Of a stretch of DNA of 64,000 bases, positions 1-64,000 are shown in pieces. The position numbers were made by a program, and so were the translations under genes. The stretch is taken from contig DATIWG010000051.1 of NCBI GenBank assembly GCA_035519555.1, forward strand, positions 130,520 through 194,519. The letters are read 5' to 3'. The DNA comes from Nitrosotalea sp. GTDB taxonomy: Bacteria > Methylomirabilota > Methylomirabilia > Rokubacteriales > CSP1-6. Under the pieces are notes generated by a model. It had not been told where the DNA came from. It saw only the letters and a list, made by a program, of their open reading frames with translations, and did not search any database. Numbering within the stretch: the first letter of the stretch is position 1; every line of letters starts with the position of its first letter.

Positions 1-783
1 ATCGACGCGCGCCATCCCAGGGAGATCCGGGCCGACATCCGGGCCGGGCGGCTCACCACCGTGACCGCCGGGCTCGCGCCCGGCTTCGTGCAGGCCAACC
101 TGGCGGTGCTGCCGAAGGAGCAGGCGTACGACTTCCTGCTCTTCTGCCAGCGCAACCCGCGCGCCTGCCCGCTGATCGAGGTGACCGACACCGGCTCGCC
201 CGAGCCGGTGGGGGTGGCGCCCGGCGCCGATCTGAGAACGGATCTGCCGCGCTATCGCATCTACAAGGACGGCGTGCTGGCCGACGAGGTGACCGACGTC
301 ACCCCGTTCTGGCGCGACGACCTCGTGGCGTTCCTGCTCGGCTGCTCGTTCACCTTCGAGTGGGCCCTGCTGGACGCGGGCATCCCGATGCGCCACATCG
401 ACGAGGGCAAGAACGTCGCGATGTGGAAGACCTCGGTCGCGTGCCGGCCCGCCGGCCAGTTCCACGGCCCGATGGTGGTCTCGATGCGGCCGATCCCGAC
501 CGGGATGATCTCGAAGGCGGTGACTGCCTCCGCGCGATTCCCCAACGCGCACGGCGCCCCGGTGCACGTGGGCGATCCGTCGGTCCTCGGTATCGCCGAC
601 GTGAACAAGCCCGACTGGGGCGACTCGGTGGGCGTGCGCGCGGGCGAGGTTCCCGTGTTCTGGGCCTGCGGGGTGACCCCTCAGGCGGTGGCGCTGGCTT
701 CCAAGCCCCCGTTCATGATCACCCACAGCCCGGGGCACATGTTCATCACCGACCTGCCGAACCACGCGCTGGCCGCGATTTGA
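1..783 (+). CDS. Putative hydro-lyase, UPF0317/DUF1445 family (D-glutamate cyclase-like); 5' end outside the window
   Basis: The frame is open from base 1: IDARHPREIRADIRAGRLTT precedes the first GTG at 61. The translation GLAPGFVQANLAVLPKEQAYDFLLFCQRNPRACPLIEV...GAPVHVGDP...VFWACGVTPQ is typical of the DUF1445 hydro-lyase family. Confidence 0.75.
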   Translation: MDARHPREIRADIRAGRLTTVTAGLAPGFVQANLAVLPKEQAYDFLLFCQRNPRACPLIEVTDTGSPEPVGVAPGADLRTDLPRYRIYKDGVLADEVTDVTPFWRDDLVAFLLGCSFTFEWALLDAGIPMRHIDEGKNVAMWKTSVACRPAGQFHGPMVVSMRPIPTGMISKAVTASARFPNAHGAPVHVGDPSVLGIADVNKPDWGDSVGVRAGEVPVFWACGVTPQAVALASKPPFMITHSPGHMFITDLPNHALAAI

Positions 784-796
784 CGCTTCGCTCCCG

Positions 797-1528
797 GTGA
801 CCATCTGGCCCGAGCCGCGGCTCCTGCCCTGCGGCGATCGCGCCCTCTCCGTCGAGCTGGGTGACGAGGTCAACCGCGAGCTCAACGCCCGGGTCCTCGC
901 CCTCGAATACCTCCTCCACCAGCAGCGCCTGCCGGGCGTCGGCGAGACGGTGCCGAGCTATCGCGCGCTGCTCGTCTACTACGATCCCCTGGTCGTCGGC
1001 TACGACGCGCTGAGCGCGACCCTGCGCGAGCTCTGGACGCGGGCGCGCCCCGACGTGCTGCCGCCCGCGCGCACCGTCGAGCTGCCGTGCTGCTACGAGG
1101 GAGAGATGGGGTTCGAGCTCGCCGCCGCCGCGCAGAAGCTCGGGCTGTCCCCCGACGAGCTGGTGCGCCTGCACGCGGGCGCCGAGTACTACGTGTACTT
1201 CGTCGGCTTCACCCCGGGCCTGCCCTACATGACCGGGATGCCGGACCGGCTGACGATCCCGCGCCTGCAGAATCCGCGAACCAAGACGCCGCCCGGCAGC
1301 GTGGCGATCGGTGGCGTGCAGTGCTGCATATACTCGATCGAGAGCCCCGGCGGGTTCTGGGTGCTCGGACGCACCCCGGTCCGGCTCTACGATCCCACCG
1401 CGGCCGACCCGATCCTGCTGCGCGCGGGCGACCACGTCCGTTTCCGGGCGATCGACCGCGCGGAGTACGACGCGATCGCCGCCCTCGTGGACGCGGGGCG
1501 GTTCGCGCCGAGGATCGAGACCGCATGA
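797..1528 (+). CDS. pxpB: 5-oxoprolinase subunit B (KipI / allophanate hydrolase subunit 1 family)
   Basis: 243 aa with a GTG start. The pattern LLPCGDRALSVELGD...VPSYRALLVYYDP...YYVYFVGFTPGLPYM...IGGVQCCIYSIESPGGFWVLG is characteristic of PxpB/KipI. The stop overlaps the pxpC start (ATGA at 1525-1528). Confidence 0.8.
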   Translation: MTIWPEPRLLPCGDRALSVELGDEVNRELNARVLALEYLLHQQRLPGVGETVPSYRALLVYYDPLVVGYDALSATLRELWTRARPDVLPPARTVELPCCYEGEMGFELAAAAQKLGLSPDELVRLHAGAEYYVYFVGFTPGLPYMTGMPDRLTIPRLQNPRTKTPPGSVAIGGVQCCIYSIESPGGFWVLGRTPVRLYDPTAADPILLRAGDHVRFRAIDRAEYDAIAALVDAGRFAPRIETA

Positions 1529-2454
1529 GCGCCCTGCTCGTGCAGGACGGCGGGCCGCTCACGACCATCCAGGACCTGGGCCGCTTCGGCCATCTCCGGG
1601 TCGGCATCCCCACGTCGGGCCCGATGGATCGCGAGGCCTTCGTCCTCGCGAATCGCCTGGTCGGCAACGCGGACAACGCGGCCGGGCTCGAGTGCACGCT
1701 GCTGGGGCCCCGCCTGGAGTTCACGGACGAGCGGCTGGTCGCGGTGACCGGCGCCGACATGGCTCCGACCCTGAACGGCGCCGCCGCGCCCGCGTGGCAG
1801 GGTCTGCGGGTCAAGCCCGCCGACGTGCTGCGACTCGGCCCGGCCCGGAGCGGGGTGCGCGCGTACGTGGCGGTGGCGGGCGGCATCGAGACGCCGCTCG
1901 TGCTCGGCTCGCGCGCCACCTATCCGCGCGGGCGGCTCGGCGGGCTCGACGGGCGCGCGCTGCGCAAGGGCGATCGGCTTCCCCTGGGCGCCATCACCGC
2001 GGCACGGCCCCTTCGCGTCCGGCCGGACCGGATCCCGGCCTATGCGGGGGAGGCGGAGGTCGCGGTGGTGCTCGGGCCGCAGGACGACCGCTTCACGCCG
2101 GCGGGCATCGCCGCGTTCCTCGAGGGGCCCTACGAGATACTCCCGCAGAGCGATCGCATGGGCGCGCGGCTCAAGGGGCCGTTCATCGAGCACACCCACG
2201 GTCACGACATCGTCTCGGATGGCGTCCCGATGGGCGGCATCCAGGTCATCGGCGAGGGGCAGCCCATCGTGCTGCTCGCCGACCGGCAGTCGGCGGGCGG
2301 CTACACCAAGATCGGCACCGTGTGCTCGTTTGATCTCGGCCGGATCGCGCAGATCAAGCCGGGCGGGCGGCTGCGTTTCCGCCGCGTGACAGTCGCCGAC
2401 GCCCATGCGATGCTTCGGGACAGCCGCCGGGCGCTGGACACGGCCATCGAATAG
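1525..2454 (+). CDS. pxpC: 5-oxoprolinase subunit C (KipA / allophanate hydrolase subunit 2 family)
   Basis: The internal ATG at 1525 of ORF 1087..2454 gives MSALLVQDGGPLTTIQDLGRFGHLRVGIPTSGPMD...ADRQSAGGYTKIGTV, a PxpC/KipA signature. The start overlaps the pxpB stop, consistent with translational coupling. Confidence 0.8.
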   Translation: MSALLVQDGGPLTTIQDLGRFGHLRVGIPTSGPMDREAFVLANRLVGNADNAAGLECTLLGPRLEFTDERLVAVTGADMAPTLNGAAAPAWQGLRVKPADVLRLGPARSGVRAYVAVAGGIETPLVLGSRATYPRGRLGGLDGRALRKGDRLPLGAITAARPLRVRPDRIPAYAGEAEVAVVLGPQDDRFTPAGIAAFLEGPYEILPQSDRMGARLKGPFIEHTHGHDIVSDGVPMGGIQVIGEGQPIVLLADRQSAGGYTKIGTVCSFDLGRIAQIKPGGRLRFRRVTVADAHAMLRDSRRALDTAIE

Positions 2455-2470
2455 GGGACAGGAGGACGAC

Positions 2471-3793
2471 ATGACACTCGAGCGCGCGATCACCGACTAC
2501 CAGGCGAAGACCCCCCGCTCGCGGCAGCTCTTCGAGGAAGCGCTCCGCGTCATGCCGGGCGGCAACAGCCGCACCACCACGTTCTTCGATCCATACCCGT
2601 TCTACATCACGCGTGGCGAGGGCGCCCGCATCTGGGACGCCGACGGCGTCGAGCGGCTCGACTTCAACGGCAACTACACGAGCCTGATCCTGGGCCACGC
2701 CAACGCCCAGGTGGTCAAGGCCATCCAGGACGCGGCGGTGAACGGGATGTCGTTCCCGGGGCCGAGCGAGCACGAGATCCGCCTGGCCGAGATCCTCACC
2801 ACGCGTATCCCCGGCATGGAGGTGGTGCGCTTCGCCAACTCCGGCACCGAGGCCACCATGCACGCGGTGCGGGTGGCCCGGGCCTTCACCGGCCGCGCCA
2901 AGATCGCCAAGTTCGAGGGCGCCTATCACGGCACCCACGACTGGGTGCTGGTGAGCGTGTCGCCGGATCCGGCCACCGCGGGCTCGCGCAAGCGGCCGAA
3001 GTCGGTCGCGTGGTCCTCGGGCGTGCCGCCCATGGTCATGAAGCACGTGGTGACGCTGCCGTGGAACGACACCGCCGCCTGCGTGAAGATCCTCGAGAAG
3101 CAGGGCGGCGACATCGCGGCGCTGATCATCGATCCGCTGCTCGCCAACGCGGGCATGATCCCGGCGCGCGAGGGCTTCCTGGAGGGGCTGCGCGAGGCCA
3201 CCCAGCGCCTGGGCATCCTGCTGATCTTCGACGAGGTGATCTCGTTCCGGATCGGTCGCGGCGGCGCCCAGGAGCGCTTCAACATCCGCCCGGACCTGAC
3301 CACCCTCGGCAAGATCATCGGCGGCGGGCTCGCGGTCGGCGCCTTCGGTGGCCGCGCCGACGTGATGAACTTCTACGACCCGCGCGACGGCCGGGGCCGC
3401 ATCAACCACGGGGGCACCTTCAACGCGAATCCGCTCACGATGGCGGGGGGCATCGCCACCATGGAGCAGCTCACTCCCGACTCGTATGCGCGTCTCGAGG
3501 CGCTCGGAGACCGGCTGCGCGACGGGGTGCGGCGGCTGCTGCGCAAGAAGCGCTACGCCGGGCAGATCACCGGCGTCGGCTCGCTCTTCTGGGTGCACCA
3601 CACCAAGAAGAAGCTGAGCGACTATCGCTCGGCCCGGCCGGAGGACGTCAAGGCGCCCGCGCGCACCTTCCTGGGTCTGGTCAACGAGGGCGTGCTCCTT
3701 TCCCAGCGCGGCCTGGGCGCCTGCTCGCTGGCCATGACCGAGGCCGACGTGGACCGCTTCGTGGAGACGCTCGGCCGGGTGCTCGAGGGGTAG
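2471..3793 (+). CDS. Class-III PLP aminotransferase, glutamate-1-semialdehyde 2,1-aminomutase-like
   Basis: ATG at 2471 preceded by GGAGGA. The motifs MPGGNSRTT...RGEGARIWDADGVERLDFNGNYTSLILGHA...FANSGTEATMHAVRVARAFTGR...LIFDEVISFR match the GSA-aminomutase-like subfamily. Confidence 0.8.
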   Translation: MTLERAITDYQAKTPRSRQLFEEALRVMPGGNSRTTTFFDPYPFYITRGEGARIWDADGVERLDFNGNYTSLILGHANAQVVKAIQDAAVNGMSFPGPSEHEIRLAEILTTRIPGMEVVRFANSGTEATMHAVRVARAFTGRAKIAKFEGAYHGTHDWVLVSVSPDPATAGSRKRPKSVAWSSGVPPMVMKHVVTLPWNDTAACVKILEKQGGDIAALIIDPLLANAGMIPAREGFLEGLREATQRLGILLIFDEVISFRIGRGGAQERFNIRPDLTTLGKIIGGGLAVGAFGGRADVMNFYDPRDGRGRINHGGTFNANPLTMAGGIATMEQLTPDSYARLEALGDRLRDGVRRLLRKKRYAGQITGVGSLFWVHHTKKKLSDYRSARPEDVKAPARTFLGLVNEGVLLSQRGLGACSLAMTEADVDRFVETLGRVLEG

Positions 3794-3815
3794 GGATGGT
3801 GAGGGGGGACAGGAC

Positions 3816-4586
3816 ATGAAGATGATCGATCTCAACTGCGACATGGGCGAGTCGTACGGCCGCTGGACGCTCGGGGCCGACGAGGCCATCATGCCGTTCA
3901 TCAGCTCGGCCAACGTGGCGTGCGGCTTCCACGGCGGCGACCCGCACGTGATGCGCAAGACCGTGGAGCTGGCGCTCTCGCACCGGGTGGCTCTGGGCGC
4001 GCATCCTTCCCTGCCGGACCTCATCGGCTTCGGCCGCCGCAAGATGGACGTGAGCCCGCGCGAGCTGGCCGACTACCTCGCCTACCAGACCGGCGCTCTG
4101 CGCGAGATCGCGCGCGCGGCGGGAGCGGAGCTGCAGCACCTCAAGCCCCACGGCATCCTCTACGGCATGATGGAGAGCGACGAGGCGCTCGCCGCCGCGG
4201 CCGGGCAGTCCGCGATGGACTCGGGCCTCATCCTCATGACGCTCGCCTCCGGCCGCTACGACGCCACCTGCCGGAAGATGGGCGCCCGCGTGGCCTCGGA
4301 GGGTTTCGCCGACCGCGCCTACAACGTCGACGGCACCCTGGTCTCCCGCAAGATCGCGGGCTCGCTGATCACCGATCCGGCCCGGGCGGCGGCCCAGGCC
4401 GTGCAGATGGCGATCAGCGGCAAGGTGCGCACCATGGACGGCGTCGACATCGACATTTCGGTGCAGACCATCTGCTGCCACGGCGACACCCCGGGCGCCG
4501 AGCGCATCGTGCGCACGGTGCGCGAGGCGCTGGAGAAGGCGGGCTGCCAGGTCAAGCCCCTGCGCGACTGGCTGCCCGCGCACTGA
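3816..4586 (+). CDS. pxpA: 5-oxoprolinase subunit A (LamB/YcsF family)
   Basis: MKMIDLNCDMGESYGRWTLGADEAIMPFISSANVACGFHGGDPHVMRKTVELA is a textbook LamB/YcsF N-terminus. Confidence 0.85.
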   Translation: MKMIDLNCDMGESYGRWTLGADEAIMPFISSANVACGFHGGDPHVMRKTVELALSHRVALGAHPSLPDLIGFGRRKMDVSPRELADYLAYQTGALREIARAAGAELQHLKPHGILYGMMESDEALAAAAGQSAMDSGLILMTLASGRYDATCRKMGARVASEGFADRAYNVDGTLVSRKIAGSLITDPARAAAQAVQMAISGKVRTMDGVDIDISVQTICCHGDTPGAERIVRTVREALEKAGCQVKPLRDWLPAH

Positions 4587-5026
4587 TGCCCCCGCGCGCC
4601 GCTTCCCTCCTGATGGCCGCGGCGCTCCTGCTTCCCGGCTGCTCGGTAGCCAGGGTGGCCAAGCTCCCCCCGACGACCCCGGAGCGAGACCAGACCGTCA
4701 CCCAGCATCGCCTCGACTCCATCGACTGCAAGGCCGAGATGGGCGCGCGCACCAACTACAACGGCGACCAGTCCCCGCTGGCCAACTTCCTCCGCAACGT
4801 CTTCGTCATGGGCACCGCGGGAGCGGCAGTCGGCGGGCTCGCGACCGGGCTGCCCGCCTCGACCGAGTCGACCGCCACCGACGGGCTGATCGCGGGCGCG
4901 AGCGCGGGCAGCGTCGGGGGGGGCGCGATCAGCGTGAACGGCCGCACCCGCTTCGAGCGGGCGTACGTGGCCTGCATGGAAAGTCGCGGGTACCGCGTCG
5001 TTGCGACGCCGGAGGGCATCCAGTAA
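4586..5026 (+). CDS. Small lipoprotein of unknown function
   Basis: ATG at 4586 overlaps the pxpA stop (TGATG). MPPRAASLLMAAALLLPGCSV has a signal peptide and an LLPGC lipobox. The protein has a Gly/Ala-rich middle and no family I recognise. Confidence 0.6.
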   Translation: MPPRAASLLMAAALLLPGCSVARVAKLPPTTPERDQTVTQHRLDSIDCKAEMGARTNYNGDQSPLANFLRNVFVMGTAGAAVGGLATGLPASTESTATDGLIAGASAGSVGGGAISVNGRTRFERAYVACMESRGYRVVATPEGIQ

Positions 5027-5053
5027 GATGAGGCGGCCCGAGCCGATCTCCCG

Positions 5054-6175
5054 ATGACGGACGCCACCTCCGCAGGCCCGCTCAAGCGCACCCCGCTCCG
5101 CGACGTGCACGTCAAGGCGGGCGCCAAGATGGTTCCCTTCGGCGGCTGGGACATGCCGGTGCAGTACCGCGGGATCATCGAGGAGCATCGGGCGGTGCGC
5201 CGGGCGGTCGGCCTGTTCGACATCAGCCACATGGGTGAATTCGAGGTGCGGGGCCCGGATGCCCTGGCCGCGGTCCAGCGACTCTGCACCAACGACGCCT
5301 CTACGCTCGAGATCGGTCAGGTGCAGTACGCCGCCCTCTGCTATCCGGAGGGCGGGATCGTGGACGACCTGACGATTTACCGCTTGGCAACCGACCAGTT
5401 CATGCTCGTGGTCAACGCCTCGAACATCGACAAGGACTGGGCGTGGGTGACCTCGCACAGCGTGGGTCGCGCCGAGTGGAAGAACCTGAGCGATGAAACC
5501 GCACTGCTCGCGGTGCAGGGGCCCCGGGCGGAGGGCCTCGTGGGTCGGCTCGCCGATCAGGACGTCACACGGATCGGCTACTACCGCTTCGCTCGTGGCA
5601 CGGTGTCAGGCGTGCCGGCCATCATCTCGCGCACCGGCTACACCGGCGAGGATGGCTTCGAGCTCTACATCTCCGCCGGGCAGGCCGAGCGGCTCTGGGC
5701 GGCTCTGATCCAGGCCGGCCAGGCCGAGGGCCTCCAGCCCATCGGTCTGGGCGCGCGCGACACCCTGCGGCTCGAGATGAAGTACGCGCTCTACGGCAAC
5801 GACATCGACCAGACCACCAACCCGCTGGAAGCCGGACTCGGCTGGGTCGTCAAGCCCGCCAAGGGCGACTTCATCGGGCGCGAGGCCATCGAGGCGCTCC
5901 GCGCCCGCGGCGTGGCCCGCCGGCTCGTGGGCTTCGAGATGGCGGAGCGGGCGGTTCCGCGTCACGGTTACCGGCTCATGGTGGGCGGGGCGCCGGCCGG
6001 CGTGGTCACCTCGGGCTCGTTCGGTCCGTCGGTCGAGCGCTCGATCGGCATGGGCTACGTGCCGACGGCGCAGGCGGCGGTCGGCAGCGAGCTGGCCGTC
6101 GAGATCCGCGGGGCCACCCACGCCGCCCGCGTGGTGAAGACGCCCTTCTATCCCTCGCACACCAAGAAGGCCTAG
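5054..6175 (+). CDS. gcvT: Glycine cleavage system aminomethyltransferase (T protein)
   Basis: 373 aa. LKRTPLRDVHVKAGAKMVPFGGWDMPVQY...GLFDISHMGEFEVRG...RTGYTGEDGFELY is canonical GcvT. Confidence 0.95.
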   Translation: MTDATSAGPLKRTPLRDVHVKAGAKMVPFGGWDMPVQYRGIIEEHRAVRRAVGLFDISHMGEFEVRGPDALAAVQRLCTNDASTLEIGQVQYAALCYPEGGIVDDLTIYRLATDQFMLVVNASNIDKDWAWVTSHSVGRAEWKNLSDETALLAVQGPRAEGLVGRLADQDVTRIGYYRFARGTVSGVPAIISRTGYTGEDGFELYISAGQAERLWAALIQAGQAEGLQPIGLGARDTLRLEMKYALYGNDIDQTTNPLEAGLGWVVKPAKGDFIGREAIEALRARGVARRLVGFEMAERAVPRHGYRLMVGGAPAGVVTSGSFGPSVERSIGMGYVPTAQAAVGSELAVEIRGATHAARVVKTPFYPSHTKKA

Positions 6176-6186
6176 GAGAGGAGTCG

Positions 6187-6579
6187 ATGGCGAACGTTCC
6201 GACGGAGCTCAAGTACACGCGCGAGCACGAGTGGGCGAAGGTGGAGGGCGATCGTGCCCGCATCGGCATCACCGCGTTCGCCCAGGAGCAGCTCGGCGAC
6301 GTCGTCTTCGTGGAGCTGCCCAAGGTGGGCGCGAAGGTCACCGCGCTCAAGACCTTCGGGGTCGTGGAGTCGGTGAAGGCGGTCTCCGACCTCTTCGCGC
6401 CGGTCTCCGGTGAGGTGGCGGAGGTCAACGAGGCGCTGCCCAAGAATCCCGAGCTGGTGAACAGCGATCCCTACGGGAAGGGCTGGATGCTCGTGATCCG
6501 CATGAGCAACCCCAAGGACGTCGACGGGCTCATGAGCGCCGCCGACTACCAGAAGCTCACCGCCGACGGCGCGCACTAG
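6187..6579 (+). CDS. gcvH: Glycine cleavage system H protein (lipoyl carrier)
   Basis: 130 aa. YTREHEWAKVEGDRARIGITAFAQEQLGDVVFVELP...VESVKAVSDLFAPVSGEV contains the lipoyl-lysine motif ESVKA. Confidence 0.95.
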   Translation: MANVPTELKYTREHEWAKVEGDRARIGITAFAQEQLGDVVFVELPKVGAKVTALKTFGVVESVKAVSDLFAPVSGEVAEVNEALPKNPELVNSDPYGKGWMLVIRMSNPKDVDGLMSAADYQKLTADGAH

Positions 6580-6597
6580 GCCGGAAAGGCAGCCCGC

Positions 6598-7941
6598 ATG
6601 CGCTACATCCCCAACACCCCCGCCCAGCAGAAGGACATGCTGGCGGCCGTCGGCGCCTCGTCCATCGAGGACCTGCTCGTCCGCATCCCGGCCAAGGCGC
6701 GGCTGTCGCGACCGCTCAACCTGCCGAGCGCGATGGCCGAGACCGACCTGGTCCGCCACCTGCAGCGCATGGCCGGGCTCAACGCGGGCGCGGATGAATA
6801 TGCGTGCTTCCTCGGGGCGGGCTCCTACGATCACGCGATCCCGAGCCCGATCAACCACCTGATCTCCCGCGGCGAGTTCTTCACCGCCTACACCCCTTAC
6901 CAGCCGGAGGCCAGCCAGGGCACGCTCCGGTCGATCTTCGAGTACCAGACCATGATGGCGGAGCTCACCGGGATGGACGTGGCCAACGCCTCCATCTACG
7001 ACGGCGCATCCTCCCTGGCCGAGGCCGCGCTGATGGCGCACTCGGTGACCGGGCGCGACACCCTCGTGATCTCGCGTGGGGTGAACCCGCTCTACCGCCA
7101 GGTGGTCGAGACCTACGTGGAGGGCCCCGGGCTCAAGATCAAGTCGGTGCCGCTCGGCGACGGGGTCACCGACGTGGACGCGCTTCGCAAGACGCTGTCC
7201 CGGCACAGCGCGGCGGTGGTGATCCAGTACCCGAACTTCTTCGGCTCGCTCGAGGAGGTGCGCTCGATCGCGGACATCGCCCACGAGGCGGGCGCGCTGC
7301 TGGTCGTGGTGGCCGACCCCGTGAACCTCGGCCTCCTGACTCCCCCGGGCGCCGCCGGCGCCGATATTGTGGTGGGCGAGGGGCAGGGGCTGGGCGTGCC
7401 GATGAGCTTCGGCGGCCCGAATCTGGGCGTGTTCGCGGCCAAGCAGGAGCTGGTGAGGCGGATGCCGGGGCGCCTGGTGGGCGCCACCGTGGACGTGGAT
7501 GGCCAACGGGGCTTCGTGCTGACCCTGCAGACGCGCGAGCAGCACATCCGTCGCGAGAAGGCCACCTCGAACATCTGCACCAACGTGGCGCTGTGCGCGC
7601 TGATGGCCACCATCTACGTCTCGATCCTGGGCAAGCGCGGGCTCCGCAAGGTGGGCGAGCTCTCGACCGCAAAGGCCCACTACGCGGCGCGCGAGCTCAC
7701 CAAGATCCCCGGGGTGTCCCTGCGCTTCGCCGCGCCCTTCTTCAAGGAGTTCACCCTCCAGCTCCCGAAGTCGCCGGAGCGCGTGGTCAAGCGGCTGATG
7801 AAGGACCGCCTGCTGGCCGGCGTGCCGCTCAAGGGCTTCGATCGCGCCTACAAGGACTGCCTGCTGGTGGCGGTGACCGAGAAGCGCACCAAGGAAGAGA
7901 TCGACGCCTACGCGGCCGCGCTGGCCGCGGCGGTGGCCTGA
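6598..7941 (+). CDS. gcvPA: Glycine dehydrogenase (decarboxylating) subunit 1
   Basis: 447 aa. [19 protein letters not shown]...[18 protein letters not shown]...[17 protein letters not shown] is typical of the N-terminal P-protein subunit. Confidence 0.95.
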
Positions 7942-7948
7942 AGCCGCC

Positions 7949-9418
7949 ATGCACGCCGCCAAGCCCGCCTACGACAAGCTGATCTTCGAGCTGTCCGCGC
8001 CCGGCCGCTTCGCCTACTCGCTGCCCGAGAGCGACGTGCCCGACAGCGATCCCGCCGCGCTCCTGCCGGCGAGGCACCTGCGGGAGGTCCCCGCCGAGCT
8101 GCCCGAGGTTTCGGAAGTCGATGTGATCCGTCACTACTCGCGTCTGTCGCAGATGAATTACGGGGTGGACACGCACTTCTACCCGCTCGGCTCCTGCACC
8201 ATGAAGTACAACCCGAAGATCAACGAGGACATGGCGCGCCTCGGCGGCTTCGCGCGCCTGCACCCGCTGGCTCCGGAGGCGGCGAGTCAGGGCGCGCTCG
8301 GGCTCATGTGGGAGCTGGCGCGGGACCTCGCGGAGATCTCCGGGATGGACGAGGTGTCGCTGCAGCCCGCGGCGGGGGCCCAGGGCGAGCTGGCCGGCGT
8401 GCTGATGATCCGCGCATATCACCTGGCGCGGGGCGAGCGACGGCACAAGGTGCTGATCCCGGACTCCGCGCACGGGACTAACCCCGCCTCCACCGCGCTG
8501 GCCGGCTTCTCGGTGGTCGAGCTCAAGTCCGAGGCCAACGGCGACGTGGACCTGGTGGATCTCGAGCGGCACCTGGACGAGGACGTGGCCGCCTTCATGA
8601 TCACCCAGCCCAACACGCTGGGCCTCTTCGAGTCGAAGATCCACCAGATCACCGAGATGTGCCACTCGAAGGGCGTGCAGGTCTACATGGACGGCGCCAA
8701 CTTCAACGCCATCCTCGGCATCACGCGCCCGGGCGACCTCGGCTTCGACGTCTGCCACTTCAACCTGCACAAGACCTTCACCACACCGCACGGCGGCGGC
8801 GGTCCCGGCTCGGGGCCGGTGGGCATCAAGGCGCACCTGGCCCCGTTCCTGCCGACCCCGGTGGTGGTCAAGTCCGAGGGCGCCTACGGGCTCGACTGGA
8901 GCCGGCCGCAGTCCATCGGCAAGCTGCAGGCCTTCTGGGGCAACTTCGGCATGCTGGTGCGGGCCTACACCTACATCCGCACCATGGGCCCCGACGGGCT
9001 CCGATCGGTCTCGGAGAACGCGGTGCTCAACGCCAACTACATCCTGAAGCGCCTCGAGGGCGACTACGACCGCTCGGCCCCCGGCCCCTGCATGCACGAG
9101 TGCGTGCTCTCGGCCCGGCGCCAGAAGAAGCTCGGGGTGTCCGCGATGGACATCGCCAAGCGTCTGCTCGACCTCGGCTTCTACGCCCCGTCGACGTACT
9201 TCCCGCTGATCGTCGAGGAGGCGCTGATGATCGAGCCCACCGAGACCGAGTCCAAGGAGACGCTCGATCAGTTCTGCGACGCCATGATCCAGATCGCGCG
9301 CGAAGCCGAGAAGGATCCGGACCTGATCCACGAGGCGCCGGTGACGACGCCGGTGCGCCGCCTGAACCAGACGCTGGCCGCCCGCCAGCCCGTGCTGAGG
9401 TGGCGCCCGTCTCGGTGA
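7949..9418 (+). CDS. gcvPB: Glycine dehydrogenase (decarboxylating) subunit 2
   Basis: 489 aa. [10 protein letters not shown]...[13 protein letters not shown]...[23 protein letters not shown] contains the PLP-lysine region of GcvPB. Confidence 0.95.
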
Positions 9419-9442
9419 CCCTCTCCTCAGGTGGGGAGAGGG
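9419..9442 (+). other. GC-rich hairpin directly after the gcvPB stop (intercistronic stem-loop or REP-like palindrome)
   Basis: CCCTCTCC (9419-9426) pairs with GGAGAGGG (9435-9442) across an 8-nt loop. It starts 1 nt after the TGA at 9416-9418, has no U-tract, and the next gene starts at 9454. Confidence 0.3.
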
Positions 9443-9453
9443 CAGGGTGAGGG

Positions 9454-10284
9454 GTGACGACTCCCTTCCGCCTGCTGGTCACCGAGCCGCTCGACGGGGC
9501 TTTCAACATGGCCCTGGACGAGGCGCTGCTCCTGGGCCGGCTTGCGGGCACCGCGCCCCCGACGGTCCGCTTCTTCGCCTGGCGGCCCGCCACCATCTCG
9601 CTCGGCTACGGCCAGCCGCTCGACCGTCGCATCGACACGGAGGCCGCGGCCGCGCTGGGGGTCGGGCTCGTGCGCCGGCCGACCGGCGGCAGCGCCATCC
9701 TGCACGAGGGGCCGGATCTCGAGCTGACCTACAGCGTGGTCGCGGCCGCGGACGACTTCGACGGCGCCGCCGACCTGCTCGAGACGTATCGATGGATCGG
9801 CAGCGCCCTGGCCGCGGGCATCAACCGCGTCGGCGCCCCGGTCGAGATGGTGCCGGTGCAGCCGTCGGATCCCACCGCGATGCCCACGTTCTGCTTCGCC
9901 CGCACCGGGTCCTACGAGCTCGAGATCGGCGGCCTCAAGGTGGTCGGCAGCGCGCAGCGGAGGCAGGGCGCGGGGTTCCTCCAGCACGGGGCGGTGATGC
10001 TGGGAGCCGCGCCGGATCGCCTGCGGCGCGTCTTCCCGAGCGAGCGCGATCCGCTCGCCGGGATGACCACGCTGGAAGCGGTGCTTCGTCGCCGGCCGTC
10101 GTTCGAGGAGACGATGACCGCGCTCGCCGCCGGCTTCCGCGAGGTCCACGGTCTCGAGCTGTCGGCGGGCGGCCTCGCGGCCGAGGAGCTGGAGCGCGCC
10201 CTGGCCCTCGTGCGCGACAAGTACGCCACCGACCGGTGGACCCGCACGGGCCGCGCGCCGGTGGTGGCGACCGCGATCGGATGA
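9454..10284 (+). CDS. Lipoate-protein ligase / octanoyltransferase family protein (BPL/LPL catalytic domain)
   Basis: 276 aa with a GTG start. FNMALDEALLLG...VRFFAWRPATISLGYGQ...LVRRPTGGSAILH...KVVGSAQRR is typical of LplA/LipM-type enzymes. It lies directly after the gcv genes. Confidence 0.8.
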   Translation: MTTPFRLLVTEPLDGAFNMALDEALLLGRLAGTAPPTVRFFAWRPATISLGYGQPLDRRIDTEAAAALGVGLVRRPTGGSAILHEGPDLELTYSVVAAADDFDGAADLLETYRWIGSALAAGINRVGAPVEMVPVQPSDPTAMPTFCFARTGSYELEIGGLKVVGSAQRRQGAGFLQHGAVMLGAAPDRLRRVFPSERDPLAGMTTLEAVLRRRPSFEETMTALAAGFREVHGLELSAGGLAAEELERALALVRDKYATDRWTRTGRAPVVATAIG

Positions 10285-10736
10285 CCTTCACGCGCGAGTA
10301 CCCGGATGCCCCGCGGGTCGGCGTGGGCGCGGTGATCCTCGACGGAGACCGCGTGCTCCTGGTCAAGCGCGGGCAGCCGCCGTCCCAGGGGAAGTGGAGC
10401 ATCCCGGGCGGCCTCGTGCATCTGGGCGAGCGCATCGAGGACGCGGTGCGCCGGGAGGTCATGGAGGAGTGCGGCGTGCCGGTGCGCCTGCTCGGCCTCT
10501 GCGGGGTCATCGACCGGGTCCGGCTCGCGCCGGCCAGCGGGTCCGAGCCGGCGCGCGTGCACTATCACTATGTGATCATCGATTACGTCGCCGCCATGGA
10601 GGCGGGCTCGCCCCGGGCTGGCAGCGACGCCGCCGAGGTACGCTGGGTGCCGATCGCGGAGCTCGACCGCTACGACACGACCGACGGGCTCGCGGACATG
10701 GTGCACCGCGCCGTGGGCGTCTGTCAGGGAGGATGA
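10281..10736 (+). CDS. NUDIX hydrolase
   Basis: ATG at 10281 overlaps the upstream stop (ATGA). The Nudix box is GKWSIPGGLVHLGERIEDAVRREVMEECGV. Confidence 0.85.
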   Translation: MTFTREYPDAPRVGVGAVILDGDRVLLVKRGQPPSQGKWSIPGGLVHLGERIEDAVRREVMEECGVPVRLLGLCGVIDRVRLAPASGSEPARVHYHYVIIDYVAAMEAGSPRAGSDAAEVRWVPIAELDRYDTTDGLADMVHRAVGVCQGG

Positions 10737-10741
10737 GGGAG

Positions 10742-12268
10742 ATGGATCTGGCGCTGGAGACCCGGAAGCCCACGCAAGCGCGCGCGGACGTGCTGGTGCT
10801 GGGCCGGTACGCGGACGGCAGTCGACCGCACGCCGAGATCGTCGCGGTGGATAGGGCCCTGGACGGCCTGCTCTCCCGGGTGCTCGCGAGCGAGAAGTTC
10901 GAAGCGAAGCCGGGTCAGATCTCCTACTTCCACAGCGGAGGCAAGCTGCCCGCCGAGCGAGTCCTCGTGGTGGGGCTCGGCCCGCACCGGCGGGGCGGGC
11001 CGGCCATCACGAGGACCCACGCCGACGCCGAGTCCGTACGCCGAGCCGCCTCGGCGGCGGTGCGCCGCGCGCGGGATCTGGGCGCGGCCACCATCGCGGT
11101 GTTCATGCCGCCGGACGGGCTCTCGCCGCGCGAGCGCGCGCAAGCCGTGGTGGAAGGCGCGCTGCTGGGCACCTACCGCTTCGACAAATACCTGAAGGAG
11201 AAGAACGGCAAGGTCGTCCGCTCGCTCACCGTGCTCGAGCCGGACCGCCGCGGCGTGGCCGGCGCGCGGGAGGGGCTGCGGCTCGGTCGCATCTGGGCGG
11301 AGGCCGCCTGCCTGACCCGCGATCTGGTCAACGAGCCGGCGAACGTGGTGACGCCGACGTTCCTCGCGCGCCACGCCAGCGAGATCGCCCAGGAAGGCGG
11401 GCTCGGGCTGAAGATCCTGGAGCGCGCCGACTGCGCCAAGATGGGCATGGGAGCCTACGTCGGGGTGGCCCAGGGCAGCGAGGAGCCACCCAAGTTCATC
11501 CACCTCACATACACGCCCAAGGGCCGCGCGCGCCGGCGGGTCGCGATCATCGGCAAGGGCATCACCTTCGACTCGGGCGGGCTCGACCTCAAGACGGCCG
11601 ACGGCATGCTGCGGATGAAGGACGACATGGCGGGTGCCGCCGCGGTGCTCGGTCTCTTCCAGGCGCTCCCGCGGCTCAAGCCGCCGGTCGAGGTGCACGG
11701 GCTGATCGCGGCGACCGAGAACATGCCGTCGGGGACCGCGCAGCGGCCGGGCGACATCGTGCGGGCGATGAACGGGCTCACCGTCGAGATCGGCAACACC
11801 GACGCGGAGGGGCGGCTCACCCTCGCCGACGCGCTGTCCTACGCGGTGAAGCACATCGAGCCCGACGAGATGGTCGACATGGCCACGCTGACCGGGGCCG
11901 TGGTCATCGCGCTCGGGCAGGGGCTCTCCGGCGTGATGGCGAGCGACGACGGGCTGGCCGCGCGGGTGCTCAGCGCGGCCGACGCGGCGGGGGAGCGGAT
12001 GTGGCGCCTGCCCCTGCACGAGGAATACAAGGACGGCCTCAAGAGCGACGTGGCCGATCTCAACAACATCTCGAGCCAGCGGGGAGCGGGCGCCATCGTG
12101 GCCGCGCTCTTCATGCGCGAGTTCACGTCGGGGGTGCCGTGGGCCCACCTCGACATCGCGGGCACCGCGTTCACGGAGCGTGAGCTGCCGCTCGGCCCCA
12201 AAGGGGCCACCGGGGTGACGGTGCGCACGCTGCTCGAGTATCTGTCGTCGATGAGCGGGCGGCGGTAG
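10742..12268 (+). CDS. pepA: Leucyl aminopeptidase (M17 family)
   Basis: VNEPANVVTP...KGITFDSGGLDLK...MKDDMAGAAAV...NTDAEGRLTLAD are M17 active-site motifs. I chose the ATG at 10742 because GGAGG lies 9 nt upstream. The alternative ATG at 10733 overlaps the NUDIX stop. Confidence 0.9.
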   Translation: MDLALETRKPTQARADVLVLGRYADGSRPHAEIVAVDRALDGLLSRVLASEKFEAKPGQISYFHSGGKLPAERVLVVGLGPHRRGGPAITRTHADAESVRRAASAAVRRARDLGAATIAVFMPPDGLSPRERAQAVVEGALLGTYRFDKYLKEKNGKVVRSLTVLEPDRRGVAGAREGLRLGRIWAEAACLTRDLVNEPANVVTPTFLARHASEIAQEGGLGLKILERADCAKMGMGAYVGVAQGSEEPPKFIHLTYTPKGRARRRVAIIGKGITFDSGGLDLKTADGMLRMKDDMAGAAAVLGLFQALPRLKPPVEVHGLIAATENMPSGTAQRPGDIVRAMNGLTVEIGNTDAEGRLTLADALSYAVKHIEPDEMVDMATLTGAVVIALGQGLSGVMASDDGLAARVLSAADAAGERMWRLPLHEEYKDGLKSDVADLNNISSQRGAGAIVAALFMREFTSGVPWAHLDIAGTAFTERELPLGPKGATGVTVRTLLEYLSSMSGRR

Positions 12269-12286
12269 GCGGATCAGGGCTGCGCG

Positions 12287-13138
12287 ATGGCGGGCGGCGT
12301 CGACCTCCACACCCACACGGTGGCCTCGGACGGCACCCTGCGGCCGCGCGAGCTCGTGGCGGAAGCGGCGCGCCGCGGCGTCCGCGTGCTGGCGGTCACC
12401 GATCACGACTCCACCGATGGTCTCGCGGAGGCGATCGAGGCGGCGCGCGCGCATCCGCCGCTCACCATCGTGCCGGGCATCGAGATCAACTGCGACGTGG
12501 AGGGGGCCGAGATCCACGTCCTCGGCTACTACATGGACTACGAGGCCGTGTGGTTCCAGGACTTCTGCCGTGCCCAGCGCGCGGAGCGCCGGGCGCGCGT
12601 GCACCGGACCGCCGAGCGGCTCGCCGCGCTCGGTCTCCCGATCGACGTCGAGCGCGTCTTCGCGCTGGTGCAGGAAGGCTCCGCCGGCCGGCCCCACATC
12701 GCCCGGGTCATGCTCGAGCGCGGCTACGTCAAGACGGTGCGCGAGGCCTTCGACAGGTACCTGGCCGCAGGCAAGCCCGCCCACGTGCCCCGCAAGAAGC
12801 TGACCCCCGAGGACGCGGTGCGCCTGCTCCGGCGTGCCGGCGGCGTGCCCGTGTTCGCCCATCCCGGCCTGGCCGACCGCGACGAGCTGATCCCGTCACT
12901 GGTGGCCGCGGGCCTCATGGGGATCGAGTGCTACTACTCGGAGCACTCCCCCGCCCAGCGCGGCGCCTATCTGGATCTCTGCCGCCAGCACGACCTGGTC
13001 GCGACCGGGGGCTCCGACTTCCACGGCCCCCAGGTGCGTGCGGGAGTCCTCGGCATTCCCACCGTGCCTCTGGCGGTGTGGGAGGCGCTGAAGGAGAAGG
13101 CGGCGCAGGCGTGGGCGTCCCGTCCCGATTCGAGGTAA
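12287..13138 (+). CDS. PHP-domain phosphoesterase (TrpH/YciV-like)
   Basis: 283 aa. VDLHTHTVASDGTLRPRELV...LAVTDHDSTDG...GGVPVFAHPG...GGSDFHG are the PHP metal-binding motifs. Confidence 0.85.
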   Translation: MAGGVDLHTHTVASDGTLRPRELVAEAARRGVRVLAVTDHDSTDGLAEAIEAARAHPPLTIVPGIEINCDVEGAEIHVLGYYMDYEAVWFQDFCRAQRAERRARVHRTAERLAALGLPIDVERVFALVQEGSAGRPHIARVMLERGYVKTVREAFDRYLAAGKPAHVPRKKLTPEDAVRLLRRAGGVPVFAHPGLADRDELIPSLVAAGLMGIECYYSEHSPAQRGAYLDLCRQHDLVATGGSDFHGPQVRAGVLGIPTVPLAVWEALKEKAAQAWASRPDSR

Positions 13139-13142
13139 TGCC

Positions 13143-14072
13143 TCAGCCCGAGTAGCTCGGGAACATGCGGGCGAAGATCTCTGGATTGGTGCGGGAGCGC
13201 AAGTAGCTCATCTGCCGGGTCGAGTAGTCCGCGCCGGCGCGAAAGACGATGGCCGCGGTCGCCAGCACGGTGCCGTCCGCCGCCACCAGGGCGGAGTGCG
13301 TGCGCCAGAAGGTGCGCCGGCGATCCACCGGCGTCACCGCCTCGAAGCGCCCGCCCGCGGTCAGCGGGCCCGGGGCCGGCGCGTCCGGACGCAGGAGCGT
13401 GAGGCTGATGCGGTTGGTGAGACCGCCTTCCTTGGTGACGAGCGCCCCGAGCCACCACGCGATCTCGTCGAGGAGGACCGCGGCCAGCGCGGGGTCGAGG
13501 CGGCCCTCAGGCCGGCGCCACGACTCGCGGGGCACGAAGCGCGCCCACACCCCGCGCTGATCGAAGCGCAGACCGAGCCGCAGGCCGAGGGGATTGCGCG
13601 CGCCGCAGGCGAGGCACTGGTCGGAGAGGGGAAGCGCCCAGCCCTCGCGCCCGTTCACCCCGTTGTCCACGAGGTCCCGCGGCGGCGCTTCCGCCTCGAG
13701 ATCGCCACCGCTCTCGCCGGTGGTGATGGTGGCCGAGGTGAGGGGCTGACCGCGCTCGAGGATGGTCACCGCGACCGTGGAGTCCGCGGCATGGCTCTCC
13801 AGGTCGAGCGCGCGTTCGGTCGGCACCGGCGAGGTGAGGCGGCCCTCGAGTCGTCGCGGACGGCCGTCGGTCCCGAGCGGTCGCGACGCCACGTCGAGCA
13901 GGGCCACGAGCCCGCCGCCATGCACGACCCCGGGCCAGCTCTGAAGCGCCGCGGGCGCGAAGAATCGGCCGCGGCCGTCCGGCTGAAGCCGCGCCGCCGC
14001 GGCGAGCACGTCAGAGACGGGCGCCGCCGACGAGCGACCGCGAGACCGCATGCTATACTCGCGTGGATTCAT
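13143..14072 (-). CDS. Tandem hotdog-fold (PaaI-like) thioesterase
   Basis: Only the last 310 codons of the 1011-aa ORF 13143..16178 look real. The first hotdog has WPGVVHGGGLVALLD. The second has CLACGARNPLGLRLGLRF...LDEIAWWLG. The start is ATG 14072, with ATG 14051 as an alternative. Confidence 0.7.
   Translation of the reverse strand: MNPREYSMRSRGRSSAAPVSDVLAAAARLQPDGRGRFFAPAALQSWPGVVHGGGLVALLDVASRPLGTDGRPRRLEGRLTSPVPTERALDLESHAADSTVAVTILERGQPLTSATITTGESGGDLEAEAPPRDLVDNGVNGREGWALPLSDQCLACGARNPLGLRLGLRFDQRGVWARFVPRESWRRPEGRLDPALAAVLLDEIAWWLGALVTKEGGLTNRISLTLLRPDAPAPGPLTAGGRFEAVTPVDRRRTFWRTHSALVAADGTVLATAAIVFRAGADYSTRQMSYLRSRTNPEIFARMFPSYSG
14051..14059 (+). promoter_or_regulatory. Candidate extended -10 promoter element (TGcTATACT) for the MFS gene
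   Basis: TGCTATACT lies about 59 nt upstream of the GTG at 14118, in the divergent region between the thioesterase and the MFS gene. The same TGnTAYACT pattern recurs at 19871 and 50264. Confidence 0.35.
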
Positions 14073-14117
14073 GCCGCCGGCCATTCTACTGTCGCCGTCG
14101 ACTCGACCGCAACGCGC

Positions 14118-15329
14118 GTGACCAGTCCCGCCCTCGAGCTCCTGACGCACGGTCCGTTTGCTCGGATCATGCTCACGAACTTCTTCTTCTTCGGGGCCCT
14201 CAACGGGTTCCTGCTGCTCCCCCTGTACATTCACCGGCTCGGGGGTGACGAGGCGGACATCGGGCTGGTGCAGGGCCTCTACAGCGCGGCCGGCATCGTG
14301 TGCCAGCCGGTGGTGGGCGCCCTCATCGACTACCTCGGGCGGCGCTTCTTCATGCGCCTCGGCACGGTGCTGCTCGTGGTCTCCTGCGCGCTGTTCGTGG
14401 TCTCGAGCCCGCTCCCGCTGCTGGGGGGGCTCCGCGTGCTGCAGGGCGTGGCCTTCTCCGTCTTCTTCGTGGCGAACTACGTCCACGTCGTCGAGATGGT
14501 GCCGGCGGAGCGGCGGGGGTGGGCGCTCGGGATCTTCGGGCTCTCGGGTCTGGTGTCCACGTCGCTGGCCCCGCTCTTCGGCGAGTTCATGATCCGCCGC
14601 TTCGGCTTCCCTGCGTTCTTCGCGACGGCCGGCGTGATCGCGGCCGCCGCCGCGGTGGCGTCGTGGAACGTGAGGGACGTGCGGCCGCCCGCCCTCGGCG
14701 CCCGCCCCGGCCTGCACGTCATCCAGGAGGGCCTGCTCGAGCTGCGGCACATGCACATGCTGCTCGGGTTCTTCTTCGGGCTGGGCACCGGCACCATCTT
14801 CACGTTCCTGCCCACCTTCGGCGAGGTGCTCGGGGTCGCCAGCGTCGGCCTCTTCTACACCGCCTACGCGGTCGCGGCCATGCTGGTGCGGGTGGCCGGC
14901 GGGAACCTGATCGACGTACGCGGCCGACGGGCCGTGATCATCCCGTGCATGTTCGTGCAGGCCGCGGCCACCGCCATCATCGCGATCGTGGCGCTCCTGT
15001 TCAGGCCCGCCCTCGGGTTGCCGGTGCTGCCGTTCCTCTTCCTCGCCGGGTTCCTGGCCGGGGCCGCCCACGGCTTCCTGTACCCCGCGATGTCCGCGCT
15101 GCTCATGGACGTGACACCGGAGCGCCGCCGCGGCAGCGCGGTGGGCATCTTCAGCTCGGTCATCCTCGTCGGCAACACGACCGGCGCCATCGCCTTCGGC
15201 TTCGTGGCGCACGGCCTCGGCTACTCCGTGATGTGGGCCGCGCTCACCCTGCTCCTGCTGACCGGCTCGCTGCTGAGCACCCGCCTGCGCGTGGGCTACG
15301 CGTCGGCCGCCCCCGTGCCGGCCTCCTGA
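14118..15329 (+). CDS. MFS transporter
   Basis: In-frame GTG at 14118 of ORF 13296..15329. About 12 hydrophobic segments. FARIMLTNFFFFGALNGF...GALIDYLGRRFFM is the MFS loop 2-3 motif. The upstream part of the ORF is Arg-rich nonsense. Confidence 0.8.
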   Translation: MTSPALELLTHGPFARIMLTNFFFFGALNGFLLLPLYIHRLGGDEADIGLVQGLYSAAGIVCQPVVGALIDYLGRRFFMRLGTVLLVVSCALFVVSSPLPLLGGLRVLQGVAFSVFFVANYVHVVEMVPAERRGWALGIFGLSGLVSTSLAPLFGEFMIRRFGFPAFFATAGVIAAAAAVASWNVRDVRPPALGARPGLHVIQEGLLELRHMHMLLGFFFGLGTGTIFTFLPTFGEVLGVASVGLFYTAYAVAAMLVRVAGGNLIDVRGRRAVIIPCMFVQAAATAIIAIVALLFRPALGLPVLPFLFLAGFLAGAAHGFLYPAMSALLMDVTPERRRGSAVGIFSSVILVGNTTGAIAFGFVAHGLGYSVMWAALTLLLLTGSLLSTRLRVGYASAAPVPAS

Positions 15330-15341
15330 CCCGCCGCGCGG

Positions 15342-15370
15342 TTGACACGTCCGGGGCGCGGGCCGATACT
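15342..15370 (+). promoter_or_regulatory. Sigma-70-type promoter: TTGACA, 17-nt spacer, GATACT
   Basis: TTGACA at 15342-15347 and GATACT at 15365-15370. A GGAGG Shine-Dalgarno sequence and the ATG at 15402 follow. Confidence 0.5.
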
Positions 15371-15401
15371 GCTCGCACGTCGCGCCCGGGGAGGTTCGCC
15401 C

Positions 15402-15941
15402 ATGATCAGACTTCGTCGATTCAGTGGCCTCGTGCTGGTGCCCGCACTCGGTATCCTGCTCGCGGGCGCGCGGAACCCGGGTGAGGTCGCGACGCCCAGG
15501 GTGGGCAGCCCGCGAGAGGTCAGCGTGGTCGGCGTCTTCAGCGATCCGCGGGGCCAGCACGGAGTGCTGCTCGAGAGCAAGGGCGACAAGCGGCGCGTGC
15601 TCATGGTGATCGGCGCCGCGGAGGCGACCGCGATCGCGGTCCCGCTCGAGAACATCACCCCGCCGCGGCCGCTCACCCACGACCTGTTCCTGACCCTGTT
15701 CGGACGGCTCAAGGTCTCGGTGTCGAAGGTCGTGATCACCGACCTGCGCAACGACACCTACTACGCGACGCTGTACCTCACGGCGGACGGCGCGCCGATG
15801 GAGCTGGACTCCCGTCCGTCCGACGCGATCGCGATCGCGATCCGGGCCAAGGCGCCGGTCTTCGCGGAGGAGCGCGTGTTCGACAAGGCCGAGCGCGTGC
15901 CGGGCGGACCGGCAGGGCCGGGGCCGGGGGAGAGGATCTAG
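15402..15941 (+). CDS. Bifunctional nuclease (BFN/DUF151) domain protein with a hydrophobic N-terminus
   Basis: The ATG at 15402 follows GGAGG. VVGVFSDPRGQHGVLLESKGDKRRVLMVIGAAEATAIAV...PRPLTHDLF...YYATLYL...DSRPSDAIAIAIRAKAPVF matches the DUF151 pattern. The N-terminus MIRLRRFSGLVLVPALGILLAGA looks like a signal or anchor sequence. Confidence 0.75.
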   Translation: MIRLRRFSGLVLVPALGILLAGARNPGEVATPRVGSPREVSVVGVFSDPRGQHGVLLESKGDKRRVLMVIGAAEATAIAVPLENITPPRPLTHDLFLTLFGRLKVSVSKVVITDLRNDTYYATLYLTADGAPMELDSRPSDAIAIAIRAKAPVFAEERVFDKAERVPGGPAGPGPGERI

Positions 15942-15945
15942 CCGC

Positions 15946-16923
15946 GTGGCTCCCGACTTTCCGCGCGATGGGACGCCGCTCGCCCTGCCCCCCGACGTCG
16001 AGGGGCAACAGTGGGCAATCCAGCGGCGTCTCGGCGAGATCTTCAGCAAGCTCGGGGAGAAGCTCGCCGAGCTGACCGGGCGTGTCGACGTGCAGGTCAA
16101 GCCGCAGACGTCCTTCACCGACATCGGCGGGCTGGCCGAAGCCAAGAGCCTCGTGCGGAGCTTCGTCACTGCGCTCACCGATCCCGAGCTCTACCGGAAG
16201 TGGGGGATCACTCCGCCCAAGGGCATGCTGATCTACGGCCCGCCCGGGACCGGCAAGACCCTGCTGGCCCGGGCGCTCGCCACCGAGGCGGGGGCGGTCT
16301 TCTATCATCTGAAGCTCGGCACCCTCACGTCCAAGTTCGGGCCGAACACCGGCGAGCTCCTGCAGGAGGTGCTCGGCCTGGCCAAGGAGCAGGGCAAGGG
16401 CGTGGTGCTGCTCGACCAGGCCGACGCGCTCGCGCTGGAGCAACTGCTGCCGCCGGCCCAGGCCCGCGAGGCGGGCGCGCGCATCGTGGCCGCGCTGTGC
16501 GAGAAGATCGACACTCTCGACGATTTCTCGCGGCTCGTCATCGTCGCGGCCACCGCGCGCACCGACTCGGTGGATCCTTCGCTGGTGGCGCCGGGCCGGC
16601 TCGATCACCTGGTCGAGGTGCCGCTGCCCGACGCGGCGGCCCAGCAGCAGATCCTGGCCCTCGCGCGTGGCCGGGCCGAGCACAACGCGGGCCGGCCGCT
16701 CGTGGCCGAGCTCGACTATCGCCTGCTCTTGCCGCCGATGGGCGGCATGAGCGGCGGCGAGATCCGCGACATCCTGCGCCGCGCGCTGGAGGACAAGGTC
16801 CACGCGGCCGGCCAGGGGCAGGAGGCCGCGCTGGTGACGACCCAGGACCTCCTCCGGCAGGTGGACGTCTACCGACGCATCCGCGCCGTCGTCGAGAAGA
16901 TTCGTTACGGACAGTACCTCTAG
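15946..16923 (+). CDS. Classic-clade AAA+ ATPase with degenerate catalytic residues
   Basis: Walker A is GPPGTGKT. Walker B is VVLLDQAD, with Gln at 16417-16419 where Glu is expected. The SRH region reads [31 protein letters not shown], compared with the canonical ATNRPD..RPGRFD. Confidence 0.85.
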
Positions 16924-16942
16924 CCCGCAGCGAGGAGAACGC

Positions 16943-17686
16943 ATGCGTGCACATCGGACCTCGTGGTGGCGGTCGTCCACGCTCGCGGTGGCCGCCGCGC
17001 TTGTCCTGTTCTCGAGCCCGGCGGGCGCGCAGCTCGACCAGCTCCTGAAGGGCCTGGGCGGCTCCGGCGCGCTGGGGTCGGGGCTGTCCGACGCCAAGAT
17101 CGGCGCCGGGCTCAAGGAGGCGCTGCAGGTGGCCACCGAGAAGACGGTGAGCCTCACCGGCAAGACCGACGGCTACTTCACCAACCAGGCGATCAAGATC
17201 CTGATGCCGCAGAAGCTGCGGACGTTCGAGAGCGGGTTGCGCGCGGTGGGCTACGGCGGGCAGATCGACGAGCTGGTACTCGGGATGAACCGCGCGGCGG
17301 AGAAGGCGGCGCCCCAGGCCAAGCAGATCTTCTTCGACGCGATCGGCGAGATGAGCTTCGACGACGCGCGCAAGATCCTCAACGGCGGAGACACCGCGGC
17401 CACCGACTACTTCAAGGTCAAGACCACCCCGAAGCTGACCACCGCGTTCCGGCCGGTCGTCGAGCAGTCCATGAGCCAGGTGGGGGTGAGCCGTCAGTAC
17501 AAGGAGCTCGTTGCGCGCTTCGATGCGATCCCGTTTGCGAAGTCGCAGGCCTTCGACCTCGACGGCTACGTGGTCGACAAGGGGCTCAGCGGCCTCTTCG
17601 TCGTGCTCGGCGAGCAGGAGAAGCAGATCCGCACCAACCCCACTGCCCGGGCCACCGACCTCCTCAAGGAAGTCTTCAAGCGCTAG
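16943..17686 (+). CDS. DUF4197-family secreted protein
   Basis: The signal peptide ends ...[50 protein letters not shown] and a repeated helical pattern are typical of DUF4197. Confidence 0.75.
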
Positions 17687-17689
17687 CCC

Positions 17690-17773
17690 GGGGTCAGGTC
17701 TTGCATTCCGACATTTTCCTGGCCAGAGGCCAGGCAGAGCGTCGAGAAATGTCGGAATGCAAGACCTGACCCC
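17690..17773. repeat. 27-bp perfect inverted repeat with a nested inner hairpin (REP/MITE-like element or a very strong terminator)
   Basis: GGGGTCAGGTCTTGCATTCCGACATTT (17690-17716) is the exact reverse complement of 17747-17773. The 30-nt loop contains a second hairpin, CCTGGCC-AGA-GGCCAGG (17718-17734). The element starts 4 nt after the TAG stop at 17684-17686. Confidence 0.9.
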
Positions 17774-17799
17774 AACTGGTACCATGGCGGCGCGCTTCG

Positions 17800-18222
17800 A
17801 TGCCATCGGTCACTCGCGTGCGCGTCCGCTACAAGGACACCGACACGATGTCGGTCGTCTACTACGGGAACTACCTCACCTATTTCGAGGTCGGTCGCGT
17901 CGAGTACCTTCGCGAGTACGGCTGGCCGATGTCGCGCGTGAACGAGCGTGTACACCTGCCGGTGGTCGAGGCGTTCGTGAAGTACGTCAAGCCGGCCCGC
18001 CTCGACGATCTGCTCGAGATCATCTCACGGGTGAGTGAGCGCCGGCGCGCGAGCTTCCGCTTCACCTACGAGATCCGCAACGAAGCGAACGAGCTGGTGG
18101 CCACCGGGCACACCCTGCACGCCTGCTGGAATCCGGCCACCGCCCAGATGATTCCCATCCCCGACTGGCTGAAGGAGATCATGCCCGATGCCGACCTCGA
18201 CCCCGTCGCGACCCGTCGCTGA
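17800..18222 (+). CDS. Acyl-CoA thioesterase, YbgC/4HBT family
   Basis: 140 aa. VRVRYKDTDTMSVVYYGNYLTYFEVGRVEYLRE is the YbgC/FadM-type catalytic-Asp motif. Confidence 0.85.
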   Translation: MPSVTRVRVRYKDTDTMSVVYYGNYLTYFEVGRVEYLREYGWPMSRVNERVHLPVVEAFVKYVKPARLDDLLEIISRVSERRRASFRFTYEIRNEANELVATGHTLHACWNPATAQMIPIPDWLKEIMPDADLDPVATRR

Positions 18223-19864
18223 CCGGAAGCCCCGCCCGATCGCGGATATCGCGCGTGATCTGGGCCTGGCCCCCGACGAGTGGATGCCCTACGGTCGCGA
18301 CAAGGCCAAGGTGCAGGTGGGGGCCCTGGCCGCCCGCCGCGACCGTCCGGACGGAAAACTGGTGGTGGTCTCCTCGATCACGCCCACGCCCGCGGGCGAC
18401 GGCAAGACCACGATGACGATCGGGGTCGGACAGGCGCTGCACCGGATCGGGGCGCGACCGGTCATCGCGCTCCGCGAGCCGTCGATCGGGCCCACCCTCG
18501 GGATGAAGGGCGGTGGCACCGGGGGTGGCCGCGCGCAGGTCGTCCCGATGGAAGACATCAACCTGCACTTCACCGGCGACTTCCACGCGATCACCTCCGC
18601 CCACAACCTCCTCGCCGCCGCCATCGACAACCACGTCCACCACGGCAACCCCCTCGGTATCGATGTGCGCCAGGTGGCGTGGAAGCGGATCCTGGACGTC
18701 AACGACCGCGCCCTGCGCAACGTGGTGGTGGGCCTCGGGGGCCGGATGGACGGGGTGCCGCGCGAGGCGGGTTTCCTGATCACGTCGGCCTCCGAGATCA
18801 TGGCCGCCCTGTGTCTGGCCGACGATCTGATGGATCTCAAGCAGCGGCTGGGCCGCATGCTGGTGGCCCTCACCGCGGACGGCAAGCCGGTGGCCGCGGA
18901 CGCGCTCGGGGTCACCGGCGCGATGACCGCGCTTCTGCGCGACGCGATCCATCCGAACCTCGTGCAGACCATGGAGGGCACGCCGGCACTGGTGCACGGC
19001 GGGCCCTTCGCGAACATCGCCCACGGCTGCAACTCGGTGCTGGCCACCCGCCTGGCCCTGAAGCTCGGGGACGTCTGCCTCACCGAGGCGGGATTCGCCA
19101 CCGATCTCGGCGCCGAGAAGTTCTTCGACATCAAGTGCCGCCTCGCCGGCCTCAGGCCTGACGCGGCCATGATCGTGGCGACCGCCCGGGCGCTGAAGTA
19201 CCACGGCGGCGTCCCGGTGCCCGAGCTCGACCGCGAGAACGTCGCCGCGCTGACCACCGGGCTCGACAACCTGGAGGCCCACGTGGAGGCGGTGCGTCAG
19301 TTCAAGGTGCCCGTGCTGCTTGGCCTCAACCGATATCCGTCGGACACCGAGCGGGAATACGCGGCGGTGAAGGAGCGTTGCGCGCGGCTCGGGGTGGAGG
19401 CCCACGTGGCCGACGTGTTCGGCCGCGGCGGCGAGGGCGGGGAGGAGCTGGCCCGCGGGCTCCTCGCGCTGCTGGCCCGCGAGCGCTCCGCGTTCCAGCC
19501 GCTCTACGCCCTCGACGATCCGATCACGGTGAAGCTCGACACCATCGCCCGGCGCATCTACGGCGCGGACGGCGTCGAATATCCCAAGCGGGTGGAGCGT
19601 CAGATCGCCCAGGCCGAGAGTCTCGGCTACGGGAGGCTACCGATCTGCGTGGCGAAGACGCAGCGCTCGCTGTCCGACGATCCGTCGCTCCTGAACCGAC
19701 CCCGCGGGTTCAAGATCACGGTCAACGACGTGACCATCTCCGCGGGCGCCGGGTTCCTAGTCGCGATCACCGGCGACATCACCACGATGCCGGGCCTCCC
19801 GCGCCGACCCAACGCGGAGAGGGTGGACGTGACCCCGGACGGCAGCATCACCGGGCTATTCTGA
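18188..19864 (+). CDS. fhs: Formate-tetrahydrofolate ligase
   Basis: 558 aa. PTPAGDGKTTMTIG...GPTLGMKGGGTGGG...NLHFTGDFHAITSAHNLL...GGPFANIAHGCNS is canonical FTHFS. The first ATG at 18188 overlaps the thioesterase by 35 nt. Confidence 0.95.
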   Translation: MPTSTPSRPVADRKPRPIADIARDLGLAPDEWMPYGRDKAKVQVGALAARRDRPDGKLVVVSSITPTPAGDGKTTMTIGVGQALHRIGARPVIALREPSIGPTLGMKGGGTGGGRAQVVPMEDINLHFTGDFHAITSAHNLLAAAIDNHVHHGNPLGIDVRQVAWKRILDVNDRALRNVVVGLGGRMDGVPREAGFLITSASEIMAALCLADDLMDLKQRLGRMLVALTADGKPVAADALGVTGAMTALLRDAIHPNLVQTMEGTPALVHGGPFANIAHGCNSVLATRLALKLGDVCLTEAGFATDLGAEKFFDIKCRLAGLRPDAAMIVATARALKYHGGVPVPELDRENVAALTTGLDNLEAHVEAVRQFKVPVLLGLNRYPSDTEREYAAVKERCARLGVEAHVADVFGRGGEGGEELARGLLALLARERSAFQPLYALDDPITVKLDTIARRIYGADGVEYPKRVERQIAQAESLGYGRLPICVAKTQRSLSDDPSLLNRPRGFKITVNDVTISAGAGFLVAITGDITTMPGLPRRPNAERVDVTPDGSITGLF

Positions 19865-19870
19865 GCCGCG

Positions 19871-19879
19871 TGATATACT
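19871..19879 (+). promoter_or_regulatory. Candidate extended -10 promoter element (TGaTATACT) for the ABC-2 operon
   Basis: TGATATACT begins 7 nt after the fhs stop and lies 35 nt upstream of the ATG at 19914. Confidence 0.3.
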
Positions 19880-19913
19880 GTCCGGCGGTCCCGGCGAGAA
19901 CCGGGCCACATAT

Positions 19914-20885
19914 ATGATCCAGGTCGACAATCTGACGAAGCGCTACGGGCCGGTCGAGGCCATCCACGACGTGTCGTTCAGCGTGGACAAGGGCCGCATC
20001 GTGGGCTTTCTCGGGCCCAACGGGGCGGGCAAGTCCACCACGATGAAGATCCTGTCGTGCTTCATGCCGGCCAGCGGTGGCACCGCGAAGGTCGCGGGGT
20101 ACGACGTCTTCTCCCAGTCCATTGAGGTGCGCCGGCGCATCGGCTACCTGCCCGAGAACGCCCCGCTCTATCCCGATCTCTCGGTGGCCTCGTATCTCGA
20201 CTTCGTGGCCGAGATCAAGGGCGTGGGTCGGGCGGCGCGGCGCGGCCGCGTGGCCGACGTGATGGAGCGCTGCTTCATCACCGACATGCAGAAACGGCTC
20301 ATCGGCAAGCTCTCCAAGGGCTATCGGCAGCGGGTGGGGCTGGCCCAGGCCCTCCTCGGGGATCCGGAGGTGCTGATCCTCGACGAGCCCACCATCGGGC
20401 TCGATCCGCGCCAGATCACGGAGATCCGGTCGCTGATCCGCTCGCTGGCCGGGCAGCACACCGTGATCCTCTCCACCCACATCCTCCCCGAGGTCTCGAT
20501 GGTCTGCGACGGAGTGATCATCATCAAGGACGGTCGCATCGTCGCCCAGGGCACCGAGTCCGATCTGGTCCGGCGGGTGTTTCCCGCCGCCCGGATCGAG
20601 GTGCGGGTCGCGGGGGCGACCGGTGACGTGGCCGGCTCGCTGCGGGCGCTGCCCGGGGTGGTGGGGGTCCAGCCGCTGGCCTCCCGCGACGGCGCGGTGG
20701 GCTTCCTGGTCGAGGCGGAGCGCGATCGCGACGTGCGCCCGGAGCTGGTCCGCCTGGTGACGGGCAAGGGCTGGGCGCTGCAGGAGCTGCACCAGGTCGG
20801 CATGAGCCTCGAGGAGGTCTTCATGCACGTGATCGCGGGCGAGCAGGAGCCGCACGAGGCCCTCGCGGGGGAGGAGGCGAGCTGA
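19914..20885 (+). CDS. ABC transporter ATP-binding protein (ABC-2 / GldA-like)
   Basis: Walker A is GPNGAGKST, the signature is LSKGYRQR, and Walker B is VLILDEPT. Confidence 0.9.
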   Translation: MIQVDNLTKRYGPVEAIHDVSFSVDKGRIVGFLGPNGAGKSTTMKILSCFMPASGGTAKVAGYDVFSQSIEVRRRIGYLPENAPLYPDLSVASYLDFVAEIKGVGRAARRGRVADVMERCFITDMQKRLIGKLSKGYRQRVGLAQALLGDPEVLILDEPTIGLDPRQITEIRSLIRSLAGQHTVILSTHILPEVSMVCDGVIIIKDGRIVAQGTESDLVRRVFPAARIEVRVAGATGDVAGSLRALPGVVGVQPLASRDGAVGFLVEAERDRDVRPELVRLVTGKGWALQELHQVGMSLEEVFMHVIAGEQEPHEALAGEEAS

Positions 20886-21652
20886 TGGGCTGGCTGCCCG
20901 TCTTCAAGAAGGAGATGCGGCTCTACTTCGGGTCGCCGGTGGCCTACGTGGTCTTCACCTTCTTCCTGCTGATCTCGGGCTGGTTCTTCAGCCAGATCTT
21001 CCTGTTCTACAGCGACGCCTCGATGCGCTCGTTCATGCAGCCGCAGTTCGGACAGAACCTCAACGTGATCGAGAACGTGATGCGCCCGCTCTTCACCAAC
21101 ATGAGCGTGGTGCTCCTGTTCTTCATCCCGATGCTGACGATGCGCCTGTTCGCCGAGGAGCAGAAGTCGGGGACCATCGAGCTGCTGCTGACCTATCCGG
21201 TGCGCGACGGTGAGGTGCTCGCCGGCAAGTACCTGGCCGCGCTCGCCCTCTTTGCAATCCTGCTCGCCCTGACTCTGCTCTATCCCGGATTGATCGCCTA
21301 TTTCACCCGGGTAGAATGGGGACCCATCTTCACCGGCTACCTGGGTCTGCTGCTGACCGGCGCGGTGTTCCTCGCGGTGGGTGTGCTGGTGTCCTCGATG
21401 ACCGAGAACCAGATCGTGGCCGGCTTCGGCACCTTCGGCATCCTGCTCGGGTTCTGGATCGTGGGCTGGGGCGCCGAGTTCGCGGGCGGCAACCTGCGCG
21501 GGGTGCTCCAGTACCTCTCGATCGGCGATCACCTGGACGGCTTCACCCGCGGGCTCATCGACACCAAGGACCTCGTCTACTACGTGACCGGGGTCGGGCT
21601 CGCGCTGTTCCTCGCCCTGCGATCGGTCGAGTCGAAGCGATGGAAGGGTTGA
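20885..21652 (+). CDS. ABC-2 type transporter permease (GldF-like)
   Basis: The start overlaps the upstream stop (TGATG). 255 aa with six hydrophobic segments. The FKKEMRLYFGSPVAYVV N-terminus is typical of ABC-2/GldF permeases. Confidence 0.85.
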   Translation: MGWLPVFKKEMRLYFGSPVAYVVFTFFLLISGWFFSQIFLFYSDASMRSFMQPQFGQNLNVIENVMRPLFTNMSVVLLFFIPMLTMRLFAEEQKSGTIELLLTYPVRDGEVLAGKYLAALALFAILLALTLLYPGLIAYFTRVEWGPIFTGYLGLLLTGAVFLAVGVLVSSMTENQIVAGFGTFGILLGFWIVGWGAEFAGGNLRGVLQYLSIGDHLDGFTRGLIDTKDLVYYVTGVGLALFLALRSVESKRWKG

Positions 21653-21656
21653 TCGG

Positions 21657-23240
21657 ATGAGCCTGCTCAGAAGCCACTCGGTGAGCGCGGCGATCGTCTG
21701 CCTCATCCTGGCGGGGGCGTGCTGGCTCCTCTACCCGGGCATCCCCGCCCGCTGGGTCTTCCTCGGCGCGGGCGTGGGCTTCCTGCTCCTCTCGCTGATG
21801 CTGAACGCCCGTGAGGCGCAGGCCGCCATGGGAACCCGCACCGCGCGATACGGGGCCGGGGCGGCGGTCATGGCGCTGCTCGCCCTCGGCGTCGTGGTGG
21901 CCGCGAACGCGATCTCCTTCCGCCACAGCACCCGCTGGGACCTCACCGAGAACAAGCGCAACAGCGTGTCGGCCCAGACCGTCCAGGTCCTGCGCACCCT
22001 CAAGGCGCCGGTGACCGCGATCGCGTTCTTCCGCTCGGACACGCCGGGCAAGAAAACGGCCGAGGACCTGCTCGCGCAGTACGCGACCTACTCGGGCGGC
22101 AAGTTCACGTGGCGGCTCGAGGACACCGACAAGGCGCCGGCCCTCGCGCGCCAGTATGGCGTCGAGAGCTACGGCACCGTCGTGCTCGAGGGAGGCGCCC
22201 CCGGGCAGGTGCGCACCGAGAAGGTGCAGGACGCCGACGAGGAGAAGCTGACCAACGCCATCGTGAAGGTGACCCGCGCGGGCAAGCGGGTGGTCTACGT
22301 GCTGAAGGGGCACGGCGAGCGGGAGATCGGCAGCACCGATCGAGCGGGCTTCAGCCAGGCCAAGGAGCAGATGGAGAAGGCGAACTACGAGGTGAAGGAG
22401 CTGTTCCTGGCCCGCGATCCCAAGGTCCCCGACGACGCGGGCATCGTGGTCGTCCCGGGCCCGAAGACGGACCTCTTCCCGCAAGAGCTGGCCGCCCTCG
22501 ACGCCTACATCGCGCGCGCCGGCAAGGTCTTCTTCATGGCTGGACCGTTCCAGGCCAACACCACCGTGAAGTACCTGAGCAAGTACGGGGTGGTGGTGGA
22601 CGACGACGTGGTCATCGAGCTGAATCCGATCGGCCAGCTCTTCGGGGTGGGCCCGCTCGTGCCGGTGGTCGGGCAGTACGATCCGCACCCGATCACCAAG
22701 GACATGGGTGGGATCATGACCCTGTTCCCGCTGACCCGGTCGGTGGCCCCCGCCAAGTCGATGCCCAAGGGAGTGCAGGCCTCGCCGCTCGCCCAGACCA
22801 GCCGCCAGTCCTGGGGTGAGACCGACAAGGCGGTCTTCCAGACCGGCAAGGCCACGCCGGATCCCAACGAGAAGACGGGCCCGCTCGCGGTGGCGATGGT
22901 GGCCACGGTGGATGCCCAGTCCGATCCCAAGGCCGAGCCGGCCGACGCCGCGAAGAAGCCGGCGCCGAAGGCCCGCCTCGTGGTGGTGGGTACCGCGGAC
23001 TTCGCGGACAACCAGTTCCTGGGCGCCCAGGGCAATCGCGACTTCTTCCTCAACATCGTGTCGTGGCTCGCGGAGGAGGAGGACCTGATCTCCATCCGTG
23101 CCAAGGACCCCAAGCAGAACCCGGTGGTGCTGACCTCCGCACAGTCGAACCTAGTGCTGGGGCTGCCGCTCGTGGCCCTGCCGGGCGCCGTGCTGATCTG
23201 CGGCATCGCGGTGATCATGCAGCGGCGCCGTGCGCGCTAG
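21657..23240 (+). CDS. GldG-like ABC-transporter accessory protein
   Basis: 527 aa with N- and C-terminal TM anchors. RWDLTENKRNSVSAQT...VVVGTADFADNQFL...NRDFFLNIVSWL is the GldG/ABC-type uncharacterised transport system pattern. Confidence 0.8.
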   Translation: MSLLRSHSVSAAIVCLILAGACWLLYPGIPARWVFLGAGVGFLLLSLMLNAREAQAAMGTRTARYGAGAAVMALLALGVVVAANAISFRHSTRWDLTENKRNSVSAQTVQVLRTLKAPVTAIAFFRSDTPGKKTAEDLLAQYATYSGGKFTWRLEDTDKAPALARQYGVESYGTVVLEGGAPGQVRTEKVQDADEEKLTNAIVKVTRAGKRVVYVLKGHGEREIGSTDRAGFSQAKEQMEKANYEVKELFLARDPKVPDDAGIVVVPGPKTDLFPQELAALDAYIARAGKVFFMAGPFQANTTVKYLSKYGVVVDDDVVIELNPIGQLFGVGPLVPVVGQYDPHPITKDMGGIMTLFPLTRSVAPAKSMPKGVQASPLAQTSRQSWGETDKAVFQTGKATPDPNEKTGPLAVAMVATVDAQSDPKAEPADAAKKPAPKARLVVVGTADFADNQFLGAQGNRDFFLNIVSWLAEEEDLISIRAKDPKQNPVVLTSAQSNLVLGLPLVALPGAVLICGIAVIMQRRRAR

Positions 23241-23243
23241 CCC

Positions 23244-25019
23244 ATGGCGCGCTGGAAGACGACCGTCGTCCTGCTGGTGGTGGCCGCCGGCCTCGGCGGG
23301 TTCTTCTACTACGACACCTACTGGCTGAATCCCAAGCGCGAGAAGGCCGAGTCCGCCAAGGGGCGGATCTGGATCGTCGAGCCGAAGGACGTCGAGGGCG
23401 TCACCCTCGTCCGCAAGGACGAGACGATCCGGCTGAAGCGCACCGCGGACGGCGGCTGGGAGCTGCTCGAGCCGGTAAAGGCCCGGGGTGATCGCTCCGT
23501 GGTGGACGACATGGTGACGGGCCTCGCCACCGCCCGCATGGACCGCGAGATCGACGCCAACCCGGCCAAGCCCGCCGACTTCGGACTCGAGCCCCCGCAG
23601 GCGGAGGTGCGCCTCGACGTCAAGGGGCGCGCCGAGCCGCTCGTCCTCCGGGTGGGTAGCAAGAACCCGACCGGCGTCTGGGTCTACGCGCGCGAGGGAG
23701 CCAAGCCCGCGGTGATCACGCTCTCGGAGAGCGTCGCGCGCGACACCGGCCGTCCCACCGCCGACTTCCGCGACCGTAGCGTGATCGCCTTCGACCGACG
23801 CAACGTCACCGGGATCGACCTCGACGTCGGCGGTGACCAGATGGGGGTGAGCGCCGACGAGCCCGGCAAGTGGCGGATCGTGAAGCCCCGCGACATCCGC
23901 GCCGATGCCGACATGATCGCGGAGTTCCTCGACAAGCTCGAGGGGGCGAAGGCGATCGAGTTCGTCGACGACGCGCCGAAATCGCTCCAGCCCTACGGCC
24001 TCGACAAGCCGACCCGCGTGACGCTGTGGCTCGGCAAGGACAAGGACCGCTCGTCGCGCACGCTGCTCGTCGGGCGCGCGGTGCCCGAGAAGAAGGGGGT
24101 GTACGTCAAGCGCGACGGCGAGCCGGGGGTCATCCTGACCGCGGAAGCGCTCTGGAGCGCGCTCCCGAAGAACGTGGCTGCCCTCCGCGACAAGGCGGTG
24201 GTGAGCTACGCCTACGACAAGCTCGCCAAGGTCGAGGTTGCCCACGGCCACGACGCCGTCGTGCTCGAGAAGGACGGCGCGGGCTGGAAGCTGACCGCGC
24301 CCGAGGCCCTCAAGGCGGACAGCGGGGCGGTGACCCAGCTCCTGTGGAAGGTCCGCGATCTGCGCGCTCTGGCCTTCCTGTCCGAATCCGCCGGCGACGT
24401 GCCGCGCTTCCTGAGCCGGCCCGAGGTCACCGTGAAGCTCTGGGAGGAAGGCGCCAAGGCGCCCAGGACGCTCCTGCTTCAGTCCTCGACGGAGCGGCGA
24501 GGCGGCCAGCCGGCCGCGCTGGCCGCGGTGCAGGGAGAGGGACCGGTGATGCTCGTCGAGGGCAAGGCGCTCACCGAGCTCACCCCCGGCGTCTCCGAGC
24601 TCCGCGACCGGACCCTGATACCCGGCCTCGAGGTCGGCGACGTCAAGCGCGCGCGCGTGAGCGGGGGCGAGAAGCCCCTTCTCGTCGAGAAGAGCGGCGA
24701 GACCGAGTGGAAGCAGGTCGAGCCGGTGCGCGGGAGAACCAAGGAAGGGCGGGTCGCGAGCCTGCTCCTGTCGCTGCGCGGACTCCGGTGGAAGGAGATC
24801 GCCTCCAAGGGTGGCGACGACGCCAAGTTCGGTCTCGACAAGCCCGAGCTCGAGGTGACCTTGTGGAAGGCCGATGGGAGCGAGCTGGCCACGCTGCTGG
24901 TGGGCCGCACCGACGGTCCGGTGACCTACGTGAAACTGAAGGCCCAGCCGGGGATTTTCGCTCTCTCCAGCAAGGACTTGGAGGACGTGCGGAAGGCCCG
25001 CGCCGAGATCCCAGCTTGA
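23244..25019 (+). CDS. DUF4340 domain protein
   Basis: 591 aa with an N-terminal anchor, and it always follows the GldA/F/G-like genes. Repeated beta-rich modules contain the W.L..P pattern (GGWELLEP, GKWRIVKP, AGWKLTAP, TEWKQVEP). Confidence 0.75.
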   Translation: MARWKTTVVLLVVAAGLGGFFYYDTYWLNPKREKAESAKGRIWIVEPKDVEGVTLVRKDETIRLKRTADGGWELLEPVKARGDRSVVDDMVTGLATARMDREIDANPAKPADFGLEPPQAEVRLDVKGRAEPLVLRVGSKNPTGVWVYAREGAKPAVITLSESVARDTGRPTADFRDRSVIAFDRRNVTGIDLDVGGDQMGVSADEPGKWRIVKPRDIRADADMIAEFLDKLEGAKAIEFVDDAPKSLQPYGLDKPTRVTLWLGKDKDRSSRTLLVGRAVPEKKGVYVKRDGEPGVILTAEALWSALPKNVAALRDKAVVSYAYDKLAKVEVAHGHDAVVLEKDGAGWKLTAPEALKADSGAVTQLLWKVRDLRALAFLSESAGDVPRFLSRPEVTVKLWEEGAKAPRTLLLQSSTERRGGQPAALAAVQGEGPVMLVEGKALTELTPGVSELRDRTLIPGLEVGDVKRARVSGGEKPLLVEKSGETEWKQVEPVRGRTKEGRVASLLLSLRGLRWKEIASKGGDDAKFGLDKPELEVTLWKADGSELATLLVGRTDGPVTYVKLKAQPGIFALSSKDLEDVRKARAEIPA

Positions 25020-25074
25020 CCGGCTCCTCCGTCCGGCCCAGAATACCGCCGTCCGTGGGCTCGTCGGAGGGGAT

Positions 25075-25446
25075 ATGAGGACAGCAGCCGTGCTCGTGGG
25101 TCTCGCTCTTTCGCTGGTGTCGGTCCCCTGGGGGGCCTCTGCCGCCGAGGTGCTTCGCCCGACCGTCCTGGCCCCGAACCCGTATGCGATGACGCCGCCG
25201 CCCGCGCCGCTCGTTCCACAGAACACGCGACCGGCTCCCGTGAGGCCATCGTATCGGCCGGGTCCGGTCGTGACCTCGCCGTGCTGCGTGACCGGGTATT
25301 GGGCCTATCAGTGGGTGCCAACCGCGTACACGACCTACGTCTGGGTTCCGGGCTACGTCACCGAGAGCGGCATTCTGGTGGGCGGCGGCTACCAGCCTCA
25401 GGTCGTGACCAGCGGGTACTACCAGCCCATCTGGATCAGTTACTGA
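25075..25446 (+). CDS. Small secreted Pro- and aromatic-rich protein
   Basis: GGAGGGG Shine-Dalgarno sequence. The signal peptide ends ...VPWGASAAE. The C-terminus GYWAYQWVPTAYTTYVWVPGYV...GYYQPIWISY resembles YXWGXW-type repeats. Confidence 0.55.
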   Translation: MRTAAVLVGLALSLVSVPWGASAAEVLRPTVLAPNPYAMTPPPAPLVPQNTRPAPVRPSYRPGPVVTSPCCVTGYWAYQWVPTAYTTYVWVPGYVTESGILVGGGYQPQVVTSGYYQPIWISY

Positions 25447-26129
25447 TGGCCGAGGGGCTGTACCTGAAGCAGGTCGAGCTCGGGCCGATGCAGAACTTCG
25501 TGTATCTCATCGGCGACAAGGCGAGCCGTGAGTGCGTGGTGGTGGATCCCGCGTGGGAGATCGACGGCATCGTGGACCTGCTGGCCGCCGACGACATGCG
25601 CCTGACCGGGGTGCTGGTCACCCACACGCACCAGGACCACGTGGGCGGTCACCTCTTCGGCCACGACATCCCGGGCGTGGCCGAGCTGTTGGCCAAGCAC
25701 GCGGCCAAGGTCTACGTGCATCGGGCCGAGCGCGACTTCCTCAAGGGCTTTGGCTCGGACCTCGTGAAGGTCGAGGGGGGTGACACGCTGCAGGTCGGGG
25801 CGATCCCGCTCACCTTCATTCATACCCCCGGCCACACGCCGGGCTCGCAGTGCTTCCTCGTCGACGGCTGCCTGATCTCGGGCGACACCCTTTTCATCCG
25901 CTCCTGCGGACGCACGGACCTCCCGGGCAGCGACCCGAAGGAGATGTATACCTCGCTGACGCAGCGTCTGGGCGCGCTACCCGAGGAGACGGTCGTGCTG
26001 CCCGGACACAACTACGGGGGCTCCCAGACCACGATCGGCGCCGAGAAGCGCCAGAACCCGATGATGCGCTTCTCCTCCATGACCGAGTTCCTGCACGTCA
26101 TGGGCGGTGGCCGCGTCGGCCGCACATAG
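25446..26129 (+). CDS. MBL-fold metallo-hydrolase (glyoxalase II-like)
   Basis: The ATG overlaps the upstream stop (TGATG). The metal motif is VLVTHTHQDHVGG, followed by HTPGHTPGS and GDTLF. Confidence 0.9.
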   Translation: MAEGLYLKQVELGPMQNFVYLIGDKASRECVVVDPAWEIDGIVDLLAADDMRLTGVLVTHTHQDHVGGHLFGHDIPGVAELLAKHAAKVYVHRAERDFLKGFGSDLVKVEGGDTLQVGAIPLTFIHTPGHTPGSQCFLVDGCLISGDTLFIRSCGRTDLPGSDPKEMYTSLTQRLGALPEETVVLPGHNYGGSQTTIGAEKRQNPMMRFSSMTEFLHVMGGGRVGRT

Positions 26130-26144
26130 CCCGCCCCGGGGCTC

Positions 26145-27029
26145 CTGCCCGCGCTCCTGATCGTCAACCCGGCGGCCGGCGGCGGCCGCGCGCTGAGCCG
26201 GTGGCCGCGGCTCCGTGACGCCCTCACGCGGCGCTCGTTCGCCTTCGACGTGGCGGAGACCCGCGGCCCCGGTCACGCGACCGCGCTCGCCGAGGAAGCC
26301 GCGCGGGCCGGCGTGCCGCTCGTGGTCGCGGTCGGCGGAGACGGCACCCTCAACGAGGTGATCAACGGCGTGGCTCCCCTCCGCGAGGCTCACCCGGTCA
26401 CCGTCGGCGCCGTGATGATCGGTCGCGGCCGCGATGCCTGCCGCAATCTCGGCCTGCCGCGCGATCCGGCCCGGGCCGCCGAGCGCCTGGTCGACGGGCG
26501 AGTCGTCGCGCGCGATCTCGGGCTGGCAGTGTGGCCGGGCGGTCGCCGCTTCTTCGCGGGCTGGGTCGGTGTCGGCTTCGACGCGGCCGTGGTCGAGCGG
26601 GCAGGGACGCGAGGCGGTCGTGTGAGGTATCTCGGCGCGACCGTCGCCAGCCTGTGCGGCTACCGGACGAGGGATGCGACCGTCGACGGGCCGGGCGAGG
26701 TGTCCTGGGCGGGGCGCGCCGCGAGCGTGGTCGTGTGCAACGGGTCGTCCTTCGGCGGGGGCATGCGCATTGCCCCGGCGGCGCGTCCCGACGACGGTCT
26801 GCTGGACGTGGTGGTGCTGGGCGCGCTCGGCCGCGCGGAGCTGGCGCTATGGCTGCCGACCGTGTACTGGGGCGGCCACCTCGCCAATTCGAAGATCCGG
26901 TCCTGGCGCGCGCGGGCCGTGCGGGTCAGGATGGCCGGAGCGCCGTCCGTCCAGGTCGACGGCGAGCTCGGCCCGGGCCCGCCGCTCGAGATCAGCGTGG
27001 AGGCGGCCGCGCTCCGTCTGCTCGTCTAA
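26145..27029 (+). CDS. Diacylglycerol-kinase-family lipid kinase (YegS/BmrU-like); start codon uncertain
   Basis: GGDGTLNEVINGV is the DAGK catalytic motif. The conserved N-terminal LLIVNPAAGGG (26154-26186) lies upstream of the first canonical start, GTG 26250. The only upstream candidates are CTG 26145 and CTG 26157. The frame is the same as the TAG stop of the MBL gene. Confidence 0.75.
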   Translation: MPALLIVNPAAGGGRALSRWPRLRDALTRRSFAFDVAETRGPGHATALAEEAARAGVPLVVAVGGDGTLNEVINGVAPLREAHPVTVGAVMIGRGRDACRNLGLPRDPARAAERLVDGRVVARDLGLAVWPGGRRFFAGWVGVGFDAAVVERAGTRGGRVRYLGATVASLCGYRTRDATVDGPGEVSWAGRAASVVVCNGSSFGGGMRIAPAARPDDGLLDVVVLGALGRAELALWLPTVYWGGHLANSKIRSWRARAVRVRMAGAPSVQVDGELGPGPPLEISVEAAALRLLV

Positions 27030-27784
27030 AGCACCGACATCCCCCCGTCCACGAACAGCACCTGACCGGTGACATACGGAGAGCATGTCGCGAAGAAGCA
27101 CACCGCCTGCGCCACGTCGGCCGGGGTGCCGTGGCGGCCCATCGGGATGCGCGCGGCCAGCCGGCGTCCCGACTCGCGCGGGAATCCCTCGGGCAGCAGC
27201 ACCACGCCGGGGGCCACCGCGTTCACTTGGATGCGGGGCGCGAGCGCCGCGGCCAGCCCGCGCGTGAGCATGACCACGCCCGCCTTGGAGACGCCGTAGG
27301 GCACGTAGCCGGGCCAGGCCCGGACCGCGCCCACATCCGCGATGTTGATGATGCGCCCGCCGCGGCGTCCCATGACCCGCGCGGCGGCCTGGCTGCAGAA
27401 GAATGGCCCGCGTAGGTTGATCGCGATGAGCCGGTCGAACTGGGCCGGCGTGGTGGTCTCGACCGGGGTGCGGAAGAAGATGGCCGCGTTGTTGACCAGG
27501 ATGTCGAGTCGCCCGAGGCGCCGCGCGGCCGCCGCGACGAGCCCGCGCGCCTCCGCCGGCCGCGCCACGTCCGCGCGCAGCGCGACGGCGCGGACGCCGC
27601 GAGCCCGGAGGTCGCGCTCGGCGGCACGCGCGGCGGCGGCGGATCGGTGGTAGCCGACGGCGACGTCGGCACCCGCGTCGGCGAGCGCGCGCGCGATCTC
27701 GAGGCCCACGCGCTGAGCGCCGCCGGTCACGAGGGCCACGCGGCCCGCCAGTTTCTTGACTTGTCCCGAGCCGTGTGGTCTCAT
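27026..27784 (-). CDS. Short-chain dehydrogenase/reductase (SDR)
   Basis: Internal ATG at 27784 of ORF 27026..28165. LAGRVALVTGGAQRVG (TGxxxxG), NNAA and YGVSKAG (YxxxK) are classical SDR motifs. Confidence 0.9.
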   Translation of the reverse strand: MRPHGSGQVKKLAGRVALVTGGAQRVGLEIARALADAGADVAVGYHRSAAAARAAERDLRARGVRAVALRADVARPAEARGLVAAAARRLGRLDILVNNAAIFFRTPVETTTPAQFDRLIAINLRGPFFCSQAAARVMGRRGGRIINIADVGAVRAWPGYVPYGVSKAGVVMLTRGLAAALAPRIQVNAVAPGVVLLPEGFPRESGRRLAARIPMGRHGTPADVAQAVCFFATCSPYVTGQVLFVDGGMSVL

Positions 27785-27793
27785 CGATTCGAC

Positions 27794-28405
27794 ATGTCGG
27801 GTAGTTTCCGCAACTGGTTCAAGGTTCGTTTCATCACGGGTCTCTTCTCCACCGTTCCCGCCATCGCCACGGCCTGGCTGCTGTGGGTGTTCTGGAACGC
27901 GATCGACGATTTCTTCTCCCCGGTGTACTCGCAGATGATCGGCCGACGCATTCCCGGTCTGGGCTTCCTGACCGCGCTCGTCATCATCTTCATCATGGGC
28001 ACGATCGCCCGCAACGTGTTCGGGCGGCGCGTCCTCGCCCGCATCGAGATGCTCTTCGACCACGTGCCGATCTTTCGCAGCATCTACCCGTCCGTGAAGC
28101 AGCTGCTCGAGTCGTTCTCGCCCCAGAAGCTCAACTCGTTCAAGTCGGTGGTGCTGGCCGAGCATCCGCGCAAGGGCGAGTACGTGTTCGGCTTCGTCAC
28201 CTCGGAGGTGCTGATCGAGGGGGTCGAGGGCAAGCGGGCGATGGTCACGGTGTTCGTGCCCACCAACAACCTGTACCTGGGCGACGTCATCGTGGTGCCC
28301 AAGGAAGACACGCTGCCCACCGGGCTGACCGTCGAGGAGGGCATCCGCATCATCCTCTCCGCGGGTACCGCGACGCCGTCCCGGCTGCCGCGCGAGCGGC
28401 TCTGA
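27794..28405 (+). CDS. DUF502 family membrane protein
   Basis: ATG at 27794. FRNWFKVRFITGLFSTVPAIATAWLLWVFW...IPGLGFLTALVIIFIMG...IPIFRSIYPSVKQL...FVPTNNLYLGDVIVVP is typical of DUF502. Confidence 0.8.
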   Translation: MSGSFRNWFKVRFITGLFSTVPAIATAWLLWVFWNAIDDFFSPVYSQMIGRRIPGLGFLTALVIIFIMGTIARNVFGRRVLARIEMLFDHVPIFRSIYPSVKQLLESFSPQKLNSFKSVVLAEHPRKGEYVFGFVTSEVLIEGVEGKRAMVTVFVPTNNLYLGDVIVVPKEDTLPTGLTVEEGIRIILSAGTATPSRLPRERL

Positions 28406-29029
28406 TCACGCGGCGGGCCGGATCCCGGCCAGCCAGGCCCCGATCGCCTCGCCGAGCGGATACAGCTTGCCGAAGAAGAAGTGGTCCGCGCCCTCGATGA
28501 CGCGCTCCTCCGCTCCGGTGGCCTCGGCCAGCCGGTGGAGGCTCTCGACCGGGCAGTAGCCGTCCCGAGTACCGGCCGTCAGGAGCACCGGGCCGGTGCT
28601 CCGCCCGAGGAAGCCGAAATCGTACATGCCGAGCGGCGGAGCGACCAGGGCCATCGCCGCGTCGCCCGGACGCGTGGCTCGAGCGGCGACGTGAGCTCCG
28701 AACGAGTAGCCGATCACACCGATGGGGGCGCCCACGGGCAGGGCAGTGGCCAGCGCGGCCATCGCCGCCCGCACGTCGTCCTGCTCCCCCCGTCCCTCGT
28801 CGTGGGCGCCCTCGGACTGCCCGACCCCCCGGAAATTGAACCGCAGCGTGGCATATCCAGCGGCGTGGGCGACCTCCGCGGCCCTGATCACGACGGGGTT
28901 GTCCATGTCCCCGCCGTAGAGCGGGTGCGGGTGGCACAGGACGAACCCACCCCGGGCGGTCCCGCTCGGCGCAAGCCGCGCCTCCAGGGCCAGCCCTCCG
29001 GGCACGGTGACCGCGATGCCTTCCTCCAT
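28406..29029 (-). CDS. Alpha/beta hydrolase
   Basis: LCHPHPLYGGDMDNPVV...LRFNFRGVGQSEG...GYSFGA (nucleophile elbow GxSxG)...GADHFF. I prefer the ATG at 29029 over the TTG at 29068 used by the track. Confidence 0.75.
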   Translation of the reverse strand: MEEGIAVTVPGGLALEARLAPSGTARGGFVLCHPHPLYGGDMDNPVVIRAAEVAHAAGYATLRFNFRGVGQSEGAHDEGRGEQDDVRAAMAALATALPVGAPIGVIGYSFGAHVAARATRPGDAAMALVAPPLGMYDFGFLGRSTGPVLLTAGTRDGYCPVESLHRLAEATGAEERVIEGADHFFFGKLYPLGEAIGAWLAGIRPAA

Positions 29030-29096
29030 ACGAATCCCGACCTTAGGGACTCGGCCCGGAATATTCAAGGGGCGGCTCGCGTCTCAGCCTACGAGG

Positions 29097-29102
29097 TATA
29101 CT
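29097..29102 (+). promoter_or_regulatory. Candidate -10 box (TATACT) placing the transcription start on the ATG at 29110 (leaderless)
   Basis: TATACT is followed by 7 nt (TTTGATC) and then the ATG. There is no Shine-Dalgarno sequence. Confidence 0.35.
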
Positions 29103-29109
29103 TTTGATC

Positions 29110-29631
29110 ATGTCGACGCCGGGATGCCTGTGGAACCGCCCTCGGCTCGAGAGGCTCGTGGACGGGGCCCTCGGCCCGTGGATGGGTCGGATGGCCACCC
29201 AGCACGCCTCCCGCTGTCCCAGCTGTGGCCCCGAGGTGGAGCGGCTGCGGCGGCTCCGGGCGCTCATCCAGAGCAGCCAGGTGGAGGTCGCTGACCCCGA
29301 CTGGTCCGGTTTCTGGCCGTCTGTCCGAACGCGGATCGTCCAGGAGGTCCCTCGGCCGGTCCGTGATGCCTGGTGGCTGCCCTACTGGAAGCCGGTCTGG
29401 GGCCACCCGCGGATGGCCCTGAGCGGCGTCCTGGTCTCGACCCTGGCCGTCGCGCTGGTCATGTGGCCGAGCGTGCATGCGCCGATGTCCAGGGCGGTCG
29501 CGGCGGCCGTGGAGGTGCAGGACGTATCGAGCCCCGATCCGGAGCGCAGCGTGATGGTCTTCTCGAACCCGGATGACGACGTGACCGTGATCTGGGTGTT
29601 CAACCCCGCCGAGCAGGACGAGCAGTCGTAG
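29110..29631 (+). CDS. Anti-sigma factor, zf-HC2 type, single-pass membrane protein
   Basis: The Hx3Cx2C zinc motif is HASRCPSC. One TM segment is present (MALSGVLVSTLAVALVMW). No ECF sigma gene is adjacent. The track start at TTG 29104 is 2 codons upstream. Confidence 0.65.
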   Translation: MSTPGCLWNRPRLERLVDGALGPWMGRMATQHASRCPSCGPEVERLRRLRALIQSSQVEVADPDWSGFWPSVRTRIVQEVPRPVRDAWWLPYWKPVWGHPRMALSGVLVSTLAVALVMWPSVHAPMSRAVAAAVEVQDVSSPDPERSVMVFSNPDDDVTVIWVFNPAEQDEQS

Positions 29632-29633
29632 CT

Positions 29634-29655
29634 CGCTTCCGCGCCTGGCGGAGCG
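29634..29655. terminator. Hairpin between convergent genes (possible bidirectional terminator)
   Basis: CGCT(T)CCGC - GCCTG - GCGGAGCG forms an 8-bp stem with one bulge. It lies between the stop at 29631 (+) and the stop at 29662 (-). There is no U-tract. Confidence 0.35.
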
Positions 29656-29661
29656 GACCCG

Positions 29662-30534
29662 CTACTCCTTCAGGCCGGCCAGCCGCTCCTTCGCCAGCGG
29701 GGCCTCTTCCGACTGCGGGAAGTGCTCGACGAGGTATTGTAGCCTCGCCTGAGCCAGCGCGGTCTGCTTGAGCTCGACCAAGGCCAGGGCTTCCTTGTAG
29801 AGCGCGGTCGGCACCTTGCTGCCGCGGGGGTAGGCGACCACCACCTTGCGGAACTCCTGGACCGCCTGCTCCATGTTCTCTCGCGCCTTCTCGGGCTGAC
29901 CCGCGGTGGCGCGCGCGAGGCTGAAGTAGGCCTCGCCGATCCAGTACTGCGCGCTGTCCGCGAGCGCTGAATCCGGGAAGCGCCGGAGGAAATCGCGGAA
30001 GCCCGACACGGCCAGGGGGTAGAGGCCCTTGCTGAAGTCCAGATACGCGGCCTGGTAGCTCTCCTCGGCGGAGGCGCCGGCGCGCGCGGGTGGGGGCACC
30101 GCCGCCACGGAAGGAGCGGGTCCGGGGGTCGCCCCTGAGCGGGCGGGCGGGGGGGCGCCGCCGCCGGATGGAGCCGGCTGGCGCCCCATGCTGTCCACCC
30201 GCTGCGACAGATCATCGACGCGTGCCGATACGCGGGCGACCTCCTGGGAGAGCGCATCGAGGCGCGCATTCAGCGCCGCGAGCTGCTTGGAGGTCTCGAT
30301 GGACTGCTCGCGGGTGCGTCGGTCGAGCTGGCCCACCACCGTCTCGGTGTCGCCGCGGCTGCGGTGGACGTTGAGGGTCAGCGAGTTGAGATCCTGGCGG
30401 ATCTGGGCCACGTCCTGCTGGAGCGAGTCGCCGGAGACGTCGGCGCAACCCGCGCTCCCCGCCACGACCGCGGCGAGGAGGCTCCAAGCAACGAAGGGGA
30501 GCCGGAGGCTCCCCTTCGTCATCGACCTGCGCAC
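29662..30534 (-). CDS. cpoB: Tol-Pal system protein CpoB/YbgF
   Basis: N-terminal signal/lipobox (AGSAGC), a coiled-coil region, a Pro-rich linker, and a C-terminal TPR region: YQAAYLDFSKGLYPLAVSGFRDFLRRFPDS..ADSAQYWIGEAYF. It is the last gene of the tol-pal cluster. Confidence 0.85.
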   Translation of the reverse strand: MRRSMTKGSLRLPFVAWSLLAAVVAGSAGCADVSGDSLQQDVAQIRQDLNSLTLNVHRSRGDTETVVGQLDRRTREQSIETSKQLAALNARLDALSQEVARVSARVDDLSQRVDSMGRQPAPSGGGAPPPARSGATPGPAPSVAAVPPPARAGASAEESYQAAYLDFSKGLYPLAVSGFRDFLRRFPDSALADSAQYWIGEAYFSLARATAGQPEKARENMEQAVQEFRKVVVAYPRGSKVPTALYKEALALVELKQTALAQARLQYLVEHFPQSEEAPLAKERLAGLKE

Positions 30535-30554
30535 GGGATCGTCCCCGGCGTGGT

Positions 30555-31130
30555 TCAGCGCGCCTTGGTCAGGAAGTGCGACCGCCGGTTCTTGGCCCAG
30601 CAGTCCTCGGTGTGCTCGGTGCAGGTCGGTCGCTCCTTGCCGTACGAGATGATCGTGATGCGGCTGGCCTGCACGCCCTGGGCGACCAGGTAGTTCATCG
30701 TGGACTTCGCGCGACGCTCGCCGAGGGCGAGGTTGTATTCGTTGGTGCCGCGCTCGTCACAGTGTCCCTCGATCAGCACCAGGTTGTCGTTCGACTTCAG
30801 CCACGCCGCGTTGGCATCCAGCGTCTTCGCGTCGTTGGGCCGGATGTCGTACTTGTCGAAGTCGAAGAACACGTCCTTGAGGTTGGCGTTCTCCGCGAAC
30901 TCGCTCGGACGCGGCGGCGTCGCCGGCGCGGCGGTCGCGGGCGCCATCGGCGCCGGCGTCATCGAAGGAGCGGACGGGGTCGCAGGCGCCGCGGCAGAAG
31001 GCGCCGCGCCGCTCGGAGCCGGCGCAGAGGCCGCCGTCGTTGCCGGCCGCTTGGGACACCCCACGAGGAAGAGAGAGAGGGCGAGCACTGGGATTGCGAG
31101 CAGCTGCGCGCTTCCCCGTCGATGCGCCAT
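30555..31130 (-). CDS. pal: Peptidoglycan-associated lipoprotein Pal (OmpA-like C-terminal domain)
   Basis: The ATG at 31130 is preceded by AAGGAGG. The lipobox is LFLVGC. The OmpA domain reads VFFDFDKYDIRP...LIEGHCDERGTNEYNLALGERRA. Confidence 0.9.
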   Translation of the reverse strand: MAHRRGSAQLLAIPVLALSLFLVGCPKRPATTAASAPAPSGAAPSAAAPATPSAPSMTPAPMAPATAAPATPPRPSEFAENANLKDVFFDFDKYDIRPNDAKTLDANAAWLKSNDNLVLIEGHCDERGTNEYNLALGERRAKSTMNYLVAQGVQASRITIISYGKERPTCTEHTEDCWAKNRRSHFLTKAR

Positions 31131-31192
31131 GAGCCAGATCCTCCTTGTTTTCGTCGTCATATCACTGCGATTGGCGCCACCGGGCCATCCTA

Positions 31193-32539
31193 TCACGGAA
31201 GACGCGGTGACCAAGAAGCACTTGTTGACTCACCGGGCCCTCGCGGGAGCGGCTGCTGCTCGCTGCCGTCGGCCAGCATCGTGAACAGCTGATAGCTTCC
31301 CGACCGATTCGACTGGAACACGAGGTGCCGCCCGTTCGGAGCCCAGGACGCCCCCTCGTTGTTGCCGGGGCCGGCGGTGAGCCGGCGCAGATTGGACCCG
31401 TCGGGGCTCACCGCCCACAGGTCGAAATTGCCCTGCCGGGAGGTGTAGACGATCGTGTCGCCCTTGGGCGACCAGCGGGGCTGGGTGTTGAAGCCCGCCT
31501 GGGTGACCCGCCGCACGTTGGCTCCCTCGGCGTCCATGATGAAGATCTGGGCCCCGCCGGCGCGCTCCGAGACGAACGCCATCTCGCGCCCGGTGGGCGA
31601 CCAGCTGGGCTCGGTGTCGATGCCGGCGTAGGAGGTGAGCCGCCGGAAGGCACCGGTGGCGAGGTTCAGCACGTACACCTCCGGGTTCCCGTCGCGCGAC
31701 AGGGTGAGCGCGACCGAGCGGCCGTCCGGGCTGAAGGCGGGCGAGGTGTTGATCCCGAGGAAGCCGGCCAGCACCTGGACCGGCCGGTTCTCGAACGGGA
31801 ACATCCGGTAGAGATACGGGTAGCCCCGCATGTACGAGGTGAAGGCGAGCGAGCGGGTGTCCGGGCTCCAGACCGGCGAGAGGTTGATGGACTTGTTCGA
31901 CGTCACGCGATTGGGGTTCGCGCCGTCGTAGTCCATCATGTGCACTTCCTTGTTGCCCGAGACCACGCCGACGTAGGCGATCTTGGTGTCGGCGATCCCT
32001 AGCTCGCCGGTGAACTGCATGACCACCTCGTCGGCGATCTTGTGGGCGAGGCGGCGCGCCTGGGCCGTCGGCATCTCGATCTTCTTGGTTCCGATCAGCC
32101 GGAACTCGGGCGAGGTCAGGTCGTGCAGGCGCATCTCGACCTCGGCCCGGTCCCCCCGCAGGGTGAGCAGGCCGTGCAGGCCGGCGTGGGCGCCCGCCGC
32201 CGCGAAGTTCGCGAAAGCCGCGCGCAGGGCCGCGGGGTCGCCGGGCGCGATGGGCGGCACCTCGGTGACCACGCTGAAGAGCGCGGAGAAGGTCAGGTCC
32301 CGGGCCGCCACCTGCGGTATGCCCTTGCTCAGCCCAGCGGAGTCGGTGCCCGCGACGACCGTGAAGTTCGGGATGACGATGTTGAGCTTCTTGGCCCCGG
32401 TGGCGAGCACGTTGAGGAGCACGTCGGCGGCCTGCGAGCGGGCCGCGGGTGGGGAGGAGAGGGCGCCGGCGACCGCGGCCAGTGCCACCAAGGCCACGAG
32501 CACGCCCAGCGGACGGCCGGGACGCATCAGGTTGTCCAT
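31193..32539 (-). CDS. tolB: Tol-Pal system beta-propeller protein TolB
   Basis: 448 aa with a signal peptide and repeated SP.WSPDG.. propeller blades (SPVWSPDTRS, SPAFSPDGRS, EPSWSPTGRE, QPRWSPKGDT, GASWAPNGRH). Confidence 0.9.
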   Translation of the reverse strand: MDNLMRPGRPLGVLVALVALAAVAGALSSPPAARSQAADVLLNVLATGAKKLNIVIPNFTVVAGTDSAGLSKGIPQVAARDLTFSALFSVVTEVPPIAPGDPAALRAAFANFAAAGAHAGLHGLLTLRGDRAEVEMRLHDLTSPEFRLIGTKKIEMPTAQARRLAHKIADEVVMQFTGELGIADTKIAYVGVVSGNKEVHMMDYDGANPNRVTSNKSINLSPVWSPDTRSLAFTSYMRGYPYLYRMFPFENRPVQVLAGFLGINTSPAFSPDGRSVALTLSRDGNPEVYVLNLATGAFRRLTSYAGIDTEPSWSPTGREMAFVSERAGGAQIFIMDAEGANVRRVTQAGFNTQPRWSPKGDTIVYTSRQGNFDLWAVSPDGSNLRRLTAGPGNNEGASWAPNGRHLVFQSNRSGSYQLFTMLADGSEQQPLPRGPGESTSASWSPRLP

Positions 32540-32556
32540 GACTCACCCATTGCCTG

Positions 32557-33432
32557 TCAGCCGCGACGTAGATCGAAGGTGAAGAGGATGCGGAGCGAGG
32601 GCTTCGTCCAGTCATCTGGCAGTCGCGGAAAAGGGCTCGCTCCCATGACCGCGCGGAGGGCCGCGTTGTCATAGAAGGCGTTGCCCGAGCTCTTGTGGAT
32701 GGCGGGCGGCCCGATCGAGCCGTCGCGCTGGATCTCGACGTAGATCTGCGGCTTCTGAGACGGATCGTTGGGCTGGTTCTGGCGCTGCCACTCCTGCTCG
32801 ACCTTCTGGAGCACCAGACGCAGGTACCACGCGTAGGGGAAGTCTCCCACGTCGAGGGTCAGCGCGCCCGAGCCGGTCACGACGCCGGTGGGCGCGCCGA
32901 GCGATGCGGATTCCTGAGGGCGCGGCGACTCCGCGGTCTTCTCACCACGCCGGGCTCCCGACGGCGGCGTCGCGAGCGGCGGCAATTCCTTCTCGCCGGG
33001 GCGCGGCAGCGTGGCCGCGCGCGGCGGTAGGGGTCGCACCGTCGGCAGTGACGGGGCCGGCAGGCTCGGCGCCTCGCGCGGGGGTGCCTCGCGCGGAGGA
33101 GTCGGGGCCTTGGGCACGGGCTCAGGATCGGGCGCGCGCGGGGCCACCGGGGCCTGAGGACGAGAGGGCAGCGCCGGCGCGGGGGCCGCATTGGGCACGC
33201 CGACAGCCGCGACCATCGGCACTAGGTTCACGACCTGCACCTTCTCCGGGCGCCAGCCGCTCCACATCACGAACGCGGTGAGGCCTCCGAACACCGCCAC
33301 GTGGGCGAGGGCGGAGAAGGTGAGGGCCGCCATGGGCAGGCGGTGCCGGCTCAGCGCCGGCCCCGGTCGCCTCAGGCCGGGATCGGGGAGTGGGCCCATG
33401 GAGTAGCGACGGGCGGCCACCGTCGTGCTCAT
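32557..33432 (-). CDS. tolA: TolA/TonB-family energy-transducer protein
   Basis: N-terminal TM (ALTFSALAHVAVFGGLTAFVMW), a long Pro/Ala-rich spacer, and a TonB_C-like end (YAWYLRLVLQKVEQEW...GNAFYDNAALRAV). It sits between tolR and tolB, and its start overlaps the tolR stop. Confidence 0.7.
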   Translation of the reverse strand: MSTTVAARRYSMGPLPDPGLRRPGPALSRHRLPMAALTFSALAHVAVFGGLTAFVMWSGWRPEKVQVVNLVPMVAAVGVPNAAPAPALPSRPQAPVAPRAPDPEPVPKAPTPPREAPPREAPSLPAPSLPTVRPLPPRAATLPRPGEKELPPLATPPSGARRGEKTAESPRPQESASLGAPTGVVTGSGALTLDVGDFPYAWYLRLVLQKVEQEWQRQNQPNDPSQKPQIYVEIQRDGSIGPPAIHKSSGNAFYDNAALRAVMGASPFPRLPDDWTKPSLRILFTFDLRRG

Positions 33433-33863
33433 CGAGCGCGAGACGGCTCCGTGACCATGCCCAGCTTCTCGATGCCGGAGCGCCGGATGCGGTCCATGGT
33501 CTCGACCACGAACCCGTACTGCAGCGCCTGATCGGCCCGCAGGTAGAGGGTCTTGTCCTGGCGGTTCTTGAACAGATCCCGCAGCGTCTGCTCGAGCGAG
33601 GCGAGCGGGACCACTTTGTCGTTGATGTGGATGGTCTGCTCCTTGGTGAGCGTGAGGACCATCCGCTCTTCGGTGGCCGTCGGCTTGCCCGCCGTCTTGG
33701 GCAGGTTGACGTCGATGCCTCGGTACATGAGGGGGGCCGTGAGCATGAAGATCAGGAGCAGCACCAGGGTGACGTCGACCAGCGGGATGATGTTGATCTC
33801 GGCCAGGGTCCCGCCGATCTGGTAGCTGCCGCCGTTGCCGCTCGAGTCGACCTTAATGGCCAT
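33429..33863 (-). CDS. tolR: Biopolymer transport protein TolR/ExbD
   Basis: 144 aa. AEINIIPLVDVTLVLLLIFMLTAP...INDKVV is the ExbD/TolR signature. Confidence 0.9.
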   Translation of the reverse strand: MAIKVDSSGNGGSYQIGGTLAEINIIPLVDVTLVLLLIFMLTAPLMYRGIDVNLPKTAGKPTATEERMVLTLTKEQTIHINDKVVPLASLEQTLRDLFKNRQDKTLYLRADQALQYGFVVETMDRIRRSGIEKLGMVTEPSRAR

Positions 33864-34590
33864 CTTTCACCCGCGACACCTTCTGCACCGGGCGGGCGAA
33901 GGCATTCAGCAGGTCCAGCGTGAAGCCTTCCATCTCCATCGCCCAGTGCTTGGTCCGGTTCACGAAGAAGTTGTACCCCATGACCGCCGGGATGGCGGCG
34001 CCGAGGCCCGCCGCGGTGGCGATCAGCGCCTCGGAGATGCCGGGCGCCACCACCGCGAGGTTGGCCGAGCCCTGCTGACCGATGCCCTGGAAGGCGGTCA
34101 TGATGCCCCACACGGTGCCGAACAGGCCGATGAAGGGCGCCGAGCTCGCCACGGTGGCCAGGAAAGGCAGGTAGCGCTCCATGCGCCCGACCTCGGAGGT
34201 GCCGGCGCGGCGCAGGGCGCGGCCCGACGCCTCGAGGCGCTCGGCGGGCAGCCCTTCCTCCGCGTCGTCGAGGATGTGGTCGACCATCTCGGCGCTGCCG
34301 TACGCGGTGACCAGCTCCTGACCGGCCGCCACGTAGAGCTGGGCGATCGGACTGTCGCGGTGCTTCTTGGCCGCCGCGTAGACCACCGAGAAGCGGCGGG
34401 CCTCGCGGAAGATCTGGCGGAAGCGGAGGGACTCGCGGTGGATCTTGCGGAATTCCCACCACTTCTCGACGATCAGCGCCCAGCAGACGATCGAGAAGAT
34501 CGCGAGCAGTAACAGGATGAGTTTGGCGACGGGACCGGCGCTGAGGACGAGGTCTGCAACGCCGCCGTTGACGCTTCCTGGCCCTGGCAC
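33853..34590 (-). CDS. tolQ: Tol-Pal proton channel protein TolQ (MotA/TolQ/ExbB family)
   Basis: GTG at 34590 lies 6 nt after AAGGAG. LATVASSAPFIGLFGTVWGIMTAF...LIATAAGLGAAIPAVMGYNFF is the family signature. The first 30 codons of the track ORF (to 34680) are AT-rich leader sequence. Confidence 0.9.
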   Translation of the reverse strand: MPGPGSVNGGVADLVLSAGPVAKLILLLLAIFSIVCWALIVEKWWEFRKIHRESLRFRQIFREARRFSVVYAAAKKHRDSPIAQLYVAAGQELVTAYGSAEMVDHILDDAEEGLPAERLEASGRALRRAGTSEVGRMERYLPFLATVASSAPFIGLFGTVWGIMTAFQGIGQQGSANLAVVAPGISEALIATAAGLGAAIPAVMGYNFFVNRTKHWAMEMEGFTLDLLNAFARPVQKVSRVKDGH

Positions 34591-34647
34591 TCGGGTCTCC
34601 TTCTCAGGTGGGTGGTGAAAGACACAGCAGCGATATTTTCTTCTTTG

Positions 34648-34677
34648 ATGATACCGGAGCGTTTTCTGGAGTGTCAA
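34648..34677 (-). promoter_or_regulatory. Sigma-70-type promoter for the tolQ operon: TTGACA, 18-nt spacer, TATCAT (minus strand)
   Basis: Read on the minus strand, TTGACA is at 34677-34672 and TATCAT at 34653-34648. The promoter lies in an AT-rich divergent intergenic region. Confidence 0.5.
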
Positions 34678-34716
34678 CAAATTCGACCCGAAAACGCTTG
34701 AAAAGTCGCTGAATTA

Positions 34717-34745
34717 TTGACAGTCTCCGCCTCCGGCCGTATAAG
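34717..34745 (+). promoter_or_regulatory. Sigma-70-type promoter for lgt: TTGACA, 17-nt spacer, TATAAG; implies a leaderless mRNA
   Basis: TTGACA at 34717-34722 and TATAAG at 34740-34745. Only 6 nt (CCTTCT) separate the -10 box from the ATG at 34752, and there is no Shine-Dalgarno sequence. Confidence 0.55.
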
Positions 34746-34751
34746 CCTTCT

Positions 34752-35537
34752 ATGTTCCACTCCCCGGGTGCGATCGCGATCCACGTGGGCCCGATCGCGC
34801 TCCGCTGGTACGGCATCCTCATGGCGCTGGCGATGGCGCTCGGCTTGTGGCTCGGCCACCGCGACGCGCGCGACCGCGGCCTCGATCCGGAGAGCCTGCT
34901 CAAGGCGGGGGAGCTGGCCCTGCTCGGCGGGCTCATCGGCGCGCGCCTCTACTACGTGATGTTCAACCTCGACTACTACAGTCAGTACCCCGGTAAAATC
35001 TTCGCGGTCTGGGAGGGTGGCCTCGCCATTCACGGTGGCGTCGTCGCCGGCGTGCTCGTCGGCGGCCTGTACGCGTGGCGGCGACACCTGCCGCTGCGGC
35101 AGTTCCTCGACGTGGCGGCCCCCAGCCTCGCTCTCGGGCAGGCGATCGGCCGGTGGGGGAACTTCTTCAACGAGGAGGCGTTCGGCCGGCCGACCGATCT
35201 ACCCTGGAAGCTCTTCATCTCGCCCCCGAACCGGCCGCTGCAGTACGCGCAGTCGGAATACTTCCACCCGACCTTCCTCTACGAGTCGCTCTGGGACCTG
35301 ATCGTGTTCTTGCTGCTCTACCTGACGCTCCGCGATCGCCTGAAGCGGGCGCCCGGCGCGCTGTTCCTCGCTTACCTCGGTCTCTACTCGCTCGGCCGCC
35401 TCTTCACGGAAGGCCTCCGCACCGATCCTCTGATGCTCGGCTCGCTCCGGATCGCGCAGATCGTGAGCCTGGTCGGCATGGCGGTGGCGGCGGTGGGGGT
35501 CCCGCTCCTGCTGCGCCAGCGTCGGCGCCCCGCCTGA
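34752..35537 (+). CDS. lgt: Prolipoprotein diacylglyceryl transferase
   Basis: 261 aa. IALRWYGILMALAMALG...GARLYYV...VWEGGLAIHGGV...GQAIGRWGNFFNEEAFG is canonical Lgt. Confidence 0.95.
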   Translation: MFHSPGAIAIHVGPIALRWYGILMALAMALGLWLGHRDARDRGLDPESLLKAGELALLGGLIGARLYYVMFNLDYYSQYPGKIFAVWEGGLAIHGGVVAGVLVGGLYAWRRHLPLRQFLDVAAPSLALGQAIGRWGNFFNEEAFGRPTDLPWKLFISPPNRPLQYAQSEYFHPTFLYESLWDLIVFLLLYLTLRDRLKRAPGALFLAYLGLYSLGRLFTEGLRTDPLMLGSLRIAQIVSLVGMAVAAVGVPLLLRQRRRPA

Positions 35538-36220
35538 CCCAACCCGGAAATCCGGTGTGAAGCGCTACGCGAGCCGCGACGGCCGCATCCGACTGTTCGT
35601 CGGCGACAGCCGGCGGCTCACCGGGATCGCCACCGGCAGCGTCGGCGTGATCCTGACCTCGCCGCCCTACTGGGTCCGGGGCCGCGGCCGCGCGCAGGCC
35701 GAGCGCTACGCGCGCGAGCTCGCGGCCGGCTTCGCCCGGGAGTGGCGCCGCGTGCTCGCCGACCGCGGCGACCTCTGGCTCGTCATCGGCGACCGGCACG
35801 ACGGCTTCGAGTGGGTGGGCATCGACGCCCTCGTGACCGCGGCCCTGAGGCGCCGGGGCTTCCGCCTCCAGTCGAAGGGCCTGTGGGCGCAGGTGCGGTC
35901 GCGCGAGCGGTGGGACAACCGGGTCAACTACCTGCTGCGGTTCCGAAAGGCGGGCCGTCCGGTGCGGCCGGATGGCCACACGCTCTGCTGGACGCTGCCT
36001 CTGCCGCGCTCGCATCCGGAGAGCCTGTGGGACGCGACGCCCGACCCGGTGCTCCGCGGGATCCTCGAGATCTCGGCCCGGCGCGGCGCGGTGCTCGATC
36101 CCTTCGCGGGGGCGGGGACGGTGGGGCGGGTCGCGGTGGCCCTCGGCCGCGAGTGGATCGGCGTCGAGCGCGACGCGCAGATGGCGGCTCTCGCGGCGCG
36201 CCGCCTCCGCCTCCGCCCGG

Positions 36221-37236
<1,016 letters not shown>

Positions 37237-37240
<4 letters not shown>

Positions 37241-38469
37241 GACTTGCCTCCGAGCAAGGAGTGGACGGTCTGCCGGAGCGAGGCCTCGTCGAACGCGACG
37301 GCCTGCCGCGCCGGCGCGCTCGCCTCGGTCTTCAGCCCGGTCTCGCTCAGGATCACGCAGATGCTGGCGTCGGGATCGACCTCGCGCGCGGCGAGGAGCC
37401 GGCGCAGCACCGCGAGTGCCGCGACGCCGGTGGGCCCGGCCCAGATCCCCTCGGAGCGGGCGAGGAGGCGCTGCGTCTCCAGGATCTCCTCGTCCTCCGC
37501 ATCGCCGGCCACGCCACCGATCTCGTTCAGGATTCGCAGGACCCAGTCGCCCTTGCGGCCGGGGTTGCCGGCGGCCAGCCCCTCGGCGACCGTGTAGCCG
37601 ATCTTCATGGGCTCCACCGGCCGCTTCTCGCGCCACGCGCGCGCGATCGCGTTGGCGCGAGCGGCCTGGGCGGCCACCATCTGGGGCCGCCGCGGGATCC
37701 ACCCGAGCCGCTCCAGCTCGACGAAGCCACGGTGGGTGGCGATGAAGGTCTCGCCCACCGCCACCGGCGCCACCACGACGTCGGGTACGCGCCAGCGAGA
37801 CTGCTCGGCGATCTCGTAGGCGAGCGTCTTCTTGCCCTCGTGCTTGTAGGCGTTCCGGGAGGCACCGCAGTCGAAGAAGAGCCGCTCCTCGACGAGCCGG
37901 TCCCAGTGGCCGATCAGGTCGTCGTAGACACCCCGGTAGAGGACGAGATCGGTGGCGGTGGCGGTCATGTGAAGCAGCTTGGGCGCCGACGTCCGCTCGT
38001 AGGCGAAGATCAGCGAGCGCAGGCCGGCGCGGGCCGAATAGGCAGCGATCGAGGAGCCCGCGTTGCCGGAGCTGACCACTGAGGTGGCACGAAAGCCGAA
38101 CTGCAGCGCCGCCGCGACCGCGGTCGCCGACGATCGGTCCTTGACGGTGCCAGTGGGATTGGAGCCCTCGAACTTGACCTGGAGGCGGCGAACCCCGAGC
38201 GCGCGGCCGAGAGCCGGGCAGTCGAGCAGCGGGCTACAGCCTTCTCCCAGGGTCACCCGGTGCGCCGGATCCGCGATCGGCAGAACCGCGGCGTAGCGCC
38301 AGAGGCCGCGCCCCTCGAGGACGGTGGGGCCGGCCGCGCGCAGCGCCCCCCAGTCGTACTGCAGCTCGAGGAGCCCTTTGCACCGCATGCATTCGAGCCG
38401 GTAGTCGAGGGCGTGATCGGCACCGCAGGCGATGCAGCGGAGCGCCATCGCCCGGGAGGCGCTTGTCAT
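37237..38469 (-). CDS. thrC: Threonine synthase family PLP enzyme with an N-terminal zinc ribbon
   Basis: CIACG...CMRCKG zinc ribbon, the PLP-lysine region FEGSNPTGTVKDRS, and SSGNAG. The stop overlaps the htrA-like start (GTGA). Confidence 0.8.
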
Positions 38470-38497
38470 CTCCGGTTCCCCCGCCGAGGGCCCCGGC

Positions 38498-39490
38498 TCA
38501 CCCGAGCACGGCCAGCATCGCCTCGATGCGGTGGCGGAGGGTGTGCTCGGCGAGGGCCCGCTTGCGCGCCCGCTCCCCGATGTCGCGTGCCTCGTCGGGG
38601 TGGGCGAGGTAGTAGTCGAGCTGGCGACGGAGCTCGCCGAGATCGTGGTACACGATCGCCTCCTCGCCTGGAGTGAACAGGTGAGGCAGCTCGTCCTTGG
38701 CGTCCACGACCTGACAGGCGGCGCTCGCGGCCAGCTCGAAAGTCCGCGTGTTCACCCCGACGATGTCGTTCATCGGATGATGGTGGTTCAGCGAGAGGAC
38801 GGAGCCCGAGTAGACCGCGAGCTTGGCCCGTCCCCACACCGGTCCCCCCGCGACCATCGCGCGGACCTCGGGGGCCTCCACGCGGTCCCAGCCACCGCCC
38901 CACAGGCGGAGCGGGTAGCCTCGGAGCTCGCGCACGAAGCGCTCGCGGTACGCGTAGGCGCTGCCCACGAAGCTCAGCGGTCCCGCGTAGCGGTGTGTCT
39001 CCTCGGGGGTGAGCTCGACCGGGTGGTGCATCTCGGGCACGCAGTACATGGGCAGATAGTGGAGGTTCCGCAGCCCGGCCTGCTCGAGCGCCTGGAGCGC
39101 GTACCGCTCCTTGGTGAAGAAGGCGTCGTAGGCCTCGATGCACTCGAACGGGATCATCCACAGTGGGTTGTCCGGGAAGAAGTTCACGAAGCGCGTGTCG
39201 ACGCGCGCCTTCACGCGTCGGACGAGCCCGGGGGTGACCGGCCCGCCCTTGATCACCAGCACCAGGTCCGGCCGCCAAGCCACGCACGCGCGCTCGAGAC
39301 GGCGAAGGATGAAGAGCTGGTAGGTCGCCTTGGTCGAGCGGTTCTTGTACAGCGGGTTGTCGCGGCGATACGCGAAGGTCCGCGCCTCGTGACCCATGGC
39401 CACGAGCTCGTCGCGGAAGTCCATGCCCATGTGTCCGGGGCGGGCGAACGGCAGGACGATCAGCCAGCGCACGGGCGAAGCGTACCACAT
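38498..39490 (-). CDS. CgeB-like glycosyltransferase (DUF3880 / Glyco_trans_1_2-like)
   Basis: 330 aa. FVGSAYAYRERFVREL...VLSLNHHHPMNDIVGVNTRTFELAASAACQVVD...ARKRALAEHTLRHRIEAML resembles the CgeB-family spore-maturation-type glycosyltransferases. Confidence 0.6.
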   Translation of the reverse strand: MWYASPVRWLIVLPFARPGHMGMDFRDELVAMGHEARTFAYRRDNPLYKNRSTKATYQLFILRRLERACVAWRPDLVLVIKGGPVTPGLVRRVKARVDTRFVNFFPDNPLWMIPFECIEAYDAFFTKERYALQALEQAGLRNLHYLPMYCVPEMHHPVELTPEETHRYAGPLSFVGSAYAYRERFVRELRGYPLRLWGGGWDRVEAPEVRAMVAGGPVWGRAKLAVYSGSVLSLNHHHPMNDIVGVNTRTFELAASAACQVVDAKDELPHLFTPGEEAIVYHDLGELRRQLDYYLAHPDEARDIGERARKRALAEHTLRHRIEAMLAVLG

Positions 39491-39523
39491 CGGGGCGGAC
39501 GGGCCGCCGCCCGTCCCGGCGGC

Positions 39524-40513
39524 TCAGGCGAAGGCGGGACGGACCTCCTTCGCGATCAGCTCGAGCTCACGCATGATGTGCCGGTGCGGCATGCCCGGGA
39601 AGAAGACGCGGCAGATGAGGTGGGTCATGCCGTACTCGGTGACGAAGGGCTTGAGCGCGCGGATGACCTGATCGGGACCCCCGATGAGGAAGCGATTCTT
39701 CATCAGGCCGTCGAGATCGGTGGCGATGGAGGCGTCGATGAACGGATGGCGCCAGCCTCCCGCGTACTCCTTCCGGTACGAGATCATGATGTGCTTCTCG
39801 GCGAGCTCGCGCGCCTCGCGGTCGGTGTCGGCGATGATCACGTCACGGGTGAGCGCCCACTCGGTCACGGCCTCCGTCTTGCCCGCCGCGCGCCGATTGG
39901 CAATGAACTGCTGCTTGCCCGCGAGCAGACGAGGCAGATCCGCGGTGGGCCCCGGCACCCAGTTGTCGGCCAGCGTGGCGGCGCGGCGGAGGGTGATGTC
40001 CCCCCAGCCGCCGATCCAGACCGGCGGATGCGGACGGGTGACCGGCTTCGGCTCGAGCCGACCCTCGACCTGATAGTAGGTGCCGCGGAACGAGACGGAC
40101 TCCTGGGTCCACAGCCCGTTCATGATCGCGAGCTGCTCCTCGAAGCGTGCGCCCCGCTTCTCGAGCGCAGCCCCGTAGAGCGCGAACTCGTCTGGCTTGT
40201 ACCCGATCGCGATGCCGAGCACGAAACGGCCGCCCGATATCACGTCGAGCATGACGGTGTCTTCGGCCAGCCGGACCGGGTGGTAGAACGGCGCCACCAG
40301 GATGTCGGTGCCGAGGCGTATCCGGCTCGTGCGGGTGGCGAAGCCGGCCAGCACCGGCAGGGGCGACGGCCAGTAGTGGTTGGTGACCGAGTGGTGCTCC
40401 TCCATCCATACCGAGTCGAAGCCGAGGTCCTCGGCGCGTACGACCTCTTCGAGGGCGTCCCGGTAGTAGTGTCCACCCTCGATCGGGATGAAGCCGACCT
40501 GGAGTCCCGCCAC
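39524..40513 (-). CDS. LLM-class (luciferase-like) flavin-dependent oxidoreductase
   Basis: In-frame GTG at 40513, 2 nt after the tautomerase stop. AEDLGFDSVWMEEHH...LGTDILVAPFYHPVRLAEDTVMLDVISGGRFVLGIAIGY is the LLM signature. Confidence 0.85.
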   Translation of the reverse strand: MAGLQVGFIPIEGGHYYRDALEEVVRAEDLGFDSVWMEEHHSVTNHYWPSPLPVLAGFATRTSRIRLGTDILVAPFYHPVRLAEDTVMLDVISGGRFVLGIAIGYKPDEFALYGAALEKRGARFEEQLAIMNGLWTQESVSFRGTYYQVEGRLEPKPVTRPHPPVWIGGWGDITLRRAATLADNWVPGPTADLPRLLAGKQQFIANRRAAGKTEAVTEWALTRDVIIADTDREARELAEKHIMISYRKEYAGGWRHPFIDASIATDLDGLMKNRFLIGGPDQVIRALKPFVTEYGMTHLICRVFFPGMPHRHIMRELELIAKEVRPAFA

Positions 40514-40515
40514 CG

Positions 40516-40701
40516 CTAGCGGTCGCTCGCGAGCTTGCCGTTCACGCCCCAGTTCGACTTCTCCACGTCCTGGAACACCACATGAACCTGATCGGCGGTG
40601 GTCTTGCCAATCTTCACCATGGCGTCGGTGATGGCCGCGACGATCTCGCGCTTCTGCTGGTCGGTGCGGCCGGCGTACCACTGGACGGTGATGTTGGGCA
40701 T
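40516..40701 (-). CDS. 4-oxalocrotonate tautomerase family protein
   Basis: 61 aa with the catalytic N-terminal Pro: MPNITVQWYAGRTDQQKREIVAAITDAMVKI. Confidence 0.85.
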   Translation of the reverse strand: MPNITVQWYAGRTDQQKREIVAAITDAMVKIGKTTADQVHVVFQDVEKSNWGVNGKLASDR

Positions 40702-40726
40702 GGAACCCTCCTCGAATGGTCGGGTG

Positions 40727-41056
40727 CTATCTGAGCCTCCGCATGTCGTCCGGGAAGCTGGACGTGAACGAGTACGACTTGACGATACCGTCGGCGTTGA
40801 AGCGCACGGTGAGATCCTTGCTCATCTCGGCGCCGGCGTCGCGCTGCCCGTAGAACCAGCGCCACGTCGTGTCGCCGTTGTCGATCCCCATCTGGTACGG
40901 CTCGCCGAACATGCGCACGAGCCCGTAGCGGTCGGTCTTGCCGTTGACGATCCATCGCGCCTCGGGCGAGGGGAAATCGCGACCGAACCTGACCGACACG
41001 CACCCGGCGAGCAGGACTAGCGCGACCAGACAGGACAGCCATCCGGGCCGAGGCAT
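40727..41056 (-). CDS. bamE: Outer-membrane lipoprotein, BamE/SmpA-OmlA-like
   Basis: ATG at 41056 gives MPRPGWLSCLVALVLLAGC (lipobox). The mature domain is small, with GKTDRYGLVRMFGEP and WRWFYG. Confidence 0.65.
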   Translation of the reverse strand: MPRPGWLSCLVALVLLAGCVSVRFGRDFPSPEARWIVNGKTDRYGLVRMFGEPYQMGIDNGDTTWRWFYGQRDAGAEMSKDLTVRFNADGIVKSYSFTSSFPDDMRRLR

Positions 41057-41145
41057 GGCGCGGATTATTGCATCGGACGCAACTACGGGCAAGCATGCAA
41101 CTAGGGCGAGGGCGCAATCATGGCCGCGTCGACTCGCGTGCTAAG

Positions 41146-42732
41146 ATGACCGCCGTGGAAGCCTTCACCGCCGAGGAGCGGGCCGCCCTCGCGCCCTACT
41201 TCACCAACATCGAGGGGCCGGTCTTCGCGCTGATCAATCTTCCGGAGGTCGTCAAGGGCGCGCTGTTCGCGCGCTACTCCCGCTCCGCGAAATCGCTGCG
41301 CCGGCTGTTCCTCGACGAGTTCCTGGAGCAGGCCCGGGAGCCGGCGACGGAAGGGGCCATCGGCACCACCCGCGCCGACCAGCTCTACGAGCGCGTGCTC
41401 AGCGAGTACGGCGACGACTCGGTGGCCCAGTTGGGCGGCGTGCACCTGGCCTGCGAGGGTGCGTCCAACATCCTGACCAAGGTCCTCGAGTGGGGGCGGC
41501 TCATGGCCTACCTCGAGCAGTCCACGCGCTACGTGCCCTACACGGATCGGCCAGGGGGCCGCTTCAAGTATCACGTGCCGGCCGAGCTCGACGGTCATCC
41601 CCTTCGGGCCCGGTACGTCGAGGTGCTCGACCGCGCCTTCGACACCTACGCGCGCTGGATCGATCCGATGCGCGAGTACTGGATGGCCCGCTTCCCGCAG
41701 CCGACGGGAGAGAGCGACGCGGCCTACCGCATGACCATCCGCGCGAAGGCCCTCGACAGCCTGCGGGGGCTCCTGCCCGCCGCCACCCGCTCGAACGTCG
41801 GCATCTTCGGTACCGGCCAGGGTTACGAGGCGCTCGTGCTCCGCATGCGGGCGCATCCGCTCCGGGAAGTCCGCGACTACGCTGAGCTCATGTTCGTCGA
41901 GCTCGACCGGGTGATCCCGGCGTTCCTCAAGCGCCTGTCTCGCCCCGAGCGGGGTGGAGTGTGGGCCCGCTATCTCGAGGACACCCGGGAAGCCACCGCT
42001 GCCGTCGCGGCCCGGCTGCTGCAGGGCGTCGACGCCGAGCCTCGGCCCGAGGTCACGCTCACCGACTTCGATCCGGAGGGCGAGGTCAAGGTGGTCGCCG
42101 CCGCCCTGTACGCCGCCTCGCGGCTGCCCGACGATCAGCTCCTCGCGGTGGCCCGCAAGCTCTCGGTCGAGGAGCGGCGGCAGGTCCTCGAGGCCTACGC
42201 CGGCCGCCGCGAGAATCGGCGGCACAAGCCGGGGCGGGCCTTCGAGCGTACCGCGTACCGCTTCGACGTGTTGGGAGACTACGGGGCGTTCCGTGATCTG
42301 CAGCGGCACCGCCTGCTCACGCTCGAGTGGCAGACGCTCTCGACACGTCACGGCCACGTCACCCCCGACGAGCTCGCGGACGCGGGCGTGCTCGCCGACT
42401 GGACCCGCGTGATGGAGGACTCGGCGACGCTCCACGACGCGCTCGCCGCCGAGATGCCCGCGGTCGCGTCGTACGCGGTGGCCATGGCGTATCGCGTGCG
42501 GTTCTACATGGAGCTGAACGCGCGCGAGGCGATGCACATGATCGAGCTGCGCACCGCGCCCCAGGGCCATCCGGCCTATCGGCGAATTTGCCAGGCCATG
42601 CATCGCCTCATCGCGGAGCAGGCCGGACACCGTGCGCTCGCGGAGGCGATGGTACACGCCGACCACTCGGGCGCGGAGGGTGGGCGTCTCGATGCGGAGC
42701 GGGCGGCGGAGCGCCGGCGTCGGGGGAGCTGA
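41146..42732 (+). CDS. ThyX-like FAD-dependent thymidylate synthase family protein (long, two-domain form)
   Basis: ALFARYSRS in the first half and FRDLQRHRLLT (an RHR motif) in the second half match Thy1/ThyX-type folds. The length of about 528 aa is unlike the canonical ThyX of about 250 aa. Confidence 0.7.
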   Translation: MTAVEAFTAEERAALAPYFTNIEGPVFALINLPEVVKGALFARYSRSAKSLRRLFLDEFLEQAREPATEGAIGTTRADQLYERVLSEYGDDSVAQLGGVHLACEGASNILTKVLEWGRLMAYLEQSTRYVPYTDRPGGRFKYHVPAELDGHPLRARYVEVLDRAFDTYARWIDPMREYWMARFPQPTGESDAAYRMTIRAKALDSLRGLLPAATRSNVGIFGTGQGYEALVLRMRAHPLREVRDYAELMFVELDRVIPAFLKRLSRPERGGVWARYLEDTREATAAVAARLLQGVDAEPRPEVTLTDFDPEGEVKVVAAALYAASRLPDDQLLAVARKLSVEERRQVLEAYAGRRENRRHKPGRAFERTAYRFDVLGDYGAFRDLQRHRLLTLEWQTLSTRHGHVTPDELADAGVLADWTRVMEDSATLHDALAAEMPAVASYAVAMAYRVRFYMELNAREAMHMIELRTAPQGHPAYRRICQAMHRLIAEQAGHRALAEAMVHADHSGAEGGRLDAERAAERRRRGS

Positions 42733-43012
42733 AGGCCGGCGGGCGCTCACGCGGGTGGTGGCGCCCCCCCCGGATCGCCACGGAGCCGGGTTGGGGGTCC
42801 CGATGGCCGTCCTCGCTGGCCCTCCTGACTCCGTCCTCGGTCGGCTTCGGAGCGGACACGCCTCGCCCGAGGGCCGCATCCACGGCTGCTACGTGCCCGC
42901 CGACTGGACGATCGTCTCCACGGCCGATCCGTAGGTCCTCATGCACGAGTTCAAGCACGCCTTCGAGGGGCCCCGGCACAGGTAGATTCGTCGTCCCGGG
43001 CGAGCTCGGCGC

Positions 43013-43041
43013 TTGACCGGTCCCTCTCCCCGCGGCATACT
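43013..43041 (+). promoter_or_regulatory. Sigma-70-type promoter for the TetR-DinB pair: TTGACC, 17-nt spacer, CATACT
   Basis: TTGACC at 43013-43018 and CATACT at 43036-43041. Confidence 0.5.
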
Positions 43042-43053
43042 CCTGCTCATGAT

Positions 43054-43073
43054 AATTGGTCGACCAACCAATT
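43054..43073. promoter_or_regulatory. Putative TetR operator palindrome
   Basis: AATTGGTCGACCAACCAATT contains the perfect 12-bp palindrome TTGGTCGACCAA (43056-43067). It also contains the 7-bp arms AATTGGT / ACCAATT. It lies 13 nt downstream of the -10 box. Confidence 0.45.
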
Positions 43074-43107
43074 ACCCGCGGAGACGGCCCTGACCCCCCG
43101 GCGCGGC

Positions 43108-43698
43108 ATGGGCCCGGCGCGGCGCGATCAGATCGTGCGCGCGACCATTCGCTGTCTGGCGCGTGACGGCTACGCCGGGCTCACCATGAAGCGGGTGGCC
43201 GTCGAAGCCTCGGTGAGCCAGGGAATACTGCACTACTACTTCCGCGATAAGGCCGCCATGCTCGCGGCCGCGGCCCTGCGCGTGACCGCGGATCTCGATC
43301 GCCGGGTGGCTGCGCAGGCCCGCGGGGCCCGAGGCGCTCGTGCGCGGCTTCGGGCCGTGATCCGCGCGTGCCTCGAGACTGCCGTCGAGAGCCGCGACTT
43401 CTGGACGGTGTTCATCGAGTTCTGGGGCGAGGCCTTCCACGACCGGCGACTGGCCGCGGTGAACCGGCAGGCCTACGCACGGGCCCGGCGCCTGATCGGG
43501 GTGGCGCTCGCCGAGGGCATCACCGACCGCGAGTGGAGGCGCGTGGACGTACAGGCTGCCGCCGTGGTCGTGCTCGGGTTACTCGACGGGCTGTCGCTCC
43601 AGCTCACATTCGATCGCGGGCTGATGACGCTCCCGCGCGCGGCGCGGATCGCCGAGGCCGCGCTCGTCCGCTACCTCTTACCAGGAGATCTCTCATGA
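43108..43698 (+). CDS. TetR/AcrR family transcriptional regulator
   Basis: The helix-turn-helix region is RDQIVRATIRCLARDGYAGLTMKRVAVEASVSQGILHYYFRDKAAML. Confidence 0.9.
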   Translation: MGPARRDQIVRATIRCLARDGYAGLTMKRVAVEASVSQGILHYYFRDKAAMLAAAALRVTADLDRRVAAQARGARGARARLRAVIRACLETAVESRDFWTVFIEFWGEAFHDRRLAAVNRQAYARARRLIGVALAEGITDREWRRVDVQAAAVVVLGLLDGLSLQLTFDRGLMTLPRAARIAEAALVRYLLPGDLS

Positions 43699-44267
43699 CC
43701 ACGCCCCCCGAGCAGGTGAAGGCCAAGGCGTACCTCAGGGAGAAGGGGACCGAGGCGCCGGTCGCGCAGATCCGCCAGCGCGTTGCCGACGCGTTCGCCA
43801 CCGTGGACACGCTCCTCGACTCGGTGACCGAGGCGCAGGCCGCGCGGAAGGCGGTCGACGACGAGTGGTGCGTCCACGAGATCGTCGACCACCTCGTTGA
43901 GACGCACCCGCTCGCGCTCGAGGAGATGAGGGCGTTGATGGGGAATCGACACTCGCCGGTCAGCCCGATTCCGGCCGGCCTCCAGTCGGCCCGGCCCATG
44001 TCTCGACGCTGGGATGACCTGCGAGCCACTCTGCGGCAACTCCACCGGGAAGTGCTGGAGGTGCTGGACGGAGCGCCAGACCGGCTGACCGAGGCGCGCG
44101 CCCCCATCATCATGGTGATCAACGTGCGAGATGCCGGCGGGTCGGTGAAGCCGATGCACTGGATCGAGCCCTGCGATTGGAAGGCCTGTGCGGTGATCTT
44201 CCGGCTCCACGAGATGGATCACCTGACCCAGGCGAGGAAGGCGCTGCGCGCGATCGCCGCCGGTTGA
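43695..44267 (+). CDS. DinB-family (four-helix-bundle, metal-dependent) protein
   Basis: The ATG overlaps the TetR stop (ATGA) and AGGAG lies 7 nt upstream. W.VHEIVDHLVE and HEMDHLTQ are DinB-type His motifs. Confidence 0.7.
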   Translation: MTTPPEQVKAKAYLREKGTEAPVAQIRQRVADAFATVDTLLDSVTEAQAARKAVDDEWCVHEIVDHLVETHPLALEEMRALMGNRHSPVSPIPAGLQSARPMSRRWDDLRATLRQLHREVLEVLDGAPDRLTEARAPIIMVINVRDAGGSVKPMHWIEPCDWKACAVIFRLHEMDHLTQARKALRAIAAG

Positions 44268-44288
44268 CCCGTCGTGTAAGATTGGATC

Positions 44289-44771
44289 ATGACGCGGTTG
44301 GCCCGTCTCCTGCTCGCGGCCCTGGCTCTCCCGGCGGTCTGGTCGGGAGCGGCGATCGCCGCCGATGCCCCCGCCGCGGATCCGTCGACGCCCTCGATCT
44401 CGAGTGCCGTCCCCGACCTTCGTTTATCGGTCAGCGAGGTGCCGGGGGAGACGTCGCTGCGCCTGCCGCTCTCCTCGGAGAACTACCTGCTCCATGGCCT
44501 TCTGAGCCCGTACCTGTCCCTGGGCTCGAGCACCGCGCTCGGCGCGCCGTGGAACTCGACGCTGACCCCGGGGCTACGACGGGACACCGACGGGCTCGAC
44601 GACGTGCGACTCGGCGCGGGGTTCGCGTTGCCCCTCTCGGAGCGAGCGCAGATGTACGGGGAGTATCGATTCCTGCGCGGGCGTCTCGACGCGGGTGCCG
44701 GCCGGGGGCTGCTGCAGCGCGAGCCGGATTCCGCCGACTTCCGCGCCGGCTTCTCGATTCGCCTCAACTAG
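44289..44771 (+). CDS. Secreted hypothetical protein, possibly a small outer-membrane beta-barrel
   Basis: The signal peptide ends ...VWSGAAIAAD. The C-terminal half has alternating hydrophobic residues and ends ...FRAGFSIRLN. I recognise no family. Confidence 0.5.
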   Translation: MTRLARLLLAALALPAVWSGAAIAADAPAADPSTPSISSAVPDLRLSVSEVPGETSLRLPLSSENYLLHGLLSPYLSLGSSTALGAPWNSTLTPGLRRDTDGLDDVRLGAGFALPLSERAQMYGEYRFLRGRLDAGAGRGLLQREPDSADFRAGFSIRLN

Positions 44772-44796
44772 CTCCTGCTCGGCTGTTTCGCCCGCC

Positions 44797-45999
44797 TCAG
44801 GCTCGCGCGAACTCTTCCTTCGCCCTCTGCAGCTCGGCGGGCCGCGCCACTAGGTCCAGGGCGGTCATGGCCAGCGCCTTCGCGGCCGCCACCATGCCGG
44901 TCCGCGCGATCGGCGACTTGGCCCACTCCGCGAACTCCCGGGAGTGACCGGGCACGCCGTCGGGCGAGATGCGGATGTACGGATGGATGGTCGGCAGCGC
45001 CTGGCTCACGTTGCCGCAGTCGGTGGAGCCGTAACCCGCTTCGCCGTCGTCGGGATCCACCGGGAAGTCGATCCGCTCGAGGTTCTTGCCGAACAGCTCG
45101 GCCATCACGAGGTTGGCCTTGAGGGGGTCGTGGATGATCGCGTCGGCGGTCACCTTCGTGGTGCAGCCGGTGGCGGCGGCCGCGCCCTCCGCGCACGCCT
45201 CGAAGCGACGCAGCAGCTCGCGGCAGTAGTCCTTGGTGGGCGCACGCAGATAGAACTCGGCCGCGGTGTGCTCCGGGATGATGTTGGCCTGGTCGCCGCC
45301 CTTGGTGATGATGCCGTGCACGCGCGCGTCCGGCCGCAGCTGCTGCCGCATAGCGTCGAGCGAGACGAAGAGCTGGATCATCGCGTTGAGCGCGTTGACC
45401 CCCCGCCAGGGCCAGGACGAGGCGTGGGAGGCCCGCCCGAAGAACTCGCACTTGACCTTGATGATGCCGAGGCTGGGGCGCCAGACCTGGGTGCCGCAGC
45501 GACCGTGGATCATCATGGCCGCGTCCACTCCCTGGAACACCCCGGCTTCCATCAGCCGCACCTTGCCCGCGCCCCCCTCCTCGGCCGGCGTGCCGATCAC
45601 CTGGATGCGCCCCGGAAACGGCAGGCTTCCGAGTGCGGCGGCGATGGCGGCGCCCGCACCGGTGCCCGCGGTGGCGATGACGTTGTGGCCGCACGCGTGG
45701 CCGATGTTCGGCAGCGCGTCGTACTCGGCCATGATCGCGATGGTGGGGCCGGGGCCCTGACCCGCGATGGTGGCGCGGAAGGCGGTGGGCAGCCCGCCCA
45801 CTCCGCGCTCGACCGCGGCGCCCTGCTTCTCGAGGAAGTCGGTGAGCCACGCCGCCGCCTTGTGCTCCTCGAAGCACAGCTCCGGATTGGCGTGGATCTG
45901 GTGGCTGATCTTCTCGAGCTCGTCCGCGAGCCGGTCGACCGTCTCAGCGACGCGGATCTTTGCCTGCTCCAACGCGCTCGGGTTACCGTGGAGGGTCAT
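44797..45999 (-). CDS. M20-family amidohydrolase (copy 1 of a tandem pair)
   Basis: ATG at 45999. IHANPELCFEEHKAAAWL...AEYDALPNIGHACGHNVIA...GTPAEEGGAGK are M20D/amidohydrolase motifs. Confidence 0.9.
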   Translation of the reverse strand: MTLHGNPSALEQAKIRVAETVDRLADELEKISHQIHANPELCFEEHKAAAWLTDFLEKQGAAVERGVGGLPTAFRATIAGQGPGPTIAIMAEYDALPNIGHACGHNVIATAGTGAGAAIAAALGSLPFPGRIQVIGTPAEEGGAGKVRLMEAGVFQGVDAAMMIHGRCGTQVWRPSLGIIKVKCEFFGRASHASSWPWRGVNALNAMIQLFVSLDAMRQQLRPDARVHGIITKGGDQANIIPEHTAAEFYLRAPTKDYCRELLRRFEACAEGAAAATGCTTKVTADAIIHDPLKANLVMAELFGKNLERIDFPVDPDDGEAGYGSTDCGNVSQALPTIHPYIRISPDGVPGHSREFAEWAKSPIARTGMVAAAKALAMTALDLVARPAELQRAKEEFARA

Positions 46000-46037
46000 T
46001 CTTAGCGCTCCGTGGGGGAAGATATCGCGTTGCGGTA

Positions 46038-46129
46038 GGGCCTCTTCGCGCAAGCGCTCATCGGGGTGTCGGGGCGGACTCGCCATTCGCGGTCTCGGGC
46101 CTCTTCGCGCAAGCGCTCATCGGGGTGTC
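46038..46129. repeat. 59-bp tandem duplication spanning the 3' end of M20 copy 2 and the intergenic spacer
   Basis: GGGCCTCTTCGCGCAAGCGCTCATCGGGGTGTC occurs at 46038-46070 and identically at 46097-46129. The next ~26 nt of each unit (46071-46096; 46130-46155) are a diverged copy of each other. Confidence 0.85.
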
Positions 46130-47301
46130 CGGGCAAACTCGTCCTTGGCGGCCTTGACGCGGATGGGCTCGGCGAGGAGATCATAAGTGGTGAGGGCCAT
46201 GGTCTTGGCGGCGGCCACCATGCCCGCGCGGGCGAGCGGTTTCACCGCCGCGTCGGCGAACTCGCGCGTGTGAATCGCCATGCCGGTGGGGGCGATGGCC
46301 ACCATCGGCTGGATGGCCGGGATGATCTGACTCACGTTGCCGATGTCGGACGACCCGAGGCGGTCCGGGATGGCCTGGCCCTCGGCGAGGCCGGCCGTCT
46401 TCATGTTGGCCGCGAAGAGGTCCAGCATCACCCGGCTCGACTTCATCGGCTCGTAGACGCTGTCGTGCTGGGTGACCTTCAGGGTGCACCCGGTGGCTTT
46501 CGCCGCCCCCTCCGCGGCCGCGGTCACCCGCTTGAACAGATCCCACATCGTGTCGATCCGCGGCGCGCGCACGTAGAAGATCGCGGAGGCGTACTCCGGG
46601 ATGATGTTGGCCGCCGCACCACCGTTGGTGATGATGCCGTGAATGCGGCAGTCCGGGCGCACCTGCTGCCGTAGCATGCTGACCGCGTTGTACATCCCGA
46701 TGACGGCGTCGAGGGCGTTGACGCCCTCCCACGGGTCGGCGGAGGCGTGCGAGGCCTTGCCGGTGAACTCGAAGGTTCCTCGGACGATACCGAGCAGATC
46801 CTGGTGGAGCAGCGTGCGGTCGAAGCCGTGGATCATCATCGCGCAGTCGACGTCCTTGAAGACACCGCTCTTGATCAGCTTCACCTTCCCGCCGCCGCCC
46901 TCCTCGGCGGGGGTGCCGATCACCTGGATACGACCCTTGGGGAGCTGCGCCCGGACCGCAGCCAGGGCCGCGCCCGCGCCGGCCCCGGAGGTCGCGATCA
47001 CGTTGTGGCCGCACGCGTGACCGATGCCGGGCAGTGCGTCGTACTCGCAGAGGATGGCGATGGTGGGGCCCTCGCCCGTCTCGATGGTGCCGCGGAACGC
47101 GGTGTCCACGCCGCCCACGCCCTTCTCGATCTTGAAGCCCTGTCTGGCCAGGAAGTCGCTGAGCCAGCCACAGGCCTGCACTTCCTGGTAGGCGAGCTCC
47201 GGGTGGTCGTGGATCTGGCGGGACAGGGCCTCGAGCTCGTCGGCCAAACGGTCGACGGCCTGCGCGATGGAATCCTTGAGGGTGCTCATGACAACCTCCA
47301 C
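46117..47301 (-). CDS. M20-family amidohydrolase (copy 2 of a tandem pair)
   Basis: IHDHPELAYQEVQACGWL...CEYDALPGIGHACGHNVIA...GTPAEEGGGGK. It is collinear with copy 1 along its whole length. Confidence 0.9.
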   Translation of the reverse strand: MEVVMSTLKDSIAQAVDRLADELEALSRQIHDHPELAYQEVQACGWLSDFLARQGFKIEKGVGGVDTAFRGTIETGEGPTIAILCEYDALPGIGHACGHNVIATSGAGAGAALAAVRAQLPKGRIQVIGTPAEEGGGGKVKLIKSGVFKDVDCAMMIHGFDRTLLHQDLLGIVRGTFEFTGKASHASADPWEGVNALDAVIGMYNAVSMLRQQVRPDCRIHGIITNGGAAANIIPEYASAIFYVRAPRIDTMWDLFKRVTAAAEGAAKATGCTLKVTQHDSVYEPMKSSRVMLDLFAANMKTAGLAEGQAIPDRLGSSDIGNVSQIIPAIQPMVAIAPTGMAIHTREFADAAVKPLARAGMVAAAKTMALTTYDLLAEPIRVKAAKDEFARTPR

Positions 47302-47356
47302 GATGGGGTCGAACGCTTCGGCCGGGAGAGTACCACGTCCCGGACGACCCGGGGAA

Positions 47357-47569
47357 TCAGGGGGACTGGGCGCAGAAGAGGAAGAAGAGCGGTCGCGACG
47401 GGTCGGGCGAGCCGCCGCGGCCGGGCTCGTTCACGCAGCGAAGGCTCGGCGATGAATCGGAGCGGGACGGCGAGTTCGCGGTGGCGCAGGCAGCCAGGGC
47501 GACCGCGGCGCCGAGCATCAACAGGGCGCGACCCAGACGAGAGGAGTGCACGACCATGAAGGGTACCAC
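47357..47569 (-). CDS. Small putative lipoprotein
   Basis: 70 aa with a LGAAVALAAC lipobox after a basic N-terminus. It is short, low-complexity and has no recognisable family, so the call is weak. Confidence 0.4.
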   Translation of the reverse strand: MVPFMVVHSSRLGRALLMLGAAVALAACATANSPSRSDSSPSLRCVNEPGRGGSPDPSRPLFFLFCAQSP

Positions 47570-47616
47570 GACGACTGCGGACGGCGGGACGGGAGCGAAA
47601 CGGTGAGGCGAGTGGA

Positions 47617-48942
47617 CTAGACGGAGGGAGCCAGGGCGGCGTCCGCCGCCGGAATGCCGACCGGCAGCTCCATCACGAAGACCGCGCCGCCGCCCGGCCG
47701 GTTCTCAGCCCAGAGGCGGCCCTCGTGTTCGGCGATCACGCTGTGGGCGACCGACAGGCCGAGGCCCCGACCCTCGCCAGGCCCCTTGGTGGTGAAGAAA
47801 GGGTTGAACACGCGCGCGAGGTCGTCGGGCGGCACGCCGGGCCCGTCGTCGGCGACCTCGATCCGAACTCCGTCCTGACCCGGCCGCACCCGGATCGTGA
47901 GGGTGCCACCGCCGCGGGCCGCGGACATGGCCTGCTCCGCGTTCTGCACCAGGTGGAAGAGGGCCTCCTGCAGCTGATTGCTGTCCGCCCAGATCTCGGG
48001 CACTTCCTGGAAGTCGGTCTGCACCGTGATGCGCGCACCCTCGAGCCGCGACTGGTGGAGGGCGAGCACTTTGTAGATCTGATCGCTCACCTTGCAGCGC
48101 GCCCGGCGCAGGGGCGACCGCTCCGCGAAGAGAACGAGCTCGCGCACGATGTTGGCGGCGCGCTTCGTGGCGCCGTCGATGACCTTGAGTCCGTTCAGGA
48201 CCGACTCGTGATCCTGTGACTGGAGCAGGAGGTGGACCTGGCCCAGGATGATCATGAGCGGGTTGTTGATCTCGTGCGCGACCCCGCCCGCGAGCTCGCC
48301 CACCGCGGCCAGCCGCTCCGCTCGGACCACGTCGGTGTGCGAGCGCCGCAGCTCCTCGAGCTGCAGGCGAGTCTCCGAGTAGAGGCGGGCGTTGTCGAGG
48401 GCCAGTCCGATCTGGTCGGCGGTGGACTCCAGCAGCGCGATCTCTTCCCCGCTGAAGCGCTCCTCGGTCTGGCGGCCCAGCGAGAGCGTGCCCAGGATGC
48501 GATGGCGGGCGCGGATCGGCACGCACAGGAAGCCGCGTATGCCGTCGGCGGCCACCGCGGCGCGCGCGGCGGGCAGGAGATCCGGCGCGCGGCCGGCTTC
48601 GTCCACGCGGCGCACGCGTCCGGAAGCGGCCACCCGGCCGATGAGACCCTGGCCGATCGGCAGCACCTCGTTGACCTCGCGCAGCCGGGCCGAGAGACCC
48701 CTCTCGCCCCGCAGCAGCAGCATCTTGCCGTCCGATGACACGAGGTGGAGGCTCGCGATCTCGTGGCCGGTGACGTGGGTGAGCGCGCTCAGCGACTTCT
48801 GGATGACCTCGGTGAGATCGAGCGAGCGGCTCACCGCCTCGGTCACCGTGCGAAGGATCTGCAGGTGACGGATCAGAGACGTCGTACCGCCCACTCCACG
48901 ATGGTTGACTCGCGCCATTGTCAGCCTGTGCTCGCTTCCCAT
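47617..48942 (-). CDS. Cytoplasmic GAF-domain sensor histidine kinase (GAF-HisKA-HATPase_c), orphan
   Basis: The GAF region includes IGQGLIGRVAASG. The H-box is VAHEINNPL. The N-box is LVQNAEQAM, G1 is DDGPGV and G2 is GEGRGLGLSV. There are no TM segments and no adjacent response regulator. Confidence 0.9.
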   Translation of the reverse strand: MGSEHRLTMARVNHRGVGGTTSLIRHLQILRTVTEAVSRSLDLTEVIQKSLSALTHVTGHEIASLHLVSSDGKMLLLRGERGLSARLREVNEVLPIGQGLIGRVAASGRVRRVDEAGRAPDLLPAARAAVAADGIRGFLCVPIRARHRILGTLSLGRQTEERFSGEEIALLESTADQIGLALDNARLYSETRLQLEELRRSHTDVVRAERLAAVGELAGGVAHEINNPLMIILGQVHLLLQSQDHESVLNGLKVIDGATKRAANIVRELVLFAERSPLRRARCKVSDQIYKVLALHQSRLEGARITVQTDFQEVPEIWADSNQLQEALFHLVQNAEQAMSAARGGGTLTIRVRPGQDGVRIEVADDGPGVPPDDLARVFNPFFTTKGPGEGRGLGLSVAHSVIAEHEGRLWAENRPGGGAVFVMELPVGIPAADAALAPSV

Positions 48943-48978
48943 TGCATTGGTACCTCGCCAGACGTTCTCTGCGTACCA

Positions 48979-48995
48979 AGCAAGCGAAGTGCCAC
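48979..48995 (-). promoter_or_regulatory. Sigma-54 (-24/-12) promoter: TGGCAC-TTCGC-TTGCT on the minus strand
   Basis: The reverse complement of 48994-48980 reads TGGCACTTCGCTTGC followed by T. This matches the TGGCAC-N5-TTGCW consensus at every fixed position and lies 37 nt upstream of the kinase ATG at 48942. Confidence 0.6.
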
Positions 48996-49087
48996 TGGTA
49001 GTGAGTAAATAATATCATGTTTTACAAATAGTTAGATTGTTCTCGGACAATGCCGCAGAATGGTACCGGTGCTGCCCCGACACACTG

Positions 49088-50212
49088 TCAAGTCAAACCA
49101 TGGCGAAACTGCCGGGCGTGGCCGATCCGGCGACCGATCGACGGGTGGGAGTAGAAGAAAAACTCCTCGAGGGGGTGTGGATTGCGCTCGGCGAGATTCA
49201 GCCTGGCCAGACGCTCCATGGCCCCGATGAAGGGGCCGGGGTCCTGGATGGCGTCGAGCGCAAATCGGTCTGCTTCCCATTCCACGTGGCGCGACCAGGC
49301 GTTGGCCGCCGGCAGGGCCACCAGGCTCACGAGCAGCAGGACGAGGCCGAAGAAGGGGAGCCCGCCGAGGTCGGCGGGCCCGTCCAGGCCCAGCAACCGT
49401 GAGCCTAGATGGAGCGCGTGGTCGGCCATCCAGAACGTGGCCAGCGTCAGCGCGCCCTGCACGGCCAGGCCGCGGCGGATGTCTCGGTGAAGCTGATGGG
49501 CCAGCTCGTGAGCCAGCACCGCCTCGATCTCGTCTTGCGTGAACTCGCTCAGCAGCGTGTCGAAGAGAAGGATCCGCCGGTTCCGGCCGAGTCCGGTGAC
49601 CGCGGCATTGGCGGTGCGGCTCTTCCGAGACTGATCCACCACCCAGATCCCGCTCACCGGCACGCCGACACGGTCGGCCAGCGCCAGGAGCCGCGTCTCG
49701 AGCGGACTCGCCGGGAGCCGGGTGAGCCGGTAGAACAGCGGGACCAGCCAGACGGGCGTGACGAGGGCGAGCAGCGCGTAGCCGCCAAGGAAGACGACGG
49801 CGCCCCAGAGCCACCACCAGGGCGTGAGCCGCATCAGGCCGTACACGATCTCCACGGCCAACAGACCGAGGACACCACCGAGCAGGCCGGCCTTGACCAC
49901 GTCGAGCAGCCAGCGGCCGAACGACTGATGGAGCAGGCCGTAGTGGCGGGGGAGCCAGTAGCGGCCGAGCCAGGTCACCGGCAACGTGATGAGTCGGTAG
50001 CCGCCCGCTAGCACCAGCAGCTCGAGAGCGAGCTGCTGCCACCATCGCGATGTCCACTGTGCGAGCCAATCGGCTAGGATCACGCCGGCGCGGGTCTGGA
50101 CGAGGACCAGCAGGTAGGCGGCCGAGAGGGCCAGATCGACCAGCGACAGCGCGAGCTGGCGCCGGTGATAGGCGCGCGCGTGGGCCTCGTCGGACGCCGG
50201 CGACGCTTCCAT
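49088..50212 (-). CDS. M48-family zinc metalloprotease (Ste24/HtpX-like), polytopic membrane protein
   Basis: The HEXXH motif is in AVLAHELAHQLH. Downstream is EWEADRFA, with several N-terminal TM segments. I prefer the ATG at 50212 over the track start at 50281. Confidence 0.85.
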   Translation of the reverse strand: MEASPASDEAHARAYHRRQLALSLVDLALSAAYLLVLVQTRAGVILADWLAQWTSRWWQQLALELLVLAGGYRLITLPVTWLGRYWLPRHYGLLHQSFGRWLLDVVKAGLLGGVLGLLAVEIVYGLMRLTPWWWLWGAVVFLGGYALLALVTPVWLVPLFYRLTRLPASPLETRLLALADRVGVPVSGIWVVDQSRKSRTANAAVTGLGRNRRILLFDTLLSEFTQDEIEAVLAHELAHQLHRDIRRGLAVQGALTLATFWMADHALHLGSRLLGLDGPADLGGLPFFGLVLLLVSLVALPAANAWSRHVEWEADRFALDAIQDPGPFIGAMERLARLNLAERNPHPLEEFFFYSHPSIGRRIGHARQFRHGLT

Positions 50213-50263
50213 GAACAGAGTGTCCCACCGTCCCGGAGGGCCGCCAACCACCCGCGCCGTTTG

Positions 50264-50272
50264 TGCTACACT
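50264..50272 (+). promoter_or_regulatory. Candidate extended -10 promoter element (TGcTACACT) for the MoxR operon
   Basis: TGCTACACT lies 30 nt upstream of the ATG at 50302, followed by a GGGAG Shine-Dalgarno sequence. Confidence 0.3.
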
Positions 50273-50301
50273 GACCGCCAATTCACACTCAGGGAGCCGC
50301 C

Positions 50302-51216
50302 ATGTTTCAGTCCGTGGAGGACGTCCAGCAGCAGTTCAAGAACGCCCGCTATATCGCCAACCGCCGTATCTCCACCGTCGTGTTCCTCGCCGCGCGAATG
50401 GGTCGACCCGTGCTCATCGAAGGCCCGGCCGGCGTGGGCAAGACGGAGCTGGCCAAGACGCTCGCCGAGGTGACGGCGCGGCATCTGATCCGGCTGCAGT
50501 GCTACGAGGGCCTCGACGAGGGCAAGGCGCTCTACGAGTGGAAGTACGCCAAGCAGCTGCTCTACACGCAGCTGCTCCGGGAGCGGATCGGCGAGTTGAT
50601 CGCCGACGCGCCCTCGCTACCGGACGCGGTCGCGCGCATCTCCGGCCAGGACGACGCCTTCTTCTCCCACCGCTTCCTGGCCCCCCGGCCGCTGCTCCAG
50701 GCGATCGAGTCCCCGGATCCGGTGGTGCTGCTGGTCGACGAGATCGACAAGGCGGAGCCCGAGTTCGAGGCGTTCCTCCTCGAGGTCCTGTCCGACTTCC
50801 AGGTGTCGGTGCCGGAGCTGGGCACCATCCGGGCCACCCAGATCCCACTCGTGGTGCTCACGTCCAACAACGCGCGCGAGCTGTCCGATGGTCTCAAGCG
50901 TCGGTGTTTGCACCTCTTCATCGATTTCCCGCCGGCCGATGAAGAACTGGCGATCATTCGCCTGAAGGTGCCGGAGGTGTCCGAGCGCCTGGCCCAGACG
51001 GTGGTGACCGCGGTGCAGCGGATCCGCGGCCTCGAGCTGCGCAAGGCCCCTTCGATCTCCGAGAGCCTCGACTGGGCGCGCTCGCTGGTCATCCTCAACG
51101 CGGAGACGCTCGACCGCGAGCTGGTGGAGTCCACGCTCACCATGCTCGTGAAGCACGAGAAGGATCTGGACCGGGTCAAGGGCGCCCTCGACAAGGTGCT
51201 GGCCGACCTGGGCTAG
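50302..51216 (+). CDS. MoxR-family AAA+ ATPase (CoxD-like)
   Basis: Walker A is GPAGVGKT and Walker B is VLLVDEIDKA. LQCYEGLDEGKALYEWKY is characteristic of the CoxD-like MoxR subgroup. Confidence 0.9.
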   Translation: MFQSVEDVQQQFKNARYIANRRISTVVFLAARMGRPVLIEGPAGVGKTELAKTLAEVTARHLIRLQCYEGLDEGKALYEWKYAKQLLYTQLLRERIGELIADAPSLPDAVARISGQDDAFFSHRFLAPRPLLQAIESPDPVVLLVDEIDKAEPEFEAFLLEVLSDFQVSVPELGTIRATQIPLVVLTSNNARELSDGLKRRCLHLFIDFPPADEELAIIRLKVPEVSERLAQTVVTAVQRIRGLELRKAPSISESLDWARSLVILNAETLDRELVESTLTMLVKHEKDLDRVKGALDKVLADLG

Positions 51217-51221
51217 AGCCC

Positions 51222-51782
51222 ATGAGCGGGAGCTGGTCGACCCTCACCGAGTTCCGGGAGCTGTGGTTCCCGAGCCCGCGGATCCGGCTGCCCGAGCTGG
51301 GTGCGTCGGGCCCGGTCTTCATCGAGGGCGGCCGGTGCATCTCGGGAGCGCTCGGCGAGTACAGCAAGCTCTGGATCTTCGCGATGGGCCGCTGGCACTT
51401 CTACTACGTCCATCCCACCCCGCGCGATTTCTATCGCGTGACGATGCCGGAGGCGATGCCGCATCTGCTCCATCCCGGGGAAATGACGGTCGAGACGTTC
51501 CGGCAGGGCCTCTCCTACAAGGTCGTGCTGGGGCTGCGCTGCGCGGAAGGCCCGGTCCGGGTCCTGCACCTGGTGGGCGACGTGGCCGACGTCACGCGGG
51601 CGCAGGAGCGTGACGAGGAGGCGCCCGCCGGGCCCCTCGGGTGGAAGCTCAAGATGACGCACCTGATCGCCCAGGGCTCGTTCCACGGTCTCATCCGCCT
51701 CGAGGATGGGCGCCTGCATCCGATCAGTCGCGACGGCGGCGAGGACGTCTTCAAGTCCTCCTGGGTCACATTCTCCCGATGA
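51222..51782 (+). CDS. Hypothetical protein, no family recognised
   Basis: 186 aa, starting 5 nt after the moxR stop. GC3-rich codon usage resembles that of its neighbours. It has no TM segment, no signal peptide and no motif I can name. Confidence 0.6.
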   Translation: MSGSWSTLTEFRELWFPSPRIRLPELGASGPVFIEGGRCISGALGEYSKLWIFAMGRWHFYYVHPTPRDFYRVTMPEAMPHLLHPGEMTVETFRQGLSYKVVLGLRCAEGPVRVLHLVGDVADVTRAQERDEEAPAGPLGWKLKMTHLIAQGSFHGLIRLEDGRLHPISRDGGEDVFKSSWVTFSR

Positions 51783-51820
51783 CACCCGGCCACGCGAGTC
51801 GCAGCGTTCAGGCGAGCTAG

Positions 51821-53230
51821 ATGGACCAGAGAATCCTGGAGTTCATCGGCGATCTGCGGCGGGCCGAGATGCGCATCTCCCCGAGCGAGGCGCTGGACGC
51901 GCTCACCGCCTCCACCGAGATCGGGCTGGAGGACCGTGAGACGTTCAAGAGCGCCCTGGCCACCACCCTGGTCAAGGAGTCGCGAGACCTGGTGACCTTC
52001 AATCGCATCTTCGATCTGTACTTCCTCGATCTGCAGGCGCTCGGCGAGGGCCTCAAGAAGGCGCTGGGGCCCGAGGATCCCAAGATCCAGGAGATGCTCG
52101 ACCGGCTCACGTCCGAGGCCGGGATGGAGCTCGACGACCTCACCGAGCTGATGCTGAGCGGGCAGGGCAGCGACATGGAGATGGCCATTCGCCAGGAGGG
52201 CCAGGGCACCGGCCTCGAGCGGCTGATGTACTTCCTGCAGGTCGGCTACTTCTCCCGCCGCATCTACGACAAGTTCGACTGGGAGGCTATCGAGCGGGAT
52301 CTGAGCCGGATCATGCAACTGCTCGAGGCCAAGGGGCTCGATCCGGGCATGCTCGCGCGCATCCGGAACTATCTCGATCTGCGCCTCGAGGCGTTCCGGC
52401 GCATGATCCGCCAGCACGTGGAGCGCGAGCTGGAGCGTCGAGCCTTCCGCCAGGGGGAGAAGCTGACCCGCGAGGTGCTGACGGACAAGCCGCTCTTCGC
52501 GCTCTCCGCCGACGAGGTCGCCCAGATGAAGGCGGTGGTCGCGCGCCTGGCCCGCAAGATCAAGGACGCCCTCGCCCTCCGCCAGCGCCAGGAGGAGAAG
52601 GGGCGGCTCGACTCGCGCCGCACGATCCGCCAGAGCCTGCAGTACGGGGGCGTGCCGATGGAGGTGCGCTTCCGCCGGCGCCACCGCGAGAAGCCCAAGC
52701 TGATCACCCTCTGCGACGTGTCGGACTCGGTGCGCAACGCCTCGCGCTTCATGCTGCAGCTGGTGTGGAGCCTGCAGGAGTGCTTCTCGCGCGTCCGCTC
52801 GTATGTCTTCGTGTCCGAGATCGCGGAGGTCACCCAGGCCTTCAACACCTATCCGGTTGACACCGCGATCGACTGGGCGCTGAAGGCCTCCTCGGTCGAC
52901 TATCACTGCCGCTCCGACTTCGGCTACGCGTTCAGCCGCTTCGTCCGCACCGAGCTCGAGACGCTGGACCGCAAGACCACCGTGCTCATCCTGGGTGACG
53001 CCCGCAACAACTACAACGACCCGCAGGCGTGGGCCATCCGGCAGATCCGGGAGCGCGTCAAGGGGGTCATCTGGCTCAATCCGGAGGGACAGTGGGGCTG
53101 GGGCATCGGGGACAGCGTGATGCCGCTCTATACGCCCTCGTGCGACATCGTGAAGGAGTGCCGCACGGTGGGGCAGCTCGTCCAGGTCGTCGACCAGTTG
53201 GTCCATTCGTGGTGGCGCCGCGGCCGCTGA
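51821..53230 (+). CDS. VWA-domain protein, CoxE-like
   Basis: 469 aa. The N-terminal helical region is ILEFIGDLRRAEMRISPSEALDAL. The C-terminal VWA domain has the MIDAS-like CDVSDSV, plus VLILGDARNN and IWLNPE. Confidence 0.85.
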   Translation: MDQRILEFIGDLRRAEMRISPSEALDALTASTEIGLEDRETFKSALATTLVKESRDLVTFNRIFDLYFLDLQALGEGLKKALGPEDPKIQEMLDRLTSEAGMELDDLTELMLSGQGSDMEMAIRQEGQGTGLERLMYFLQVGYFSRRIYDKFDWEAIERDLSRIMQLLEAKGLDPGMLARIRNYLDLRLEAFRRMIRQHVERELERRAFRQGEKLTREVLTDKPLFALSADEVAQMKAVVARLARKIKDALALRQRQEEKGRLDSRRTIRQSLQYGGVPMEVRFRRRHREKPKLITLCDVSDSVRNASRFMLQLVWSLQECFSRVRSYVFVSEIAEVTQAFNTYPVDTAIDWALKASSVDYHCRSDFGYAFSRFVRTELETLDRKTTVLILGDARNNYNDPQAWAIRQIRERVKGVIWLNPEGQWGWGIGDSVMPLYTPSCDIVKECRTVGQLVQVVDQLVHSWWRRGR

Positions 53231-53880
53231 TCGTCCTGCTGCTGTCGGGTCTCCCGCTCGTCTCGCCGATCGCGGCCGGTCCGGCCTCCGCCGCGGAGTG
53301 CGTCGTGCTCGAGGACTTCTCCCGGGGTCCGGTCGACGCGCTCCCGCCCGACTGGAAGCCGCGCAAGGAGGAGGGGCGCTCGGTGTACTCGATCCGCGAG
53401 GAGGACGGGCGCCGGTTCCTCCACGCCGAGTCGCGGGGCCTCGGGATCCAGGCTGGTCGCGAGGTGGCCTGGGACCTCGAGACCTATCCGATCCTCGCCT
53501 GGTCGTGGCGGCCGGTCGAGTTCCCGAAGGGCTCCGACGAGCGTAGGTCCTCCACCAACGACAGCGCGGTCTCGGTCTACGCGCTGTTCCCGGGCTCGCT
53601 CGGCTCCGTGAGGAGCGTCAAGTACGTCTGGAGCCGGGTCGTGCCGGTCGGCACCCATCTCACCTCGAGCGCAGGCACTACCCAGGTGCGGGTGTTGCGC
53701 AGCGGTCCCGACAAAGCTGGGCAGTGGGTCGAGGAGATGGCCGACGTGCGGGAGGACTACCGTAAGTACTTCGGGGATGCGGCTCCCAAGCCCGCCGGGA
53801 TCGCGGTCCTCACCGACGCCGACGACACCAGGAGCAGTGCGCGGGGCGACTACGCCACCTTCCGCGTGTGCAAGCCCTGA
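53209..53880 (+). CDS. DUF3047-family secreted protein
   Basis: GTG at 53209 (or 53212) overlaps the VWA gene by 22 nt, and a signal peptide follows. LEDFSRG...PPDWKPRKEEGRSVYSI...DSAVSVYALF...KYVWS...IAVLTDADDT matches the DUF3047 pattern. Confidence 0.75.
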   Translation: MVAPRPLIVLLLSGLPLVSPIAAGPASAAECVVLEDFSRGPVDALPPDWKPRKEEGRSVYSIREEDGRRFLHAESRGLGIQAGREVAWDLETYPILAWSWRPVEFPKGSDERRSSTNDSAVSVYALFPGSLGSVRSVKYVWSRVVPVGTHLTSSAGTTQVRVLRSGPDKAGQWVEEMADVREDYRKYFGDAAPKPAGIAVLTDADDTRSSARGDYATFRVCKP

Positions 53881-53939
53881 GGGACGGCGCGCGTGGCTGA
53901 CGCCGATTCGTTCGAGGCCCTCTGGGGCTACCCTCCCCA

Positions 53940-53960
53940 CCGCCGAGCGCTTCTCGGCGG
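53940..53960 (+). terminator. Hairpin downstream of the DUF3047 gene (possible terminator)
   Basis: CCGCCGAG-CGCTT-CTCGGCGG forms an 8-bp perfect stem 60 nt after the stop at 53880. There is no U-tract. Confidence 0.35.
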
Positions 53961-54034
53961 CGATTCCGGGCTGGACCTTTCCCAAGAGCTCGCGCATGAT
54001 CTGGAGGGAGGATCGAGATGCCGGAGGAGACGCC

Positions 54035-54562
54035 ATGAGCGACGACGAGTTCCTGGACCCGACCGATTCGGTGGCGGTCCCTCGCAAGCGCGCGCGACGC
54101 CTCGAGAGTCTCGAGGGCAAGACCATCACGTTGCTCGACATCTCGAAGGCCAAGGGCAACCATCTCCTCGATCGGGTGGAGGAGCTGCTCCGCGAGCGGG
54201 CCCATCCGAAGGCCGTCTTGCGCAAGAAGAAGCCCACGTTCGCGCGTCCGGCCCCCGAGGACCTGCGCCAAGAGATCCTCAAGGACAGCGACGCGGTCAT
54301 CGAGGCCCTCGCCGACTGAGGGTCGTGCACAACGTGCAGTGTGCACGACAGCGTGTTCTTCGAGGACCAGGGGATTCCGACCGCCACCGTCATCTCCACC
54401 GAGTTCAAGCGGGCGGCGCGGGCTCAGGCCGACGCGCTCGGGGCGAGCGACCACCAGACCGTCATGGTCGCGCACCCGATCCAGCCGCTGACCCGGGACG
54501 AGGTGCGCGCGCTGGCCGATAAAGCCTTCGACGAGATCGTCGCGCGCCTGACGCGCGGGTGA
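54035..54562 (+). CDS. Predicted selenoprotein with a Sec-Gly-Ser-Cys motif (UGSC-type); in-frame UGA at 54317-54319 read as selenocysteine
   Basis: ATG at 54035 lies 6 nt after GGAGGA. ORF 53777..54319 and ORF 54341..54562 are in the same frame, with no other stop between them. The joined product is 175 aa and reads ...DAVIEALAD-U-GSCTTCSVHDSVFFEDQGIPTATVIST... A SECIS-like hairpin follows the UGA. Confidence 0.75.
54322..54349 (+). promoter_or_regulatory. Bacterial SECIS-like stem-loop
   Basis: GTCGTGCACA (54322-54331) pairs perfectly with TGTGCACGAC (54340-54349). The 8-nt apical loop ACGTGCAG contains GU. The stem begins 3 nt after the UGA. Confidence 0.65.
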
Positions 54563-55320
54563 CCCTCCTCCTCAAGCTGCTCCTGGTGCCGGGGCTGATC
54601 GCCCTGGTCACCCTGGCCGGCCGCCGCTTCGGCCCCCGCATCGGCGGCTGGCTCAACGCCCTGCCGCTGGTGGCGGGGCCGGTACTCTTCTTCCTCGCGC
54701 TCGAGCAGGGCGACGCCTTCGTGGCGCGGGCCGCCGAGGCGACCCTCGCTGGCCTCGCTGCGGTGGCCGCGTTCGCGGTGATCTACTCCTGGACGGCGGT
54801 GGCTGGACGGTGGTGGGTGTGCGTGCTCGTGGGATGGGCGGCCTTCGGCCTGCTGACGATCGCGCTCCAGGCGGTGCCCTGGACGGCCGTCTCCGGGCTG
54901 GCGCTGGCCGTGGCTGCCTTCGGCGTCGCGCGCTTCCTGCTCCCGCGCTTACCGGAGGCCCTGCCCCCCGCGGGAGCGCCCGCATGGGATCTGCCGCTGC
55001 GCATGGTCTCCGCAGTGGTGCTGGTGCTGCTGGTCACCGGGCTGGCCGCCTGGCTCGGGCCGCGGCTCTCCGGCGCGATCACGCCGTTCCCGATCGCCAC
55101 CACGATCCTGCTCGCGTTCACGCACGCCCAGCAGGGTGCGCCGGCCGCGGTGGGCTTCCTGCGCGCGTTCCTGCCCGCGATGTGGGGCTTCGCCCTCTTC
55201 TGCTTCGTGCTGGCCTGGGGCGTGGTGGGCCTCGGGCGCGATCTCGCGTTCCTGCTCGCCTTCGCCCTGAGCCTGCTCGCCCAGGGCGTCGTGTGGATGG
55301 GGCTCGAAGGCGCTCGCTAG
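54559..55320 (+). CDS. Multi-pass integral membrane protein of unknown function
   Basis: The GTG start overlaps the selenoprotein stop (GTGA). 253 aa, almost entirely hydrophobic segments. I recognise no family. Confidence 0.65.
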   Translation: MTLLLKLLLVPGLIALVTLAGRRFGPRIGGWLNALPLVAGPVLFFLALEQGDAFVARAAEATLAGLAAVAAFAVIYSWTAVAGRWWVCVLVGWAAFGLLTIALQAVPWTAVSGLALAVAAFGVARFLLPRLPEALPPAGAPAWDLPLRMVSAVVLVLLVTGLAAWLGPRLSGAITPFPIATTILLAFTHAQQGAPAAVGFLRAFLPAMWGFALFCFVLAWGVVGLGRDLAFLLAFALSLLAQGVVWMGLEGAR

Positions 55321-55823
55321 TCGGGGAACCGCCAGACGCGGCCCTCGGCCGGCTCGTCGGTCAGCGTGAACTGGGGCAGGGCGAAGTCGGCGGAGAGGTC
55401 CTGGAAGATCACGCGGACTCGCTTGCCGATCGCCACGTTCTGCTCGGGCTCGGGGCGGAACTCCAGCGTGACCAGGTTTGCGATGACGCGCAGGGCCTCG
55501 TCGGGCGTCGGCACGCCGCGCTGCTCATCGAGCTCCACCAGCACCACCGCGTAAGGCGTCCACTCCTTGAAGCCGGGCTGGATCGCGTGGTGCACGACCT
55601 CGTACGAGTAGATGTGCCCGCGCCCGCTCACCGGCTTCCATTCCCACTCGAGCGACGTGCACCACGGGCAGCCGTGGCTCGGTGGGTAGCGCATGAGCCC
55701 GCACGCCTTGCAGGCGCGGAGCATCAGGCGATGGTTCGCGCGGGCCAGCTTGAAGTGCTCGCGCCACTCCGAGTCGTTCTCCGGGATCACCAGGTTCATG
55801 CCGCGGTACTCGACGGAGGCCAT
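55317..55823 (-). CDS. Zn-ribbon OB-fold protein (DUF35 family)
   Basis: CKACGLMRYPPSHGCPWC zinc ribbon followed by an OB fold (GRGHIYSYEVVH...YAVVLVEL). It lies directly downstream of a thiolase-like gene, which is the usual pairing. Confidence 0.85.
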   Translation of the reverse strand: MASVEYRGMNLVIPENDSEWREHFKLARANHRLMLRACKACGLMRYPPSHGCPWCTSLEWEWKPVSGRGHIYSYEVVHHAIQPGFKEWTPYAVVLVELDEQRGVPTPDEALRVIANLVTLEFRPEPEQNVAIGKRVRVIFQDLSADFALPQFTLTDEPAEGRVWRFPD

Positions 55824-55827
55824 TGGG

Positions 55828-57042
55828 CTAGTTCCTCATGATCAGGGCGGAGCCGGTCGGCGGCATCGCCCAGCCGAGATTCATGGTGATGCGAGCGTCC
55901 TTGACCTGGCGGCACTTGCCCGGCGAATAGTCGTAGCTGTGCTTGCCGTCTTCCCAGCCCGGGCAGTAGTCGTCTACCTGGCCGCGGAGCTGGCGGACGT
56001 TCTCGATCACCATCGAGATGCCGTGCGTGTAGCCCTCGCAGAGATGGCTCCCCGAGGTGTTGTTCGGCCGCTTGCCGCCGAGCTCGATGATGCCGCTCGA
56101 GACGTAGCGGCCGCCCTCGCCCTTGGGGCAGAAGCCGTACTCCTCGAGCTGGAGCATGGTGGTGAAGGTGAACGCATCGTAGGAGCCGGTGACGTTCACG
56201 TCGTCCGGCTTGATGCCGGCCTGGCCGAACACGATGTCCTTCGCGTGATAACCCGCCACCCGGGAGATCGGCCCGTGGGCCCAGTGGAAGTCGGTGCGCG
56301 GCTTGTTGACCCGGCCTGCGACGCCCATGATGTAGACGGGCTTTCGGCGGAGGTCGCGCGCACGCGCCGCGCTCGTCACGATGAGGGCGGTGGCGTTGTC
56401 GGTCTCCAGACAGCAATCCAGCAGGTGGAGCGGCTTGCAGATCCAGCGGGAGGCCAGGACGTCCGCCACCGTCACGCGATCCTTGAGGAACGCCTTCGGG
56501 TTCTGCGACGCGTGCTTGCTGTGAGCGACCCGCACGTGGGCCACCTGCTCGGACGTCGTGCCGTACTCGTACATGTGGCGCATGAAGGTCGGCGCGAAGT
56601 TCTGGCCGGCGCTACGCATGCCGAAGGGCACCTGGGCCAGATCGAGGCCGCGCACCGGCTGGGCGGCCCGCGCGCCGGTGCCCCCGATCCGGAAGTCCGA
56701 GTAGCCGTTCATCGAGCGGAAGATCGCGACCGTGTGGCACATCCCGGCCTCGATGGCGCCCATCGCCAGCCCGACCAGGGCCTCGGTCGAGGAGCCGCCC
56801 CCGAAGACGTCCATGTAGAAGTTGAGCCGGATTCCGAGGTCGGGCGCCACCCAGTTGGCGAACACGGAGTCGCCGCTCTGGTAGGACATCATCCCGTCCA
56901 CCGCGTCCTTGCCGAGGCCCGCGTCGCGCATGGCGTTGCGCACCGCCTCCACGGCCATGGCGCGGGTGCTGCGCGCGGACTGGCGGCTGTACTCGGTCTC
57001 TCCGACACCGACGATGCAGTACTTGTCCTTGAGCGATGCCAT
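55828..57042 (-). CDS. Thiolase-like protein (SCP-x / lipid-transfer-protein type)
   Basis: The ATG at 57042 is preceded by GGAGGA. YCIVGVGETEYSR...LLDCCLETDNATALIV...SGSHLCEGYTHG is typical of the non-specific lipid-transfer thiolases that pair with DUF35. Confidence 0.85.
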   Translation of the reverse strand: MASLKDKYCIVGVGETEYSRQSARSTRAMAVEAVRNAMRDAGLGKDAVDGMMSYQSGDSVFANWVAPDLGIRLNFYMDVFGGGSSTEALVGLAMGAIEAGMCHTVAIFRSMNGYSDFRIGGTGARAAQPVRGLDLAQVPFGMRSAGQNFAPTFMRHMYEYGTTSEQVAHVRVAHSKHASQNPKAFLKDRVTVADVLASRWICKPLHLLDCCLETDNATALIVTSAARARDLRRKPVYIMGVAGRVNKPRTDFHWAHGPISRVAGYHAKDIVFGQAGIKPDDVNVTGSYDAFTFTTMLQLEEYGFCPKGEGGRYVSSGIIELGGKRPNNTSGSHLCEGYTHGISMVIENVRQLRGQVDDYCPGWEDGKHSYDYSPGKCRQVKDARITMNLGWAMPPTGSALIMRN

Positions 57043-57088
57043 GGGGGATCCTCCGCGCCGCGACTCTACGCGAGCGCGGCGGGGGGCG

Positions 57089-58345
57089 TCAAGCCGCCGC
57101 CGGCTCGTCGCGCGGCGCGGGCGCGCGAGTGAAGGCGAGGAGGCCCAGGGCCACCGCGTTGCAGCCGGCGCTGAGCCACCAGGCGAGGCGGTAGTCGCCG
57201 GCGCGGTCGTAGATGAAGCCGGCCGCGAACGGACCGCACGCGCCCATGGAGCCGGCAAGGGCGAAGAGCAGACCGGCCAGGCTCGCGGCCTGCTCCCGCC
57301 CGAAGAAGTCGGCGACGGTGGCGGTGAAGAGCGTCGAGGCGGCCCCGTAGGCAAAACCGAAGACGAGGGAGCTGGCGTAGAGCGCCGGGAGGTCGCGGGC
57401 CTGGGCGAAGCCCAGGAACGCGGCGGCCTGCAGCGCCAGGGCCAGCGCGAGCGCGCTGCGCCGCCCGATCCGGTCCGACGCCGCGCCCATCGCGAGGCGG
57501 CCGACCATTGCGGAGGCGCCGAGCGCGCTCACCAGGGTGGTGGCCAGGAGCGGGGCGATCCCGAGGCCGCGCGCCATCGGCACCAGATGGACGAGGGGGA
57601 TGAAGACCGGGATCCAGGTGGCCGCGAAGACCCCGTAGAGCAGCCAGAACGCCCGCGTGCGCACCGCCTGGCCGACCGTCCAGCCGCGGGCCCGGCCGCG
57701 AGAGTGGCCGGCGCCGCCGGGGATCGGCTCGCCATCCGGCCGCAGGCCCATGGTCTCCGGGTCGCGTCGCATGAGCAGGGCCAACACGTTGAGGGCGAGC
57801 AGGACCGCGGCGCCGAAGACCACGTAGGCCCAGCGCCAGCCGAGCCGGCTCACCAGGACGTGGGCGATGGGGGGAAACGCGAAGGTGCCGAGGCTTCCCC
57901 CCGCGCTGGCCAGGCCGACCGCAATGCCGCGCCGGCGTGTGAACCACTTTGCGACGGTGGCGTTGCAGGGCACGTAGGCGGTGGACATGCCGAGAGCGGC
58001 GACAGTCCCGTAGAGCAGGTAGGGTTGCCAGAGCGCGCTCACGCGGCTCATCAGCGTGAGCCCGATCCCGAGGAGCGCCCCGCCGACCGAGATGACCGCG
58101 CGCGGGCCCCAGCGATCGGTGAGACGTCCGGCCGCCAGCGCGAACGCAGCGTAGACGAAGGCGTACAGGGAGAACACGCCCGAGAGGCTGGCCCGGCTCC
58201 ACCCGAACTCCCCGACGAGCGCGGCGAAGAACACGCCGAAGGCGTACTGGGTGCCGTAGGCCATGAACAGGACGAGGAAGGCCGCCGCCACCACGGTCCA
58301 CCCATAGAAGAGACCCGGCCGGCCGCCCGGGCTAGCGGCCGGCAT
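57089..58345 (-). CDS. MFS transporter (oxalate/formate-antiporter-like subfamily)
   Basis: 418 aa. FYGWTVVAAAFLVLFMAYGTQYAFGVFF...GRLTDRWGPR... with about 12 TM segments. Confidence 0.85.
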   Translation of the reverse strand: MPAASPGGRPGLFYGWTVVAAAFLVLFMAYGTQYAFGVFFAALVGEFGWSRASLSGVFSLYAFVYAAFALAAGRLTDRWGPRAVISVGGALLGIGLTLMSRVSALWQPYLLYGTVAALGMSTAYVPCNATVAKWFTRRRGIAVGLASAGGSLGTFAFPPIAHVLVSRLGWRWAYVVFGAAVLLALNVLALLMRRDPETMGLRPDGEPIPGGAGHSRGRARGWTVGQAVRTRAFWLLYGVFAATWIPVFIPLVHLVPMARGLGIAPLLATTLVSALGASAMVGRLAMGAASDRIGRRSALALALALQAAAFLGFAQARDLPALYASSLVFGFAYGAASTLFTATVADFFGREQAASLAGLLFALAGSMGACGPFAAGFIYDRAGDYRLAWWLSAGCNAVALGLLAFTRAPAPRDEPAAA

Positions 58346-59586
58346 CGTCGCGAGGCTTCGCCGTCGAGCGCTCCGTGTCCAGGATGGCAGGCAGGATCCC
58401 GGCCTGGTGCGTGCTCTCGATGCGCACGATGCGGCCGAGCCGGCCGACCGCGTCGCGGATGCGGACGGCCGCGTTGCGGCAGGTGCGGGTCCAGTTGCTC
58501 TCGTCGGTGCCCGGGGGCAGCCGGTCCTCCAGCATCTGGGTGTAGCCCATGATGATCGCGAGCGGGTTGTTGATCTCGTGGGCGGCGGCCTGCGCCAGGA
58601 GATTCACCGAGCGGAGCGACGCCGCCTCGCGCCGAGCGTCCTCACCGGCGAGGCGCTCGGCGACGTCGCGGTAGATCACGATCTCGTAGTGGCGCCCGCG
58701 GTGCTCGACGACCCGCCGGGCCCAGTCCACGGCGAGGAGGCGGCCCGTCGCGGCCTGGAAGGGCACACCCTGCGCCCGCGCGATCCCGGGGGGCCTTCCC
58801 GCGGCCGGCTCCCCGGGAACGCCCTTCGGCGCGGCGGCCGGCGGCCAGAACGACCGCGAGTCCTGGCCGAGCAGGCGCTCGCGGGGGAGGCCCGACATCT
58901 CGCAGTCCGCGCGGTTGCAGTCGAGTATCGCGTGTGTCTCCGCGTCTACGATCCGTACCGCGTCGGTGGCTTCGTCGAGCACGGCGCGGAACCGCTCACG
59001 CTCCTGGGCCAGCACGCGCCGGTCGACGATGCTCGCCATGAGCATCGCCAGGGTCGGGAGGCCGATCACGGTCATCACCAGGTAGGACGGCCAGACCTCC
59101 GCGAACATCCTGCGGCCCGGCTCGCCGAGCGAAGCCGCCGAAGGTGATGAAGAAGGTGGCGACGGCCAGGACGAAGGCGTGGTGGATGCGGACCCGCGCG
59201 GTGCCACCCGCCCACCGGTGGGCCAGCCCCGCCGCGGCGGCCACCGCGATCACGGTCACCACCCCGGCGGCCGCCCCGCTGCCGCCGAGCCAGACGCGGT
59301 ACGCGGCGGCGGCGAGCGCCGCGATCAGCCCGGCCCACCACCCCTCGAAGAGCCCGATGATCGCCACCGGGATCACGCGGCCGTCGACGAAGACGCCCTC
59401 GGCGGTCTGGATGCGCGAGATCATCAGGACGACCGCGACGCCGCCCCAGACGAGGCCGAGGACCACGGCCCAGATCGAGCGGTACCGCGGGTCGTCGGGC
59501 TCGAACCAGCCGTAGGCGAGGGAGTAGAAGAGGACGCCGGAGACGCCGATGCCGGCCGCCTCCAGCAGGTGGTGGTAGTCCATCAC
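58332..59586 (-). pseudogene. 5TMR-LYT / PAS / HisKA sensor, split by a frameshift near 59130 and lacking any HATPase_c domain
   Basis: ORF 58996..59586 encodes five or more TM helices and stays meaningful only up to ...ATFFITFGGF. ORF 58332..59207 becomes meaningful from LGEPGRRMFAEVWPSYLVMTVIGL (a sixth TM). It then has a PAS-like region and an H-box (AAHEINNPLAIIMGY), and ends about 70 aa later. Confidence 0.5.
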
Positions 59587-62387
59587 CCCCGCCCGGACGC
59601 GGAGCGTCCGTTGGGTCTGGGCAGGAGCTCTCGGAGGAACTTGCCGGTGTAGGAGGCCGTCACCTGCGCGATCTGCTCGGGGGTTCCCTCGGCCACGAGC
59701 TCACCGCCCGCCTCGCCCCCTTCGGGCCCGAGATCCAGCACCCAGTCGGCGCTCTTGACCACGTCGAGGTGATGCTCGACCACCAGCACGGTGTTGCCCG
59801 CGTCGACCAGACGGTTGAGCACCACCAGCAGCTTGCGGACGTCGTCGAGGTGCAGCCCGGTGGTCGGCTCGTCGAGGATGAAGAGGTGATCGGTGGTGAC
59901 CTTGGCGGCGAGCTCCGCCGCGATCTTGAGCCGCTGCGCCTCGCCTCCCGAGAGGGTGGTGGCGGGCTGACCGAGGCGCAGGTATCCAAGGCCCACCTCC
60001 TGCAAGACCTTCAGCCGCCGCTGGAGCACCGGCTCCGAGGAGAAGAAGACCACCGCCTCGTCCACCGTCTGCTGGAGCACCTGGCTGATGTCGCGGTTCT
60101 TGTACGTGACCTGCAGCACGTCGGCGCCGTACCGCTTGCCCTCGCACTCCTGACAGGTCACGTACACGTCCTCGACGAAGTACATCTCGAGCTTCTGGAA
60201 CCCATCGCCCTCGCAGGTCTCGCAGCGCCCGCCCGGCACGTTGAACGAGAACGCCCCGGGGCCCAGGCCGAGCGTCCGGGCCCGCGTCAGGCCGGCGAAG
60301 AGGCGGCGGATCTCGTCGAAGGCCTTGACGTAGGTCACCGGATTCGAGCGCGGGGTCCGGCCGATGGGCTCCTGGTCGATCAGGCGGATGCCCTTGAGGT
60401 GCTGCAGCCCGCTCAAGCCCTCGTGCGCGCCCGCGACCGCGAAATCGACCTTGAAGTGACGCGCGACCGCCCGGTAGAGCGTGTCGTGCACCAGCGTGGA
60501 CTTCCCGGAGCCCGAGACGCCAGTCACGCAGGTGAGGGTGTTCAGCGGGATCCTGACCGTGACGTTCTTCAGATTGTGGGCGCGAGCGCCCTGGAGCACG
60601 AGGGCCCGCCGTCCGGTGCGGCGCGCCAGCGGCAGCGGGATCGTGTCGCGGCCGCTCAGGTAGCGCGCGGTGAGCGAGCGCGGGTCCTTTCGAAACTCGT
60701 CCTGCGGACCCGCGAACACGACGGTGCCTCCGCGCTCGCCCGAGCCCGGACCCATCTCGATGAGATAGTCGGCCACCTCGATCAGGGCCCGGTCGTGCTC
60801 CACGATCACCACCGTGTTGCCGGCCGACGCGAGCTCGCGGCACAGCTCGGCGAGGCGTGTGGTGTCTCGCGGATGTAGGCCGATGGACGGCTCGTCGAGC
60901 ACGTAGAGGGTGCCGGTGAGCTGGGCCCCGAGCTGGTTGGCCAGGTTGATCCGCTGCGCCTCACCGCCCGAGAGCGTACGCGTCTGCCGGGCCAGCGTCA
61001 GGTAGCCGAGACCCACGCGGAGGAGAAAGGACAGCTTGGCCCGCAGGAGCTTCAACACGTCGCGCGCGACCGTCTGCTCCCAGGCGGAGAGGGACAGGGT
61101 GGCGAAGAGGGCGTCCAGCTCCTCGACGGTCTGCCGTCCCAGCTCGGCGATGCTGGCCCCCCCCACGCGCACCGCGAGGGCCTCCGGGCGGAGCCGCTGG
61201 CCCGCACAGCGCGGGCACGGGGACTGGCTGCGGTAGCGCGAAAGGAAGACGCGGACGTGCAGCTTGTAGCGGTAGGATTCCACCTCCTCGAAGAAGCCGC
61301 GGATCCCGGTGAGCCCACCGCCGCCCTCGTAGACCCAGCGCCGGTCCTCGGGGGACAGCTCGGCGTACGGCCGGGTCACGTCGACCCCGCGCTTCTTGGC
61401 CGCCTTCAGGAGTTGCTTCTGGTACCAACGGCCGGAGGGATGCGACCAGGGCTCCACCGCGCCCTCGGCCAGGCTCTGGGTCGGGTCCGGCACCACGAGA
61501 GCCTCGTCGTAGCGCAGCACGTTGCCGAAGCCCTTGCACTCGGGGCAGGCGCCCAGCGGATGGTTGAACGAGAAGAGCAGCGGCTGGGGACGGGCCAGCG
61601 CCACGCCGCAGGCCGGGCAGTGGAAGTCCCGGTTCACCGGCATCGTCCCGCGCTCGAGCAGGTCCACCGTCGCGCGGCCCTCGCCCTCGGCCAGGGCCGT
61701 CTCCAGCGAGTCGGTGATCCGGCGCCGGCTGTCCGGGCCGATCACGACGCGATCGAGCACCACCGAGAGGCGCTCGGGATCGAGGTCGGTGGGCGCTTCT
61801 GGGCGAGCCGTCATGTCGGCGAGGTCGAGCACTGCCTCGCCCGCCTTGATGCGCGCGAACCCTCGCCGGAGCAGGGCGGCGAAGAGCGCGCGGGGCTCAC
61901 GCGCCGCTTCCGCGGGCAGCGGGAAGCAGATCATGGCCCGGGCGCCCGGATGATCGCGCAGGAGCAGGTCCGCCACCTGGTCCGCGGAGTCGCTGCGGGC
62001 TTCCGCGCCGCAGGTGGGGCAGTGCACGCGGCCGATCTTGGCGAAGAGCAGGCGCAGGTAGTCGTGCAGCTCGGTGGCGGTGCCCACCGTGGAGCGCGCG
62101 GTGCGCACCGGATTCTTCTGCTCCAGCGCGATCGCGGGCCGGATGTGCTCGATGCGGTCGACGTCGGGCCGGTCGAGGCGCTCCAGGAACATGCGGGCGT
62201 AGGTCGAGAGCGACTCGATGTAACGCCACTGCCCTTCCGCGAAGAGGGTGTCGAAGGCGAGGGAGGATTTGCCCGAGCCGGAGACCCCGGTGATCACGGT
62301 CACGCGATCGTGAGGGATGTCGACGGAGACGTTCTTCAGGTTGTTCTGCCGGGCTCCCTCGATGCGGAGCCAGACGGGCTGGGACAT
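59583..62387 (-). CDS. uvrA: Excinuclease ABC subunit A family protein (UvrA; somewhat divergent)
   Basis: 934 aa with two ABC ATPase modules (GVSGSGKSS twice, LSGGEAQR twice) and zinc modules (CPTCG, CPACG...CPECKG, CPRCAG, CETCEG...CQECEG). The N-terminal region reads QWRYIESLSTYARMFLERLDRP, where E. coli UvrA has QRRYVESLSAYARQFL. Confidence 0.9.
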   Translation of the reverse strand: MSQPVWLRIEGARQNNLKNVSVDIPHDRVTVITGVSGSGKSSLAFDTLFAEGQWRYIESLSTYARMFLERLDRPDVDRIEHIRPAIALEQKNPVRTARSTVGTATELHDYLRLLFAKIGRVHCPTCGAEARSDSADQVADLLLRDHPGARAMICFPLPAEAAREPRALFAALLRRGFARIKAGEAVLDLADMTARPEAPTDLDPERLSVVLDRVVIGPDSRRRITDSLETALAEGEGRATVDLLERGTMPVNRDFHCPACGVALARPQPLLFSFNHPLGACPECKGFGNVLRYDEALVVPDPTQSLAEGAVEPWSHPSGRWYQKQLLKAAKKRGVDVTRPYAELSPEDRRWVYEGGGGLTGIRGFFEEVESYRYKLHVRVFLSRYRSQSPCPRCAGQRLRPEALAVRVGGASIAELGRQTVEELDALFATLSLSAWEQTVARDVLKLLRAKLSFLLRVGLGYLTLARQTRTLSGGEAQRINLANQLGAQLTGTLYVLDEPSIGLHPRDTTRLAELCRELASAGNTVVIVEHDRALIEVADYLIEMGPGSGERGGTVVFAGPQDEFRKDPRSLTARYLSGRDTIPLPLARRTGRRALVLQGARAHNLKNVTVRIPLNTLTCVTGVSGSGKSTLVHDTLYRAVARHFKVDFAVAGAHEGLSGLQHLKGIRLIDQEPIGRTPRSNPVTYVKAFDEIRRLFAGLTRARTLGLGPGAFSFNVPGGRCETCEGDGFQKLEMYFVEDVYVTCQECEGKRYGADVLQVTYKNRDISQVLQQTVDEAVVFFSSEPVLQRRLKVLQEVGLGYLRLGQPATTLSGGEAQRLKIAAELAAKVTTDHLFILDEPTTGLHLDDVRKLLVVLNRLVDAGNTVLVVEHHLDVVKSADWVLDLGPEGGEAGGELVAEGTPEQIAQVTASYTGKFLRELLPRPNGRSASGRG

Positions 62388-62449
62388 TCGAACGATCCTC
62401 CTGAGATGGAAAGTCTACTCGACGGGTGGAGAGCCTTCAACACCGAGCC

Positions 62450-62478
62450 TTGACACGCGCGCAGCGGTCGCGTACCCT
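62450..62478 (+). promoter_or_regulatory. Sigma-70-type promoter for the Fur-family gene: TTGACA, 17-nt spacer, TACCCT
   Basis: TTGACA at 62450-62455 and TACCCT at 62473-62478. Only 11 nt separate the -10 box from the ATG at 62490. There is no Shine-Dalgarno sequence, so the leader is very short or absent. Confidence 0.45.
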
Positions 62479-62489
62479 TCCGAATCGTA

Positions 62490-62972
62490 ATGGGAACCAT
62501 TCCTAAAAAGCGGGTGATCGAGGGCGCGGAGATCACTCTGCGCGCGCGCGGGCTCCGGCTCACCGGGCCCCGGCGCCTGGTCCTCGACGTGGTGCGGGCC
62601 ACCGAGTCGCACCCGACCGCGGAGTGGGTTCACCAGATGGTGCGACGCCGTCTTCCCCGGGTGAGCCTGGGCACCGTGTACCGCAACCTGCGGCTCCTGG
62701 TGGCGGAGGGTCTCGTGAAGGAGCTGGCCGGTCCCCACGCCCGCTTCGACGGCAACGTGACCGAGCACCACCACTTCACCTGTCTCGGCTGCGGCCGGAT
62801 CAGCGACGTGCAGGGGCCGACCACCGAGCCGCATTCCCGCGCCCTCTGCGGGCGGGTGGCCGCCCAGAACGGCTTCAGCGTCACGCACCACCGGATCGAG
62901 TTCTACGGCCGCTGTCTCGGGTGCCAGCGCCGCGCCGGCGGCAAGGCGCGAAGCCGGCGTCCGACGCCGTAG
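62490..62972 (+). CDS. Fur-family transcriptional regulator (PerR-like by context)
   Basis: LRLTGPRRLVLDVV...HPTAEWVH...VSLGTVYRNLRLLVAEGLV...HHHFTCLGCG...CLGC has the winged helix and two CxxC pairs typical of Fur/PerR/Zur. Confidence 0.85.
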   Translation: MGTIPKKRVIEGAEITLRARGLRLTGPRRLVLDVVRATESHPTAEWVHQMVRRRLPRVSLGTVYRNLRLLVAEGLVKELAGPHARFDGNVTEHHHFTCLGCGRISDVQGPTTEPHSRALCGRVAAQNGFSVTHHRIEFYGRCLGCQRRAGGKARSRRPTP

Positions 62973-63028
62973 CCGCGGGCCGCCGGCCCCGGACCGCCGT
63001 CACCATTCACCAACAGGAGGATGTCGCC

Positions 63029-63478
63029 ATGGCAGGAAAACCTCTGAAAGGCAGCAAGAGCGTCGAGAACCTCAAGGAAGCCTTCGCGGGCGAGTCGCAG
63101 GCCAATCGCCGCTATCTCTACTTCGCACGGGTCGCCGACATCGAGGGCTTCCCGGACATCGCGGGGCTCTTCAAGGACACCGCCGACGCCGAGACCGGCC
63201 ACGCCTTCGGTCACCTCGACTTCTTGAAGGAAGTGGGGGATCCGGCCACCGGCGAGCCCATCGGCAAGACCGAGAAGAATCTCAAGGCCGCCGTCGCAGG
63301 CGAAACCTACGAGTACACCCAGATGTACCCGGGCATGGCCAAGACCGCGCGGGACGAGGGGTACCCGGAGCTGGCCGAGTGGTTCGAGACGCTCGCCAAG
63401 GCCGAGAAGTCACACGCGGGTCGCTTCACGAAGGGCCTGAACCAGGTCGCGGGCAAGGAGCCGGCCGAGGCCATCTAG
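63029..63478 (+). CDS. Rubrerythrin-family diiron protein (no rubredoxin domain)
   Basis: ATG at 63029 lies 8 nt after [26 protein letters not shown]...ETGHA...[14 protein letters not shown]...AEKSHAGRF carries the ExxH diiron ligand pairs. Confidence 0.9.
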
Positions 63479-63564
63479 CCGTCTGGTCCGATCGGGACCG
63501 GGCGCCGGCGCGCGAGCCGCCGCCCGCTCCCGGTTTCCCGCCCCCCTTCACTCGTGAGAGGACG

Positions 63565-64000
63565 ATGACACTCGACATTCGCGTGCCCGAGTTCTGGCAG
63601 CTCGATCGTGTCGAAACCGAGCTGCGCCGGGTGTACGACATCTGCGCGGGCTGCCGTCGCTGTCTGCGGCTCTGTCCCTCGTTCAAGGTCATGTTCGACC
63701 GGCTGGACGTGGACGCGGTGGACGGAGACATCGACAAGCTACCCGCGGCGGACGTCAAGGAAGTCGTCGACCTCTGTTACCAGTGCAAGCTCTGTTACAA
63801 CCACTGTCCCTATACGCCGCCGCACCGCTGGGCGGTGGACTTCCCGCGCCTGATGCTGCGGGCACGCTCGGCGGAGACCCGGGCCAAGGGGGTGTCCCGG
63901 CAGGATCGCTTCCTCGGCAACACCGAGCTGGTCGGGCGCATCGGCTGCCTCACCGCCCCGCTCTCGAACTGGATGAACACGGTGTGGGTCAACCGGAAGT
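63565..64000 (+). CDS. (Fe-S)-binding oxidoreductase, GlpC/heterodisulfide-reductase-related; 3' end outside the window
   Basis: The frame is open from ATG 63565 (after GAGAGGA) to the window end and is not listed in the track. It has two ferredoxin-type cluster motifs: CAGCRRCLRLCP and CYQCKLCYNHCP. Confidence 0.75.
   Translation, partial: MTLDIRVPEFWQLDRVETELRRVYDICAGCRRCLRLCPSFKVMFDRLDVDAVDGDIDKLPAADVKEVVDLCYQCKLCYNHCPYTPPHRWAVDFPRLMLRARSAETRAKGVSRQDRFLGNTELVGRIGCLTAPLSNWMNTVWVNRK

Follow-up and report, generated by a model that had tools for sequence, protein, structure and literature searches.

In Afipia (Oligotropha) carboxidovorans a MoxR-type AAA+ ATPase and a VWA protein, CoxD and CoxE of pHCG3, form a pair that serves the assembly of the [CuSMoO2] site of CO dehydrogenase (CODH) (PMC3471820, PMC4240915). 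What a similar pair does in the 64,000-nucleotide stretch of DNA analysed here (the window), where a gene of 186 codons, here called orf186, is lodged between the ATPase and VWA genes, is the question that this locus raises. The host genome is that of an uncultured soil member of the Rokubacteria (Methylomirabilota), its assembly being 84% complete. The four same-strand genes of the original prediction, their spacings (5 nt from MoxR to orf186, 38 nt from orf186 to VWA and a 22-nt overlap of VWA and DUF3047) and their family assignments were all confirmed, the locus being a moxR-(orf186)-vwa-duf3047 operon (Table 1). The reading favoured here, with a probability of about one half, is that orf186, a lineage-restricted gene within the operon, encodes an accessory protein that serves a housekeeping CoxD/E-like pair as partner or as client.

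Table 1. Coordinates of the features of the moxR-(orf186)-vwa-duf3047 locus, counted from the first nucleotide of the window.
Feature	Position	Strand	Basis and remarks
M48 (Ste24/HtpX-like) membrane zinc protease	49088..50212	-	Pfam; divergent from MoxR
Shared divergent intergenic region	50213..50301		Footprint across 19 loci
MoxR-family AAA+ ATPase, CoxD-like (APE2220-type)	50302..51216	+	Pfam AAA_5/AAA; stop codon TAG
orf186, predicted beta-rich soluble protein	51222..51782	+	Coding signal, conservation
CoxE-like VWA protein	51821..53230	+	Pfam VWA_CoxE
Secreted DUF3047 protein	53209..53880	+	Pfam DUF3047
8-bp GC hairpin after DUF3047, without U-tract	53940..53960	+	Sequence

The ATPase harbors a Walker A (GPAGVGKT) and a Walker B (LLVDEID) motif, matches the Pfam models AAA_5, AAA, AAA_3 and related ones, and, with a single AAA+ module of about 300 residues, belongs to the CoxD/APE2220-like branch of the MoxR family. 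Its VWA partner has a helical N-terminal region and, behind it, a VWA domain (VWA_CoxE, PF05762; residues 242–453, E=1e-31, 110.5 bits against a cut-off of 26.4) with an intact MIDAS, D299-x-S301-x-S303, the motif CDVSDSVRNASRF (CDVSDSV) being invariant in 11 VWA orthologues. Among curated models both proteins score best with NCBIfam MadB_ATPase (NF047784; 356.5 bits, under the cut-off of 475) and MadC (NF047783; 160.8 bits, under the cut-off of 600), scores that place neither of them within the respective equivalog. Orthologues of the pair at 79% identity or more are found across the whole order, with MoxR at 79–99% across three families, and there the pair is single-copy, close to universal and inherited vertically. 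Most genera have MoxR and VWA side by side, 2–26 nt apart with no gene between them and under similar constraint, and within-genus dN/dS amounts to 0.007–0.037 for MoxR and 0.03–0.05 for VWA. MoxR-VWA is a paralogue separate from the CODH maturation pair, best read as a housekeeping AAA+/VWA remodelling pair under high constraint.

The window ATPase falls in the same MoxR branch as the CoxD of Afipia, with 48% identity, and in both systems the ATPase gene lies upstream of a gene for a partner with a VWA_CoxE domain and an intact MIDAS. The window VWA protein is 70 residues longer than CoxE and only 25% identical to it, in the C-terminal half only. Unlike the Afipia genes, the window pair does not adjoin coxMSL, coxF or coxG, and it accommodates an extra gene between its two members; nor does its occurrence across genomes follow that of form-I CODH. 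Relatives carry a second, separate coxSLM-coxD-coxE-coxF cluster, the CoxD of which is 55–57% identical to that of Afipia, and no cox gene lies near the window pair. The window pair is not a CoxD/CoxE pair in the strict sense, and its original description as an orphan holds in that it is a distinct paralogue.

The absence of a molybdo-enzyme gene, also remarked upon originally, holds for the neighbourhood; a form-I coxMSL-coxF cluster sits on another contig (C26) of the host, encoding a form-I CoxL with an AYRCSFR active-site loop and a CoxF/XdhC, with no adjacent coxD or coxE. This arrangement, together with the fact that no other CoxD/E-like pair was found in the assembly, would suit a functional CoxD/CoxE that matures the form-I Mo-Cu CODH in trans, assisted by orf186 as an additional maturation factor. 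Such a role is nevertheless very unlikely. Bona fide coxD-coxE genes lie within the coxSLM-DEF cluster of relatives, a cluster that may simply be missing from an assembly of this completeness, while four genomes (G005, G008, G013 and G020) carry the full MoxR-orf186-VWA module without a form-I CoxL. Form-I CoxL orthologues, present in 77 of 251 genomes, show no strong link to orf186 (22 of the 52 orf186-positive genomes against 55 of the 199 others), and the low, half-length identity of the VWA protein to CoxE also counts against the proposal.

A non-CODH context for a CoxD/E-like pair is provided by the closest relatives found beyond the phylum, the mdo-linked pairs on plasmids of Mycobacterium dioxanotrophicus, Mycolicibacterium chubuense and Rhodococcus. 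Their ATPases are 56–59% identical to that of the window (59% for Mycobacterium), their VWA proteins 37% over 267 residues, and they score like the window pair, below the cut-offs, against NCBIfam MadB and MadC. In these plasmids the presumptive client Mdo, an NDMA-dependent methanol dehydrogenase, is encoded upstream and nothing lies between the ATPase and VWA genes; the actinobacterial MoxR also bears a C-terminal extension of about 100 residues that is absent from the window MoxR. Since mdo adjoins the closest outside pair, a client encoded within the operon has a precedent in this branch. The host genome contains no Mdo orthologue, its best type-III ADH match being 27% identical.

The gene between the pair is a real one under strong purifying selection. 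Its GC content by codon position is 0.66/0.48/0.91, its within-genus dN/dS of 0.07–0.18 is lower than that of DUF3047 or M48 and higher than that of MoxR or VWA, and an alignment of 103 sequences shows conservation of at least 98% at 67 of its 186 positions, with Cys39, His59, His81, His116 and His155 among the invariant residues. It is gene-called on an independent JGI metagenome contig (L140) as well. The original proposal would have fallen with an orf186 that was not conserved or had no coding signal; a GC3 of 0.91 and a dN/dS near 0.1 point the other way. The 103-sequence alignment reveals no transmembrane segment. No match was returned from Pfam, NCBIfam, PADLOC or PDB sequences, and an exhaustive HMM search of 1.84 billion representative proteins retrieved only the 50% cluster of orf186 itself and fragments, with no relative beyond its own clade. 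Alignment with the four neighbouring proteins in hhalign gave probabilities of at most 0.5%. Of five AF2 models one reached a pLDDT of 70.6 and the others stayed below 70, and Foldseek against the PDB with this low-confidence model found no fold match (best E=0.034, TM 0.16–0.27). The initial impression of a 186-residue protein without recognisable motif is therefore borne out at the level of family and fold: orf186 is a soluble, predicted beta-rich, lineage-restricted protein without known relatives.

Its distribution is patchy, comprising 52 of 251 Methylomirabilota genomes and 12 of 68 genera, so that about 80% of the genomes of the phylum are without it; of 66 readable loci, 40 lack it and have MoxR directly followed by VWA. 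This is at odds with an obligate four-gene module, and at least three gains or losses are required. The MoxR-orf186-VWA-DUF3047 order on one strand does recur in many genera, as well as on the 910-kb JGI contig, where M48 and UGSC are lacking, so that the four genes are neighbours beyond a single genome, contrary to the synteny outcome that would have refuted the original proposal. Wherever flanks or coordinates could be compared, orf186 lies immediately 3' of MoxR. The distance from the MoxR stop to its start, measured at 17 loci, is 2–9 nt in 13 of them and 15–27 nt in the other four. All synteny comparisons were made within a single order, whose genomes share gene order over the wider region in any case, so conserved position alone may reflect shared ancestry.

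These observations bear on whether orf186 might be an unrelated passenger, inserted at a permissive site and expressed by read-through, with a function unconnected with MoxR-VWA. Its repeated loss is without visible consequence for the pair, and the spacer just 3' of it, ranging from 0 to 286 nt, behaves as an insertion hot-spot that in relatives holds one to three copies of a dispersed REP-like element. In one genome (G188) an intact orf186 adjoins a MoxR gene that has lost a large internal segment, and is followed by a 100-N scaffold gap, with VWA not detected, so that orf186 may there be kept without an intact MoxR or VWA. A passenger is unlikely all the same, given that orf186 was found at no second locus in the 251 genomes and nowhere outside its clade among the 1.84 billion proteins, is closely coupled to the stop codon of MoxR, is under stronger selection than DUF3047 or M48 and bears no mobile-element hallmarks. 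It also diverges along with its neighbours, the identities of orf186 and of MoxR and VWA being 67% against 81% and 79% in one carrier (G028) and 78% against 85% and 84% in another (g31), which fits vertical co-inheritance.

From position, selection and co-divergence we infer a physical or functional coupling of orf186 to the pair, as an accessory partner or client, and CoxD/E, NorQ/D, CbbQ/O and CobS/T offer a model for the mechanism. On their pattern, the MIDAS site of the VWA protein would dock the ATPase hexamer to a client, in which the ATPase would next bring about a conformational change or the insertion of a cofactor. Within this scheme orf186 would be an old, non-essential third component, co-transcribed and, given the 2–9 nt spacing in most carrier lineages, translationally coupled with the ATPase, and would have been lost repeatedly while the pair stayed intact. 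Its product may bind the ATPase/VWA complex and act as adaptor or modulator, or it may itself be a small client that the pair matures. VWA positions D347 and Q455 track the presence of orf186 in most of 77 loci, G028, which has orf186 yet carries E/E, being an exception. Among three lineages with a recent loss, two have moved to the 'without' state at one of these positions; this covariation is a weak lead, confounded by phylogeny. A bolder version, in which orf186, as the first member of a new fold or family, attaches to the MoxR hexamer or to the VWA adaptor and so creates a three-part machine with new client specificity, is rather improbable. Under it, orf186 may be a metal-handling or substrate-presenting subunit by way of its invariant cysteine and histidines, and its repeated losses would point to lineages in which that client was abandoned. 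With the divergently encoded M48 protease added, such a machine would amount to an undescribed, Rokubacteria-specific AAA+/adaptor/protease system for maturation or quality control.

That a MoxR-vWA core is joined by a third component is well established, with VMAP, iSTAND, FtsH and beta-propeller proteins as examples (PMC7159879), and is a precedent for the accessory role favoured here. The locus shares with these ternary systems a CoxD/E-branch core with an additional operon-encoded protein. The three-gene layout of MoxR, small protein and vWA, and the CoxE-type N-terminal helical domain common to iSTAND-type systems (PMC7159879), could suggest a 'ternary' biological-conflict (defence) system in the sense of Kaur, Burroughs, Iyer and Aravind, with orf186 as third component. 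This reading is already largely refuted and retains next to no probability. The ternary systems are marked by variable C-terminal effector domains on the vWA protein, by diversification and by a patchy, mobile distribution. The locus shows neither effector domains nor diversification nor mobility, its third protein being small, unrelated and optional; the vWA protein has no C-terminal effector domain in Pfam, and PADLOC matches none of orf186, VWA, DUF3047 and M48. Measured against the ternary-conflict systems of Kaur et al. 2020, the pair has no extra domains and a dN/dS of 0.01–0.05, all components are strongly conserved, and orf186 resembles none of the VMAP, iSTAND, FtsH or beta-propeller components. 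The single-copy, vertical and near-universal occurrence of the pair in the order likewise argues against defence.

The fourth gene encodes a DUF3047 protein (PF11249; E=2e-36, 125.8 bits against a cut-off of 27) with a signal-peptide-like N-terminus, in agreement with the secreted protein originally placed behind the pair. Its start is the GTG at 53209, a longer frame from 53029 being non-coding upstream of about 53200, where GC3 switches frame. The AF2 model (pLDDT 94.5) is a beta-jelly-roll, and Foldseek relates it to CFAP20, the beta-domain of glucuronyl C5-epimerase, CBM16/61/8 and GH11 (TM 0.45–0.59, E down to 6e-7), so that a secreted beta-jelly-roll of CBM- or lectin-like character is modelled. 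DUF3047 lies immediately 3' of VWA in 49 of 69 loci, which makes it a frequent fourth gene of the transcript, with a within-genus dN/dS of 0.15–0.37.

On the other flank, the M48 protein matches Peptidase_M48 (PF01435; E=9e-32, 110.9 bits) and Peptidase_M48_N (PF16491; E=4e-17, 63.1 bits) and contains HELAH, the HExxH motif expected of the M48 catalytic domain, beside the N-terminal five-helix membrane domain. Its start is probably the ATG at 50212 and not the TTG at 50281 to which the frame extends, as inferred from aligned upstream regions, which leaves a divergent intergenic region of 89 nt. Of the two flanking genes whose co-variation with the module was raised originally, M48 is a frequent neighbour, divergent on the upstream side of MoxR in 46 of the 56 loci whose flank was long enough. 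UGSC, whose family match is above its cut-off, is a variable neighbour, in the downstream flank in only 33 of 51 loci, and is unrelated. The frequency of M48, mostly with less than 130 nt of shared intergenic region containing conserved elements, and the persistence of the association in a second family (f4), would accord with a split AAA+/adaptor/protease system in which MoxR-VWA delivers or unfolds substrates for M48 and orf186 or DUF3047 acts as a regulator or is itself a substrate. The odds of this are nonetheless low, as M48 is absent from 10 of the 56 loci and from the JGI contig, where a histidine kinase gene abuts MoxR, and in f4 M48 and MoxR are separated by an inserted MFS transporter gene. 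Furthermore, M48 evolves far faster than the pair (within-genus dN/dS 0.22–0.31 against 0.01–0.05), and its adjacency sits inside a generally syntenic region of one order.

Of the regulatory elements proposed for the locus, the hairpin downstream of DUF3047 (CCGCCGAG-CGCTT-CTCGGCGG) is present in the sequence, but it has no T-tract, is not called by terminator prediction, and shuffled versions of its region fold just as stably (z=0.49). For the candidate TGcTACACT promoter a generic sigma-70 scan of the region gave no match; the element itself, however, is an extended -10-like sequence, TGTGCTACACT (50261-50271), with a clear phylogenetic footprint in the divergent intergenic region. Amid drifting flanks, 19 loci from about 10 genera preserve the pattern TGnTA(C/A/G)A(C/A)T, CCAATTCAC is likewise conserved between M48 and MoxR across these 19 loci, and the MoxR Shine-Dalgarno sequence GGAGCC (GGGAGCC in the window) is retained in the same footprint alignment.

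The window (contig C51:130520-194519) belongs to a Methylomirabilota ("Rokubacteria") MAG with a GC content of ca. 68% and an assembly completeness of 84%. Its MoxR-VWA operon is CoxD/E-like and includes a third gene, orf186, that is optional and previously undescribed. Together moxR, orf186 (where present), vwa and duf3047 form a single, compact, same-strand unit with conserved upstream elements. The gene coordinates and spacings of the original prediction proved exact on re-checking, and all of its family calls were matched (see table). A longer DUF3047 frame from 53029 is non-coding, because the high-GC3 frame switches at ca. 53200. The top curated NCBIfam models are MadB for the ATPase (356 bits, cut-off 475) and MadC for the VWA protein (161 bits, cut-off 600), both far under their cut-offs, while a literature search for the origin of these names returned just unrelated MadB and MadC genes.

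Features of the moxR-vwa locus, in window coordinates
Feature	Position	Context	Family match or site
M48	probable ATG start 50212	divergent from moxR	Peptidase_M48 with N-terminal membrane domain
Extended -10-like element TGTGCTACACT	50261-50271	upstream of moxR	
MoxR	50302-51216		AAA_5/AAA; intact Walker A and Walker B
orf186	51222-51782	186 codons; starts 5 nt past MoxR	
CoxE-type VWA	51821-53230	38 nt past orf186	VWA_CoxE; intact MIDAS site DVSDS
DUF3047	GTG start 53209	22-nt overlap with VWA stop	DUF3047
Hairpin	53940-53960		
UGSC selenoprotein		downstream of duf3047	UGSC

orf186 is a real, constrained, orphan gene. The conservation and coding signal on which the original prediction had made it depend are both present: GC at codon positions 1, 2 and 3 is 0.66, 0.48 and 0.91, with the inverse pattern in the mirror ORF of the opposite strand, and within-genus dN/dS is 0.07-0.18 at dS 0.4-0.8. 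Corresponding within-genus dN/dS values are 0.007-0.037 for MoxR, 0.03-0.05 for VWA, 0.15-0.37 for DUF3047 and 0.22-0.31 for M48. Across 103 full-length sequences, 67 of the 186 positions reach 98% conservation or more, Cys39, His59, His81, His116 and His155 among them, and no hydrophobic segment is found. In addition, the ORF was called by an independent gene caller on a 910-kb JGI metagenome contig.

That the 186-aa protein carries no recognised motif was borne out by searches of Pfam, NCBIfam, PADLOC and PDB sequences, none of which gave a match. A word-indexed search returned 113 homologues, all 68-94% identical except one frameshifted MoxR-orf186 fusion read (P0112, 49% identical to orf186); those with a named organism are all Rokubacteria/Methylomirabilota "hypothetical proteins". 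An exhaustive search with a profile, run against 1.84 billion cluster representatives, recovered the protein's own full-length cluster, fragments and two repeat-protein artefacts. The latter (P0133 and P0134), an RCC1-like protein and a low-complexity repeat, match one hairpin-sized stretch many times and were dismissed as noise. Origin as a duplicate of a neighbouring gene was likewise rejected, hhalign against the four neighbours finding no relatedness. AlphaFold2, run on a 17-sequence alignment, gave a beta-rich model; one of the five models reached a pLDDT of 70.6 and the rest 40-46, and Foldseek against the PDB found nothing significant (best E=0.03, TM no higher than 0.27). The predicted model is too weak to infer a fold from, and deepening the alignment was not expected to improve it, since no homologue falls below 67% identity.

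The gene is narrowly distributed, being present in 52 of the 251 phylum genomes and 12 of 68 genera, of which 11 belong to the window's family and the remaining one is represented by a single genome of another family. MoxR orthologues, 79-99% identical, are spread over three whole families of the order, many of them in genomes without orf186. MoxR lies upstream of VWA on the same strand in 66 of the 67 VWA loci compared. Loci devoid of orf186 usually have abutting moxR and vwa genes (gap of 2-26 nt), with a spacer of 118-234 nt in the closest such relatives, genera g4 and g5 (MoxR 94% identical). Wherever coordinates are comparable orf186 is directly 3' of MoxR, at a distance of 2-9 nt in 13 of 17 measured loci and 15-27 nt in the other four, and the distance from orf186 to VWA ranges from 0 to 286 nt. 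On the MoxR+VWA tree the presence of orf186 needs at least three state changes, its carriers being scattered over genera g1, g21, g26, g32, g56, g31 and g44 and the other family, and orf186 has diverged in step with MoxR and VWA. Rooting this tree on Afipia CoxD/E, the reference CO dehydrogenase maturation pair, and on the pair linked to Mdo (NDMA-dependent methanol dehydrogenase) failed, as the outgroup branches were too long. An old gene that was repeatedly lost would be the simplest history. One genome (G188; 2.4 Mb, 98% complete) has no detectable VWA gene anywhere in its assembly and carries an intact orf186 behind a moxR that lacks a large internal part (L138, contig C34, 8840-9771), the first ca. 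23 and last ca. 48 codons being kept and joined out of frame. Either the pair has truly decayed here and orf186 has been kept, or the assembly is at fault, decay being uncertain because a 100-N scaffold gap follows orf186.

The MoxR-VWA pair itself is not CoxD/CoxE proper, but a separate, near-universal Rokubacteria paralogue under exceptional constraint. Relatives possess a further MoxR paralogue (48-52% identity with the window's MoxR, 55-57% with Afipia CoxD), which sits inside a coxS-coxL-coxM-coxD-coxE-coxF cluster; this cluster is absent from the window's own 84%-complete assembly. The same genome does harbor a form-I Mo-Cu CO dehydrogenase cluster, coxM-coxS-coxL (contig C26:77806-82606, active-site loop AYRCSFR) with coxF/XdhC directly next, no coxD or coxE, and coxG 16 kb away. 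Because form-I coxMSL and coxF stand there without coxD/E, the idea was raised that the window's pair serves this CO dehydrogenase in trans. Against this, just 77 of the 251 genomes have a form-I CoxL orthologue, which is missing from four genomes of the same genus (G005, G008, G013 and G020), all with the complete module, nor is there a strong association between form-I CoxL and orf186 (22 of 52 carriers versus 55 of 199 others).

Outside the phylum, the nearest relatives found of the Rokubacteria paralogue are Mdo-linked MoxR-VWA pairs on Mycobacterium and Rhodococcus plasmids (56-59% identity), followed by classical cox-linked pairs (44-48%). The Mdo-linked actinobacterial pair likewise scores under the MadB and MadC cut-offs, and the window's genome contains no Mdo orthologue. 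On the plasmids of Mycobacterium dioxanotrophicus (L046) and Rhodococcus sp. WAY2 (L047) the pair lies immediately 3' of mdo, making mdo-moxR-vwa a conserved trio, which in WAY2 is beside a copper membrane monooxygenase (pmoCAB-like) cluster. In a scan of species-representative genomes the best 80 loci were all from Rokubacteria, all with at least 78% identity. Eight loci (L059, L063, L064, L083, L085, L090, L104 and L108) are copies of the Rokubacteria locus, 81-97% identical, under record titles of Deferrimicrobiaceae, Acidoferrum, Limnocylindria, Verrucomicrobiia, Nitrosocosmicus, Binatia and Gaiellaceae. Since at least L064 shares its coordinates with contig C41 of G020, which is assigned to the window's genus, these SMAG assemblies look mislabelled in their NCBI titles. 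Within the genus, at dS 0.4-0.5, amino-acid identity is 96-99% for MoxR and 95-98% for VWA (dN/dS 0.007-0.05), and both are far more constrained by dN/dS than neighbouring genes. Constraint this extreme suggests an essential or many-partner function. Reading the locus as a MoxR-vWA conflict system was rejected: effector domains and diversification are lacking, and no defence model matches.

MoxR-VWA pairs are widespread, and only a minority have a known client. Established examples are CoxD/E, NorQ/D, CbbQ/O and CobS/T (PMC3471820, PMC4240915, PMC9976466, PMC7159879). By analogy, the VWA protein would tether a client via its MIDAS site to the ATPase ring, which would then remodel the client or aid cofactor loading. 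Given its unique position, coupling to moxR, co-divergence with the pair and strong selection, the most likely role of orf186 is that of an accessory partner to the MoxR-VWA machine, either adaptor or modulator, or else of a small client; its dispensability points to a task particular to the lineage and outside the core reaction. The four-gene layout of the original prediction is confirmed and its client/adaptor reading partly supported; the third gene is optional, lying between MoxR and VWA in 26 of 66 loci and absent from 40. In most of 77 loci the VWA residues D347 and Q455 vary with the presence of orf186, with G028 an exception and phylogeny a confounder, which gives a further, weak hint of VWA-orf186 coupling. 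An operon-embedded, strongly conserved yet optional third protein provides a biochemical handle on a MoxR-VWA pair and could reveal how the CoxD/E-like branch recognises targets beyond CO dehydrogenase, while the Rokubacteria paralogue corrects the easy CoxD/CoxE annotation of such "orphan" pairs. The impact is modest, since the organism is uncultured and the orf186 arrangement is confined to one order.

The neighbouring genes are variably retained. DUF3047 is directly 3' of VWA on the same strand in 49 of 69 loci, often overlapping the VWA stop, and does not adjoin it in family f4 and several genera. With a Sec-type signal peptide and a high-confidence beta-jelly-roll model (pLDDT 94.5) resembling CFAP20, the glucuronyl C5-epimerase beta-domain, CBM16/61/8 and GH11 (TM 0.45-0.59), it is predicted to be a secreted, carbohydrate-binding-module-like jelly-roll, a newly given fold assignment. 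M48 is divergent upstream of MoxR in 46 of 56 loci, less than 130 nt away in most; an MFS transporter gene separates the two in family f4, and the JGI contig (L140) lacks M48 and has a GAF histidine kinase directly beside moxR, the MoxR-orf186-VWA-DUF3047 order being intact. UGSC occurs in the downstream flank of 33 of 51 loci. All these loci come from one taxonomic order, in which synteny extends to amidohydrolase, thiolase and OB-fold genes as well, so that adjacency suggests linkage rather than proving it.

Upstream of moxR, a candidate promoter had been proposed. A generic sigma-70 scan calls none here, but TGTGCTACACT is a phylogenetic footprint in an alignment of the 125 nt 5' of moxR from 19 loci of ca. 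10 genera. Kept amid drifting flanks are the extended -10-like TGnTA(C/A/G)A(C/A)T, a CCAATTCAC box and a GGAGCC ribosome-binding site. As the upstream alignment places the M48 start at its tabulated ATG, the divergent control region spans 89 nt. The claimed hairpin is present in the sequence; it has no U-tract and is not called by a terminator scan, and its region folds no better than shuffled sequence.

A spacer repeat of the form CCGAUGAG-hairpin-CGAAG bears a superficial likeness to a hammerhead ribozyme, with core positions off consensus, and had no Rfam match at gathering score or at E up to 10; a REP-like element is preferred. This dispersed element of ca. 55-60 nt, CCCCGATGAG-[GC hairpin]-CGAAGAGGCC(AAACCGCCAAACC), has ca. 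20 copies in the genome, its hairpin showing compensatory variants (GCGC-TT-GCGC, GCCCC-AAA-GGGGC and GGCC-GACG-GGCC). It is absent from the window's own 38-nt orf186-VWA spacer. In relatives, the interval that separates VWA from orf186 (or MoxR) holds 1-3 copies in tandem, copies 5' of VWA being found in L015, L016, L018, L022, L024, L028, L029, L037 and L041. At 46038-46155 of the window, two copies lie between two M20 amidohydrolase genes and account for what was first read as a 59-bp tandem duplication.

Follow-up and report, generated by a model that had tools for sequence, protein, structure and literature searches.

Proteins containing the motif U-G-S-C were first noted in 2007 as selenoproteins of unknown function (PMC1976440). 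In the Global Ocean Sampling (GOS) data they rank among the most abundant families of selenoproteins, with 255 selenocysteine (Sec) forms versus 21 Cys forms, and a domain termed 'Unknown_1' was described as fused to UGSC (PMC2398784). The family has been filed in the literature as a 'likely Trx-like fold' (PMC2398784, PMC13188914) and is still listed as uncharacterized in a 2026 review (PMC13188914). With respect to recoding, the SelB-binding upper stem-loop of the SECIS comprises nucleotides 15–31, with U17, G23 and U24 as conserved nucleotides (PMC8659212). The SECIS sequence of E. coli fdhF is 100% identical within the fdhF genes of more than 5,400 E. coli genomes; its apical loop places G and U at nucleotides 23 and 24, followed by the 3' arm UGCAC at nucleotides 26–30.

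The locus described here was analysed within a 64-kb stretch of DNA (64,000 nucleotides, referred to as the window). The best explanation for positions 54035–54562 on its forward strand is, with high confidence, a single UGSC-family selenoprotein gene, in which UGA 54317–54319 is decoded as Sec by means of a downstream hairpin. The predicted coding sequence comprises 175 residues with Sec as residue 95, the U of U-G-S-C, ends at TGA 54560–54562 and is backed by matches to family models, collinear homologues and dN/dS ratios. As an earlier reading of the DNA from its letters alone had stated (hereafter the sequence-only reading), the open reading frame 53777–54319 stops at TGA 54317–54319, after which the frame is open until TGA 54560–54562. 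The start proposed there, ATG 54035, follows a Shine-Dalgarno-like GGAGGA (54023–54028, forward strand) at a spacing of 6 nt and aligns with the start 'MSDDEFLDPTDS' of the closest homologues among the matches listed. Translation through the UGA gives the peptide ...EALAD-U-GSCTTCSVHD..., identical to the one given before. At the 3' end, the stop codon is overlapped by the GTG start of a further gene (GTGA), which was taken from the list of open reading frames (54559–55320, forward strand). It encodes a predicted membrane protein of 253 residues for which a Pfam search gave no match, and the arrangement is collinear in L001 and L002, the closest relatives among the loci listed.

Throughout the 64 kb, the UGSC gene is the sole real case of an in-frame TGA flanked on both sides by a strong coding signal. 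A second candidate, at 39524, turned out to be an artefact of two adjacent genes sharing a frame.

The sequence-only reading was right both in its family label and in the literature it referred to. The read-through protein, searched with U replaced by C, matches the NCBIfam model NF041046 'UGSC family (seleno)protein' with 166.4 bits (cut-off 125) over model positions 1–147 of 147, and the Pfam model PF24696 'UGSC family' with 172 bits (cut-off 25) over positions 2–171 of 172, so that both halves of the protein are covered. UGSC membership and UGA recoding both have strong backing from comparative evidence. The product of 54035–54562 adds a new member to a family already described and displays no difference at the protein level: it shares the U-G-S-C motif, the strong preference for Sec over Cys and a function that is likewise uncharacterized. 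The main claim is accordingly not novel. New from the present analysis are a corrected SECIS core, a predicted flavodoxin-like fold, an upstream partner gene and the deletion of this partner in the present lineage.

A genome scan, restricted to one genome per species, confirmed at least 589 loci among at least 600 pattern matches, and the best 80 were analysed. All 80 are collinear and match over both halves. They represent Rokubacteria/Methylomirabilota, Binatia, Gammaproteobacteria, Chloroflexota, Myxococcota, Acidobacteriota, Actinomycetota and Alphaproteobacteria, the last including the cultured Sulfitobacter sp. M05; the closest genomic relatives of the window among the matches listed are Rokubacteria/Methylomirabilota MAGs. 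The sequence-only reading had named homologues with Sec or Cys at residue 95 as the support to look for, and these exist. In each of the best 80 of at least 589 loci the residue-95 column holds TGA (81 of 81 sequences with the window included), followed by the invariant stretch G-S-C-T-[TS]-C-S-[VLM]-H-D. Ten natural full-length homologues, each a single polypeptide, carry Cys instead. A few other database proteins have W, G or R in this column. Under translation tables 4 and 25, TGA is translated as W and G, and the W and G entries are therefore probably artefacts of gene calling. Among 38 diverse full-length sequences, U/C95, G96, S97, C98, C101 and H104 are invariant. In the numbering of the window protein, the invariant residues are D35, K38, K66-P67, D94-U95-G96-S97-C98, C101, H104-D105, F124 and H147-P148-Q150.

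Conservation of the segment 3' of the UGA (about 80 codons), on which the earlier interpretation depended, was also found: dN/dS amounts to 0.04–0.15 at a dS of 0.3–0.4 versus the closest relatives listed. Across both halves the ratio is 0.04–0.19, and the constraint on the part behind the UGA equals that on the N-terminal half. When used as a query, the post-UGA segment retrieved 895 database homologues, of which the best 120 are all fragments of 72–78 residues, while the protein search returned mostly entries of about 96–100 residues with the last residues being exactly '...EALAD'. As had been anticipated, public assemblies call adjacent genes of 94 and 73 residues, both of which match PF24696. 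Standard gene callers thus split UGSC genes into two 'hypothetical proteins', and hundreds of UGSC fragments, some misnamed monooxygenases, are present in public databases. The present reading amounts to a correct re-annotation within a known family, which is abundant in aquatic metagenomes and has been uncharacterized in function since 2007.

Directly 3' of the UGA, within the coding sequence, lies a predicted apical SECIS hairpin, CGUGCA-GUG-UGCACG (54333–54347, forward strand), with the stems 54333–54338/54342–54347 and the loop 54339–54341. In the general form CGUGCA-GUN-UGCAYG all six base pairs are formed in 81 of 81 sequences (the window and the best 80 loci), and this mini-hairpin is the sole helix of the RNAalifold consensus. 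Counted from the U of the UGA it spans nucleotides 17–31 with the loop G23-U24-G25. Codons +5 to +8 (ACG/TCG, TGC, AGT, NTG) display a third-position entropy of zero over the 81 sequences, and the rare serine codon AGT is kept in every one of them despite a GC3 above 0.9; the flanking invariant residues (E, L, A, D, G, S, C, T, E, G, P) have third-position entropies of 0.9–1.8 bits. The frozen third positions in codons +5 to +8 are the signature of a constraint at the RNA level. Since the mini-hairpin is invariant, there are no compensatory changes, and the predicted helix is consistent with the data while being unproven by covariation.

Comparison with the E. coli fdhF element revealed a similar architecture. 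Both hairpins reside in the coding sequence directly 3' of the UGA, present G23 and U24 in the loop and hold the UGCA/UGCAC stem in the same register. In contrast to fdhF, with a loop of four nucleotides (GGUC), the UGSC loop consists of three (GUN); moreover, the UGSC element has no Rfam match at either gathering or permissive thresholds, and its lower helix varies among lineages. A bulged U17 is absent as well: in every one of the 81 sequences, nucleotide 17 is a C that pairs with G31. The bulge is known from E. coli, and other SECIS elements may do without it. When the mini-hairpin is enforced in folding the window sequence, a structure of 46 nt with −15.3 kcal/mol is obtained, in which the UGA is part of the lower helix. 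A possible full SECIS of about 46 nt would therefore extend over 54317–54362 on the forward strand, with an internal loop separating the apical hairpin from an inferred lower helix that takes in the UGA. In L001 and L002, the same arrangement of lower helix, internal loop and apical hairpin is the unconstrained minimum free energy (MFE) fold, and consensus folding of the 81 sequences found no lower helix common to all lineages. Taken together, the data support 54333–54347 as a predicted, conserved recoding element of the SECIS type. The hairpin would recruit SelB together with Sec-tRNA(Sec), in a manner similar to fdhF, and the ribosome would then insert Sec at UGA 54317–54319. An invariant SECIS core in fdhF register could also be used for automatic detection of UGSC genes.

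The element proposed by the sequence-only reading was a different one, a perfect 10-bp inverted repeat GTCGTGCACA/TGTGCACGAC (54322–54331/54340–54349, forward strand) enclosing an 8-nt loop. This repeat is indeed present and represents the MFE fold of the window sequence, but it is not the conserved recoding element. The G-U of its loop would fall on nucleotides 18/19 from the UGA and not on 23/24. It probably constitutes a competing, sequence-specific fold rather than a functional element, and we consider it unlikely that the 10-bp stem instead of the mini-hairpin serves as the SECIS in the present lineage. The energies speak for the stem, with −17.3 kcal/mol versus −7.4 kcal/mol for the mini-hairpin when the stems are folded alone in the window sequence; in 37 of 81 sequences, the majority of them belonging to the Rokubacteria and Binatia clade, the stem also evaluates to a lower energy than the isolated mini-hairpin. 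However, the complete stem exists in only 13 of the 81 sequences. Two of the ten pairs fail to form in the majority of relatives; the one that joins the third codon positions of Ser+2 and His+9 (alignment columns 24–45) is disrupted in 55 of 76 distinct sequences. In L001 and L002, a TCC in place of TCG creates an uncompensated C-C mismatch, and TCC and TCG are about evenly split in the Rokubacteria and Binatia clade. Covariation within the stem is no better than in shuffles. Folding of the stem has a z-score of −1.58, with 15 of 200 shuffled sequences folding at least equally well, and perfect 10-bp hairpins are no rarer in the window than expected by chance (three distinct sites with six overlapping hits, versus 2.8 hits on average in simulations that preserve dinucleotides). 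Because the stem is located inside a conserved peptide, it could arise from amino-acid conservation, and synonymous sites provide the fair test. At these sites, the 5' arm of the 10-bp stem varies freely and its 'loop' is frozen, a pattern which is explained only by the mini-hairpin, with which the stem has its 3' arm in common.

Two further readings dispense with Sec altogether. According to one, TGA 54317–54319 is a true stop, and the locus is either a pseudogene or a pair of small genes encoding 94 and 73 residues. Gene callers yield exactly these products in many assemblies, and GTG 54341 could act as a start. This reading is extremely improbable, because TGA is kept across phyla in all of the best 80 of at least 589 loci, the seven codons between TGA and GTG 54341 are invariant at the protein level, the natural Cys forms are single polypeptides, the curated family models cross the junction, dN/dS is equally low on both sides, and the junction falls between strand 3 and helix 3 of one domain in the structural model described below. 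The other reading, by which the UGA is translated as Trp, Gly or Cys through near-cognate suppression or a reassigned code, could draw on the W, G or R residues in the residue-95 column of some database proteins. It could also draw on the Sec machinery, which was not found in the window: a tRNA scan detected no tRNA at all in the 64 kb, tRNA-Sec included, and Pfam domains matching selA, selB or selD are missing from the 40 larger open reading frames scanned there. However, TGA is the commonest stop of the window, used by 31 of 52 genes, and a global reassignment of the code is thereby ruled out; the W and G entries are probably of gene-caller origin, genuine non-Sec forms carry Cys, and a SECIS-type G23/U24 hairpin has been conserved at the expense of synonymous sites. 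In addition, the phylum has been reported to be rich in selenoproteins, with one Methylomirabilota MAG predicted to encode 63 of them (PMC13188914); this support from the literature for Sec use by the present genome applies at the level of the lineage. Translation of the UGA as an amino acid other than Sec is consequently regarded as very improbable.

For structural analysis of the UGSC family, the window protein was represented by the natural Cys homologue P0006, which is 53% identical and carries Cys in place of Sec. An AlphaFold2 model was calculated from an alignment of 15 natural full-length forms and fragments of both halves and reached a mean pLDDT of 92.5 and a pTM of 0.86; the model obtained from an earlier alignment (pLDDT 59) was set aside. 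The P0006 model consists of five beta-alpha units, with strand 3 comprising residues 87–93 and the Sec/Cys residue situated at the N-terminus of helix 3 (residues 96–111). A Foldseek search against the PDB returned flavodoxin-like folds only, with TM-scores of 0.35–0.50 and sequence identities of 10–20%. These include flavodoxin (5wid, 4heq), lumazine synthase (2obx), CheY-type receivers (3t8y), the DHH domain of RecJ and a corrinoid protein domain (7xcn), and no thioredoxin fold occurs among the top 50 matches. Among solved structures, neither sequence nor profile searches yielded a UGSC relative. The fold of UGSC is thus confidently predicted as flavodoxin-like (beta-alpha)5, and the Trx-like label of the literature is not supported by the model, which contradicts it.

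In overall topology and in the clustering of conserved residues at the C-terminal strand ends, UGSC would resemble flavodoxin-like proteins. Unlike these, it has no recognisable cofactor-binding motifs. Since the similarity is generic and such motifs are missing, the match to flavodoxin-like proteins is no evidence of homology. With the oxidoreductases of the thioredoxin fold that contain CxxC or UxxC (Trx-, Prx- and Grx-like), UGSC has in common that the U-x-x-C motif is located at the N-terminus of a helix. However, in thioredoxin-fold oxidoreductases the redox motif is expected at the N-terminus of helix 1, whereas in the UGSC model it follows strand 3 of a five-stranded flavodoxin-like sandwich.

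In flavodoxin-like folds, active sites are found where the strands have their C-terminal ends. In the model, this is also the inferred location, over all five strands, of the invariant motifs LLDISK, KPTF, ALAD-U, EF and HPIQ. UGSC would be small and cytosolic and adopt a flavodoxin-like (beta-alpha)5 fold. Sec95 would be located where helix 3 begins and Cys98 one turn further on, so that the two could form a selenenylsulfide or selenol-thiol couple. This U95-C98 redox centre may be enclosed in a dedicated pocket, with C101 possibly acting as a relay or resolving residue. A selenol/thiol redox centre formed by U95 and C98 at the helix N-terminus is considered the most likely mechanism. A metal site with the four ligands U95, C98, C101 and H104 was considered as well, given that the motif resembles CxxCxxC. 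In the model, however, all four residues reside on one helix, and their spacings keep them off a common face.

In the majority of genomes, the UGSC gene does not occur on its own. Clustering of open reading frames revealed a partner gene on the same strand, immediately upstream, which abuts or runs into the UGSC start; it is present in 75 of the 80 loci (the best 80 of at least 589). The core of the partner comprises about 350 residues with the invariant motifs DGLPVVPPT, EKxAxNAVMAGC, RANATIGRA, PEH and AGxFS, and neither Pfam nor NCBIfam nor the PDB gave a match to it, profile searches included. In most phyla, the partner bears an N-terminal CxxC domain of the thioredoxin fold that is related to AhpC/TSA, Redoxin, ResA and StoA. 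The Cys form P0234 of Pseudorhodoplanes is likewise overlapped by an upstream gene, in this case encoding 480 residues without a Pfam family. The adjacency of the two genes suggests a functional link, and the invariant Cys of the partner, together with the CxxC domain of the thioredoxin fold that is usually fused to it, points to a thiol/selenol relay. In most organisms, UGSC would probably work with the product of this upstream gene, which contributes an invariant Cys and usually a fused CxxC domain. Tentatively, the two genes could be viewed as a conserved, selenium-dependent redox module with UGSC as its catalytic or electron-relay subunit, and the window as a natural knock-out of the partner. 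Such a near-universal, uncharacterized partner with a thioredoxin-like domain provides a functional handle, and in cultured hosts such as Sulfitobacter sp. M05 the pair of UGSC and partner could be deleted. Hyphomonas neptunium is a further cultured species that carries UGSC. In combination, the SECIS core, the predicted fold, the partner and its deletion make the function of UGSC more amenable to testing.

The present lineage differs from other UGSC loci in that this near-universal partner has been deleted. On the forward strand, about 10 codons of its 5' end remain, starting from GTG 53893 (53893–53923, aligned to the start of the L001 partner), and about 33 codons of its 3' end (53938–54037, '...RFSAAIPGWTFPKSSRMIW...'), which are out of frame with the 5' remnant by a 1-nt indel and were detected by tblastn with 87.5% identity to residues 319–342 of the L001 partner. 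Between the remnants, the 14 nt at 53924–53937 replace L001 positions 1275–2193 and mark the point at which about 0.9 kb was deleted. On both sides the sequences are collinear, with window 52649–53923 corresponding to L001 3–1274 and window 53938–58000 to L001 2194–6292, and the alignment with L002 is alike. Compared to L001 and L002, the window is short of about 919 bp, which is nearly the whole partner gene, and the 64 kb hold no other copy. Since the same gene spacing recurs in contigs of five separate assemblies, the deletion is genuine rather than an error of assembly.

As the partner is deleted here, the selenoprotein could act alone, could use a partner copy encoded elsewhere or could be a recent orphan. 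In the former two cases, provided that the knock-out interpretation is true, the lineage would show a partner-independent role of UGSC or the use of a paralogue elsewhere. By the most extreme form of the last, the UGSC gene is an intact but orphaned relic which has been functionless since the deletion and awaits decay. The adjacency of the partner in 75 of the best 80 loci (of at least 589) and the clean removal of about 0.9 kb, with frameshifted remnants left behind, would fit such a fate. However, the gene, its UGA and the SECIS are all intact, and the arrangement persists in the contigs of five assemblies. The dN/dS of UGSC in the window versus L001 and L002 (0.04–0.19) is judged no higher than that between L001 and L002 (0.18), both of which bear the partner, so that the gene displays no sign of relaxed constraint, as far as pairwise ratios of sequences can tell, which do not isolate the branch following the deletion. 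A functionless relic is therefore considered improbable. Absence of the adjacent partner is moreover not confined to this lineage: three further loci, L003, L060 and L075, also have no partner next to UGSC and have kept the TGA-containing gene intact.

The gene lying directly upstream of the UGSC-family selenoprotein gene (UGSC) on the same strand, here called the partner, occupies an equivalent site in 75 of the best 80 of at least 589 related genome loci, for instance at positions 1241-2293 of locus L001, 4417-5991 of L029 and 4405-5967 of L080. Its core of about 350 aa, for which no relative was found in Pfam, NCBIfam or PDB, contains an invariant cysteine within the motif NAVMAGC and is fused in most phyla to an N-terminal thioredoxin-fold domain with a CPTC motif. 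In the window, the partner gene is largely deleted. The deletion site spans 53893-54037, with the junction at 53924-53937, and about 0.9 kb has been lost, leaving frameshifted 5' and 3' remnants. The same partner-less arrangement is found again in contigs from five assemblies. At the dehalococcoidial locus L079, UGSC is flanked on both sides by partner homologues (partner-like ORFs at -3342 to -1327 and +266 to +1378 relative to the TGA), and the directly upstream position has none. In the 130-aa database protein P0064, the C-terminal half of UGSC runs straight into the C-terminus of the partner, pointing to either a rearranged locus or a tandem module in some contig.

Locus L001 (DATJIR010000180.1) carries the label Verrucomicrobiia. 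Since it shares 84-86% DNA identity with the window and is collinear with both the window and Rokubacteria contigs, this label is probably due to mis-binning.

A lower helix of the recoding hairpin (SECIS), formed by CUGUACC and GGUAUGG, is lineage-specific; at the gammaproteobacterial loci L028-L037 and similar ones it involves codons +3/+4 and +11 to +13 counted from the TGA. The rare valine codon GTA at +12, present in 22 of the 81 sequences (the 80 loci and the window), falls within this helix, a coincidence suggesting an additional constraint at the RNA level that differs among clades.

At the alignment column of the UGA-encoded residue, several full-length database proteins display tryptophan (P0229, P0232, P0241), glycine (P0235) or arginine (P0231, P0001). 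Tryptophan and glycine are the products of TGA under translation tables 4 and 25; these entries are therefore probably gene-calling artefacts and not true substitutions. P0001 is named UGSC (seleno)protein by NCBI, despite its arginine and an internal gap of about 37 residues. Many downstream UGSC fragments of 72-75 aa (e.g. P0118, P0179, P0181, P0192) bear the JGI name 'alkanesulfonate monooxygenase SsuD/...flavin-dependent', and P0050 is listed among the entries named in this way. The monooxygenase name looks like a propagated mis-annotation.

Elsewhere in the window, an MFS transporter and a thiolase-like gene (55828-58603, minus strand) are two separate genes, as in contig L081; in two related contigs, L082 (9891-12407) and L083 (9540-12056), they are called as a single 838-aa product. 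On the plus strand, a protein of 554 aa (41068-42732) matches the ThyX (Thy1) domain in two stretches and, being about twice the usual ThyX length, may represent an internally duplicated ThyX. The plus-strand genes at 5054-9418 and 18188-19864 comprise a glycine-cleavage set, which encodes the T-protein and the two subunits of the P-protein, and a nearby formate-tetrahydrofolate ligase; they represent ordinary one-carbon metabolism, unrelated to the UGSC finding. A 130-aa ORF sits between the glycine-cleavage genes.
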